Source: Raja brachyura
Taxonomy: Eukaryota
Direction of reading: 5' to 3'
NCBI GenBank assembly: GCA_963514005.1
Contig: OY740801.1
Coordinates: 13,640,001-13,704,000, forward strand
DNA: 64,000 bases
Shown: one piece after another, positions 1 to 64,000 of the stretch
How positions within the stretch are numbered: position 1 is the first letter of the stretch
How the letters are laid out: every line of letters begins with the position of its first letter
Program-made: the position numbers and the translations under genes
Notes under the pieces: model-generated
What the model was told of the DNA's origin: nothing
The model's input: only the letters and a program-made list of their open reading frames with translations
Database searches by the model: none

Positions 1-739
1 ATGTTGCTGGATAAGATTTTCTCTTGAGGTGTATGGATATTTTAAGAAAATTCACAATGAGGATAAGGATAATTCTGTCTGAATGTCTTGGCTTGTTAGG
101 AAGTGTCGTGAACAGTGCTTAAATAGATAAGAGTGTAGATGGTTGATTGAGGAAAGAATGTAACCTGTTCTATAACATAAATAGATTAGGTTTAGAACTC
201 TGCAAACAAGGCACATATTTAAAGATTATTTTAAATATTGGAAATTATTGTTTTTTGGTCAAACATTATTTAGTAATGTGAAGGATCTTCCACATGTAAA
301 GTTTCATATTAAATCTTGATATTTTATTTTTGCATCAAAAATGTTGTACTGAAGAGTGAGTGACTGAGTTAGCAAATATGCCAGTGCTGTTTGCGCTGCT
401 ACATTAGGCCTTTGTGGTTTGAAGGGGAGAGCCCGGTGTAATTCACAGATGGGGGTCTGTACTTGGTGTGTGTAGAGTGAGACGGGACAGAATATGCAGT
501 ATGTGGCAGGCCTGCAGTTCTCGTTGTTGATGGATCTGAATAAATAAACATGGTGTAGGTGAGATAGCAGGAGGATGGGCATCATGCTTGCAAATATACA
601 CCAGCCTCGGGACAATGGACAGAAATAATGAATAGTCGGCACCCCCAGTTTGCTCGAAAGTATTTGAACATTTTTTTTTGTCTGGATATTTTACTGTAAT
701 ATAACATAGAATTGATGCTCATTCAGTCCTCTATGTGAC

Positions 740-1838
740 ACTAGGCCAGGTGCGGACCCGTAGGGCCTGGCCCCAAGGCAGTATTCCACCACTGACCCAT
801 AGCCCCCAAATGTGCAGGTGCGGCTAATGGGTTCCCGTTTTGACGCCAGCGATCCCCGTTGTGACGAGAGTCCCTCCCCCAACAGCGCAGGTGTGGCCGG
901 CAAGTGGGAGCGCGATTGCGATGTTTTTGAAGTTCAAAATGGCAATAACTTGTAAAAAAATAAGATCAATGTGAACGCATCTCACTCTTCCTCTTCAGTC
1001 TCCTATTCCCCTCCTCCATTATCCTTCCTCACCCCACCCTACACCAACACTCCTCTGCTTCCTGCCCTCACCCCCTCCCTGCCCTCCTCCCTCTACCCCT
1101 TCCCCTCCTCCATCACCTCGCCATCCCTCTTCCGACCCCTATCCTCCTCCATTCCCCCTCATCCCCCAGCACTCCCTACCCTCCTCCACCCCTCTCCCAC
1201 TCCCTCCCTCTCCTTTCCCCACTTAGTCACTCCCTCCATCCCTCCCTCTATAACCCCTCTCCCCTCCTCTCCCGCTATCCTCCTGCCCCCTCACACCTCA
1301 CCTCCTCCCTATCCCGCCCCCCACTCTCCCTCCTCATCTTCCCCACTGCCCTCCTCTCCTGCTATTCCCCACTCCCTATCTCCCCCACTCCCCCCCATCT
1401 CTCCCTCCATCCCCCCTTCTCGCCCATACTCTCTCCTCACCCCCCCACTTTCCCCTCCCTCTCCCTCCCGACCCCCCTCCGCTCCCTCTATCCCCTGCTC
1501 CCCCACTCCTCACCTCCCCCTATCCCACCTCCCCACAATGAAAATCACAATTTTTTAAAATGAAATTCTCAATGAAAATCGCATTTTCCTTTAAAATAAC
1601 CTAACACAACGTTAGCTGTGAATGAAAACGGAAGAATTTGATTAAAACTAATTTTTCTTTTTGTTGAAAATAGCTTTTTTTAATGTAAATGAGATTCGGG
1701 AACCCATCGTGACTTTGTACATGGCTAATGGATGATATCTTTTCATTATAAATGGCACAGATAATCATTGGGAACCTGATTGTACCCGGTCATATATTTA
1801 AAATGCACTAAGTGCAATGACCTAGTGCAATGTCTAGT
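740..1838 (-). mobile_element. Possible non-autonomous Helitron/Helentron-like element with an internal low-complexity tract
   Basis: Minus-strand GC-rich hairpin (746-770) followed by CTAGT at 744-740, like a Helitron 3' terminus; the other end is uncertain (CTAGT at 1834-1838). Confidence 0.35.
985..1535. repeat. C/T-rich low-complexity polypyrimidine tract
   Basis: About 550 nt of CCCT/CCTC-type runs with very few G. Confidence 0.9.
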
Positions 1839-3993
1839 TATTAAAAACCTGGCATGGGAATGGTGATTATCAGCTGTGTTCTTTGATGACTGTTACCATG
1901 ATTTTAATTTCTATCACTGGTCTAGAATAAACCAAAAAACATTAATTTGAGGCTGTTGAAAGTTTAAGTTTAGTTTATTGTCACACCTACAGTGAAAAGC
2001 TTTTGTTACGTGCTAACCAGTAACCAGTTTTTTTGGGGGGTTTTTTGGTACCAGTGGAAATACAGTCGGCAATTAAGGATTCGTTTAACTTTTCTGAAAT
2101 TCCGTAAATGGTTTTATCTTTATTGTGACTCAGTTAATGTTTCTTTCCCTCCATCATCTGAACCTCATCCCTTGCAGCCCTATTTACCCCGCCTCCAATC
2201 AACTCTGATCTTGGGTTAGGAATGGTATAGAAAATTGATATAAATATGGAGACAATTTAACTGTTTAGCAATTAAATTGGCAGGTCCTACAGTTCTGAGG
2301 CGAGTATTCAAATATCAATATGGCAGCTGTGGAATTCATTCAATAATCTGGAATTTGTGCAAGGAAAAGAAAACCTACCTTTAGTTAATGATCACCATGT
2401 AAGATACTGAATTGTCAATTAAGAAAAAAAATATCTGCCTCATTGATGTCCTTCCACCTCACCCATCTGACCCAAATATCCAAACCAGGCCCACTCTACT
2501 TGACTGACTCTTACATGCCCTCTGAACTCACCAACAAACCATTCCGTTAAGAAGTAATTCACCACTCCTTTAGAAGGTAATTATGATTGGGAGAATAAAT
2601 TCTGCCAGCAACATCCAGATTTCAAAAATAAAGTTTAAAAATAAATGAAGGTGCTGGTTTTGTTCCCTGTCCTATTCTGAATTTGTTTGTCTTAACTAGA
2701 AAGATTTAAATCAAATCAAATCAAAATCAAAGATTGTAGGCTCGTGAAGTTGGTCCCTTCTCTATTTAGGTCTTGTTTTATATCACTTCGTATTCTAAAA
2801 TGATGTAGGTGGTTATTTGATGAAAATTTCTTGTCAAGGTCACTTGTCAATAAGAATAAAATCTCAAACTATTAACAGAATTGTATCATGACAATGGTAC
2901 CTTCTTACGAGGGGCAGAATGAGCAATTTCTGCAACAATATATGAAAATCTGTGAAATTTGCTTTGAAAGAAAACTTGTATTTTATTTTTGCTAGGTAGT
3001 GTGACACAGTGGTAGAGTCGATATACGTGGAAACGAGTATTTGGCCCATTGAGTCTGTACAGGCCAAGCACCCATTTACACTATTATTCTTTCCACATTT
3101 TCATCATAGCTCCTCCCCGCCCGCGAACATTGCCATTCAGCTACGTAGTAGGGATAATTTACCTTGGTAAATAACCTACTAGTACGTCTTTGCTAACTAG
3201 GGAAACTTGTGCAGTCACAAGGAAAATGTGCAAATCTCACACACAGCACCAGATAATTGAACCTGGGCCGCTGGAGCAGTGAGCTAGCAGTTTGCTAGTG
3301 CTCTGCCCTGTGACTGCTTCCTTGATCTCCCTCTGAGCTATAGGCTACATTTTCCGACCCTCCATTGTTGCAGGTAGTAGTTAATAGCTACTAACCAAAC
3401 ACTGATTCCATTTTGTTCAGAGTCAAGCCTAATTATATTAGTCCCTACCATCCGATATGAAGTCTGTACAGACTCTGAGTGGAATTTTCTGGTCCATATG
3501 TCTCACGATACCAGAATTAAATGATTGCAGGAACCTATTCTGTTTCAATTGTATTTGTTATATCTCCTTTCTCATCTCTGAGAATTTTCTGGTATGTTTC
3601 TGTTTACAGTACATATGAAAATGTTGACATTTAATGTTACTAGCTGACCTCCCAAATTGTGCTCCTAACTGTAACCACCATGCGAATTAGTATTGGTAGT
3701 AATTTGTGACTTTGGCTCTTTATCAATCACGTTCTTTAAACATTTTGAGGTTTCATCTAATATTTGAAGTTTCTCATTTCCCAACCAATGTCCCGGCAAC
3801 AGAGCTTGGTATACAACAAAATAATTGCAGAGTTCCGGTGGTATCCACTCTCAGACTCACAGTGAGATTGGCAAGTTCTATTAGCAGAGAGAGGGGGGGA
3901 AACTATAGAATGTGAGCTCCAACACTTCCATATTTGTCTTGACTGTGTTTTTCCGATTTGACTCATTTAACCAAATTTCTTTTCCTGCTTTAG

Positions 3994-4086
3994 GTTCTGC
4001 TTTAGATCTTCATTTTGGTGACGTAAATGTTGCATCTCTTGATAAAGAATTAGAGGATCAAGATACTAGTGACATAGGATTAAAAG
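3994..4086 (+). CDS. UNKL: UNKL coding exon (GSALDLHFGDVNVASLDKELEDQDTSDIGLK)
   Basis: tag acceptor 3991-3993, gtaat donor at 4087, 93 nt, phase 1-1. Confidence 0.92.
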
Positions 4087-7000
4087 GTAATCACTGAAAA
4101 GTAATTTCATCCCTCACCAACATATCTACATTTACATCCAGGTCATTTATATGTATCACAAACAGCAGAGATCCCAATACAGATCCGTGCAGAATTCCAC
4201 TGGTCGCAGACTCCAGCCAGAATACCTTCTATCACAAATCCCTGTCTTCCATGACTAAGACAGTTCTGAATCCATACAACTAAGTCATCCAGTACATCTT
4301 AATCGTTTGGATCAGGCAACCACGAGGGACCTTATCAAGCTCCTTACTAAAAATCTAATGTATATAACATCCACTGACATACCTGCATCATTATTTTTCA
4401 TCATCTCAAAAAACCCAATCAAATTAGTGAGACCTGTCGCGTACAAAGCCATGCCGGCTATCCCTAATTAGCTGTTAAAGTGGCAAAGTAGTGGTGCTCA
4501 TGCGCTCCAATTCTTAACTGAACACTGAGCGGTTAATGCCATAGATCAAATAACAATGCTCGTTGGAAGCATTAACTTTTGTAATGAATTGTATCTCCCT
4601 GACGTCGTTGACATTATTTTTTTCCAATACATTTATTTTGCATTCACAGGTCAGAGACTATTGGGCAGTTCGGCTCCTGTAAATATTCCAGGATCTCTTG
4701 CTCGTTCTTCTTCTTTGCATTCTTCTTCCTCCTTATCTGCCTCTCCACTTGGTTCCCTTTCCCAATCTTTCCTATCATCCAGCATGGCTCCACAGCAGCA
4801 GCAGCAATCAAAATCTGAGCATACTCTCCTGGGTACTTCAGCTTCCTCGCACAGTTCCTTGGGTAAGTTATTGTAACATTTCTTGCATCTCTTTTATGTA
4901 TTTTGACTTCAATGGTTTTAAATGTACCAATTTATTTAGAATAGTACTTGTATTTTTTCAGTAATACTTGTTATTCATTATTTGTGGTCTATCAAATAGT
5001 GCTTCCTTGTGTAATGTACTGAACAGTCTTTGAGGACCAAACCATGACATCCTGTGTAAATGGGTCCTCACAGTGTCAACATATGTTTTATCATAATCTA
5101 TAAAATCACAGAATTGTTCCTGCAGTGGTGGTGGCAATTTTCCCATTATGTCCTAACGTTCTCATAGAGTAATCTATTCAGTCCTTCTGCCCTGTTCTTT
5201 TCTCATAGATCTGAACAAATATTGTACCTCAGATCCCTATAAAGGTTTCTTTGAAAACCCTGATTACCACCATCCTTACAAGTGGTGAGCTCCCAATCAT
5301 AACCATACCCTAGTGTATATTGAAGGAAAACTCCTTGCATCCTCCTTGGTGTCACTTTGAATTGATGTCACCTGCATCTCCAAACACCTGCTGATTGTTA
5401 CCGCTTCTCCCCATTTGCCCTTTCTACGTTTATCACGCTTTTGTTCATCTTTGTCAAAATTCCTTTTAAACGTTGCTTCAAGTAGGATCCCATCTTCCTC
5501 GGTCTAATCTTACAACTGAAATCTCTCATTCGTGGGACCATTCTAGTACATCTCTTCCGTATCATTTTAGGCCTGCAGGTGCTTCCTAAAGTAATTATAT
5601 TGGATACTGGTATTTTATGATGATCCAATATACTTTCCTGCTTTTTTCTTTTTTGTTTCATTCCAGGATCTGATATACTTCCATCCCTCCCTGAATGTGT
5701 CCCACCACCTTCTAGGATTTGGGTTCCTGCACTCCTTAAACCTGTGCTTTTAGTCTACATTATCTCTAATGTCTTTCTGCCAAAATAAGTCGCTTCATAT
5801 TTCTCTTAAATTTCACTTCTCACTCTTCACCTGGCACATCTCTGTGACTCGGAGGATATGAAAATTACAGCAAGATACACCATCATGAGGGAACTTGATG
5901 AGGTGGATGTGGAGAGAATGTTTCCTCTAGTAAGAGAATGTAGAACTAGAGGTCGCTATTTGCACATGCAAGTCAGATGAAGCACAATTTTTAATTTTTT
6001 TTTCTGAGGTTTAAGTTTTGGAACTCTCCCTCAAATGGTGGAAGCAGTATTCAAATACTTTTATGGCAGAGATGGATAGATTCTTGACAAGCACGAGGGA
6101 ATAAGGTTACTAGGTATTGGCAGAATTATATATTTGAGATTTGCTATCGGATCAACTGTGGTCTTATTGATTGGCAGAGCAGGCTTAAGGGCCAATTGCC
6201 TTGCTCCTGCTGCTAATTCATATATTCTATGTGCACATTCATCCAGGGACACCAGATTTAGAAGTCCCAACCATTTCTTTGTGAGAACAGCTTGTTCTGA
6301 AACCTTTGAACCTCAGCCTTGAAACCCTCTCATTGTTTCGGCACTGATATATCTTCAATTATTTCTGCTTTGCCTCTGTCAATGCATATATTGTCCTGGC
6401 CTCTCTGCTTAAGACTTACTAACTTTTATGTCAACTGGGATTATTTTCCTGTGATTTACAATTGTCCATCTTACTTTCCTTTTTACCTCTTTCAAGTGCT
6501 GTGTTCTGCCCAGTTCTCACTTAAATTCTTCAAATGATATGTATCATACACCTTTTTTGTTTTATTCTCTATGTTCCGCCTCCTTTGTCATCCAGGGGGC
6601 TCTGGCTTTGGTTCCCCTAGCTTTGACCTTTGTGGGAATGTAAGAACCTCTTCTCGAAGCATCTCTTTAACGATTTTATTTTCCATTCCCGTTTTATCTG
6701 CCACATGAACTTGGGCAGATTTCCCCCTTGTTCCATTGGTGGTTAGCCCTCCTCCATTCGAGATGATTTAGATTGAGAGGGGGTAAGAAATAATCTAAAC
6801 CTTTGATATTGTTCACGTCCACCTGGCTAGCCATTATTTCTGTGGAAATAGATCCACCAATACACTATATTAGGTCAAATGACTACGGATCAAGAAGGTT
6901 CTCTTGAACAAATTTTAGTAACTCTGCCTTGGTAATTGAAGATTTGTGATATCTTTACATGCACATCAATCTGTTCTGGAGATTTCCTTTAGCTTCCTCT

Positions 7001-9994
7001 CACGATTTGCCATTTACAGAATATCCCCAAAAGCTTCATTGCGTCCTCTTCCTTAACTCATCGTTGACTCGCTCAAAGGTGACCCCTCTCCTGTCAGCGT
7101 TATTGTGACAACTCTTCTGTAATTATGTTTCAGTGGTATCACCTTGCTTGCTTTTCTACACATCTGTATCCAGAACTCTAAAATATCCCATTCTACTTTT
7201 TTTTCCAAGCCCTGTGTCAATTATTGTTGCAGCACCACATTTCTCGCATCTCTATTTGTGCCTGTAGCTCACCAACCGTGTTGGCCGCACTTTGTGCACT
7301 ACACATTCTTTCTAAACCCTTGATTGTCTTCTCAGTAAACTCACTTCATTTGCTCGAACCCAAGACACTGTCATTCCAATTGTCACTTCCACTCCCTTAT
7401 GTCACTTGTTCCTCACTTTTCCTTCTGCATACTGGTACCTGTTCTCCTGCCGACTTAGTCTAATGGTGGAAACACTCTCTCAAATTTGGCTAATGTTGAC
7501 ACTTGAGTCATGGAATTGGATGAAGGGAGAAATAGAGCACAGAACTGGGTTAAGGAGCTTGAGAATGCAGTACTGGGTGAGAGGGCATAGCACTGGATTG
7601 TGACTTCAATAGGACAAACGGCATAATGCCTTGAATACAAAGAAATTAGCCACATTAATATCATTAGCAATGTAGCAAATGAATGCAGGAAGCTTTTACT
7701 GCCATGCTGATCTTCCTTCAGAGCCATGTTTTGTGGATGATGGGGCACCAGTATCAGAACCTGCATGTTATCTTATTGCCCCTCTTCCCCATTGAATTGT
7801 GCATTTGAAATCTGTTTTCCTTCCATTAGGTTTGAATGGTGTTTCTGGAAGCATCTGGGATCATTTTGTTAGTGGTAATTTCTCTCCCAGTCCATCCCCT
7901 GTATTCAGTAGTAGTGCCACAACCACCACTGCTGGCTCGAGCAACAGTGAGCTCACCAGAGTGCGGAGAGAACTTGAGGAGGCAAAACGGAAGATCAAAC
8001 AGTGGGAAGACTCTTGGCAGCAAGTGAAGCAGGTGGGTGTGAAGGGGATAGACATGCATTTCCAGATCTTTGGAACAAGTTCTTTAGAGCTCTCCTTCCA
8101 ACCAGATAATGGATACATGCTGCAAATTACTAGGAAATAAGTCATGAGATTGCACATTTAGTAATGGATGTGTTTGAGTTGCCTGAATGTTGGTAAAAAA
8201 ATGTAGAAATGTCAGTGGTGGGATGGCTCATACGTAAGAGAGGCTTGCATGGGCTTTATGTGAGTCCTAATGTCTTCTCATTCTAGCTTATCTGTTACGT
8301 TGTGATCATGTGTATCTTGGATGTTTGATGTTGCTATTACGTGATTCCAATTACATGTAATTAACTAAAATTTGGTATCCTTTGTACCAAACCATGTAGC
8401 CAAATGGCTATAACTGAACAGTTAAATGACAATAACTGAACAACCATTCTCATTGATACCATCACACCAGAGATTGACTTTACATTAGTGTTTCTGCAAG
8501 TGTCTCACTGCGATCTTTGCATTGTTAGTGCTTTGCTTCAGCCAATAATTCCATTAGTGAAATGTTGCTTCTTCAATCCCAGATTGAATGGATAGATGAT
8601 GAATTAGTGTTGGGCTGTGGATACAGCATTTCTCAAAAATACAGTTGCGCGAGGTCACCAGTTTACTTTTGAGGATGAATTAAAGTTCATTACAGTTGTG
8701 TTTTTTTCTTCCTCTGCTCGTTTTATGACATTGTTTCTGTAATCAGGCATGTGATGCATGGCAAAAGGAAGCTCAGGAAGCCAAAGAAAGGGCGAAAGTG
8801 GCTGATACCGACCGGCAAGTAGTAATACAACAGAAGGAAGAAGTGGATAAACAACTAAAAAAACTTCAAGAGGATTTCGATGCTTTATGTCATTCTCCAA
8901 ACTTTCCCCTTCTTAGAAACTATGGGGACATAGACAAGCTTCCTTTACCTAAGCTTCATTCTATACAAAGCCAATTACGTGCTGATTTGGACCTTGTAGA
9001 TGGGGTGAGTTGGAACGTGTATTTAGCTTGTAGAAAATAAAGCCGTAAAGTATATATGCCTTTTTAAAAAAAAAAAGAAGAAGCCTACTGCACTCACCCA
9101 TTCTAACTTTGAAAGTACGTTACTTTATTTACCAAACTAAGAATTCGGGATCCAAAATATGACTGATTCTTTACGTAGCAGGAAACCATCGGTTTCATCT
9201 GGGATTAATTAGCTGATTTCTAGTTAACAGATCACTACTGGGACAGAAGAGAACGCATGGAGTTCCCACTCCATATTGCTATACAATTGTTGGAAGTGTG
9301 GTTTGATTTGCATGCGTGTATGCATATGTGACATTTTGTCCTGGATTGAACAGCACTTGCACCAATAATGCAACCTGGGCAGTGAAGAAATAACCAATGA
9401 AAGCTGTCTTAAGGACTGCACCACAGTGAGAGTTAGCAACCTGTGTGGAGTAAGGCAATGATAATATCCTGCTTTAGACCAAAACCTTGTAATTAGCTAC
9501 TCATCTTTTCCATTGTGTGTGCTCGGAAAGTGGAACCTGAACAATGAAGCATTTTATTTTGGGTGCCATCCACTGAAAATCAGACATGTTATTTGACCAG
9601 ACCTTCAGGCCTTCGGGTTCCATTAATAGTAGGACTGTGATAGCGTGCTGGACGTTGAGGGGATGGGGTTAATAGATATTGAGCTTGTAATGAACATGAA
9701 TATTTATGGCATCTTAAATGCATGGTGAACAAAAGTTTTGATCTATTTTTTACAAGCTTAAAAAACTATGTAGAATGTTATAAGCTTGGCAAAGAAATTG
9801 CAATATTCAAATCACTATTTATTTTTCATTCAATACAGGTAATATATCAGCTCCAGTCGAAGAAATGCATTGTATGCCAGGAACGTGACCGTTCTATATT
9901 ACTCCAGCCTTGCCAGCATTATGTCCTCTGTGAGCACTGTGCACCTAACAAAATTGAATGTCCCTATTGTAAAACTAAAGTAATGAACTGGTGA
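3994..9994 (+). CDS. UNKL: Unkempt-like RING/CCCH zinc finger protein, 3' part (5'-partial); exons 3994-4086, 4650-4862, 7830-8032, 8747-9004, 9839-9994
   Basis: Spliced translation GSALDLHFGDVNVASLDKELE...GSSAPVNIPGSL...ELTRVRRELEEAKRKIKQWEDSWQQVKQACDAWQKEAQEAKE...CIVCQERDRSILLQPCQHYVLCEHCAPNKIECPYCKTKVMNW* matches the recalled UNKL C-terminus (coiled coil + RING). All junctions are GT-AG with consistent phases. Synteny with GNPTG/TSR3/BAIAP3 favours UNKL over UNK. Confidence 0.95.
4105..4470 (-). mobile_element. Old CR1 LINE RT fragment in a UNKL intron
   Basis: Reverse-strand CR1 RT-like sequence (GATCCCAATACAGATCC..CCACTGGTC, GGGACCTTATCAAGC). Confidence 0.6.
4650..4862 (+). CDS. UNKL: UNKL coding exon (Ser-rich, GQRLLGSSAPVNIPGSLARS...)
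   Basis: cag acceptor, gtaag donor at 4863, 213 nt, phase 1-1. Confidence 0.92.
7830..8032 (+). CDS. UNKL: UNKL coding exon (GLNGVSGSIWDHFVSG...WQQVKQ)
   Basis: tag acceptor, gtggg donor at 8033, 203 nt, phase 1-0. Confidence 0.93.
8747..9004 (+). CDS. UNKL: UNKL coding exon (coiled coil, ACDAWQKEAQEAKE...LDLVDG)
   Basis: cag acceptor, gtgagt donor at 9005, 258 nt, phase 0-0. Confidence 0.93.
9839..9994 (+). CDS. UNKL: UNKL terminal coding exon (RING finger, stop TGA)
   Basis: cag acceptor 9836-9838; VIYQLQSKKCIVCQERDRSILLQPCQHYVLCEHCAPNKIECPYCKTKVMNW*. Confidence 0.94.
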   Translation, partial: VIYQLQSKKCIVCQERDRSILLQPCQHYVLCEHCAPNKIECPYCKTKVMNW

Positions 9995-11212
9995 TGAATA
10001 TATTCCAGGTACATGGAACTAGCCTTTTGAAGAACGACTACACTATTCTAACAAATCAAAGCTGTAGTGCCCCCCTTCATATTGGAAATATTTAAAATTA
10101 CGCAGTGAGTACATCCTACCCTACAAAATACAGCATTTGTTTCTGTATTTATTTACTAATTATTTTAATACATATAAACTCTTCTCTTTTCCCTGGGAAA
10201 ACTTGCAATATGCATCTTGGTAACCCAGTTAATCACAGTAACTCATTTGGTCTTTTCTTGAGCACGTTTAGCTATACAGTTTGCTTTAGTCTGACTGACG
10301 TGCTTTTTAGACTGTTGCTGCATTTCCATCACTTCTGAGTTTACAACTGGACCCTTACCGCATGCATTCAGAACGAAAAATTGAAGTAAACTCTAGGCAC
10401 TTCAGATATCAAGTTCTAGTGTAGGATCGACTTGCTGTGTGTTTCCAATGAATACTGCATGCACAGCACTGCAGCTTTAGCATTTTTATGTTCTAGTATT
10501 TTACATATAAAATTTTAAAAGAAAAAAAAGACTAGGTTATGTGAAGAGGTTTAATTTCCTGTAAAGCACTTTGTTAACCTGGGTTTTTTTTCCGTTTAGA
10601 GGTTATAATAAATTGCTTTCAAGCTGCTTTGTAGTTTTTTTCAGAATATGTGATGATATAAAGCTTTGTATGTGTACTGTGAAAACTATTAATAGGTATT
10701 TGGTATTCCAATTCTTACTGTTAAATCATAGTAAAGTGGACATTGTTAGATTTCCTATTCTAATTAAGTACAATTATAAATATTAGTATTGTGCAACTTG
10801 CTAGGATTTTTACATTTTTCAATTTATAAATTAAATGCAAACTTTTAATGCTTAAAAGGATAACCAGCAGCAATTTCATACAGGCACATATGCTAAACTA
10901 AGCAAACAAATAGTCTGAAGAGAAGTTTGCTATTTTATATAATAAAATGAACCAGTCTTTTTTTTTCCTCCAAAGCGAGCTGTGTTGACCAGCTTGTGGT
11001 TGGAGATTTTGTAGCTAGCATCATGAAAGTTTTTAATGAGTTGTTTTGTTTCTTCTCTGTTGGTGCAACTCCTAGCCTTGTAAGTATTTTAAATGATTAT
11101 CTAATTTCTGGCCACTGTTACCAAGTGCCTTCTGCCTTGCCTAAATCTAAATTGCAATGACAACTTTTGTCAGACAGGCAAAGGTACTTTGATGTGAGAT
11201 CTTTGCACTGAT

Positions 11213-11219
11213 TATATAT

Positions 11220-11273
<54 letters not shown>
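11213..11273. repeat. (TA)n(CA)n(CG)n(CA)n microsatellite
   Basis: Directly visible alternating purine-pyrimidine run in the putative UNKL 3'UTR. Confidence 0.95.
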
Positions 11274-11275
<2 letters not shown>

Positions 11276-12143
11276 ATATTTAAATATATAATTAATGCGA
11301 AACTACAGACCAGCTTTCTCTTAACCGAAAAGAGGTAAGGTGCATAAAATTCAGGATGAAACCATACTGATAGTGGATGTTTTGAAATTTCCACCACTTC
11401 TTCTTCTGTGATTTTTGAGTATACTTGTTACTGGAGGGCTAAGACATGTCCTCTCCTTTACATTGGTCACTTGATTGAACAGCATTGTTTGTACGTTATA
11501 ATAAGAATGAAAAAACTGACCTATTACTGTGTTGATTTAAATTATTTGTCGTCACTTCTTGTCATTCTGTATTAGAAGTCCATTGATAATATTGCCAACA
11601 AAGTGTTGAAATGCAGATCAGCGATGTTCACAGAAACTAGTGTAGTTGAGTGAATGGATCATGAAATGCCGTAATTCATGAATTGTGTACAGATCTCTGT
11701 ATTTTTTAAATCTGGTTTGCATTGGGACATGAGTATTGCTAAGCGCCACGTGCAAATGGAGGGAAGCCCTGGTCCTTGCTGGAATATCCTTGCGACATAA
11801 CCTAGAGAGTGCCATAAAAAATGGATAAAGTCCAGTTCTGAGTAGAAGCGAATGGTTATTGTCTTGAAAACTAATGTCACAACCAATCTTATTTAAACTT
11901 GTACCAGATCAGCTTGCTGGCTTAAAAGAAATTCGAACTAAGGCAGGAGCTGAAAACAATTTTTAATAATGTTAACAGTAACATGTAATCAACACAATTT
12001 TAATTCTCATTTGTCTATTATATAACTATGGCTTTATGCAAAAAATCTTTAATTTCTATGAATATCAATTGTATTTTAAATTTTGAATTAACATACCGAA
12101 GGAAAAAGAAATCTTAAAAGCAGTCAGAATTAATTATTTAAAT

Positions 12144-12658
12144 ATAAAACAAAGAACTGAAGATGCTGGTTTATACAAACGATAGACACAAAGTGCTGGA
12201 ATAACTCGGCTGGTCAAGCAGCATCTCTGGAATAAAAGGATGGGCGACGTTTCGGATTGGTGCCCTCTCTCAGACTATGGAACTGATTAGAGAATTCAGC
12301 GTTCATACCTCTGGGTTATCGGCTGCTCAAGCAAATTTTGCTTGTAGCTTACAACCCAGTGGTATGAAAGTTGAATTCTCTCATTTTAAGTAACTTCTAC
12401 CTTCACTCCCCCCCCCCCCCCTCCCCCTTCCTCCACCCTAGTTGCTTAACCAGTTCAACGGTTCACCATATTGTATCCCTCTTGAGATCACGCCTTCCCT
12501 GGCCAACAGTGGGGTCATTTGTGGCCGACATCCAGTTCTTCATCACCCCACCCCCTAGTTTCATTCTGAAGAAGGCTCCGACCCAAAACGTCACCCATTC
12601 CTTTTCTCCAGAGACGCTGCCTGACCCGCTGAGTTACTCCAACACTTTGTGTCTATCT
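12144..12658. mobile_element. Penelope-derived insertion with inverted pLTRs in the UNKL 3'UTR
   Basis: Arms at about 12180-12275 and 12565-12658 are reverse complements; TTAATTATTTAAAT direct repeat on both flanks. Confidence 0.8.
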
Positions 12659-15600
12659 TAATTATTTAAATGTTCCTTTTTGGACTTACGTTTACGATTC
12701 TCTTTCAAGAGTGGGTATATTGTTAATAGTCTAGTGACCTAACTCTGTATAGTACTTTGAACTAAATGCAGTGGTTCAAAACCAACCTCATAGCACATGA
12801 AACACACTGCCATTAACCTTTCAATGCATTTATAAGTATGCAGTAAACCAAGCAAATTGTGCTCTGGTACACTAGATTTGGAGACTGTTTTCATTGTGTC
12901 ATTTAACTATGGTCTGAATTTCTACCCCTGTACAAATTTTGTATGCACATCAATGTTAACGTTGCAACTAATGGGAAATGCATCTCAGGTAATACAAATT
13001 TACCATGTGAAATTAATTTAAAATCCCCATCTACCTAAACCTCAACCCCTCTATGAGCTCTAGAAGACAGGTATTGGCTATTGCTGGGCTATGTGCACAA
13101 ACCGAACAAGCACTTGGCACTTTGGTGAAGTGTTATAATGGACTTCTGGATCACACGTAGTCTTTGCCAAAGAACTTTTCTGTATAGCAATTTATTATCT
13201 GTAGTTTTAACATGTATATACTAAACGGTAGCTCGTTCTAGGCAGAATTGCTGAAACAGTGACCAAAATTAGAAATTTTAATTCTGTATCGTGTTATCAA
13301 TAAGGGAAAAAAGATTCCACTTTTTGTATAAAAATGAAGCTTATCACATGAAATGCTCTTTGATCACAGACTGCTAATATTTCTTTAAAAAGAATGTAGA
13401 TTGTGTGGAGTCCTGCGAATACAAGTTGTATTTGGGGAAATATAGCAACTTCACAGAAGCAGTTCAGAATTTGACGTTTACTTTCATCTATTCAAGATTA
13501 TTGTGAAGAAAAATTTTGCTTGGTATTTTTTTTTCCAAAAGAAATAGTGGCCATATGCATCAATGCTTAATTAAATTGCTTATAAGAATTTTGTAGGTTT
13601 TTTTGTATTGATACATGTTAATGGTTAAGCCTATTACATATTAATGCTTGTGCACTACTGTTGGCATTCATGAGGAACTATGTAACTAAACTCGTTCATT
13701 ACTGCATGAACTGTACTCTGCCATCATTGCAATGAGAAAACAATGATTTTGAAAAACAAACCCCATTTATTTTCACTTTGTGGCTGGATATCCACCATTG
13801 ATGATGCATAGTGTCCATTGCATATTTGAATTCACTCACTTTTGACAAACATAACAATTGGGCCAGGATCTAGTAAGTGGAAGGCAAAATGAGAGCTAAT
13901 ATAAATCAGTATTAAGAATTAATGTCACGTTAGAATAAGATTATCAATTAAGTCTAAAATTGAGACTCCAATTTCTTAATGGCCTTCTCAAAATACATCC
14001 ATTAGCTGCCTTTGCCAAAGACCAGTAAAGATAACAGGAATGCCAGACTACTTGGTTTTATTGTTTTCGCCCTCCGTCACTTCGATCTTGTAGGTCAATT
14101 TTGCCACAGATGACAATGTTATGCATAAAGCCCAATAGATTTGCTTAAAATTCCTAAAGTGGAATGTTTTGCAAACCTATGTTTCAAAGTTATGTCAACA
14201 GCCCAAACTTGCACTATCACCCAGATGCTGTACACATTTTCATGCGATAGTGGTCTGTTCTAGTTGAATTCTTGTCCGACCAGCTATCGATGTCAAATCT
14301 AACTTTGCATTTTCTGTTCTTTGCATCCATGTCAGATTTGTACCAAAGCTTGTGCATTACTGCAGCAATGAACAGTTTAATCACATTCTAAATCTACAGA
14401 GCACAGGGGATCAACCAAGCAGAATTCATTTCTATATCTGTTTCTTTCTTCCTAATCCCTGTCAAAGCTATAAATGACAAAATACTTTACAGTATTTCGA
14501 ATCAAAGGAGATGTATTCAGCAGAAACAAAATAGCGTGGAGGTGTTGGTCCTAAAAGCGTCCATTGTTTCTTCCCCCCATTTATTCTCTGCAAGAAAGGG
14601 ACTAAATTGGGGCAGGGACCTGGACAGCTCCATTAGTTTTGGGAGATATCAAGTGATCTAGGACGGTGAAAGAGTGTAAACTACTGCCTCGCAACACCAG
14701 CTGATCACTTGCCCTATTGGCAACCCCACTACTTAGCACTATTGTAGCTTATGTGTAAGTGAGAACCCAATGACTTCCCATTAAAGCAAAATTGGAAATC
14801 CAAAGTTACATTTGCAAACCATTTAATCAGAAACATGAAACTTTGGAACACAAATAATACAGTGAACTAGTGTTCAAGTCTTTTTCTTAGCTCCTTGTTG
14901 ATAGCGAAACGTAATTGTACATACTAAATGTAAATTTTATTTTGCCTGCACACTCTATACTAGATGTTAAATGTGAGGTATGCACAGAAATAACCCATGG
15001 AATAAATGGTTTGCATTAATGGTGCCAAATTGATAGGGAAGTGTAAATGATCAACAAAGAGCATTTAGAAACTAACTTAGTGCCAAAACTGCCTTAAGAG
15101 CCACTCAACCATTTAATGCCGAATTAAGATGCCCCCATCCCTAAGAAACCAATTATATTTTAAAAAATGGTCCCAACAATGTCACAACAATATTTTGAAT
15201 TAAAAGAATATCTGAACGTTGTCTGCTGTCCTCTATATTGAATGGACTCAAGTAGAATTTTAGGTTCAGTCATTCAAGACCAGGAAGGTGGTACAGTTGC
15301 ATGCAGTGTGGTAACAAACGAATTGCTGAAATTCCCATAGTGTGTAGCTTGTCATTTGTTGTACAACGGTTGAAATTAATCTGTCCCAGGCATGTGAAGT
15401 CACTGAATGTGTGTTGGTATACAAACTTATTTCCCCATAAAACGGTTAACTGTAGTGTGCAATGTTTCCAAAATAAATTAGCATTCTGCACCAGCATGAC
15501 ATATTTCAAGAGTTGTGAAGTGCAAGGATATGTACCAAATGCTTAGAAGGCAGGGTCAGGTGAGGTCACACTTTACAATCACCACAATCATGATGGGCTG

Positions 15601-18600
15601 AATTACCAACTATTTTACGATTGTTTTAAAATTATAACAATCTACAATTATATTTAGTTCAGTCGGATCTCGGATGGTTGATGTGATTTACCAGTTGTAT
15701 TTCTTCAAGCGGGCTAATTTAGTTTTAATGAGACAGGAAGGGTAAAGTTAATTCCCAATTATATTCCATGCCATTGCCTTTATTTGATACTTCTCTTTCC
15801 TCTTTGTACTTGGACCTTTTGCTACTGGTTAATTAGCTGTTAAGCGGATGAGATTAGTGTTGTTCCTTCACATTGATTACATCCCTTGTAGAATTCATTA
15901 GCTGTGCTCACAGACTTTCCTGTCAGCCCCCAGCAGAAGTGCTGCAATTCAGTTTGTGAATATGCTTGTATCCTCCCTATGAGTGATATGCTTTGTTGCT
16001 CCTCAGTAATTGTGTTTTAAGGCTCACTTATTGTAATACATGCTTCAGTCCAGAAATAACTTGCTGCCATTCAATAAAAGTATTACATTCTGTGGCTGTT
16101 GCAGTAATAATAACTATTTTCTGCAGGGTTTGTAAAATGAGTTAAATTGTTATATCTAATCAAGAATACAAATGTTAATGTGCTCGGCTTTGATTTATAC
16201 AAAAATAAATGATCATGGACAAGAATAGTGAATCAGTAATAAATAGTGAACATTTTAATTTTGTATTACTTTACCATAGTATTTTTAACTGCCAGAATTT
16301 TTCATTGAAAGAAACTGGATTTGGTGTATGATAGCCCATAATTGTCATATGGCAGTTGTGGTGAGATGGCCAATGACCGAGTCTGAGACTAGCCATCTTG
16401 GACCTGACAGTAATAATTCCATTGAAGTAAATGTATGGAGTAAAAGTGATTTCAGTCTTAAGATAATAATTTTACAGCAAAATTGTAATTTCTGAATGGG
16501 ATTAGTTTCTATGTGAACACACTTTCAGAATCTTTATATGCAAGTTCCTCAGCCTGGGAAGAGCAATGAAATGGGAGGGGGAAAACTCATTTTCTCAGGG
16601 TATAAGGAACAATCTGTAAACCATTCTGTAGCTGTCAGGCTGCAATTTTAGATCTGTTTATTTTGTAAGCTCTTTGAATGGGAATAATATGCCATGGGTA
16701 ACAGGCATGATGGGCTGTTAGAAAAATCCAGCAAGTGGGTAGTTGTGCTAGTTTTTGTGCACATCACCACTTAATAGAAAATGAAATACCCAATTAGCCC
16801 CTTCCATTTTTACCCCAATCATAAATAATTGTATATGTCTCTTGCAGCATTTGTGTTTAAATCAAGAGGGCATACAAGACTGACCAGTCTCGAACTTCTT
16901 TACACGGGTAGCATACAGCTAAACCAGTGAATAGTTACTTTGTATCTGTACAAATAATTAATTCAGCCATCGTGTTCTCCTGGAATTTTGACATTCGAGA
17001 AAATCGTAAGGTGCAAGAATTCAGTGACATTACTGGCAAAAATGTAGTAACATATCCCTGACTCTGTGATTTATGTATTGATGTGGAATAGCTCATATCT
17101 TAACTAGTGTCTAAATATTACTGAAATATTGTCTTGGTATATTAATTTTTGTGGTCAAAGCAAGACCTTAATTGAATATTATGGGAATTATTTTTCATTT
17201 TGTGTATTAATTTATGGAAGCCTGTTGTATGCGGTCTAGGTGAGTGTACACAAACAATGGCGATCTGAATGGAATGTTCTTATATAAGGTATTTATAAAT
17301 GCATAATCATTTTACTCTAGTTCATTGTTTAAATTGTTAACACTTGTTAAGATTTTTACACTATAGCATTTATGCAGTGGTTTACAGAATTCATGGAATT
17401 ATTTTTATTATCAATATGGGAATTAAAATAATTTTTGATCCTCAAATTGCTATTATCTTGTCTTCTGGACTCCTTTTATTCTTAAGATTTTTAAACAAGA
17501 AATAGATGCGACTTCATCCTGTTTCACTCGTTTTATCCAACTGCCTGTGTCCTGCGCTGAAATTTGGGATTTACTTGGCTGTTATTTCTAGTGAGTGGGT
17601 CATTGAGTACCTTATCCACTCTTCACTAATGCAGAGCCGAACTTAGTTAAAACATTTAATTGATCTGGTATGGTTAAAGACAAAATAAGTTTGGTTGGCT
17701 ATTCTAATACATCGATTCTATTCTGAGGGGGAGGGAATGACCTTTACAAGTTTCCTTTAAGTCAAATTCCTCAATTTGAGGGGACTGCAAGTATGAAACT
17801 TCTATGAAGAACTGTGTAGTTCTATGCACTTAGAACTTGATATGTAATCACCTTGGTGTATCCAATAAACTCCTTTCATTGGGGTCCTTTCAGCAAACTG
17901 AGGCTAGCCGTAGACGGACCTAAACTGGGGGACTGGTATAATTACACTTGATGCCATTTTGTATATTTTTCAATGCTGACCTATATAGGCAGATAGGAGC
18001 TTTTCAATATAGTAGTTCAATCTACTAAACCAGGTTGGAGGTGAGAGCAGCTTCCAAAAGAAAGTTAAATAGTTGGGGGTTTGTTTCAGTGTCACATCAA
18101 TGTTGGTAGCACCATGTTCTGCACTCTGGGGTTGAGATGCTAACATAAGCATAAAAATGGTTGGGTGTTTCTCCCCCCCCCCCCCCCATTCCTATTAATA
18201 TTTCCCCTCTCGCCTAACATATGCCTTCTAGTAGCATACCTTGGGTTGGCAAAACACAGAATTTCACTATGACTTGTCACATGTGACAAAGTATTTATTC
18301 AAACAACAAACTGCAGATTCTGGTTGGAGCAAATGGACACACAGTGCTGGAGTAACTTCAGGTAGCATTGCTGGAGAACATGGATAGGTGATATTCTGGG
18401 TAAGACTGGCCCTTTCGTTCTTAATTTCCCCTAATGGGTGAAAATCCTGCATTCTCCTTATCTCTGCATCTCATCATTTTTGTACATTTCTATAGTTGGC
18501 CAAAACTGAACACTATGCTCCAAGTGTGGGGTTACCAGCATCTGGTACAATTTTAACTGCCAAAAGCTGCCGTCACCACTCTAATCTACGTGCAATGTCA

Positions 18601-20356
18601 CTCAGGGAATTCTGCACCTTAAATCCTAAATCCCTCACCTTTACAACACTTGCAGGGTCTCCACCATTTACAGTAAAGTGCCCTGCCCCGAATTACTAAA
18701 ATGCAACACTCACTTAGTGGAATTAAATACCATTTGCCATTCTTTAACCCACTTACCCCGCTCAAGAACTCGCTATAATTCTTGGTAACCATCTTCACTG
18801 TCAAACATACCATACTTTATAGTGTCATTTTCACTAATACGGGACGGAGACGAACGTTGAGATGCACCGATGATGTCGCCAACCTTCAAGGTGATAACAG
18901 TTTGCTCAACTTGCGATTGAGTACCACAAAAAGATGAAATAGAATAATAGACGTAGGGAAGACAGAGTGGTTGTGTACTTGTTTATTTTTCTTGTTTGCG
19001 CTAGAACAAATGTGCATCTATGTAATAGATCTGAAGAAGGATCTCGACCCAAAACGTTACCCATTCTTTCTCTCCAGTGATGCTGCCTGTCCCGCAGAGT
19101 TACCCCAGTATTTTATGTCTACCTTGCATCTATGGAATGTCACCTTGGGATACATTCCATAAACCTGCAGCTTGTGAATTACTTTTGTTAATGCATAGAC
19201 ACTCGCAAGAAATGCAACGTCCAAATCGCACACAGCAAATTCTCACAAACAATAACGTGGCAACGGATCTCGTGATTTTTTTAGCCAAAAAATGAATTTA
19301 CAACTGAAAAGTTTCCAACCGGCCGTGTCCAGATTACCCCATCGTTAGATTGTTTATAGGGAAGCCTTTGAGCAACATCCAGTGTCCAATTCGACGATTA
19401 TGCTGGAGAGGGGATGTGCTTTATTTGTGGCATGGCGCAGGCAGTCGTTCACAGCAGATTGCAGCATAACTACGTGGAGGGGGGGGGGGGGGGGGGGGGG
19501 AAGGGTATGTGGTTCTTTAGGTCGCCCGCTATGTCGGGCTGGGGTTACCGCATGGTGTTTTTTCTTTAAATGCTGCGCTGCTGATCGCCGTTTCTGACTG
19601 AACAACGACAACATTGTATGGCCAACAGAAGTCCTGCAATCGGGGATGGAAGAGGTCCGAGTTGCAAGTTTGTAACCTGTGTAGTTGCTTTCCTTCCACG
19701 CGGACCGATACGGGGTGCAACACAAACATGACAGCTGGCTTTTATTTACTCTAAGAACGCAAAGTTGTATCCGTCCACTCCCTCCAAGGCACGTTGTGTC
19801 CGGCTGTGGTTTAGGTTCGGGCACAGCTACCGCTATCGAGATTACTGGATGGTAATCTAGGCGCCTCCCTTAAACTTTATTACTCCAGTAATATTATTTA
19901 TTTTAATCCAATTCGGTTTCAAATTTGATGTTAATTTTATGAAGCTGGACAGGATAGTCCATCAATGTTGAACCATGATACAAGGCTAGCGACCTGAAAC
20001 GTTATCTCTGTCCCCGTCTCCACGCTGCTACCTCCCGCGCTGATCATCTACGTTTCTTGTCTCTTTAATTTCGGATTCCCATCATCTGCAGTTTCTGCTT
20101 TTGAAAGTTCACTGCTTTGCACTTCACTTTTTTCGTTCCTGCTCTATCCTGAGCCTTTTATTTCACGTCTGTGAAAGTAGAAGTCAACAACCCTGTTAAA
20201 AAAAAAAGACTGGCCACTCATGAGAATAAAGTCACTTTAATTCTCCCGGGGAAATAAGGGGGGGGGGGGGGGGGGGTATTAACAGTTCTACAATAACCAC
20301 AACATTTTCTGAATTACATAACCCCTGTGTCCGGACTCTGACCATCCAGTTACTGC

Positions 20357-20448
20357 TCACAGCGAATCGTTCCGAACCCCAGGATCCCCCCGCTGCTGTT
20401 TGTCGCTCCGGATTTGAGATGTAATCAATGCAGGCATTTTATCACTCA
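20357..20448 (-). CDS. GNPTG: GNPTG exon 11 ([30 protein letters not shown])
   Basis: cag acceptor, in phase with exon 10, RGDPG motif as in the recalled human C-terminus, TGA at 20359-20357; minus-strand AATAAA near 20160. Confidence 0.88.
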
Positions 20449-23400
20449 CTGAGAAACAAGGAACATTATTTTAGTTGTGACTCTGGTACAGAGCTGAACA
20501 CCTCTGCACCAATCTCTCTCAGAAGCCCCTTTCCCAACACACTCCTCTCAACGCAAAAACAAAACTCCCTGTTGCCCCCACAATTCTCCCATTCTCACAC
20601 CCAAAATTCCCTGGCATTAAGCAGTTCTTCAACTGAACAGCAACGGGAGAACGTGAAATGTGAAGCAAACTCTTCAATAAATAATTAAAAATATTTAAAA
20701 GAGGTGTCTCAAAATAAGGGGTTGGACACCTAAAACAGGTGAGAAGAATTTTCTTTCATCAAGGCTGCCAAATCCCTGGACCTTTCTAACAAAGAGCTCA
20801 ATTGCTCAGTATATGCAACCTGCTTTCAAGTAATATGCAGCTTCAGATATCAGCTACAGCTATTTCCTGTAACCCAGAAAGACACAAATGCAAAATTGAA
20901 CTGGACAGTGATTGGGTTGTGCCCAGCTACAGGGCTGTCAGAGATGCATCCATTATAAGCAACTTCTAACTGGTGGCTCTGGGGAGGATCAATGGGTTCA
21001 AGGATTGACATAGTATCTCTTATTTATCCAAGTACATTTATATTAAGGGATATTCAGGAAATTGGTGCTGAACTGAAGGTTATTATTAGTATTATTGAAA
21101 GAAGTAAGGTACGAGAGGCTGAACAGCCTTTCTAATTGTAATGTTTTGATGATAGCCAGCATGAACAGCTCATGTAACAGAAAAGCAAGATTAAACAGGG
21201 AATTCAAACATGTGGGGTATCAGACATAATGGGTCAATAACTTACACATTGTTCCCTCAGCCATGCTCTCTATCCTCGGGCAACAGGAAACCCCATGATC
21301 TGATTTCTTGACCCAGATCAGATCATCAGGGAGGCACTCTGCATCTCACTCAATGAGTACCGTCCTTTGGGCCTGTAAGGAAGGAGTGACTTGTAATGAG
21401 CAAGAAATACTGACCAGGCAAGATCGTGGAAATGTTGTGGCGTGCCAGGATATCCTTCAACATTTGTATCTCTTCTGAGAGCTTATTCCGCTCCTAAAAT
21501 GGGACGAAGGAACAAATTCAAGAAACAGTGAATGGAAAGAGTTGCATTAAATTGGTTTCACAGTCTAAGTTTTTTTTTAAACAACTAAGAAAATTGTCAA
21601 GTCACGGCCGCAACCATGGTTTACATGGACTCTAACAAGGCTTTTTAAAAGGTCCTGCAGAGTTAGCTTGTCCAGAAGGTTGAGCCACAAGGAATCTAAA
21701 GCATATTCACAAACGGAATCCAAAATTGGCTTGGTGATAGGAGATAGAGGATAATGGTCTGGAAGTCTGTAGCAGGTGGTGTATTGCAAGGATTGGTGCT
21801 GTAACCCCTGTGTTTGTTACACGATTTGTATGAGATCGTAGGTCATCTTAGTTTGCTGAGGACACAAAAGTTATTGAAGTCTAGATAGTGAAGGAGGTTG
21901 CCTAAGGATACTGAGAAACAGATCAGCTGAAAAGTTGGGTGTAGCAGTTGCAGATGGAATGTAATCCAGGCAAGTGTAAATGGCAGAGACCTCAGAAGTA
22001 TTGGTGTACAGAGCAATGTTCAAGTGCAAGTTCACATTTCCCTGAATTGGTGTCACATAGAGCAGTGAGGTACTTCACGTGCTCTCCTCCGTAGACCAAG
22101 GCATTGAGTGGTAAGGAAATCGAAAACTTGAGGACAGGTGAGAAATTAAAAATGAGATCTGAGGGAAAAGAGGGTGATGGTTATATGAAATAAACCAACA
22201 GGAAGTGGTGGAGGCATATACTATTAATGTTTTAAAGGCATTTGCACAGGTGCAGAGGAGCGGTATGTTCCATCTGAAATGTGGGAGATCAGGGAGAAAT
22301 TAAGTGTTCCTGACATCTACACTGCCATGAAATGTGTCCAAATGCAGTTCCTCTCAAACTGCAAGAGAGGAGCTGCAGATCACGTCACAGCTTTGAGACT
22401 TGCTGAGTATATACAGGATTGTTTATTTTTCCGTGGAACCTTGTGTTTTCAAAATATATCATCAAATGCTGGTATGATATTGAAAGAGATGGCACTCCAG
22501 AGAGAAAAATGCAGCTATGAAATATGGACTGAAGAAAAACCCGCTCCACTCGTTCTTCATTCTGCCCACTATCCAACAAGCAATCTATGGGAATCAAATC
22601 TCAAACAGAATCAATCAATCAATCAAAAGTTGCCTTAAGTCAACACTGCTCCAAATCAACTCTCCCCTTATCACTATGTTCCATATTCCCACACCAAATC
22701 ACACGATCCCCTAGTACCCTACCTCGTTGCACTGACTTAGTGTCTCCTCTTGCGAGTGATTTTGTTCCTTGGTTTCTATTTTCTCTTGAGCAGTTTTCAA
22801 GTAGCCCGCATCTTCAAATATTGCTTGAAGCAATTTCCTGTAACCCTGAAATACACAACACATAAATGGACCTAGATAGTGATTTGCACTGCATCCCAAG
22901 TAATCACCCATCAACAGTTTACTGTGAGAGAATACTCGGATTCGAGCTGGTGGCGCTGGAGAGGAGCAATGTGATTCAGGACAGCTGGAGTTTCCCTTCA
23001 CTTGACTGGTTGATCCTAGCTGTGACGTTACAAAACTTAGGACCTTGGATAAATGGCAGAGTGGCAGAGCAAGTAGAGTCACTACCTCATGGGCTCAGAC
23101 ACCCAAGTTTAATCCTGACCTGGGGTGCTGTCTGTGTGGACTGTGACAGCGTGAGCTTTCTCCTATTTCCTCCCACATACAAAAAAGTGGCTTAAAGAAG
23201 GAACTGCAGATGCTGGAGAATCGAGGGTTACACAAAAAGCTGGAGAAACTCAGCGGGTGCAGCAGCATCTAAGGAGCAAAGGAGATAGGCGACGTTTCGG
23301 GTCGAGACCCTTCTTCAGACTTTTCTTCAAAAAGTGGCTTGATGGGTTACTGTTAGTTGCGTCTATTGTCTCGAATAGTGGAATCTGCAGGGAATTGGTG

Positions 23401-26400
23401 AGAATGAGGCAAATTTTGAAAGTTAAGTAGGATAAGTGTAAATGGAATGTTGAGGGTCGGCATGCAGTCTGTGGACTGAATGGACCATTTCCTTGTTGCA
23501 TGTCTTTGATGCTGAGGCAAGTCGGTTGATTCTCTTGCCTTTTCCTCCAGCACACCGCATTACTTTAATTCATGCGCTTTCAACAGGCAAGTCTTTTGAC
23601 ATCATAATTTCCTTTCACCACAGTTGAAAAGATCTGATCCATTTCACACATCATTGCTCTTATCCCTGTCTCCAGCCCTACTTCTGCAAACCAAGAAAGA
23701 GCTCTCGTTATCCAGGTTTTCAGATTCAAAAGGAGCACTTAGATCAATTTAAAGATACAGTGTGGAAATAGGCTCCTCAGCACACCAAGCCCACACCAAC
23801 CAATGATCACCCATACACTAGCTCCATCCTACACACTAGGATCAATTTAAAGAAGCCAATTAACATACAAAGCTACACGTCTTTGGAATGTGGGAGCACC
23901 TGGAGGAAACCCACGTGGTCACAGGGAGAACGTACAAACTTCATACAGACGGCACCGTAGTCAGCATTGAACCTGGATGTCCGGCGCTCTACGGCAGCAA
24001 CTCCACCGTTGCGCAATTGTACGCAATTATCTTTTTATCCCCTGAAATTGCCAATACCTGTACCTCCAAAATAATGAAAATTTCCCTCTGTTTCCACTTG
24101 GGATTTAGAAAGAGACGGTTCTCTCTAACACATGTTGATTGCGGTCCCTATTGTCATAGTACATTTCCATTCCTAGTCGATAGAACTCCTGTCCTTTTAC
24201 CTCCATTCTCATCGTCATCCTCCTCCTCATTCTCAGTGAAGCACTGATTTACTTATGTTCAAGGTAATATGTTTATTGAGGACCCCACAAGCAGATTAGG
24301 TGACTGGTTTGTGAAACAGAGGGCTGACCTGTGCTTCCAGTTACTTGTTCTTTTAATTCTGTCTCATTCCAGCTGTCCTCAACTCTCCCATCCAAATCTT
24401 AATGCAAGTTCAAGCAAAAACGCATCTTCCAGCAACCATACTACAACCAGACATGTTAAATTTCAAATATAATTATATAATTTGCGATTTCCAGCATTCA
24501 ATCCATCAGCCTCTAGTAGTCACAATTGTTCTGAATATACAGTTCCTCCAGACTGACCCTCCAGATGTCTATTGCCATCTTTTCTTGCTTTGTATCAACA
24601 TTCCTTTTGTCATTGAATCTCTCCTGCTTCCCATTTTTCACAGAACTTTTGTAGTTGCATCTCTTGACCTGACTTGACTTGGTCTGAAGTAGGGCCCCCA
24701 TTCGAAACATCACCTGTCCATTTTATCCAGAGATGTTGCCTGACCTGCTGAGTTACTCTAGCATTTTGTGTTTATCTTTGGTATAAACCGGTATCTGCAG
24801 TTCCTTATTATTATATTATCTTTTGACCCCTTTCTCCGTATTTTAAAAACTGAACTTTCCCAGTGCTTATCAAACCTCCAACACGCAAAATAATTTAGAT
24901 TTTTGTTAGACTTTTAGATTTCAACGATTGCAGAATTTTGCGTTCTATTGGCATGATTAAATGTTGCATGAAGTCTGCTTGCACCTTCTGGTCCCATAAA
25001 CGTGATTTTAGTTTTCCAGCTTCCATGATACTGTTCTCTAGTAATACTGATAATTATTCTGTGTTTAACTCCTTCAGACAACTCCTTCATCCTCTTACCC
25101 CTAAACCAGATACCCTTTTAATTTCATTATTAGTTTGCATCCATTCGCACTGAGCCCCAGCTGAACACAACGTACTTGCTGAGTAATGAGGCCATCGTAC
25201 AGTGACTGTTCAGCCTGGTCCCATCTCTTCTGCAGCTCCTCCTTCAGATTAGGGTAAACTACAGAAATAAACAAATCTTAGCAGGTGTTGTGTGGCTGTC
25301 TTCCCCCATTCCAACACGCACCACACACAATTTCACTCACATTCCACCACTCCAGAGCACCCCATCAAAAACACCACGTCCTCATCACAACACAGTCCCT
25401 TAAACGCGTCACCCCATCTTCAATCCTTTTATGTTCCCCCAAATATGTCAGCCTCTCGTCCTCTCTGACAAAATACACCCATATCACATCCAGACCATGG
25501 CTGGATGGAAGCATGTTATAATTCTAATGTGGGAAGGCATCATTCAGTTGCACTGCAGACCCTATTCCAGGAGGGAGTGATAATGACACTTTACCTGAAG
25601 CCATCCTCTGCTCTCTCATGTTCTGAGGAATGACTTTCTTACTCACCCAGGAGTGATTGGGGGTGGCAGACTAATGGTGTTTCGAAGGTGAGCCAATAGA
25701 TGCAAGTGTTGGGCTCAGAAACATGAGCCAGTTTGTGGCTGGTTCCACATGTGAAAATGACCTGTAAATGAGAGAGAAGAGTTTAATTTGGTAGAGCAGA
25801 GGAGTGGCAGAGTTATTAACATCACATTGCCCGAGGAACCCAGTGTCTGACCGGAGCCCTGAGAGACTAACCACCTTGTGAGGCAAACCAACACCCCCTG
25901 CTAATGGCCGAGTGCATTGTCGCAGGGCCCATGTTGTTTTCTCGCTGTTAGCTTATCTGACACTAGGTAGCAGGAATGAGGGTTTTGGAAATATTGGTTT
26001 CCGGCTCCCTATTCCTTCAGCTTGCACATCAATGAGCCTTGAAGTAGTGTCAGTTCACATTCAGTACACTGAGCAAAGGAATAGGGGACACCTACCTTGG
26101 TCTGTCTGTTCTTGCTGGCACAAGAATCTCCCTCCTTCATCCACATTCCCACAAAGGTGTTGTTTACAATCTCCCATTCCTGCCATATTCTACAGAATAA
26201 AAGACAGTCAGATACCCATTTATTTTTCCTTAATCATGATTCACCCACGTTCATGCCCCGCTTTAAATGTAACTTCATGACGATTTACCCAATTTCTATC
26301 CACATCCCAACTACACTCACCACCTGCTCTAATGGGGATAAACTAAAGTAACAGGTAACATTCTGGCATCAGTTCAATCAGGGGACTCTACCGCTGCCTT

Positions 26401-29400
26401 GGTGTAAGGCAGTGGTAGAGTTGATGCCTTACAGCGTCGGACACCCGGGCTTGATCCCGACTACGGTTGCTGTCTGTACGGAGCTTGTGCGTTCTCCCCA
26501 TGATCGTATGGGTTTTCTCTGAGATCTTCGGTGCCCTCCCACACTCCAAAGACGTCCAAGTATGTATGTTAATTGGCTTGGTATAAGTGTAAATTGTCCC
26601 TGGTGTGTGTAGGATAGTGTTAATGTGTGGGGATCGCTGGTCGGTGCGGACTCGGTGGCCAAAGGGCCTGTTTCCGTGCTGTATCTCTGAACTAAACTTC
26701 ATAAGTTTTAACAATCTATTGCATTCACTCTCTGACATTTTGAAGCAGGAGAAATGTTTTGACAATATTTCCATTCTTAAAGGATAATCATAAGAGCTTT
26801 TTTGATTTGGTGATTTTGTGGAATAAAGCTGGACTCCTGCCAGAAAATGACATGAGATTCACAAAATATACTCAATGTTCCTAAGGACTCCAGCTTCAGC
26901 CATTTCTTTCTACTATCTCTCTCCCCTTTGGCTCCACCATTAAGGACATACCCAAGGATCCCACTGTACGCATTCCAGCGAAATGACTGTTCATGCTGTG
27001 TAATGTTGTGGAAAGGGCAGAATTCATATTTGTACCTGCAGGAAACAAGGCGTCAGCATGAAATTCACACATGAATCAGTAAGAATCCACTATGACATTG
27101 AACAGCTCTACTAAAGAGCCAGCACAATCAGTCTCAATCCCCTGCTCTTTACCCACAGCCCTGCTATTTTCCCTATGAATGACTGAATTCTGCGGCAAAC
27201 GCACCAGTGAGAGCACCAGTGAAAATGTAGTGGATTTCCAAAGTCAAAGTAAAAGTCAAAAGAGTTTATTGTCAGGTGTCCCTGACAGGACAATGAAATT
27301 CTTTCTTTGCTTCAGCACAACAGAACATAGTAGGCATTGACTACAATGCTCTTTGATAAAGTACATGACCACTGAATCAGATTAGAGAAAAAGGTTAAAA
27401 GTGGAGTCAGGAAGCGAAAAGCAGCTATACTAAAAAAAATCCAATTAGAGGAAAGCGATTGCCATTTATTGTGGGAGAAAATGAATAGCAGGGTCCCAAA
27501 AGGATTATTTCTGGGATTACTGCAAATGACAATTTATTCGCGATTTAGAAATTGTTTTTATTCTAAATTTGCCATTCATACTAAATTGGTGGATGGGGTC
27601 TGCATATTAATAAAGCTAAGCTGTGTAGAGAAACAAATGGATCTAGGAATATAATACATGAAGAGGGTTACACAAAAAGCTGGAGAAACTCAGCGGGTGC
27701 AGCAGCATCTAAGGAGCGAAGGAGATAGGCGACGTTTCGGATCGAGACCCTTCTTCAGACATGAAGAAGTTGTGACATAGATCGAGGTAGTCATAATAAA
27801 ATTGAAAAGTAGAGAAATTATCTCAAACTAATTGCTGATTCTGGCACACCCACTTACCTGCCAGGGTCTGAGTTCCTGCACCTTCTTGAAACTCACCTGC
27901 TTCCCATCAAACTTATCTAATTTCCCCAGGTGCTCTTTAAGATTCCCAGGTTCATTAGAAAAATGTATTGATCGAGTGAGTAATATCTAAAAAATATTTT
28001 AATTAAAACAAACATTCAACGTCCTGAAAATCTACCAGTCTGGCATCACCAACATCAGAAGCATGCTGGGTTAGAATTTTACTGTAAATGCTCATCACAT
28101 TGGGCCAAATCACGTTCCATTTATACAAGAATAGAAGAAAATAGGAGGAGTCTGATTCATAGCTGATCTATGCCAGAATCAATTCCACTTATGTGCCAGT
28201 TCTCTGTAATCCTCAATCGTTCAAATTATCTATCTCCACTTTAAATATATAAATGATCTGACCTCCACTACCTATGGGGGCAGATAATTCCAGAGATACA
28301 CAATCCCCAGAGAGGAAATGTCTCCACACCTCAGTTTTTAGCTACAGACCTTTATTCTGTAACTATCCTCCCTTGTTCGTGGTTCACCCACCAGTCAAGT
28401 AACACTCTATCTTGCGAACCCCCACCTCGGAGCTTGTATGTTTGAATAAGGTCACCTTCATTCTCCTAAACTCCAAGAAATACAGATCCAAACTCTACCT
28501 CTCAAACAAAAACAGAAAACGCTGGAAGTGCTCAGTAAGTCAGGGCACATCTGTGGGTGGTGAAGCAGAGTCAACATTTTAGGTCAGAGACCTTTCTGTT
28601 TAAGATTTCCAGCATCTGATTTTCGCTAATTAACCACTCTTGATAAAACAACCCTCTCATCCAAGGAATTGGCCTGGTGAACCTCCTTGGGACTGCCTCC
28701 AAAGCTACTCTGTCTTATGTTTAGGTACTGACCAGATACGGATGCATAGGTCCCTGTGGGCTGGACCTCCCAATCGAAAGTTTGAAACAGACCGTAGAGG
28801 ATTAGTGCACCATTTAGGCTCTCTCCAGAACACTCTTGCTTTACAGGGGCACGAACTGGGCAAAGCTGGGCACAGGATCACCTCTTGTCTGATCAGACAA
28901 GGTTGCTTTTTAAAGAAGTTTTAAAGAAGTCGGGAGCTATTAAGATTGCTATTAATAAATTATTATTGCTATTAAGTAGTAGTAGTAGTAGGCTCCTCTC
29001 GGTCCCATGGGACCATGGGTGATGCATCCTGGTCGGATGCAAGCCTGGGCGATGTCATGTGGAGGACAGGCTGTTGCCCATGCAGCACGTCCCCCCTCTC
29101 CACGTCACTGATCGATCCAAAGGTACAGCTGGGCCATTACAGTTTGGCACCAGCGCCGTCGCAAGGAGCTGCCAGAGTGAGGTTGTAGACAAGGGGCTCC
29201 CACTCCGGATTTTCTTGAGGTTTACTCCTGGAGCCTTTTCCATGACTGGATATGGCTACAAGTAGGCATGTGCCGTGAGTAATTACTCAGGGTAGGCACT
29301 CAGTCGACTTTTAAAAAAAATAATTAAACCGCGCATGCGCAGATTGTTCACTCCGTAAAAATAAAAAATAAAAATAAAAACAGTAACAATTTGATTTGCC

Positions 29401-32400
29401 CAAGGCTTTCTAGTATCCTTTATTCTTAATTACTGAATGGGTGGCGGGGTGAAGGGTGATGGCAGGTGGAGAGATGGTGGGAAAAACGGGAGTACAGAGA
29501 AAAGTTGAATCAGTTGTCATCTTGTTGAATGACAACACTTGCTCAAGGAACCAAATGGGGGGAGAGTTCCTTTCACAGCGTCTGTGCCAGGGGTAAAGTT
29601 GCGTGGAGGGCAGGAGTGTTGAGAAGGAGGGGGTTGGGGATAATGGCAGTAACTCACTCACTCACCGCTGCCGCAGCTTTCCGGGCGCTACCGCATTGTG
29701 GCCGGGGATAGAAACATAGAAAATAGGTGCAGGAGTAGGCCATTCGGCCCTTCGAGCCTGCACCGCCATTCAATATAATCATGGCTGATCATCCAACTCA
29801 GTATCCTGTACCTGCCTTCTCTCCATACCCCCTGATCCCTTTAGCCACAAGGGCCACATCTAACTCCCTCTTAAATATAGCCAATGAACTGGCCTCAACT
29901 ACCTTCTGTGGCAGAGAATTCCAGCGACTCACCACTCTCTGTGATAGAAGCAGCTCGGGTAGCTGCGAGCGGCCGCCGGGAGCCGACAGCAGAACCGGCC
30001 ACCACCTCAGCGCCTTCTGCCGGCCCGCTCACCTCTGGCTCTCCGTCTGAACACCTCACGCCTGCCACTCGCTGGCTTCGCTCATGTAAACCTCTTCCCG
30101 CAAATCCTTAAATTCCCACAGCCGGGTAACCTCAATCGCGCTGTTGGAATTTATGGATTTGCGGGACATGAGTGAGGCAGGCAAGCAGCAGGAGAGAATT
30201 TTCTAGATGGAGAGCTGCCAGAGGTGAGCGGGGGCCGGCAGAAGGCGCTGAGGTGGTGGCCGGTTCCGCTTTCCGGCCCGGCGGCCGCTCATAGCCACCC
30301 AAACTGCTTTTTCCCATCCTCAATGCAGTGGCTCCGTGCAAGGAGCGTCGCAAGTGGCATTATCCCGATCCCCTCCTTCACAACATTCGTGCCCTCCCCG
30401 CAACTTTACCCCAGGCCAGACTCCCCAAACGCTGTGAAAAGAACTCTCCCCGCACCCCAGGAAATAAGTTTTTTTTTTAAAAGCACCAAGAAATGTACTT
30501 ACAACGTTATTGGTACACAAATTCCATTCTTCTCTCTCTGTTTCCTAAGATACACTTAAAATATTGACAATCCATAATTGAAAACCCCGCCAAGAAACTA
30601 GCGCTGCGCATGCGCAGTAGGGTGCAAAGGCAGAATTTCTGCTGCCTTCAGCCCAGCTTGAAATTGACGGCTTCAGGCACCGCTGACGGCACGTGGGCTG
30701 CACAGACTTTCCCGTGTTACAAGCACTGCGGATGAGAGGCACGGAGAATCATGCCTACCTAAGAGATCAATCTCTTAGATAGGCATAATTCTCCCATGCC
30801 TTTACTATTTATATTTAGTAATTACTATGTAATAATTTTAGTCAGGGTAGGCAGTGCCTACCTTGCCTACCCTGACGGCATGTGCCTGGCCACAAGGCAG
30901 TGGAGGTTTTAAATCTGAGATTTTCCTCTGCTAGATGGACTGCCTTCCGAGGCTGACGAGCCCCATCTGCCCGAGTCTTGTGGGGGTGGGAGTGTCTACA
31001 TTCCCGTGCAGGTCTATAGCACCTGCCCACTGCCCAAAAGTAGTATTTTAATTTAAATTATTAAAAGACTCAAGAAACATTAAAAGAAAAAAGAAACTTT
31101 TTTTACATCCGTATCTGTGAATCGAGAATCCTTGTTCAAACTGGGTTATGATCATGTCAGCGAATCCCCAACATGACTCGGTTTGGCCAACGGCCACCAT
31201 GTAGAAATAAGCAATAATAAATCTATCACTTAATTTCATGAGTTCATAAATTCTAGGAGCAGAATTACGCCATTCGGCCCATCAAGTATACTCTGCCATT
31301 CAATCATGGCCGATCTATCTCTACCTCTCAACCCCATTCTCCTGCATTCTCCCCATAACCCGACAAACAAGAATCTGTCAATCTCCAGGTTAAAAATATC
31401 CATTGACGGCCTCCACAGCCATCTGTGGCAATGAATTCCACAGATTCAACATCCTCGGATCAAAGAAATTCCTTCTTATCTCCTTTCTAAAGGTACGTTC
31501 TTTTAATCTGAGGCTTTGGCCTCCGGTCCTAGACGCTCCCACTAATGGAAACATCATCTCCACATTCACTCTATCCAGGCCTAGATTTCCCAGACTTAGT
31601 GGGGCTGTGCAAGTCTGGGTTTGTACTTCAGCAATATGTCAGCATTTCCCTTCAGAACTGCCAGCCTCAGACAGTTTTATTTGATCCATTATGTAACGAT
31701 GGAGGTATAGGAGTGGATGCAAAATAAAAGATTTACAAAGTTGTTTCCACAACTATCGGTTCGTAACCAAAATGAAAGGCTGAATGTATATAATTTCCCT
31801 TTGAAATTGTAGATTTCATGAGCACTGCGTATCGTTATACAAAATGCTAGTAAAGTGCACCGTCCATCTAACTGGGAGATTATCGTTACTGCAGTCAATA
31901 AAATTTCTACTCACGAAGACTCAATCATACTGAAGCATTTCCCAGCAAGTTTGTGCAGATGTGGGGGGCCTGAAAGAAATAAAAACACTTGACAATGTAC
32001 ATTATGTATTGGTAATTATAAGCCCCATTTGTGGGCAGAATCACTTGATCAATAGATCTCATGTGAGGAGTAGCATGGGGAGAAGGCAGCGTGGTAAAAA
32101 GGAGAGATCGTAGCACGAAGAGTGCTAAGGGGGATTTAGTCTGGGGAAAGTGGGTGTGGAGAATATAACTGATGAGTGATGGTAGAGAGGAAGTGCTGGC
32201 AGGAAAGAATGAAGGGCTAAAATCACATCATCCATTACCTGAAATGGCAGCAGGACTTATTTTTGGTTGAAGCCGGGTTACTTGGGTCAGGAAAGGATTA
32301 TTCAATCTGAAATACAAATAACCACATTTTATTGATTGTTTGAGGTGGGGAATTAGTGCTGATGAATCATAAATCTCTATTTTTTCCCTCCATATCTGTG

Positions 32401-34646
32401 GGGTAATTTCAGAGAAGGCCTCAATTCCAGATTGTACTCGATCCTGTCTTGAGGCGTGTGGGAAAGAACTGCAGATGCTGGTTTAAATCGAGGGTAGAGA
32501 TAAAATGCTGGAGTACTGCAACTCAGCGGGACAGGCAGCTTCTCTGGAGAGAAGGAATGGGTGACGTTTTGGGTCGAGTCCCTTCTTCAGAAGAAGTCCG
32601 AAGAAGGGTCTCAACCCGAAACGTCACCCATTCTTTCTCTCCAGAGATGCTGCCTGTCCCACTGAGTTACTCCAGCATTTTGTATCTACCTTCTGTCTTG
32701 AAGTACTTGCTCTGGGTGGAACCTGGTTCCCAAGGTTATATATGGTCTCATACACCTTATCATCTGACAAAGAGGTCTTTCTGGAACTTTACATCCTTTG
32801 GATGGTCTAGAAGTTGAGTACTAAACTATACTTTATTTTAAATCCCAGTACTGGACATTTTCCACCCTCATTCCATGGTATAAAACCTGTCACCATTTTA
32901 TGCAAAGTCTTATACACTGTTTTCTGAAAATCCCAAACTGCCTTACAGACCAAGAATAATAACTTTTAAAGTGTATTACCCTGTCGTTATGTCAGGCTCT
33001 GCAACTTGTATATATTGTATATCTACAAACAGCAATGTTTTCACAACTACATCATAATATTAAGTACTGTATTACATTTACAGGACACTGGGAAGAACGC
33101 TTTAAACAGTGTCATGGGACATTTACATCTGAGGTGCAAAACATGCTTTTGGCTTACAGTTCCCCAGTACAGATTCACATTGGAGTATCAGTCTGGATTT
33201 GGCCCAAGGTCTTTGGAGTTGGATTTGACTTGAGAAGCAACTAAACCAATAAAAATAGCGAAATTAAGTTATTCAACACTGCCTGATCTGGGAAGATTCC
33301 CACCACTCTGACCCTCCAAGGAGAACGATTTTTTGCATTTATTTACCCGTAGGTGTTGGGCTCTTCTACAATTTTCATTTTAGTAGCCGAGATGCCAAGA
33401 ACTGCAGAAGGGAAAGAAAATGAAATCTATTAATATCAGAGTTCAAGTCCAGAAGCACAGGAAGAAATTGAAGCGGCTTGTTGTCGGACTGTATTAAAAG
33501 CTGCAGACAAAAAAAAAGTGTGGGAAGGAACTATGGAGACAAAGAACACAGTATGTCGGAGTGACTGGGCTGGTCGGCGCTGGGATGCCGGTCGCTGCAT
33601 CCAACTGTGATGTCGGGTGCATTGAGTGGTCAGCAACCCGTTCCGGCCATTGACCAGAAACACACCTAACCTTGGACTGACCAAGACCTGGGCCAGGGCC
33701 GGACAACACAGCAATGATGTCCCTCGCCCCTTAGTCAAATATCCGCATCGAGGGATGTGTAGGTACAAACAGCCTGGGAGACGAGAACGGAGACTCACAG
33801 TGCAGCCAGAGGAGGGGGACACAGTGCAGCCAGAGTAGGGGGAGAGTGATTCACAGTGCAGCCAGAGGGGAGAGTTGGGGGACTCGGTGTAACCAGAGGA
33901 GGGGGATTGGGGGGGGACTCACGGTGCTGCCAGAGGAGGGGAGACTGTGCAGCTAGAGGAGTGGGGGAGAGTTGGGGGACTGGGTGCATCCAGAGGAGGG
34001 GGAAGGGGGAGTGGGGACACAATGCAGCCAGAGGGGGGAGGGGGGGACTAGTGGGGGTACTCACAGTGCAGCCAGAGGAGGGGGGGGGGGGGACTAGTGG
34101 GGGTACTCACAGTGCAGCCAGAGGAGGGGTGTACTCACAGTGCAGCCAGAGGAGGGGGGGGACTAGTGGGGGTACTCACAGTGCAGCCAGAGGAGGGGAG
34201 GGGGACTAGTGGGGGTACTCACAGTGCAGCCAGAGGAGGGGGGGGGGGGGGGCTAGTGGGGGTACTCACAGTGCAGTCAGAGGAGGAGTGGGGGGGGGGC
34301 TAGTGGGGGTACTCACAGTGCAGCCAGAGGAGGAGTGGGGGGGAGGGGCTAGTGGGGGTACTCACAGTGCAGCCAGAGGAGGGGGGAAGATGGACTCACA
34401 GTGCAGCCAGAGGAGGAGTGGGGGGGGGGGGGACTAGTGCGGGTACTCACAGTGCAGCCAGAGGGGGGGGAAGATGGACTCACAGTGCAGCCAGAGGAGG
34501 GGGGGGGGGGGCTAGTGGGGGTACTCACAGTGCAGCCAGAGGAGGGGGGAAGATGGACTCACAGTGCAGCCAGAGGAGGAGTGGGGGGGGGACTAGTGGG
34601 GGTACTCACAGTGCAGCCAGAGGAGACAGAGGCCGCCCATCGCCAT
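20357..34646 (-). CDS. GNPTG: N-acetylglucosamine-1-phosphotransferase subunit gamma, complete, 11 exons, 885 nt / 294 aa
   Basis: Exons 34646-34610, 33401-33347, 32306-32239, 31969-31915, 27035-26952, 26189-26096, 25761-25647, 25258-25176, 22845-22723, 21493-21415, 20448-20357 join in frame: signal peptide, [21 protein letters not shown] domain [40 protein letters not shown]...[25 protein letters not shown]-like segment, C-terminal RGDPG. Confidence 0.95.
21415..21493 (-). CDS. GNPTG: GNPTG exon 10 ([26 protein letters not shown])
   Basis: tag/gtcagt, 79 nt. Confidence 0.88.
21600..22250 (+). mobile_element. Old CR1 LINE fragment in GNPTG intron 9
   Basis: Degenerate CR1 RT/3' sequence (GGATCCAAAATTGGCTTGGTGATAGGAG, GCAAGGATTGGTGCTG). 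Confidence 0.55.
22723..22845 (-). CDS. GNPTG: GNPTG exon 9 ([22 protein letters not shown]...QCNE)
   Basis: cag/gtaggg, 123 nt. Confidence 0.93.
23195..23328 (-). mobile_element. Penelope pLTR-derived short insertion with intact minimal hammerhead core, inside an older V-SINE
   Basis: Minus strand CTGAAGAAGGGTCTCGACCCGAAACGTC; flanked by AAAAAGTGGCTT direct repeats. Confidence 0.7.
23748..24012 (-). mobile_element. tRNA-derived V-SINE (HE1-like)
   Basis: Reverse-complement copy of the same family. Confidence 0.75.
25176..25258 (-). CDS. GNPTG: GNPTG exon 8 ([27 protein letters not shown])
   Basis: tag/gtacgt, 83 nt. Confidence 0.94.
25647..25761 (-). CDS. GNPTG: GNPTG exon 7 ([38 protein letters not shown])
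   Basis: cag/gtgagt, 115 nt. Confidence 0.95.
26096..26189 (-). CDS. GNPTG: GNPTG exon 6 ([31 protein letters not shown])
   Basis: tag/gtaggt, 94 nt. Confidence 0.95.
26406..26698 (+). mobile_element. tRNA-derived V-SINE (HE1-like)
   Basis: Same head, core and tail as the other copies (GGTAGAGTTG..CCTTACAGCG...GGGCCTGTTTCCGTGCTGTATCTCT). Confidence 0.8.
26952..27035 (-). CDS. GNPTG: GNPTG exon 5 ([28 protein letters not shown])
   Basis: cag/gtatgt, 84 nt. Confidence 0.95.
27664..27760 (-). mobile_element. Penelope pLTR-derived short insertion, near-identical to 23224-23320
   Basis: Two differences over about 97 nt; ACATGAAGA on both flanks. Confidence 0.7.
29263..30888. mobile_element. 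Non-autonomous foldback-type DNA transposon (hAT-like), nested in an RTE-derived element
   Basis: Imperfect TIRs (TAGGCATGTGCCGTGAG / CTGACGGCATGTGCCTG), 8-bp TSD GCTACAAG/GCCACAAG (1 mismatch), GGTAGGCA subterminal repeats, long internal inverted repeats. Confidence 0.75.
29708..29943 (-). mobile_element. CR1-type LINE 3' fragment nested in the foldback element
   Basis: ATAGAAACATAGAAAATAGGTGCAGGAGTAGGCCATTCGGCCC is the reverse complement of the CR1 tail also seen near 53060 and 56200. Confidence 0.8.
31915..31969 (-). CDS. GNPTG: GNPTG exon 4 ([18 protein letters not shown])
   Basis: cag/gtgagt, 55 nt. Confidence 0.92.
32239..32306 (-). CDS. GNPTG: GNPTG exon 3 ([22 protein letters not shown])
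   Basis: cag/gtaatg, 68 nt. Confidence 0.92.
32455..32692. mobile_element. Palindromic Penelope pLTR pair
   Basis: Two inverted copies meeting at ~32590; CTGTCTTGA direct repeat at 32444 and 32693. Confidence 0.75.
33347..33401 (-). CDS. GNPTG: GNPTG exon 2 ([18 protein letters not shown])
   Basis: polypyrimidine + cag acceptor, gtaaat donor, 55 nt. Confidence 0.92.
33790..34625. repeat. G-rich minisatellite, ~22 units with core (T/G)ACTCACAGTGCAGCCAGAGGAG plus variable G runs
   Basis: Directly visible tandem units; the last unit overlaps the GNPTG exon-1 donor; units degenerate away from the exon. Confidence 0.95.
34610..34646 (-). CDS. GNPTG: GNPTG exon 1 coding part ([12 protein letters not shown], signal peptide start)
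   Basis: ATG at 34646, donor gtgagt, 37 nt phase 1, joins exon 2 in frame; second in-frame ATG at 34640. Confidence 0.8.
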
Positions 34647-34960
34647 AACGACGGCCAGGCCGCGGTTCCGGGCACCGCGCCGGAAGTGCCGCGATCCTGG
34701 GTAAAAGCGAACACTTCCACGGGCAAATTTCCACGAACCGCTGGTCGCCAGGTAAAAGTAGAAGATGCCAGGACGAGCATGTGAATCGGGGCGGCCCACG
34801 GCGAGGACTCGAGGTGTCAGTGGCGAAGGGAGGCGCCTGGTCGCGGATAATGTGTGGGGGGGGTGGGGGGGGGGTGGGTCGCCGGCTTCAGGCTGAGGGA
34901 GGCCGGTCCCCAGCGTCAGTCCAGGCTCAAGATCAAGCAGCCAGAGCACGGGGAGCTTTA
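34647..34960. promoter_or_regulatory. CpG-rich bidirectional promoter shared by GNPTG (-) and TSR3 (+)
   Basis: CpG-dense segment directly upstream of the GNPTG ATG; ETS/GABP motif CCGGAAGTG at 34680-34688; candidate TSR3 non-coding exon donor CAG|GTAAAA at 34751/34752. Confidence 0.7.
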
Positions 34961-35059
34961 GTGTGGCGTTGCTGTCGTCAAACTTTCCCCACGGCTGCAA
35001 ATCGGCCAAGTAAAGGTAGGTGGTCACGGAGTGAGGAGTGTGGTTGCTGCAGGGCCCTG

Positions 35060-36135
35060 AGACACCAACAATCCCTGTTGTTCCAGGCGTGCACTGCCCC
35101 TGCCCCTGCCACCGCCCTCACTATCCCCCAACTCTATCTCCTTGACATTGACGACTGCATCAGTGCTACCTCCTCCTCCCATGCTAAACTCGCGGACTTC
35201 ATCACCTTCACCACCAATTTCCTTCCTGCACTAAAAATTCACTTGAACCATCTCCGACATCTCCCTTGTGTTTCGTGATCTCACCGTCTCCATCACAGGA
35301 GATAGATTATTGCCGGACGTCTGTTATAAATCTACTGACTCCCACAGTTATCTAGACAACAATTATTCCCACCCTGCCTCCTGCAAAGATTCTATTCCTT
35401 ACTCCCAGTTCCTCTGTCTATGCCACATCTGCACCCAAGATGAGGTGTTCCAAAGGAGGACATCCTCGTTCTTTAGGGAATGAGGGTTCCCCTCCCCCAC
35501 AGAGATGAATCCCTCAGACGGATCTCCTCGGTGTCCCGCAGCTCTGCTCTTGCTCCCCCTCCCTCCCATCACAACAGGGACACAGAGTCCCCCATTTCCT
35601 CACCTTTCACCCCATCAGCCGCCGCATACAGCACATATTCCTCTGAAATTTTTGCCACCTAGCAAGATCCCACCAGTAGCCACATCTTCCCATCTCCACC
35701 CCTTTCCACAGAGAACATTCCCCCATTCCCCACGCAACTCCCTGGTTAACTCATCCCTTCCCACCCAACACAAATTGGAGGAACAGCATCTCAAATTTAG
35801 CATGGGCAGCTTACAATCCAGCGGAATGAATTTTAATTTCTTTAACTTCGTATCCCTTGCACCCCGTCTCTCTCTCTCCTTCCCTCCCCCCACCCTAGTT
35901 CTCCGACTAGTTTCATTGTCCTCTGGATTAATTTTACTGATTGTATGCCTCGTAGACCCCTCCCCCTCAGCCAACAATGAACCATGCTATACCAATGTCT
36001 GCTTTGATCTAATTTTCACATCTTTCCCTTCCATATCTCTAGAATCCCTCTTCCCTGACTCTCAATCTGAAGAAGGGTTTCATCCCGAAACATCACCCTT
36101 TCCTTCTCTCCAGAAATGCTACCTGACTCGCTGTG
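35060..36135 (+). mobile_element. Penelope-like element remnant (RT C-terminus, GIY-YIG end, pLTR) in the TSR3 5'UTR intron
   Basis: Frameshifted pieces LDIDDCISATSSSHAKLADFITFTTNF, YKSTDSHSYLD...HPASCKDSIPYSQF, HKLEEQHLKFSMGSLQSSGMN are typical PLE ORF motifs; ends in CTGAAGAAGGG...CCCGAAACATC. Confidence 0.8.
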
Positions 36136-36769
36136 TTACAACGCAGGGCAACGTGGGCAGCAGGGCCCTGGGATACCCAAAAGCATTGTTGCAGTGGTCG
36201 TGATGTGCCTTTGGAGTTCTCGACTTGACACAAACAGCATAGATAGAATAGGCAGTGAGACCTTTTTCTCTTAGCAGTGAGGTTTATAGCAACCTTAAGG
36301 TAAAGGGTATGGGATTTAAAGAAAATTTAAGGAAGATTTTTGTTTTCACCCAGAGATGGTTGAAATTTGAAATTCACTGCCTGAGGTATTGGTTGGGGTA
36401 ATTACTCTAACTTTTACGAAGTATTTAAAAGAGTGTTCAAAGTACCATTGCATTGAAGGTTATGGGCCAAGTGCTAGAAAATGGGAATAGTATTGATAAT
36501 TCATTGTCAACATGCACACAGGGTGAACAGCCAGCATTTGTATTGTGTGACTCTACATTCAAGTAAGATCAATAGATTTTTAGACATTAAGAGAACAATA
36601 GGACACAGTGTTAGTGCACAAAGTGATTCAGATGTAATTTTATCCATGATGTTACATGTGCCTAATTTCTGCTTTTATTTCTTGTGTTTTTATTTCATGC
36701 AATCTTGAATCAGTTGCCATCGATTGAACAGTCAGCACCTTCAATTCCATTGCTGGCATTCTTGTTCAG

Positions 36770-36893
36770 ATGGGGCGGAAGAAACAGTTTCAGAAGAAGG
36801 AGCGTGCTGGTCCAAAATGGAAAGATGGCCATCATAGAGAGAAGCACCAATCGTTTGAGACATTTGGAGAGGATCTTCATGATGCTCTGCAAG
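36770..36893 (+). CDS. TSR3: TSR3 first coding exon ([11 protein letters not shown]...DLHDALQ)
   Basis: ATG right after a ttgttcag acceptor; donor gtgcgt at 36894; 124 nt. Confidence 0.85.
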
Positions 36894-39800
36894 GTGCGTT
36901 ACCATGTCCTAACTCTAGTTTAGTTTTGGTTTAGAGATACAGCACGGAAACAGGCCCTTCGGCCACCGAGTCCACACCGACCAAATATCCCCACACACTG
37001 ACACTCTCCTACACACCAGGGCTAATTTACAATTATACCAAGCCAATTAACCTACAAACCTGTACGCATTTGAAGGGCCATAGAAAACTGGAGATCCCAG
37101 AGAAAACCCACACAGGTCACGGGGAGAATGTACAAACTGTGTACAGGCAGTACCCATAGTCAGGATCGAACCTGGGTCTCTGACGCTGTAAGGCAACAAC
37201 CACTGTGTCACCGTAAAGATCAAAACTTGTTTGGGGATACTATTGCCCTTTTAGCCCTTTGCATCTTGTGAGTGAGCATGATAATGCAGTGTTCTAGCTT
37301 CTGCATGGCGTGACTCTGCATTCAAGTAGAGTCCCTAATTGCCCCAACCAATTTTCTATGTTTTTATTGCACTGATAAATATGTATTATAGTGAAGAGTA
37401 GTTCATTTTCTGCATCCTTTCTTAGGAAAACATCTGAAGGCAATCAGGCTGAATAGTCAACCCCACTCTGCTTTGATTTTCAAATGTTTCCTTTGTTGAT
37501 AATGATGGCAACGCATGTGTTAATTTTGTGTGTGTTTGGTCTTTGACCTGTAGGTGTGGTTGATTTTCAGCTGTTGGAGATGGGCCATCTGAGGATGTAA
37601 CATGCCCCAAATTCCACTTCCCATGCCCGCTGGCCATGTGGGAACTTGGACATTGTGATCCAAAAAGATGCACAGGCAGGAAACTTGTTCGCAAAGGGTT
37701 TGTCCGCAATCTGCGCGTCAATGAGAGATTCAATGGAATCATTCTCACTCCTTTAGGAACAAAATACGTCTCCCCATCTGACAGGTAAATGAAACAAATG
37801 TTTAATAATATAAGATTGATTAACAAAATGTTTGTGCCTACTGCTTATCCATTGAAGGTCAATCAGTGCCGTGGTCATTGGGCAATGCTGCAGTCTGAAT
37901 GGAATTACAATTCGCTTCTTGTGATTGTATTGTTTTACCATGTCAGGTCTTGAGCGGTTAATTTTGGTAGAGCAATGGTATTGAGCATTTCTCCTCTGGC
38001 CCTGCTGCAAAGGTCTGCGAGTTTTGCCTGCTGTACAACTTGTAAACGGTAGTGGAATTAAATCTTGTGAGTCCTGTTTCCCTGTTGTCAGACCACGGCT
38101 CGCTGGGATTATTCCATTGATGATGTATGAAGTGTGAACATTGAAACATAAAATGAGTTGGTCACCTGATCTTTTTGAGACTGTGCTGTTGAGTATCTTC
38201 ATGGCTGATCCTCTATCTCTTTATCACGTTCCTGCACTCTCCCCATATCTCTCTGCCCTTTGTGCCTATAGCCCTTATATCCACCTGAAGCTGTAACTTT
38301 GTTTTTCCCCCCTGCACAGATATTTCCTGAATGTCTGCTTTTCAGTGTTCCAGGTCATGTAATATTTTACTTTTGAATTCCATTTGAGTTGGTCCTCAAT
38401 GCTGGCACAGTTTAGTTCCGATCAAGTGCAAATTAGGACCCTCAATCTGCACTTTCTACCTCTCCAGAGAGATCGTGGAGCAACGAGGTGTGGCTGTTAT
38501 TGATTGTTCCTGGGCTAAATTAGGGGACACTCCGTTCTCAAAGATGAAGGGCAGACATCCCCGGCTCTTGCCCCACCTTGTTGCTGCTAATCCAGTCAAT
38601 TATGGGCGACCCTGCAAGCTTTCCTGTGTTGAGGCATTTGCTGCCACGTTCGCCATTGTGGGTAAGTTGGAGGAACAGTCTGGACCAAGTTTGAGATATG
38701 TCCTTTCTGCAGATGCAATCTGCTCCCTCTAGACTGATTCAAGTTGTGTTGGCGTACAGATTGGATGCAGTGCTCAGGAGGCAGGTAGAAAGAAGTACAG
38801 ATGGGGGAATATGGGTAGAATATTGGAGCAGGGCATAATGGGTGGGAATGAAGGCACCTGGGTGTGGAGGAAATGACTGGTGTTGTTTTCTAAGGTAAAT
38901 GGAAAGTTGTGGGACTCAGTTACTGGAGGTCAAACAAGGGGTCCTGGTATGGGAGTGGGCGAATATAAGAGTTGGTACGTTACGGGAATATAAAGATGGG
39001 TCTAGGACACTGAAAATTGGGGGAAGATTGATCTGTCTTTGTCACAATGTTTGGTTCTTGCAGGTTTTCCAGAACTGGCTGAGATTCTACTAGAGAAATT
39101 CAAATGGGGGAAAACGTTCTTGGACCTGAACCAAGTAGCACTGGAGAAGTATAGTGCATGCCAGAATGAGGCAGACGTCCATCAAGCTGAGGAGGAGTGG
39201 CTTTCTGCAAAGCCTGAGCCAGAAGAACTGGAAGGTGAAAATTTTGGCTTTCTCTGCTTTATGTAGGTGCAGCCTCTGTGGTCCTGGGTATTGACAGAAC
39301 ATACAAGCGTGGTCATGTTTCAGCAGTTGCTTCTAGATGGTGACCATCAACTGTGCTCCCTCCCTCGGGGTACCAGTGAAACCTAGTGGGAGTTTGCCCC
39401 TTCAAGAGAAAGTTGAGTGAATGTAAAGTAACTGGAAAATATGTTCCATTATTAAAACAGTTTCTCTTTTGCAGATCCATTTGATGTCGATTCAGGAAAA
39501 GATTTCTGTAATCTTAATAAGCCTCACCTTGGAAGGTAAGGGCAAAGCATGCACGCACATTCTAAGTTGTCATAATTTGACTTGTTTGATGTTGGGTCTA
39601 CCTATGGAAACTCGTAGCCCTTCAATATCACCAACGTGTTTTGATAGTACGCTGGGTTGTAATACCTTAGTATCCTGTTGCACCTAAGGGCCTTTATTGT
39701 TTACAAAGTCAATTAGAGCAGCCTTAATGTAAGACAATGCATCCTGGTGTTTAATTACTGATGGGAAAGAAGCAATTCTAACTTTATGGTTGAAGAGAGG

Positions 39801-41582
39801 TGGAAGGTACCAAGGAGAAAATTCCATTGTGACTAATTACATCAGCACTAGGTCTCATATATTAATTGTCATGGACAGGTAGCAGCATTGCAGGCACGTA
39901 GACTTGGACAACACACAGAAATAGAGATTGTGTATAAATTATCCAAGACAGTGAGAAGTAAAAGATTGCACAAAAAACGAGATTCTTGCAAAAGCAAAAT
40001 TAGGAAACAACCCCACGGTAGTCCATAGTGCTCTTTTACTGAGGTGGAATTCGAGTTTTGCAGGTCGGTTCAAGTTCCTGGTCACCGAGGAGATGTTACC
40101 GACACTCACTGATCGAGGTCTGCCATGAGGAAGTCAAGGATCCAGTTGCAAAGGGAGGTAGGGAGGTATGGAGGCCAAGTCCTGAAGCTTGGTGATGAGT
40201 TTGGAGGGGATGAACATATTGAACATTGAGCTGTAATCAACTATTGTGTATATGTCCCTGTTATCCAGATGGCCCAAAGCAGAGTGGAGAGCCAGTGAAA
40301 TAGCATCTGCTGTAGATCTAGGAAAATGGAAGTGGATCCAAGTCATTTGTGAGGCAGAAGTTGATTTGCGGCATAACCAAACTCTAAGCTCTTCATTATG
40401 ATACATGTACGTGTCATGGGACAGTGGCCATTAAGGAAGATAACTTGCATTTATTGGGTACCAGTGTCAGAGGCCCTTTTAAACGAGGTGGGAACCTTAG
40501 ACACCAGAAGCAAGAGGTTGAAGATGGTCCTCGAACACTCCAGTCAGTTGGTCCACACAGGTCTTTAGCACTTGGGACGATATGTTGCCTGGGCCAGACA
40601 TTTTGTGTGGATTCACCCCCAATGAATGATGTTCTGAAATTGGCCTCAGAGACTGAGATCGCAAGGTTGTTGGAGGCTTGTGTAGGTGCTATATCATTCT
40701 CCATTTCAATGCATAAAAACTATTTGGCTCAATTAGAAGTGATGCCATTTATGCTTCTTGGTTTTACCTTGTAGAAAATAATAACTTTCAAGACTGCCTC
40801 AACCGTTGAGTGTTCGTGTGTGATTCAAGCTTGGTCGAGTATTGTCTCTTTATGCTCAGAACCTCCTTAAGAGGTCATTACTGGACGACTTATATGACTG
40901 GATCCCCAGTTCAAAATGGCACAGATCTAGCCTTCAGCAGATTGTAAATCTCCTGGTTCATCCGGGACTTCTGCTTAGGGAAGAATTTTATCAAATTCTA
41001 TCCAAATGCTTCTGTCCTAACTGCACTGTTATTGATGGCATCCCTTGAGCATCTATCCTTGGACTCTACTTGTTTCTCTGTTATGATCCTCGAGATGGCC
41101 ATGTGGATGCAGATAGTACTTGACCTTGTGTCTCGTCAAAGGAACTTGTTTCCAGAAATGGGAGTGACTTCCCAAGGCAACACTGAGTGCTATGTGAAGG
41201 CCCCTGTTAATTTTTAATCCCATAGGAATTGAATTTAGTTTAGTTTATTGTCACCTGTACCGAGGTACACCTGTTAACCAGTCAGTGGAAAGATAATACA
41301 TGATTACAATCGAGCCATCCACAGTGTACAGATACAATTGAGAAAACCTTGCTGCATTCCCTTACGTCTTTCCCTTAATGTCATTTAAGAGCTGTAGAGT
41401 TTGAAGAAGGAAGTGATGAAGATTCTGAAGAAGAAGAAGATGAAGAAGAAGAAGAAGAAGACAAAGATAGTAAACCAGATGAAGGAAATGAAGCAGGGGT
41501 TTGCAGTGAACACGAAGAGCAAACTGGCTGCAGTGAGGAGGAGCAACGTGCTGGAAAGACGATGGGTATTGCAGAAAGCTGA
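36770..41582 (+). CDS. TSR3: 18S rRNA aminocarboxypropyltransferase TSR3, complete; exons 36770-36893, 37571-37784, 38468-38661, 39064-39234, 39475-39535, 41390-41582 (318 aa)
   Basis: Translation has [78 protein letters not shown] and an acidic tail, which are TSR3 signatures; phases consistent. Confidence 0.95.
36917..37213 (-). mobile_element. tRNA-derived V-SINE (HE1-like) in a TSR3 intron
   Basis: TTTAGAGATACAGCACGGAAACAGGCCCTTCGGCC...GGATCGAACCTGGGTCTCTGACGCTGTAAGGCAAC. Confidence 0.8.
37571..37784 (+). CDS. TSR3: TSR3 coding exon 2 ([19 protein letters not shown]...)
   Basis: cag/gtaaat, 214 nt, phase 1-2. Confidence 0.93.
38468..38661 (+). CDS. TSR3: TSR3 coding exon 3 (VAVIDCSW...[10 protein letters not shown]...)
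   Basis: cag/gtaagt, 194 nt, phase 2-1. Confidence 0.95.
39064..39234 (+). CDS. TSR3: TSR3 coding exon 4 ([23 protein letters not shown]...)
   Basis: cag/gtgaaa, 171 nt, phase 1-1. Confidence 0.93.
39475..39535 (+). CDS. TSR3: TSR3 coding exon 5 ([20 protein letters not shown])
   Basis: cag/gtaagg, 61 nt, phase 1-2. Confidence 0.92.
40060..41050 (-). mobile_element. Decayed Rex1/Babar-like LINE RT fragment in TSR3 intron 5
   Basis: [24 protein letters not shown]...[21 protein letters not shown] peptide. Confidence 0.7.
41390..41582 (+). CDS. TSR3: TSR3 terminal coding exon (acidic tail [25 protein letters not shown]...IAES*)
   Basis: aag acceptor 41387-41389 gives the correct phase; (GAA)n-rich; TGA at 41580-41582. 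Confidence 0.75.
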
Positions 41583-42199
41583 GGGTGAATGTAATGATGA
41601 AGAACTCTGCAAGAGTTGTCTGGAGGCTTCCTCCCTGTTTAGACAACTTCTTAAAAAAGAACATTTCCAAATCTGTTCCAAATAGTTATTTATAAATAAT
41701 AGCTGGGTTCTATATAGAGCACTGCTTTTTTGGTCAAATAGGGCTTGCAGTTTTGCAAGCCCTAATGCAACGAATAATCAGCCCATTTAGCCCCTCAAAT
41801 CTAATCTACTGAGCACCGAGTTTACAGTGATCTGTTTTTCTTTTAAAGCTCATTTTCTTTTTGCATTTATTGGTTCCAAATTTCTATCATGGGTGCAGAT
41901 GTATTTTCAAGTACAGTCTTGAATAACCTTGGCCCAATTCGTAGCCATGTTTCAAAGCTCAAATCACCCTTTAACCTTCAGAATTCCAGAGAATACGTCC
42001 CTAGTTTCTGCAATTTCTCTCTGATCTAGAACTTAGTCCAGGTACATTAACCCTGCACTTGCTCCACAACAGAATTTTATGCAAATACATGGTACACTGG
42101 ATTTCACTCATCACTCCAAATATGATTTATCCAGGGCTTAGTAAAGCTGTAGGATAATGTTATTTCCCTGTATCCCAAGTATAAAGACCTGCATTTCAT

Positions 42200-42331
42200 G
42201 GTTGACAAAAATGCTGGAGAAACTCAACGAGTGAGGCAGCATCTATGGAGCGAAGGAAATAGACAAAGTTTTGGGCCAAAACCCTTCTTCAGACTGATCA
42301 GTATCCAGCATCTGCAGTTCCTTCTTAAACA
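42200..42331. mobile_element. Penelope pLTR-derived insertion with internal inversion
   Basis: ACCTGCATTTCATGG direct repeat at 42187 and 42332; same family sequence. Confidence 0.7.
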
Positions 42332-45300
42332 ACCTGCATTTCATGGGTTGTTTTCATTAACTTCTGTCGCAGTTATTTTAACACAGGATATTAAGAAACA
42401 GTTTTCATGCACCCATAACAATCTAGTATTTCTAGCCATTTAGAAAATACTGCTTTATTTTTGGGGGTTCCAAATCAGCGGTCTTCTATACTGTGATGCA
42501 TTTGTTACAGTTATTCATTCACTTTATTGATACGTCATTATAATTTAATGCTGCCTTCAACACTACTTTCAATGCTGTCTCTATCTCGGCAAACTTGAAC
42601 ATATGGTGGCTTATCCCATTAATGAGGCGAATGGCTGTGGTGCCAACATACATGTTGAGAGTCAATTTGCTATGAACATTTGAGATTGAAAGAGACTAAT
42701 CAGCTCATCATGTCTATGGTGATAAAAAAAACCAGAAAGCATGGTAATGTCTCCTATCATTATGATGTCTGAGGTCTATAGTGTAGCAGTCAAAAGTTAA
42801 AAACCATCAAGGCTAAAGAAGGGTCTGACCGCTGAAGTTACTCCAGCACTTTGTGTCCTTTTGTGTAAACCAGCATCTGCAGTTCCTTGTTACTACTTAA
42901 AAACAACCATGCAGCGGCAAAGAGTGGACAGTATCTCGGTTTGAATAAACATTTGGAGGTTTTGAGAAGTCATCGTTGGCAATTAAACAGTGAAATAAAC
43001 AGAACTATAGATTAAGACTCGATTTTAAAGAGATTAAGCAATTATGCTGCAAAGTAACATTCCCATCGTGAAGTTGCCAAGCTGCGCTGGAACTCAAGAT
43101 CCAAGAGGACTATTAAGTTAAAAACAAGAAGACAGCAGTCATCTAGTTGCAGAGAGTTATGAAGCAATGCCTCTTCTCTGAAACATCTTCCATGGCATTC
43201 AGGGCCTCAACAACTGACCGAATAGTTGGATGTTACTGTGATGATAAGAGATATCTAAAATAGACACAAATATTGATGTGCTTTAATCTCAGAGATCACA
43301 AGGAGCTGAAGGGTCTGGAAAGCAGGATTTAACTCCCTACCAGACCCTAGAATGACAGAACAGGATTGCAGTGAGAATCTGAAGCTAACACTCAGAAAAG
43401 AAGACCCTTGGATGTAGGATTTGGAGAACAAGGCTGACTGAGACTGTTGCTTGGTTGGGCTGAATGTTATGCAAACATTGGAGTGTTTGTACTTTACATT
43501 TGCAATGGAGAGTTTAAATAAAGCTAAATATATTTTTATCATTTGTGAAGGATGTATTTCTAATGCATGTTTGGCACCATATTGCTTACAGGTTGTGGCT
43601 CTTCAAACACAGCCGCGTCAATTTTTAATGTTATTGTGATTTTCTGTTTTTCCAGCCTTTTCAAACTGTGTTCCAGTCCTCTACTGCCCTCTTAAAAATA
43701 TGTGATGGGAAGTAATCTCTCCAATTTAGTTTTAGGCTTATCAATAACTGTATACACCAAAATTAAATATATATTTGCCACCCCCCCCCCCCCCCCCTTC
43801 TAATGTATTATAAGTTGAGGGTGTTTTATTGTCATATATAAAGCTTTCTTTTGTCACGGCCAACTGCAAGTTATTTTTTGTCATCTGTAAATTTCTTTAT
43901 CATTTGTCACCCATTGCCAAACCCCAAACCAGTATCAATATTCAATCATCTATGTCATGAATGTATATACTACAGACAGCGAGCAACCTGGGGTGCTGAT
44001 CCCAGTGGAAATGCACTGAAAATGTTCTTCTAGCTGAAAATAGCAATACCTCAACCTTAGCCATTACATGCGGGCAAATTGGTTTTCAATTTGCCACACT
44101 CTCTTGCACTCCCTTGTGCTTTATATTTTTGACCAGCTTGTCTTGTGGTTTCAAAAGCCACATAGAAATCTGTGTGGACTACACCAAAGTATCTGAGCTC
44201 TGACCGAGTGCGTTTGACCTGAAACCTTAACTGGTGTTTCTCTTTCCACAGATGCTGCTCACATGCTGTGTGTTTTTAGCATTTTCTGTTTTGATTCAGA
44301 TTTCCAGCTTCTGCAGGTTCTTGACTTTTATAAGCATTAATAGTCTGCTATCCTTCCAACAGCCTTCATTCTTATCATCATATGTAGAGTTTACATTGTT
44401 CTCATTTTCAGAAGCAGTTTCTGTAAATGTTCTTGCTCTACCTTACTTGGTTATCCTTTACTTTGTGTGTTATCAGTTAAACCAACCCAATTCTGTTGGC
44501 AAAAACTATTTCCCCAATTTTGTTTTGGAGTGCCTCCAACTCTTCTCTAGTTCAGAGTCAGATAGATTAAAAATCTAGCTTGAATGTCCATTCACGTTAA
44601 TCTCACAGGTCACATTAATTTGCTCCGTTCTTTAACGCAGGTAATTTGCAATTATAGATGGGACTTTGTGCATGTTGAATTAGTTGGGAATGTAATCATT
44701 AGCTGTGATTCGGACAGATGTAGCCAGGCAGCTCACAATAAAATTAAGCAATTAAATTGTATGGTATTGGTAAATGTGGACTGGTGTGCAGGAAGTGTGG
44801 AGAAGCACTGTGCTGCACCTACAGTCAACGCACTTTTAACAACCTGAAAGCAGAGGTAGGATCTTGGCTTAAAATCACACCAGGACAAAAAAAAGTTTCA
44901 TTTGAATAATTCTTTTAAACATTTACAAAATTACAATTACAAAAATCTGACAATTTTGGACCAAGTTATCACAATTTTTCAACATTTCTCTGCAATAGAC
45001 AAGTCACTGAATTTCATTAAAAAAAAACCACACTTAACATTGATTTTCTATTCTATAGGAATAAATTGGAGTTACATCACTCTAATGGCTGCCTACACAG
45101 TGGTAAGAAGCTTCAGATTGTATTCAAAATTTCAAGAGATTAGGATCTACTACATTATTTTCACAATGATGACAGTGAGATGCAATAGCAGTGGATAAAT
45201 ACTGCATTTTCTTCCCACCCCCCCACCTTGGCACTGGTTTTGTTCCCGACTACACTGGATTGCTATCACTGCCATAACCACTGGATCACCTCCACAGCAA

Positions 45301-45573
45301 TGGATCAATATTATCCCCACTGCACTCGATCATCCCTGTGCAATGGATCATCATTTCCCTGCATGATTCTGGAGCAATATCACTGTCTTCTTGTCCGTGC
45401 ACCTCGACAATATTGCTTCACGTGGCACTGGGTCAAATTGTCTTTTGCCCTCCCTTTTGGGCGAGATGTTGAGGATGTCTGAAACAACTTCAATGTCACA
45501 TTTACAAACCATGACTCCAACACTTGATGCATTTTGGAGCATCTGAATTTTATACTCTTAAAATTAGCTTGCT

Positions 45574-45674
45574 TTACTCTGGAGACACTTCCATCTCCTT
45601 CATCATCTTGACAAAGTCCTGTGCTTCTCTATCACCAGGGCGTCCTTCCAGTATCTTCACGATTGGCTTCATCA
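45574..45674 (-). CDS. BAIAP3: BAIAP3 terminal coding exon (VMKPIVKILEGRPGDREAQDFVKMMKEMEVSPE*)
   Basis: cag acceptor, TAA at 45576-45574, in phase. Confidence 0.92.
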
Positions 45675-48600
45675 CTGCAAAAAAAGAACTGTCCTTAAAA
45701 TCAAGTAGAGAGTGCGTCTATCACAGAAGTAGCCGGGAAACCAAATAGCCAGAAATCCCAACGTAACAGTTCAATGCTTTTAGCAGTACGGGGAATGTTT
45801 TGGTTCATGTTCTTGGTTCATGTTGGTATACACATCTGCCAGCAGGACATTAGTAAGGAGCACGTAATACACAGGAACAATCTCTCCCAGTTACCAGTAC
45901 TCGACAACGCCACCAGCATAATCGAGGACGTATCATCTTCCCCCCTCTCCCATCAGCAAAGAGGTACAGAAGTGTGAAGACGTATACTTCCAGATTCAGG
46001 AACAGTTTCTTCCCAGCTGTCATCAGGCAACTAAATCACCCTATCAACAACTAAAGAGCGGTCCTGACCAACCATCTACCTCATCAAGGGAGGTGATATT
46101 GAAGGAGAAATCTGGAATTTTAAAGTGAATCTCAGTCCTAATACAAGTCCGTTCTAGATTTTGGAGATACCATTGTATATTGCATTCTAATTCATCCCTC
46201 ATCATAACGAGGCAAATGGAGTCCTGATGAAATGCATTTCTTGTCTATCTTCGGTATAAACCAGCATCTGCAGTTCCTTCCTACAAAATCCTCTTTATGT
46301 GCTATCCAGGCAAATCATACTATACATAGCTACACAAGAGAGAAAAAGAAACAATGCAGAATGTGGACACGTGCATTGTAAAATAAAACATTGGTGTATT
46401 TTTCAACATATGAGTAGATCAAACTTTAATATCTTACCAGTGGAGTCAGGGTGTGTCAGTTTTAGAAATATCGGGGAGACATTTTTGATTCCACCGGCGA
46501 CGGCAGGTTTCTGTAACCCATGAATCTCCTGTAGCAACAATACAGCCTCTCCTGCAAAGTCATTAGTTGAAAGCCAGTCATGGTCCATGACTGTGAAGTG
46601 AATACAAGCTATGTCGTTGCTGCACTTCTCCGACACCGTGCTGAAAGAAAGTCACACTGTAGTAAGCATTGAAAAGTACAATCTTCCCTCTAAGTCTGAG
46701 ATGGGTATCAGAGATAGGTAGATAGACACAAAATCTAACTCAGCGGGACAGGCATGGGTGACGTTTCGGATCAAAATCTTTCTTCATCGCCCAATGATTA
46801 ATGTGCAATCATTAGGTAATGTACAATCATTAATGTCACACCGCTGAAATTGTAGCAGAGTTTGATCATGCAGTGTGGAGAGTACATTACACTTCTTCCT
46901 AAACGCAGTCTTTCTCATTGGAAGAATTTGATAAAATTATGTTGAAATAACTTTAACCTCTGCTATACCTGCCCTGCGAGTATTTGATGAAATAGAGGCA
47001 GTGCAGAAAGAACTTTATTCTGTAGCTAACCTATACTTTACCCATGCGGTAGAAGCTAATTTCAGATAACCCTTGCATTCCCTCTCTGTATCTGTCCCTC
47101 CCCCACCCTACTAGTTTCACTGTTGTCCTGCATAGTTCATATCTGTTCATATCTCCTCGTAATCATCTTTTCCACAGCCAACAATGAACCATTGTGGACT
47201 TCACCTTCCCTTGATCATTGGTGCTGGGTTTGATTTATTCATTCCATACATTTCATTTGTTCGTTCTTTGTAACTTTTCATACCTATAGCTTCCCTCTCC
47301 CCTCTCTCTGCCTGAAGAAACCTATTCCTTTTCACCAGAGAAGCTGCCTGACCAGCTGAGTTACTCCAGCATTTTGTGTCTATTGTTACCCAAGAATGTT
47401 TGGTGGGACAGTGTAGAGGGAGCTTATTCTGTATGTAATATGTTTTGTATCTGTCCTGAGAGAGACATTGGAGGAAGTTTACGGTAGACAAAAGTGCTGG
47501 AGAAACTCAGCGGGTGAGACAGCATCTATGGAGAGAAGGAATAGGCAAAGTTTCTGGTCGAGACTCTTTTTCAGACCGATGTCGGGGGGGGGGTGGAAAA
47601 AAAGGAAGAGGTGGAGACAGTAGGCTTGTAAGGTGCAGTTTCTCCAATTTGCGCAGGGCCTCACTCTGGCAATGGCGGAAGCCCAGGGCAGAAAGGTCGG
47701 ATTCGGAATGGGAGGGGGAGCTGAAGCGCTGAGCAACCGGGAGATCAGGTTGGTTATTGCGAACTGTGCGGAGGTGTTGGGCGAATCGATCGCCAAGCCT
47801 GCGCTTGGTCTCACCTGCATTTTATCAACCCAGTGCATGATGAGAGAAAGGATGCAGTAATTTAGAAAGCTGAAGAAAAATACTAACAAGGTAAACTGCT
47901 CATCGAAAATAGGGTGCAGTGTTTTATTCTTGACTTGTGTTCGCTGGCTCTTTGCTCCTGGGAAGATGTGTTGAGGAGCGAGTTCGATGATGACAAATGG
48001 ATCACTGAGGCCTGTAAACAGGGAGACCAAGATAATAGTCAATCATCAGCTTCACATATCCACACCTCATCCCAGCCTAGCCCGAAAAAATAATAGACTG
48101 GATTCTTGCAAATTACAACATTTGAAGATCGTATTCTGACTGACCAGTTGAGCCCCACATCTCAATAAATAATCATAGTGGGACCAAATTTAGCACCTCC
48201 GTTTTGGAGTGAATTTGGAAACTGATGGCTAGAACAGTGGCACAGCGGTAGAGTTGCTTCCTTACAGGTCCAGAGATCCGGGTTCGATCCTAACTACAGG
48301 TGCTGCCTGTTCGGAGTTTGCACGTTCTCCCTGTGACTGGATAGGTAGACCAGAATGGCTAAATTTGTGGATTTGAAGAGACTAGGTTTGATCAGTCTTT
48401 AATGACCAGAAAGAGTTTTTGTCATGATAGGAATATTACAAATGTAAACACTGCTGGTTGCTCTGTCAACCCCACACCCTTTCGACAGCTTCATTTCAGC
48501 TTGGCCCTGGAAGTAAAGGCTTGTCAACTGAACCTCAGCACTGGCAGCTCACAGATAAAAATCAAATGGAGAAGGTCATGAAAACAATTCAGACTAGTTA

Positions 48601-51600
48601 CCAATAGCAGCTCTCCCACTGTCAACCAAAATTATTCCCTCATAAAGCCTCTACAGCAGTGGTTCTTAACCCTTTTGGCCCCACGACCCCATCAGACATT
48701 CTTAGTCAATACCGTGACCCCCGAAACAAATTATTTTTAAAAACAGCCCGATTTATTAAAATATATCCGTCAATACTCAGTCAATGGGCTGAAATTGCTT
48801 CGCAGCCATGAGGCGATCAAAACGAGGATGAATGCTCGACTGGCAGCTCCTCATGTCAGCGTTGATCACAAGCCTATTGCGTGCTTTCGTTTTCAGAGTC
48901 ACCATGGTTGAGAATCCAGCCTCACAGCGTTAGGTTGAGGGGGACTGGACTAATAGTGTCAGGGCCCTCTTCGAAAGAACTGAACAGTCCTGTACTTTCA
49001 GCCAAAACGTGGTGAGTTCTTCTTCAATTAAGTCACTCTTGAGCTGCGTATCTTCACGAATTCGGTAAAATTCAACCTTCGCAGTCACGTCAGTATCTCT
49101 GATGGCACCATCTTCAACGGACAAAGGTCGGACAATCCAGTCATCACTAGAGCGGTTGTCCAGTCTGGGGTAGTAACGTTCGATGGCTTCACTAATTGCC
49201 AGAAGGTGGTGTGAGATCTCCTCGTGGAAGTGGCATAGCATCCAGGAGTGTCATCATCTCAGGGAAGATAGACGTGTTACCATCCTGGACTCTTCTCTGG
49301 TAAAGGTTCCTCCTGAACGCTGCCACTTTGTCACGAGCCGGGTGTAGCATTGGGAGGTTTCCTTGAAGTGACAGGTTCAAGGAATTGCCAAGTAAGCAAC
49401 CTTCATTACGAGCAGTTCATCCTGCATCTTTTCATAAAGCTGATTCTCCTTCTCAGTACACCCTCTCTCCAAGAACAGCACTATTTCCTCTTGAAGTTAA
49501 ATCACACGATTGAGAACATTACCATGCAAAAGCCAGCACACCTCTGTGTGGAATATCAGAACAGTGAAATCGGCACCCATTTCTTCACACATCGCTTTGA
49601 AGATTCTTGAGTTTGGTTCGCAATCTTCACCACATCTGAAAGCACTTCTCAAAAACCAGGGGGGAGAGTCTTCATCGCTAAAGCATAGCGATGTATCATG
49701 CAGTGGGTGAAGGAAACATGGGGAGCGACATCCTTCACAAAGGCTTTGAAGCCGGATCTGCATCCGACCATGGATTGTGTCCCATCTGTACACACCCCGA
49801 CAAGGCATTCCCAGCCAAGCTCATGTTTGATGAGGAAGGCTTCCAGCATTCAGAACCCATCTTCTCCCCGAGTGGTAATGGCCAATAGCTCCGAGAACAG
49901 GTACTCTTCCTTCATGGCTTCTCCGTCGAGGTAACGAACGTAGACCAGCAGTTGGGAACATGAGGCAACATCTGTTGACTCGTCCAGTTGCAGTGAATAC
50001 ACTGGACTGCCCTTCACAACGCTCACTACTTGCAGCAGAATATCATTACTCATACCCGAGATTCGACCTTTGACTGTGTCATTCGAAAGGGAAATCTGCC
50101 TGAACTTGTTTGACTGCTGTTCCCCCAGCACCAACTTCGCTGCTTGGAGAAGGCACGGCTTGATAAGCTCTTCACCGATGCTGTGAGGTTTCGTAGTCTG
50201 TGCGATTCGATAAGCAATCCGGTGTGAAACCTCCAGCGCTGCTTCATTGTGACGAGCGCAGTGACCCGTCCAATCGATGCGGGAACCCTTGCGTGCAGCT
50301 CCTTTTCGTTTGAAATAGTCCACGTCCTTCCCCGCCAGGTCGCTGTGACAAGACTCCAAATGGATCTTCAGTTTGCTGGGGTTCATGCACTCGTGGCTCA
50401 AAACCTTGGCACAGATAACACATTGCAGCTTGACCATGGATTTTTGAACAGTGCTTGTGAAGCTGAACTTATACGTGCGCTTCTTGGCAGATATGCTTCA
50501 CAACACACACAGTTTGTGTGCGTATACGTACGTGCATACGTGAACAAAATACTGTGTGTGGTATGTACCTTTGTTAGGTTCCTTAAAATGGGCTCAACAA
50601 ATTGATATGTTATTTATGACCCTTTCATGACCCCCGGAAAACCCCCAAAAGACCCCCATGGGGGGTTCATGGCCCCTAGGTTAAGAACCACTGCTCTACA
50701 GGGACTTGTGCAGCTGATAAATCAACAATGAAAAATATCACACTTCTAAGCATCACGAATGACCTCGGGACATTGCAAAGAAGCACTTTTATTGCATTTT
50801 AAGTAGCTTATTTTTATAGTGTATTCACTGTTGTAAAATAGGAAATAGCAACCTAATTGTGCACCACAGAGTTTTCTCCCTAACCCTATTGTCTATCGAT
50901 CCTGAATTAATTGCCTCACCCTCGTCTCATAACCGCAAAACAATCCCAAACTGATCCCACTACACCATTAAACTCAGCTGTTCTCCATTCACAGTCAACA
51001 GTTAAGTTAATCTCACTGCCTCAATGTCTCCACATCGTTTTGTATCAATCTATGACTAATCCTACTTCCTCAGCATCACCCTGTCACCTGTATTAAACTT
51101 AAACAAATCTCCCTATCCACACCCCAAAGTCAATACTAATTAATAGCACAAGCCAGCATTCTCCCGTTTGAATGTATCTTCCTCCGTTTAATCTAACCTG
51201 CAGTAACTAAGTCTTCACAAATCTAAAATTTAAAAGATGAGCAAGCAAAGGTTAATCAATATTCTCATTGGGGGAATCACATAACGTTAGGGATGATGTT
51301 CCAAATTTAATGTCAAATGTTATCATCAATTTTGGGTTCCTGAGTTCTCGCAGTGTTTACAACCCGTGGGGGTGGCAGTGAGTAGAGCCGCTGACTGTGA
51401 GAGTCAGAGGCCCGGGTTCAATCCTGACCTTGGGTGCTGCCTGTGTGGAGTTTGCACGTTCTGCCCGTGACCACGTGGGTTTCCTCTATGTGCACCAGTT
51501 TTCTCCCACTTCCCGAAGATGTGCGGATTTGTGGGTTAATTGGCCTCTGTAAATTGCCCCCAAGAGTGTAGGGAGTGACTGAGAAAGTGGGATAGCATAC

Positions 51601-54600
51601 AAGTGGTGTGAATGGCCGATTGATGGTCAGTATGGACTCGATGGGTTAATGGTAGACACAAAATTCTGGAGTAACTCAGCGGGTCAGGCAGCATCTCTAG
51701 AGGGAAGGAATGGGTGACGTTTCGGGTCGAGACCTTCTTCACACTGATGGGCCTGTTTCCATGCTCCAAACTCTAAACTACACTAAACAAAAGATAAACG
51801 GACACTCGAGTGCTTATGTAATTAAAAATCTCAGTGAAAGTTGGAGAAGAATCACGAGTAGATGGTTAAGCAAGGTCCTTTCATGTTTTCTGTCCATTTC
51901 TTCGAAATCCCTCTACTTTTTTTTAAAATGATTGCTTAATTTCTCCCACTCAGGAAGGAGGATTACAAAGTATCCCCTGGGTAGATCATAAGCTCATGTG
52001 ATCGGAGGAGAATTAGGCCATTCGGTCCATCAAGTCTACTCTGCCATTCAATCATGGCTGCTCACCATTTGTGTCCAAAGCAATCAGGTTCGTTGCGTGT
52101 AAGATGTCAATGTACAGCTTGCGCTCAGCAACTTCATAGTGGCACTTGATACAGAGCATTCCATATGGCGTTGGCTCCGCTGATTTCTGGAAAGGAACAC
52201 TGAAATTAGCATTCCTTTACAGTGGAGTTATTCCTTCCCACTTATTCCTCCCTCCTTCCATAATACTGATTCTGCACTGCATCAAATCTGCTCATATTTG
52301 ACCTGATGCCATTGGATATCATGGGGTACAGAGTCAATATGGAAGATTCCAAGGGCTACTGCTTCCTATTGCATACTGCAGTGCCACCTCCTGGACATTT
52401 CCAGGGATTGTGTTGGACCGCTCTGGCCGATACAGTTGTGTGAGGATAACTATGTCAGGTTGTTGCTGGATTTGTCGATGTAACAGTTTTCTTGATTTAG
52501 ACAGCAATCCCAAATGTTCATGGACAACATTGAGATATTCATATTCAGGGCTAGGTCACCAGCCAGGCTGTTGCTGAGGATTTGTTCCGTTTTATCCTCA
52601 GTTTACACCAAAGATAGACACAAAGTGCAGGAGTAACTCAGTGGGCCAGGCAGCAGTTTCGGCCTTAAACGCCAACTGTTATTTTTCTCCAGAGATGCTG
52701 CCTGGCCCACTGAGTTCTACTCTGGCATTTTGTGTCTATCTTCGGTGTAAATCAGCATCTACAGTTCCTTCTTACACATTTTCTCAGTTTACATCTCTGG
52801 ACAGGTCAGCTGCAATTAACCAGCCTTCACCACCCTACCTCATCCCACACTGCCACTCTTTATTCAATCAACCTCTCTTGTCTCCCGCCTGTCATGGACA
52901 CTTCTTTTGTTCTCTTCGCCCTTTCCTCCTGCTTCGTTGCAACTTAAAACTTGTTTGACTTTTAACCTTATGTGGTGCTGATGAAATGTTAACCCTGTTT
53001 CGTTATCCAAAGGTGCTGAAGTGGTTTCAGTATTTTTTGTGCTACACCTGTCAATACACAATAGACAATAGGTGCAAGAGTAGGCCATTTGGTCCTTCAA
53101 GCCAGCACCGCCATTCAATGTGATCATGGCTGATCATCCACAATCAGTACTCCGTTCCTGCCTTCCTGTCCTGGGAGTGTTTGGTGGCCAGTGCAGACGG
53201 AGCTTTGCATTGTAACTGATCCTTGTTGTACCTTACCTGCTGTTGTATTTTGGCCTGATAGGCCTTCTCGATTAGCTCCTGTGTTGAGCACTTATTAGAT
53301 GCAACTCCTCCTTCAGAGCCTGTAGATCCAAGGTTCCAAAGATTAAAAGATGAGGAAAACACTTTAAAAAGAAGGAAATCAGCAATTGTGCAACAATACA
53401 TTCAGGGGTTGGTCTATGGCAGTAATGCGGACAACGAGCAGGAGTGGAACTAAAGTCAACAGCCTAAGATATAACCAATATCTTGTGAAGAAATGTATAA
53501 TGAATTGAGAGACATAAAAACAGAGAGGGTGGAATCACGAATATTTTTATCATCATCCTAAAAGAGTGGGAGGATTGGAAAATGAGGAATGTGAGTGAGA
53601 GAGAAATTAAAGAAAGTCGTTGAGAGGAAAGAAGCAGGAACGGGGAGAGGGTGAAATTGAAGGGGCCTGAATAGAAACTGCGTGTGAGAAATAGAGATAC
53701 GGAAAAGAAGAGGNNNNNNNNNNNNNNNNNNNNNNNNNNNNNNNNNNNNNNNNNNNNNNNNNNNNNNNNNNNNNNNNNNNNNNNNNNNNNNNNNNNNNNN
53801 NNNNNNNNNNNNNNNNNNNNNNNNNNNNNNNNNNNNNNNNNNNNNNNNNNNNNNNNNNNNNNNNNNNNNNNNNNNNGAGGGGAGGGGTAGGAAGCGGGAG
53901 CGGGAGAGAGATGAATTGAGTGATGGATTGCACAGAGAGAGAAGACCAGGGAAAATAAAAGATGGAGAGAGGCAGCAAAAGAAGTCTGGGTGCGGGAGAA
54001 TATGCTTGGTCTCCTACTAAATTGTTTTCTAAGTAGCCCTTCTGTTTCCATTCAGAAAACAATGAATATTTCAGCAGAAGAGGTTCCTTCGTATCTTTGC
54101 TCTCTATTCTTGCTCCATTTCTGCCTTATTTCTGTGATATATTTTTTCTCTACATCTCACATTAATTCTTGATTCTTGATTGTAATATCCCTTGAGGGAA
54201 TGGATCCCATATTGCAATAACCTTTTCTGTGGAACACCTCTTGAATCTTTTTTTCTGTTTCCAGTGAGAATCAGTCAGTCAGTCCAAACAACCTTTCTCT
54301 ATTCCCCTTTTCTTTTGGACACCTGATTCCCCCATCATTTCCCACTGTTGGTTACTTCCATTCCTGAGATGTTCCAGGCATCGAGTCGCCAGTTCGTGTA
54401 AAACGAACACCATTTACCTTGTAACTTTCATTCCGTAAGCTGTGAATTGGCAACCCCTGTCCCTCAGCGTGAAGAAACACCACAAGAGCCTAGGGAGAAA
54501 CACAATGAATCTTCCAGAAATGCAGAACATCACAGCACTTTTGTGTGTTCCGTTGCTTTTTATTTGTATGACTGACTTGGCAAATTAAATTCCTCGTATG

Positions 54601-57600
54601 TTGCAATAAGGTATGGCTAATAAAGTATTATTGTATTGTATCACACTGGACCCTTTAGACAGTGGTTTGTGAACAAATGGCTGAACCATATCGAACCCAC
54701 GGGCTATGGTTTATAAAGACACACGTTTTGCAGAAGGACCAGGGTATATTCAGCAAAGCACTGGGCCACTACTGTGACTTGCTGTCAGCAGGTGATATTG
54801 GGCAAAGAACTGGAGCACCCGTAAGGTTTTTGTACAGGACGCCCTGAGGATGGAGATGTTGGGGGGGGGGGGGGGGGGAGGGGGGGGGGAGGATAACTAG
54901 TGGAGGGATCAACAGGGGGCTTCATGCCTAGTTGAGGGAGGGTGTATGGCACACAGTGAATGTGCTTACTTAGGGAGAGGGTGAATGGCTGGTAGTGAAT
55001 TAGATCGATCAGTGCAGCCCCTTGTCATTAACTTTGAAGGATAGCCAGTAAAAAAATTAGATGTCATCCAGATAAGACTTAAAAGTACTTTAAAAGGGAG
55101 AGGGAGGAGATGCTTGTCAAGTGGTATAATCTCATTAAAGATGTTGGAAATTGTGAAGAGTGATCCATTGAATGTGAAGGCTCATGCTCTTCAGAAGCCA
55201 ATGAGCTTCTTGAGAAGCAAAGTTGAGTCCTGTCACTGAAAGTTTTATGTACCTTTGGTTTAAGCTGACATTTTAGTACAGGGCAGTGGAGATGTCACAC
55301 TGTCAGACTATTCAGGTGGATCTTACACACTTCCATGCACTCTTAGCCGGGCAGTTCTGTCATTTAACATCGGGAGAAGAATGGAAAACAGGGGAGAGAC
55401 AATGACTTTGCCTTCCATCACAGTGAGGAGGAGATTCACTGTGATGGATGTTTGTGTAAATTGCGTTAATTGTGTGTCTTGTTAATTGTTTCTTCTTGTT
55501 GTATGACTGCAGAAACCAACATTTTGTTTGAACTTCAAATGACAATAAACTGTATTGTGTTACAGAAACCGCATTTATCACTTTATAAACACAAAGTTAC
55601 AAGGAGCACCTTCGGATATCCAATGGATGTGATGATCAGTGAGAAATATACAGACATCAGCTGTTGAATTGAAGGGTGTGAAACCTGGTGTAAGTTCCTG
55701 CCACGTGGCAGTTCATGTAATTAGTGCAAGAACACAGTTCACATTAAATCCAGAATCTGGCAGCCACAACAACGGCAGACATAACAAAGGGAATTTGTAC
55801 AGGAAATACTGGAACATTTGGGCTGCATGTCGGAGACATCGTAACATCAGGGACATAAGCTTTGAAATGGATAGACAGTCAACAGAAACCAGCATACTAA
55901 CATATTCCCAAAGACAAACATGAATGGACACATATTAACCGACAGGTGTGAGTATTGGAGGGAAGCTAACCGAGGGATGGCAGATTGAATTGGTAACCTG
56001 TTACATCAGGTTGGAAGATTCCCATCCTGGCCATCAAAAGACTTGATGAGCTCAAATCAGAAATGATTTACTGCTTAAAACAAGGGTACTTTAACATTGG
56101 ATGACCAGACATTCCATCCATGTTCTTTCAAGATACTATTGCAATGCCAACAGTCTACACAAGCCATCAGGTCAGTTTAGGATGACTAGAGTTCTGAAAG
56201 ATAGTGGAGTCAGGGGATATGGGGAGAAGGCAGGAACGGGGTACCGATTGGGAATGATCAGCCATGATCACATTGAATGGCGGTGCTGGCTCGAAGGGCT
56301 GAATGGCCTACTCCTGCACCTATTGTCTATTGTCCAAAGGTTGTTAGTAGTTTGCAGTACAATAGAGAGTGTGTGAAAAGTAACAGGGAGTGCAGCAGAG
56401 ATTGTGTCTACGCTGATCCGCCATATTAATTTGGGAGATTCAGGAGCAGATTGGTTGAATAGAGCATGTCTGAGGTTTAGCTGTCGCTGCTGCCAACCCA
56501 CGCTGTATCTCTAAAGGTAAAGCTAGCGATTCAGTTTTCCTTCATCCAGTTAAGTATACTGCGCTTGGTGCTCACATTGTGTTCGCCTCAGCATTGGGAA
56601 AAATCAAAAGCAGATCAGGACGCACCTTTGATTATTGTGCAAAGTAAGCCTGAGCTTCCAGTTGCCTGTGACTTTAAACCCCCATTCTCCAATTTGACCC
56701 ATGTGTCTAGTTTCTTACACTGTTCCAATGATTGAACCCTGAACAGTGTGTCATCTTCCGGCATTCAAAGCTCAACTCTGAGGTTGAGGTTAATTTCAGA
56801 CANNNNNNNNNNNNNNNNNNNNNNNNNNNNNNNNNNNNNNNNNNNNNNNNNNNNNNNNNNNNNNNNNNNNNNNNNNNNNNNNNNNNNNNNNNNNNNNNNN
56901 NNNNNNNNNNNNNNNNNNNNNNNNNNNNNNNNNNNNNNNNNNNNNNNNNNNNNNNNNNNNNNNNNNNNNNNNNNNNNNNNNNNNNNNNNNNNNNNNCTCT
57001 TATTGGAGATTTCACTTTCATCTATCTAAACACACTTCCCTGGACACACTTGTTCATTCCTATCCTTCACCAGCCTCTCTGCTGTTACCATCACCTCTTC
57101 TAGTATCCACACTACTCCTCCCTTTGCAACTTTTAATGTGTATCATCTCAAATTCGTTTCAGCACTGATGAAAGATTGAGGACCTGTACCATTAACTTGT
57201 GTTCTCTCTCCATGGATGCTGATTGCATTTCTGAGTATTTCCAACACTATTTCTAATAGGGGTGGGTCTCCCTGGAGAGAAAGTTTATAGAGTTGGGAAA
57301 CAGGATACCAGTTGACTCAAGGAGTTAATTTTGAATTTTAAAGTAGGAGAATATTTTAATGTAGTTACAAATTTTTGGTGAGGCCATGCTATTAGTGATA
57401 CCCATTACTGCACAAAATAACTTGAAGTGATGAAACCGTTCCCATTATGATCTTTGCACCAATTATAAAATAACGTATTATTCAATGAATATTAAACAGA
57501 CACCGAAATCCTTTTGGGCCAAATGACATGAAAAGCCACCAAGGTCTCCCTCATTCCCTTCCTCTGCATCAATTATTCAAGGGCCGTTTACTCAACTTAG

Positions 57601-60600
57601 TTAAGGCAATAGAGCCCAGCTATCTGTTATGTGTTAATACTACATATACCGCTGCCCCTACCACCAAACATACACCCCTTACTGAAAGAATGGGTCCTTA
57701 CTTTGCACACTTGCTATCTGGTCACCCTACTCCAGCAGGACATCGAACATAAGACAGTAGAAGCAGCCTAGAGCAGATGAGAACAAAGACATCTTGAGAC
57801 CAAGAAATATTTATGGAGCTTTAGGCATAAACCCACAGAAATGTTGTCCTAAATTAAATTCTGTTAACAAATGGATATTGACTGGAACTCCCTCCCCAAA
57901 CCTTACCAGGTAATATAACCTCTATGTAAAGTCACAGTGACAACCACTTGAGTTCAATCCTGTCTGTGTGGTGCTTGACCATTTTTCCTGTGACCAGGTG
58001 GATTTTCTCCAGGTTCTTCAGTTTCCTCCCATATCCCAAAGATGTGCTGGATGGTTGATTAAATTGCCTCTGTAAATTGCCCCTAATGTGCATACGAATG
58101 GCAGAATCTGGAAGGAGTCGATGAGAATATGAGGAGAATTAAAAATGATTTAAGGAAAATGGGGGGGTTGAAGGTTGACGCAGACTTGCTTGGCTGAAGT
58201 GGCCTGTTTCTGTGCAATATCTCTTCTTTAGTCAGAGGGTGGTGAATCTGTGGAATTCATTGCCACGGAAGGCTGTGGCGGGCAAGTCACTGGATATTTT
58301 TAGATTCAGATTCAAAGATTCAGATTCAGACTTTATGGTCATTGTGCAGTGTACAAGTACAGAGACAACGGAAGAGATAGGAAGAGATTAAGGAAGAGAT
58401 AGGTAGATTCTTGATTAGTATGAATGCCAGGGGTTATGGGGAGAAGGCAGGAGAATGGGGTTAAGAGGGGAAGATTGATCAGCCATGATTGAATGGCGGA
58501 GTAGACTTGATGGGCCGAATGGCCCAGTTCTGCTCCTAGAACATATGGACATATGATATCCCTCAATGATACCATGACTCTGAACAGCCACTTTATTTCT
58601 AATTTGTGTTCACTTTAAATAGGCAAAGTAAAATAACAGCTTTGAACTTGGAATCAAGCAAATGTTTGTACCCACATTAAAATGTAATTTTAGCTGCACA
58701 ATGTTCTGCTTCACTTTGTCTGCTTCCTGGGAAACATGCGTGTAACAAAAAAAGACTTACAAAGTTGAAATGTGCCTGCTGGAATGACCCTGAACAAGCC
58801 AAGCAACCATTTAAGGAGCCCAACTATTATTCTGTACACTAAACAATGGTCAGAGATTGACGGTAGAAGTCAGCTGAACAAACAAAGCAAGCAACAAGTA
58901 ATGTGAAAATGAAGATCATTGCATCTCTTTTTGTGTGCAGTATTAAGCATCCCTTCATGTGGTCACGGTCAGGATACAATGGATACAGATACAGTTGGCT
59001 GCCACACATAGAAATCAGAGCACAGAGTGGGAACAGGCTTGTGCAAGTGTTGGTGACTGGACCTCTAACCTCCAGAGTAAAGTGAAATCGCTCGTAGAAT
59101 TCGGCTGACACCCCAGTATTTGTAGTCAATGCTTCAGCAATCAAATCCAACAGCAATTTCCACAAAGTTGCCAATATCCTGAGGAAATACAGAAAAAGTC
59201 CATTGGCAGTGACATACAGGAGAAGGGTCCTGACCCGAAACATCACCTATACTTGTTCTCTGCCTGACCCACTGAGTTGCTCCAGCACTTTGTATATATT
59301 TTTTGTACAGCAGCATCTGCAGTTCCGTGTTTCTACAATGGAAGGTTAGCTCTTAAGTCAATGGGACAGATTATTTTCAAGATGTCCATAATAGTGAAAT
59401 ATTCTGCAACAGGTGTAGTCAAACAAGGTATAGAGTAAATATTGGAGGTAGACAGAAGTGCTGGAGAAACTCAGCGGTTGAGGCAGCATTTATGGAGCGA
59501 AGGAAATAGGAAACGTTTCGGGCTGAAACCCTTCTTCAGACTTTATGGCCCGAAATTTGCCTATTTCCTTTGCTCTATAGATGCTGCCTCACCTGCTGAG
59601 TTTCTCCAGCATTTTTGTCTACCTTCGACTTTCCAGCATCTGCAGTTCCTTCTTTAACATAGAGTAAATATTAGAGTTTTAGAAACTGCAGATGCTGGAA
59701 ATTTGTAAATAACAAAAGGAGCTCAAGGTCTTTGAGCTGAAAATTGACTCTGTTTCTCTTTCCAGCATATTCTGTTTATTTAAAATAGAGTGAAGCACCC
59801 TACGCACTATCTGAGTCTTTTCTCCCATTCCAGTAGAACATGATGTTTTTTGTTCCATCAAACAGTCCCAGGGCAGGTACAGCATTCATTAGATCAGTGT
59901 AAAGTTTCCTCAGAGCTGATATGGAGTAGAGCTTTTCAATTTGGATTGGGGTTGGAGACCTCGCTCTAGGAACTAATTAATTGAATCAAGCGTGATGTGA
60001 ATATTCTTCAGCTGCTGCAGTAAAAATCTCAAGCACTTCAATCCTCTCAGCAAATTAAAAACAATAACCCCCAATGCACTTGACTTATCTTTTTGATAGT
60101 ACTATAATGACTACACTTCAGTAATACTCAATTGGCTGGAATGTAGTTTGGAATATGTTGAGGCTATGGAAGTCTCCACAGAAATTTCTGTAGGGTGGCA
60201 CGGTGGCGCAGCAGTAGAGTTGTTGCCTTACAGTAGCAATGTTACAGAATTTTGAGATTTAAAAAATCAAAAAGTCTGCAATTTATCCCATCAGATAAAG
60301 CATAAAAAGAAGTTTAATTTGACACCTAATTCACTTTCATATCTTCAGTATTAAGAAAGTTATGACCATTTTCATACTCGGTAATTAGCATCTTGTTCCC
60401 CATTGCCTTTCAATTGACTTAACTAAAAAGCTGTGATCTAGAATCGTTAAAAGCCCATAACTTTGTTAAAAATTAAGAGAACTCAATGAAATTTCCAGTT
60501 ATTATAGATTGAAGCATTCTGAAACAAATATGAAACAATCTTACTTGGATGACCTGAAATTAAAGCATATAATTAGTTAGTTATCTAATTGTAGCTAATC

Positions 60601-63186
60601 ACAAAATTCAATGAGTAGATCTAAACATCTATCCATTTCTTAAGAAAAGATAAACTTTTTTTAAATTGCCTAAGTGTCCAAATAACATTCACACAATAAT
60701 CCACAATATAACATAATTTTTAAATCTCATTTTCATGAATTTCTGGGCCAAATGGAAGGAATTTTGTGTTTAATGCCTGTAAATTAATGGCCATTTAAAT
60801 CAACTAGCGAGTGGGTTTTAGTGGAATGAGGTGGATTAGAACGTTGCGGTTTGCTGTGAAGTCAGTATGAAAAATACAGCCGGTTCATACATTTTTTTTG
60901 GACCCCCTTTCGCAACATGAAAATATTATTAAAGCCTCCATAAAAACCAACTTTTAATATAAAAATAAACTGTGTACCTTTTTTTCTCCCCTACGCAAAA
61001 TCCTTCCCGTTATCGGCGCTCACGGCTTCTGAAGGTGATTTTTAAATTACTCTAGATAATAAATAATCTAGCGTAATTTAAAAATACCTTCATTAATGAA
61101 ATGTCGGAGTGATTTTTCTTCAACATTTCTTCCGCAACACTGATCGATTTGCCCTGTCTGAAGAAAAACGGCACTTAAAGCCCGCCCCCCTCTGAAAGGC
61201 GCCAAAGTCGCGCACACGGGGAGCGGCAGAATTGCAGCGCTGCTCAAGGTAAGTTTTGTAACATACCTGCTTACAGCGCTAGAGACTCGGGTTCGATCCT
61301 GACTATGGGTGCTGTCTGTATAGAGTTTGTACGTTCTCACTGTGACATATCCGGGTTTTATACGGGTGCTCCGATTTCCTCCCACAGTCCAAAGAAGTAC
61401 AGGTTTGTAGGATAATTGGCTTGGGTAAAATTGTAAATAGTTCCTAGTGTAGGATAGTGTTAGTCTAGAGGGTGATCGCTGGTCAGCGAGAACTCGATGG
61501 GCCGAAGGGCCTGTTTCCATGCTGTCTGTCTAAAGTAAAGTAAATGCTTTTGTTTTCTGTATTCGGTTTGTATTTTTGTTGAATTGATTTACCTGCAGAG
61601 ATTCTCCTGCACTAGCCATTCACTGAGGATGATTAGATTATCATCGAGGAATTTCATCAGAGGAGATACTGCCTGCAACAAGACAGAAACAGGTGTGCGT
61701 GAGGGCATCACGGTTCGAGCCCAATCTAACTTGGCCCAATATTCTCAGATCGACTGTCGAAGAAGGTCTGAAGAAGGGTCTCGACCCAAAACGTCACCCA
61801 TTACTTCTCTCCAGAGACGCTCGCTGCCTGTCCCGCTGAGGAACTCCAGCATTTTGTGTCTATCTCCAATATTCCAGAGATGCACACCCCCATCAAATGC
61901 CACTGAAAACCTGGTTCATTTTCCACGTGACCCTCCTCTTGTTGTTCATCAATCACCACATCCCCCTTAGCTCCCAGTGCCCCACTCAATCGCGTCCTCT
62001 GATAACTCAGCACAAAGGATAGGTCAGCTTGCTGCTTAATCAGGCTGACATTCGCACTGGGGAGATTGCTGTGGCTTTGGTGCATCTCGTCATTGATCAG
62101 ATGTGTGGGGATCAGAGACAGAGAGTTGCCAAAGCCCCATTGCTGAGCAGTTCCCGTGCATTCTGTTACGGCAATCTCACCAAGACACGTACATCATCAG
62201 GTTGGATGGAGTCCGGAGACAGGCTGACGTGCTGAATGTACTTCCGCAAGTCAATGACCATCTGTAAAAAACAAGTCCATGGAAAACAGAATAGTGTCAG
62301 ACTGCTAATTGGGGAAATGTCCACATTTCTTCACCCTGAGGTTGTTGACCAATTCAGTGGTTGGTCTCAGTAGGTAGAGGCTTACCCCTGGGTTCCAAAC
62401 AGATCAAACCTCAGTACCACTAATCAAGCCTGGCCCCAGCCATGTCCCGACGGCCTCAAATCAATTAAAAAAAGACACAAAGTGTCGAGGAAGGGTCCCA
62501 ACCTGAAATGTGATGTTCTCCAGGGATGTTGCCTGACCGCTACTCCAGCACTTTGTGTCCTTTTTTTTTTGTAAACCAGCATCTGCAGTTTTTGGTTACT
62601 GGAACAGATCAACCTTGGCTAAATCAGTTACATTTTTTCCACCAAAGTGGATAACCTCCATATTTATCCATATTATACTGCATCTGCCATGCTTCTGCCC
62701 ACTCACCCAAACCATCCAATTCACCTGCTGCCTCATAGCATCCTCCTCGCAGCTTACAGGATTAAATTGATCACCACCAGGGTCATGCAGCACAGAAACA
62801 GTCCAACGTGCCCACGTTGACAAAGATTCCCTAACTATTCTGGACACTAAGGACAATTTACAATTTGTACCAAAGCCAATTAACCTAAAAATCTGTACAA
62901 CCAGGTCCTGATCTTATCAGTGCGGCTGTTCCCGTCGCTCGGACCCGTCAGCTTGTGCCTTGCCGGTTACCTTCTCCACCAGCTGGTTGATCATGTAGTT
63001 GGACTGCCGCTGCATGCCCGCATCGATACTCTGCAGTTGTGTGTCCAGCGCTCTCTGCACCTGCTGCTTCCCCTCCAGCCCACACAGCCGCTCCACAGAG
63101 ATCTCCACCTCCTGCCATGCCAACTCCTTCGGCAGGTTCCAGATGTACTTGTGCACATGCTCGATGTTGTTCAGCACCATGCACAG
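45574..63186 (-). CDS. BAIAP3: BAI1-associated protein 3 (Munc13-like), 3' part (5'-partial): MUN/MHD2 and C2B domains, 10 exons, one with a 1-bp frameshift
   Basis: Exons 63186-62971, 62261-62193, 61672-61593, 59178-59070, 54489-54418, 53319-53237, 52186-52066, 48011-47888, 46640-46438, 45674-45574; motifs LCMVLNNIEHV, YIQHVSLSPDSIQPDD, HAEGQGLP, LDTNGLSDPFVIIEL, FTVMDHDWLSTNDFAGEA match recalled BAIAP3; synteny with TSR3. Confidence 0.94.
46438..46640 (-). CDS. BAIAP3: BAIAP3 exon (TVSEKCSNDIACIHFTVMDHDWLSTNDFAGEA...THPDST)
   Basis: cag/gtaaga, 203 nt. Confidence 0.94.
47482..47815 (-). mobile_element. Penelope-like element 3' fragment (GIY-YIG end + pLTR)
   Basis: GGTAGACAAAAGTGCTGGAGAAACTCAGCGGG pLTR followed by reverse-strand coding remnants (CAAATTGGAGAAACTGCACC, similar to 35770). 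Confidence 0.65.
47888..48011 (-). CDS. BAIAP3: BAIAP3 exon (GLSDPFVIIELAPQHIFPGAKSQRTQVKNKTLHPIFDEQFT)
   Basis: cag/gttagt, 124 nt. Confidence 0.94.
48657..50693 (-). mobile_element. hAT (Buster/Charlie-type) DNA transposon with decayed transposase, in a BAIAP3 intron
   Basis: Perfect 15-bp TIRs CAGTGGTTCTTAACC (48657-48671 / 50679-50693); perfect 8-bp TSD CTCTACAG (48649-48656 / 50694-50701); frameshifted ORF pieces with BED finger CVICAKVLSHECMNPSKLKIHL, SLQLDESTDV, GVCTDG...HCMIHR, CEAGFS. Confidence 0.95.
51368..51787 (+). mobile_element. V-SINE containing a short Penelope-derived insertion (about 51650-51745)
   Basis: SINE head GGTTCAATCC and core; insert GGTAGACACAAAATTCTGGAGTAACTCAGC...GACGTTTCGGGTCGAGACC. 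Confidence 0.7.
52066..52186 (-). CDS. BAIAP3: BAIAP3 exon (KSAEPTPYGMLCIKCHYEVAERKLYIDILHATNLIALDTN)
   Basis: cag/gtgagc, 121 nt; start of C2B. Confidence 0.93.
53237..53319 (-). CDS. BAIAP3: BAIAP3 exon with apparent 1-nt deletion (ALKEELHL / NKCSTQELIEKAYQAKIQQQ)
   Basis: cag/gtaagg, 83 nt between two phase-0 junctions; the homologous peptide switches frame at CATCTAATAAG. Confidence 0.85.
53714..53876. other. Assembly gap
   Basis: Run of N. Confidence 1.
54418..54489 (-). CDS. BAIAP3: BAIAP3 exon (ALVVFLHAEGQGLPIHSLRNESYK)
   Basis: tag/gtaaat, 72 nt, phase 0-0. Confidence 0.92.
56803..56996. other. Assembly gap
   Basis: Run of N. Confidence 1.
59070..59178 (-). CDS. BAIAP3: BAIAP3 exon (ILATLWKLLLDLIAEAL...FYERFHFTLE)
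   Basis: cag/gttaga, 109 nt. Confidence 0.93.
59448..59658. mobile_element. Palindromic Penelope pLTR pair
   Basis: Inverted arms; 18-bp direct repeat ATAGAGTAAATATT(G/A)GAG at 59430-59447 and 59659-59676. Confidence 0.75.
60193..61543 (+). mobile_element. tRNA-derived V-SINE (HE1-like) interrupted by the DNA element
   Basis: A-box-like GGTGGCGCAGCAGTAG, B-box GGTTCGATCC at ~61290, V-domain GGAGTTTGTACGTTCTC-like core, (TAAAG)n tail. Confidence 0.8.
60234..61269. mobile_element. Non-autonomous DNA transposon with imperfect TIRs, inserted in a V-SINE
   Basis: Ends TAGCAATGTTACAGAA / TTTTGTAACATACCTG; CTTACAG duplicated at 60227-60233 and 61270-61276; the SINE resumes on the far side. Confidence 0.8.
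61593..61672 (-). CDS. BAIAP3: BAIAP3 exon (AVSPLMKFLDDNLIILSEWLVQENLC)
   Basis: cag/gtaaat, 80 nt. Confidence 0.93.
62193..62261 (-). CDS. BAIAP3: BAIAP3 exon (MVIDLRKYIQHVSLSPDSIQPDD)
   Basis: cag/gtacgt, 69 nt. Confidence 0.93.
62639..62757 (-). mobile_element. CR1 RT fragment, inverted relative to 63633-63743
   Basis: Reverse complement of GATGCTATGAGG..GTGAATTGGAT..TTTGGGTGAGTGGGCAGAAGCATGGCAGATGCAGTATAAT. Confidence 0.85.
62971..63186 (-). CDS. BAIAP3: BAIAP3 exon (LCMVLNNIEHVHKYIWNLPKELAW...NQLVEK)
   Basis: cag/gtaacc, 216 nt, phase 0-0. Confidence 0.93.
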
Positions 63187-63375
63187 CTGCGAAGGAAGAA
63201 GGAAAATGGCTGTGATTAGTGTGGGTGTCTGGGTTATGGGGAGAAGGCAGGAGAATGGGATCGAGAGGGAAACATAGATCAGCCAGGATTGAACAGCAGA
63301 ATAGACGATGAGCCGAATGGCCTAATTCTGCTCCCACAACTTATGAACTGATGTGACATGGAGGAGAAACAACGT

Positions 63376-64000
63376 CAAGGTCCCACACAAGTGATTAATG
63401 TGCAAAATTAGAGCACATGGTATTGGGGGTAGGGTATTGACATGGATAGAGAACTGGTTGGCAGACAGGAAGCAAAGAGTAGGAATTAACGGATCCTTTT
63501 CAGAATGGCAGGCAGTGACTAGTGGCGTGCTGCAAGGCTTGGTGCAGGGTCCCCAGTTATTTACAATATATATTAATGATTTAGACGAGGGAATTAAATG
63601 TGACATTTAAGTTTGCATAGCTGGGTGGCAGTGTGAGCTTTCGAGGAGGATGCTATGAGGTGAATTGGATAGTTTGGGTGAGTGGGCAGAAGCATGGCAG
63701 ATGCAGTATAATGTGGATAAATGTGAGGTTATCCACTTTGGTGGCAAGAACAGGAAGGCAGATAAATTATCTGAATGGTGTCAGATTAGGAAAAGAGGAG
63801 GTGCAACGAGACCTGGGTGTGTTTGTACACCAGTCACTGAAAGTAAGCATGCAGGTACAGCAGGTAGTGAAGAACGCTAATGGCCTTTTAGCCTTCATTA
63901 CAAGAGGGTTTGAGTTTCGGAGCAAGGAAGTCCTACTGCAGTTGTACAGGGCCCTGGTGAGACCACACCTGGAGTAGTGTGTGCAATTTTGGTCTCCTAG
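63376..64000 (+). mobile_element. CR1 LINE reverse-transcriptase fragment (decayed, runs off the window)
   Basis: AHGIGGRVLTWIENWLADRKQRVGINGSFSEWQAVTSGVLQG..GPQLFTIYINDLD; RDLGVFVHQSLKVSMQV..LYRALVRPHLE; stops and frameshifts. Confidence 0.9.

Follow-up and report, generated by a model that had tools for sequence, protein, structure and literature searches.

The first intron of GNPTG begins with a minisatellite in which the junction between exon 1 and intron 1 is repeated into the intron. In the window, by which we mean the whole stretch of 64,000 nucleotides analysed, the array occupies positions 33793-34625 of the minus strand and was resolved by a fuzzy decomposition into 22 units, an exact count that depends on one assembly of an error-prone type of sequence. 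In each unit, 16 exon-derived bases are followed by the donor GTGAGT and by a C-rich spacer whose length varies. The array is a junction-spanning minisatellite whose first donor is the one used in the assembled spliced sequences, and in our judgement it is quite probably tolerated rather than functional. A sequence-only reading of this DNA, made before the present analysis, had kept a neutral slippage product as its fallback; the data support that fallback, which agrees with the tolerated reading favoured here.

Nine minus-strand exons, starting from the ATG at 34646, form a single open frame and are bordered by AG and GT. One of them matches the structure of the N-acetylglucosamine-1-phosphotransferase gamma subunit (7s69_A) at 24 of 27 residues (E 6e-14), two match PRKCSH-type families in Pfam, one of these below the curated cut-off, and exon 26096-26188, one of five scanned, has no Pfam family match. 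The coding part of exon 1 (34610-34646, minus, 37 bases) encodes the first residues of a predicted hydrophobic signal peptide; the hydrophobic N-terminus encoded by exons 1 and 2 together fits such a peptide. Exon 2 (33347-33401, minus, 55 bases) contains an in-frame ATG at 33378. An AATAAA that starts at 33343 on the minus strand overlaps the exon-2 donor (33338-33346), and two further ones lie in intron 2. On the plus strand, two exons match Fer4_RLI and Ribo_biogen_C in Pfam, the domain pair of TSR3. The family and structure matches are thus in accord with the two gene names proposed earlier. A stretch of 142 bases (34610-34751) separates the GNPTG donor (minus, 34610) from the TSR3 donor (plus, 34751). 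GNPTG exon 2, this stretch and TSR3 exon 2 (from 36714) occur in one spliced contig of run X12. The contig is unstranded and, as it covers two genes, does not represent a single transcript; GNPTG and TSR3 probably have first exons that overlap head-to-head in 34610-34751. TSR3 exon 1 contains no ATG here, and the start codon appears to lie at 36770. Within the shared first-exon stretch, position 34715 is A in X12 and T in the window, probably an allele. A separate X12 contig with a depth of 4.97 covers 34935-35100 in TSR3 intron 1, for which unspliced RNA, DNA carry-over and an alternative first exon are candidates. In the open-access literature searched, the papers on GNPTG together with TSR3 are association studies.

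Unit 1 (34604-34625, minus) combines the 16 bases at the end of GNPTG exon 1 with the real donor at 34610/34609. It lies across the real exon-intron boundary, as revealed by spliced contigs that break at 34610 and at the acceptor 33401; the exons join in frame. The proposal that unit 1 is the real donor and that the repeat derives from the exon-1/intron-1 junction is borne out. The copies follow head to tail with units of minisatellite size. Units 2-14 (34059-34578, minus) form a homogenised block in which 2 of 286 core letters differ. Units 15-21 (33819-34036, minus) are worn and have lost GTGAGT in six of seven cases, the exception being unit 18, and the final unit 22 (33793-33814, minus) is a perfect copy at 22 of 22 positions. 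The window has 16 occurrences of ACTGTGAGT, of which 15 are within the array (units 1-14 and 22); shuffled windows contained it 0.65 times on average and 0 of 100 shuffles reached 16. The downstream units thus reproduce the splice site, with 14 more copies of ACT/GTGAGT and one ACC/GTGAGT in unit 18, the sixteenth GTGAGT. An earlier count of about 22 units, about 15 of them with an intact ACT/GTGAGT including the real donor, is matched by the decomposition (22 and 15), and the coordinates given with it are also right. Of the 15 downstream GTGAGT copies, 12 have the full 16 exon-derived bases, and the remaining three have 14, 7 and 0. Wherever a donor could be placed, donors are spaced 23-51 bases apart. 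The spacers behind donors 1-6 alternate between two types (ABABAB) and later are mostly of type A, which contains a TAG; the C-runs range in length from 5 to 15, values that, like the unit count, are taken from one assembly; poly-C arrays are error-prone.

In units 15-22 the donor differs at 16 of 48 letters versus 13 of 128 in the exon part, counts made on related copies in which a 2-base deletion scores as two to three letters and which do not amount to a significance test. GTGAGT was lost in six of these eight distal units, yet 13-16 of the 16 exon-derived bases were retained. The donor is therefore not preferentially preserved in the old distal units. The copies had been described as decaying with distance from the exon: those near the exon are indeed near-perfect, but the decay is stepwise rather than gradual and the most distant unit is perfect.

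A dispersed repeat family was considered as the source of the unit and rejected, since all 14 exact matches to the 19-base core in the 2.7-Gb genome are inside the array (reversed control, 0). Elsewhere in the window, no match to the unit with up to three errors was found. Donor-like arrays as such are common. Triple repeats of a better donor motif yielded 867 matches genome-wide versus 787 in the reversed control, and so are not above control; a second array search yielded 19 matches versus 234, from which no depletion is concluded since a few long arrays dominate the counts. Among 17 arrays read by eye (10 from the first 100 of the 867 matches and 7 of the 8 arrays of the second search), none had an obvious coding exon ending at the first unit, a reading that detects coding exons and that non-coding exons would escape. 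At G000:C4:119322061-119325206 and 119351905-119352417 (L044, L045), two occurrences separated by about 30 kb and nearly identical in their upstream flanks, a G-rich array consists of dozens of copies of units of about 36 bases, each with AG/GTGAGT and a TGACGT motif and with no obvious exon at the start. In the window itself, an intron of another gene contains about 550 bases of degenerate, low-complexity C/T-rich sequence (990-1540); donor motifs were looked for in this tract and none were found.

DNA contigs of all three related organisms examined, designated B, D and F, have array units at the corresponding position; the flanks in these organisms diverge from the window by about 3% (13/504), 5% (24/447 plus gaps) and 8% (35/449), respectively. 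The presence of units there indicates that the array predates the split of these species and is not an artefact. The idea that the array arose in assembly, which the sequence-only reading had named as a possible refutation, draws on the error-proneness of poly-C arrays and on the derivation of the unit count and C-run lengths from one assembly. Arguing against it are the unit contigs of organism B, with depths of 31.4 and 41.9 compared with 7.75 for a single-copy contig and with a contig joint that returns 41 bases; the attachment of at least three units in organism D to the same distal flank as in the window; and a contig of organism F (DNA run X14) that extends from exon 1 into the second unit and is accompanied by four more unit-like contigs. 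An artefact accordingly has next to no probability. The unit types and spacers differ among the three species, such that units turn over between species: organism B has the TAG-type spacer, whereas in organism F a C replaces the A directly after the GTGAGT of donor 1. In a contig of organism D (run X11, compared with window 34604-35100), 28 AT-rich letters after donor 1 replace the C-rich spacer, either an insertion between donor and array or a contig artefact; a second contig of similar depth has array units at the distal flank. The persistence of units across flank divergences of about 3%, 5% and 8%, together with the intact distal unit, is compatible with turnover and also with selection.

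Spliced contigs reveal which donor is used. They were obtained in four runs from four organisms and four studies: X12 (organism A, the same species as the window), X13 (E), X17 (F) and X18 (G). The records label none of the runs as RNA and give no tissues, but these four were judged to be RNA because they are spliced; all run evidence in this study comes from 7 of 21 listed runs. In each spliced run, exon 2 is covered by one contig, which continues past 33401 with a loose end of the same 30 bases; these match 34610-34639. Since 30 matched bases exceed the 16 shared with the copies, donor 1 is identified as the donor in 4/4 runs, with exon 2 joined to the real exon 1. No other donor is seen joined to the acceptor at 33401 in these contigs. 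In X12, one unbroken contig of 2,586 bases with a depth of 64.8 covers 34610-34751 and continues through the exon-1/exon-2 junction; the X12 contigs give no depth over units 2-3 (34515-34609), although a gap in depth over intron 1 in spliced runs was not treated as proof of absence. X12 shares its sample code with the best DNA run and may be from the source sample of the window assembly. Organism F provided both kinds of data: its DNA (X14) has array units, and its spliced contigs (X17) use donor 1. The authentic upstream donor therefore predominates at contig resolution, at which rare variants are dropped and donor use is not quantified; units 1-3 were compared directly with the contigs and donors 4-22 only through their likeness to units 2-3. 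RNA structure was considered as a cause of the silence of the copies and rejected: the predicted accessibility of donor 1 (0.003) is within the range of units 2-14 (0.001-0.021), and folding does not single out donor 1.

An in-frame TAG, codon 18, is located 15-17 bases into intron 1 (34593-34595, minus), upstream of donor 2 at 34563. Reading from the ATG at 34646 yields 17 residues before this stop, which precedes all donors other than donor 1. The earlier statement that any downstream copy leads to a premature stop is therefore correct; the assumption that such transcripts undergo NMD is not assured, since the stop is close to the AUG. AUG-proximal stops can substantially evade NMD (PMC3273812), although escape may be incomplete (PMC10187673), and reinitiation is reported to be most efficient near 78 bases (PMC6614817). 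The ATG in exon 2 lies 53 bases past the TAG with donor 2 and 87 bases past it with donor 3, which together with the AUG-proximal stop suggests that leaked transcripts would not simply be degraded. The main rival of the tolerated reading builds on this arrangement. According to this rival, donors 2-3 would leak in a minority of transcripts and the unit number or the A/B spacer order would tune GNPTG, which we consider unlikely; with a similarly small chance, NMD would spare some of the transcripts with the AUG-proximal stop, and translation could resume at the exon-2 ATG; and it is no less doubtful that the restart product would be a gamma subunit without a signal peptide. Its basis is the use of two downstream sites in IFI6 and CBS (PMC1557585), and it gains from the TAG contained in the transcript from every downstream donor, from the spacing of 53 and 87 bases, on either side of the reported optimum, and from the ease with which minor isoforms escape contig assembly. 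No stop-bearing isoform was seen in the spliced contigs of the four runs, which as contigs drop rare forms. Against it stand the use of donor 1 in 4/4 runs and, in X12, the unbroken donor-1 contig and the missing contig over units 2-3. Moreover, the TAG-type unit is found in organisms A and B, whereas other letters follow donor 1 in D and F, so that the stop may not be conserved. In human F7, donor choice was unchanged with 1 to 12 units (PMC1557585), which argues against an unproductive-splicing dial set by copy number, as the sequence-only reading had imagined it.

U1 protects transcripts from premature polyadenylation. The unused donors might accordingly bring U1 close to the promoter, prevent early polyadenylation within the first 2 kb of GNPTG and, at the promoter shared with TSR3, bias elongation towards GNPTG, a proposal that appears very unlikely. 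It is kept alive by the three AATAAA in the 1,040-base GNPTG intron 2, by the 142 bases that the GNPTG and TSR3 first exons have in common, and by the 16 GT[AG]AGT in the 1,208 bases of intron 1, the richest of those examined (0-7 in seven other introns). However, intron 1 contains neither AATAAA nor ATTAAA, only two weak variants, and the donors are gone from six of the eight distal units. Nor is the earlier description of GTGAGT as a strong U1 site supported. By a crude duplex estimate, donor 1 forms six Watson-Crick pairs and one G-U pair with U1 (-6.9 kcal/mol), is unpaired in the exon half (-3 to -1) and ranks sixth among nine GNPTG donors scored, while copies with a C after the donor reach -5.5 kcal/mol; the pairing is moderate and confined to the intron half. 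Alternatively, the splice-site content could be incidental and the G-rich plus strand could act through G-quadruplexes or sites for G-rich factors just upstream of the TSR3 first exon. The plus strand of the array has 40 runs of at least three G and five non-overlapping canonical quadruplex motifs, and the array begins at the edge of the shared first-exon stretch. But C-run lengths vary from 5 to 15, spacers differ among species and the array, with three CpG, is CpG-poor, unlike the adjoining promoter, and we give such a DNA-level element a very slim chance. A combined version, in which the array is kept across species for work at the shared GNPTG/TSR3 promoter, seems very unlikely as well. 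U1 loading would then tip elongation towards GNPTG, or leakage at donors 2-3 would create an upstream ORF of 17 codons that escapes NMD and permits restart at the exon-2 ATG, with a signal-less cytosolic gamma subunit that varies with unit number, or both would occur.

The more plausible model remains that of a tolerated array. In its favour are the joining of donor 1 to exon 2 in 4/4 runs, the upstream-first choice in F7, the undisturbed splicing around amphioxus mirages, the lack of preferential retention of donors in the old units, the differences in unit type between species and the abundance of donor-like triple repeats in the genome. Slippage or unequal exchange at the C-rich intron start may have created the array before these species diverged, and turnover would be ongoing, with the exon-adjacent block being homogenised and the distal block decaying. 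The spliceosome would commit to the most upstream, cap-proximal donor, as in the F7 experiments, and leave the copies competent but unused. Any leak would end at the TAG just inside the intron; the product would be a peptide of 17 residues and not a longer aberrant protein, which would reduce the burden imposed by the array.

As it stands, the GNPTG array adds a further natural case to a repeat type that is already documented, and it changes little. Its modest value lies in experiments: 15 identical donors follow a first exon, an in-frame stop precedes the second donor and relatives differ right after donor 1, a combination that could help to distinguish, outside mammals, between upstream-first selection, cap proximity and suppression by stop codons. 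If the U1 or the signal-less-isoform proposal were true, a repeat would be setting the balance between a gene for lysosomal targeting and one for ribosome biogenesis at the promoter they share, and such promoter tuning would be a new use for a junction-spanning repeat.

The arrangement as such, which the sequence-only reading did not recognise as known, has already been published for human F7 intron 7, IFI6, CBS, LMNB2 and PDGF and for the "mirages" of amphioxus, and by four defining features the GNPTG array is a junction-spanning minisatellite of the F7 IVS7 or mirage type. No paper on the GNPTG array was found in the open-access literature searched, and the passages of PMC10078293 examined contain nothing on donor-spanning units. 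The closest relative is the 37-bp VNTR in intron 7 of human F7 (Borensztajn et al. 2006; PMC1557585), where unit 1 likewise lies across the real border, identical donors are repeated into the intron and the most upstream donor alone was seen in use. In F7 this was observed in three cell types, and minigenes revealed that the copies are competent and that the most upstream intact one is used; this upstream-first rule derives from mammalian cells and an internal exon (PMC1557585). The F7 repeat comprises 5-9 units behind an internal exon with four exon bases copied, compared with 22 units, a first exon and 16 bases in GNPTG. It lacks the variable poly-C spacers, the stop ahead of donor 2 and the promoter shared with TSR3, and it is polymorphic in unit number, whereas the unit number in the GNPTG array is known here from one assembly.

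Comparable to GNPTG in copy number are the minisatellites in IFI6 (6-16) intron 2, CBS intron 13, LMNB2 and PDGF intron 4, with 10-25 repeated donors (PMC1557585); CBS, whose repeat is denoted c.1444_1467+7(16_21) (PMC2630376), is also comparable in its exon share. IFI6 and CBS use two downstream copies besides the real donor (PMC1557585), unlike GNPTG, where none was seen at contig resolution; LMNB2 and PDGF resemble GNPTG in using the real donor alone. With the latent 5' splice sites subject to "suppression of splicing" (PMC1524910), GNPTG shares an in-frame stop before an intronic donor downstream of the first AUG, the TAG at 34595-34593 preceding all donors but the first. This likeness is one of layout; in F7, stop codons did not, according to the authors, explain the silence of the copies (PMC1557585). 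The mirages of amphioxus, found in Adh3, BflGb6 and BflGb9, leave regular splicing undisturbed (PMC3087553). They occur in cephalochordates, at acceptors or donors, with units of 10-160 bp, and their border unit is excluded from homogenisation, whereas in GNPTG the last unit is a perfect copy of the core. Like the GNPTG array, mirages repeat an exon-intron boundary in tandem, evolve in concert within a cluster and go along with regular splicing.
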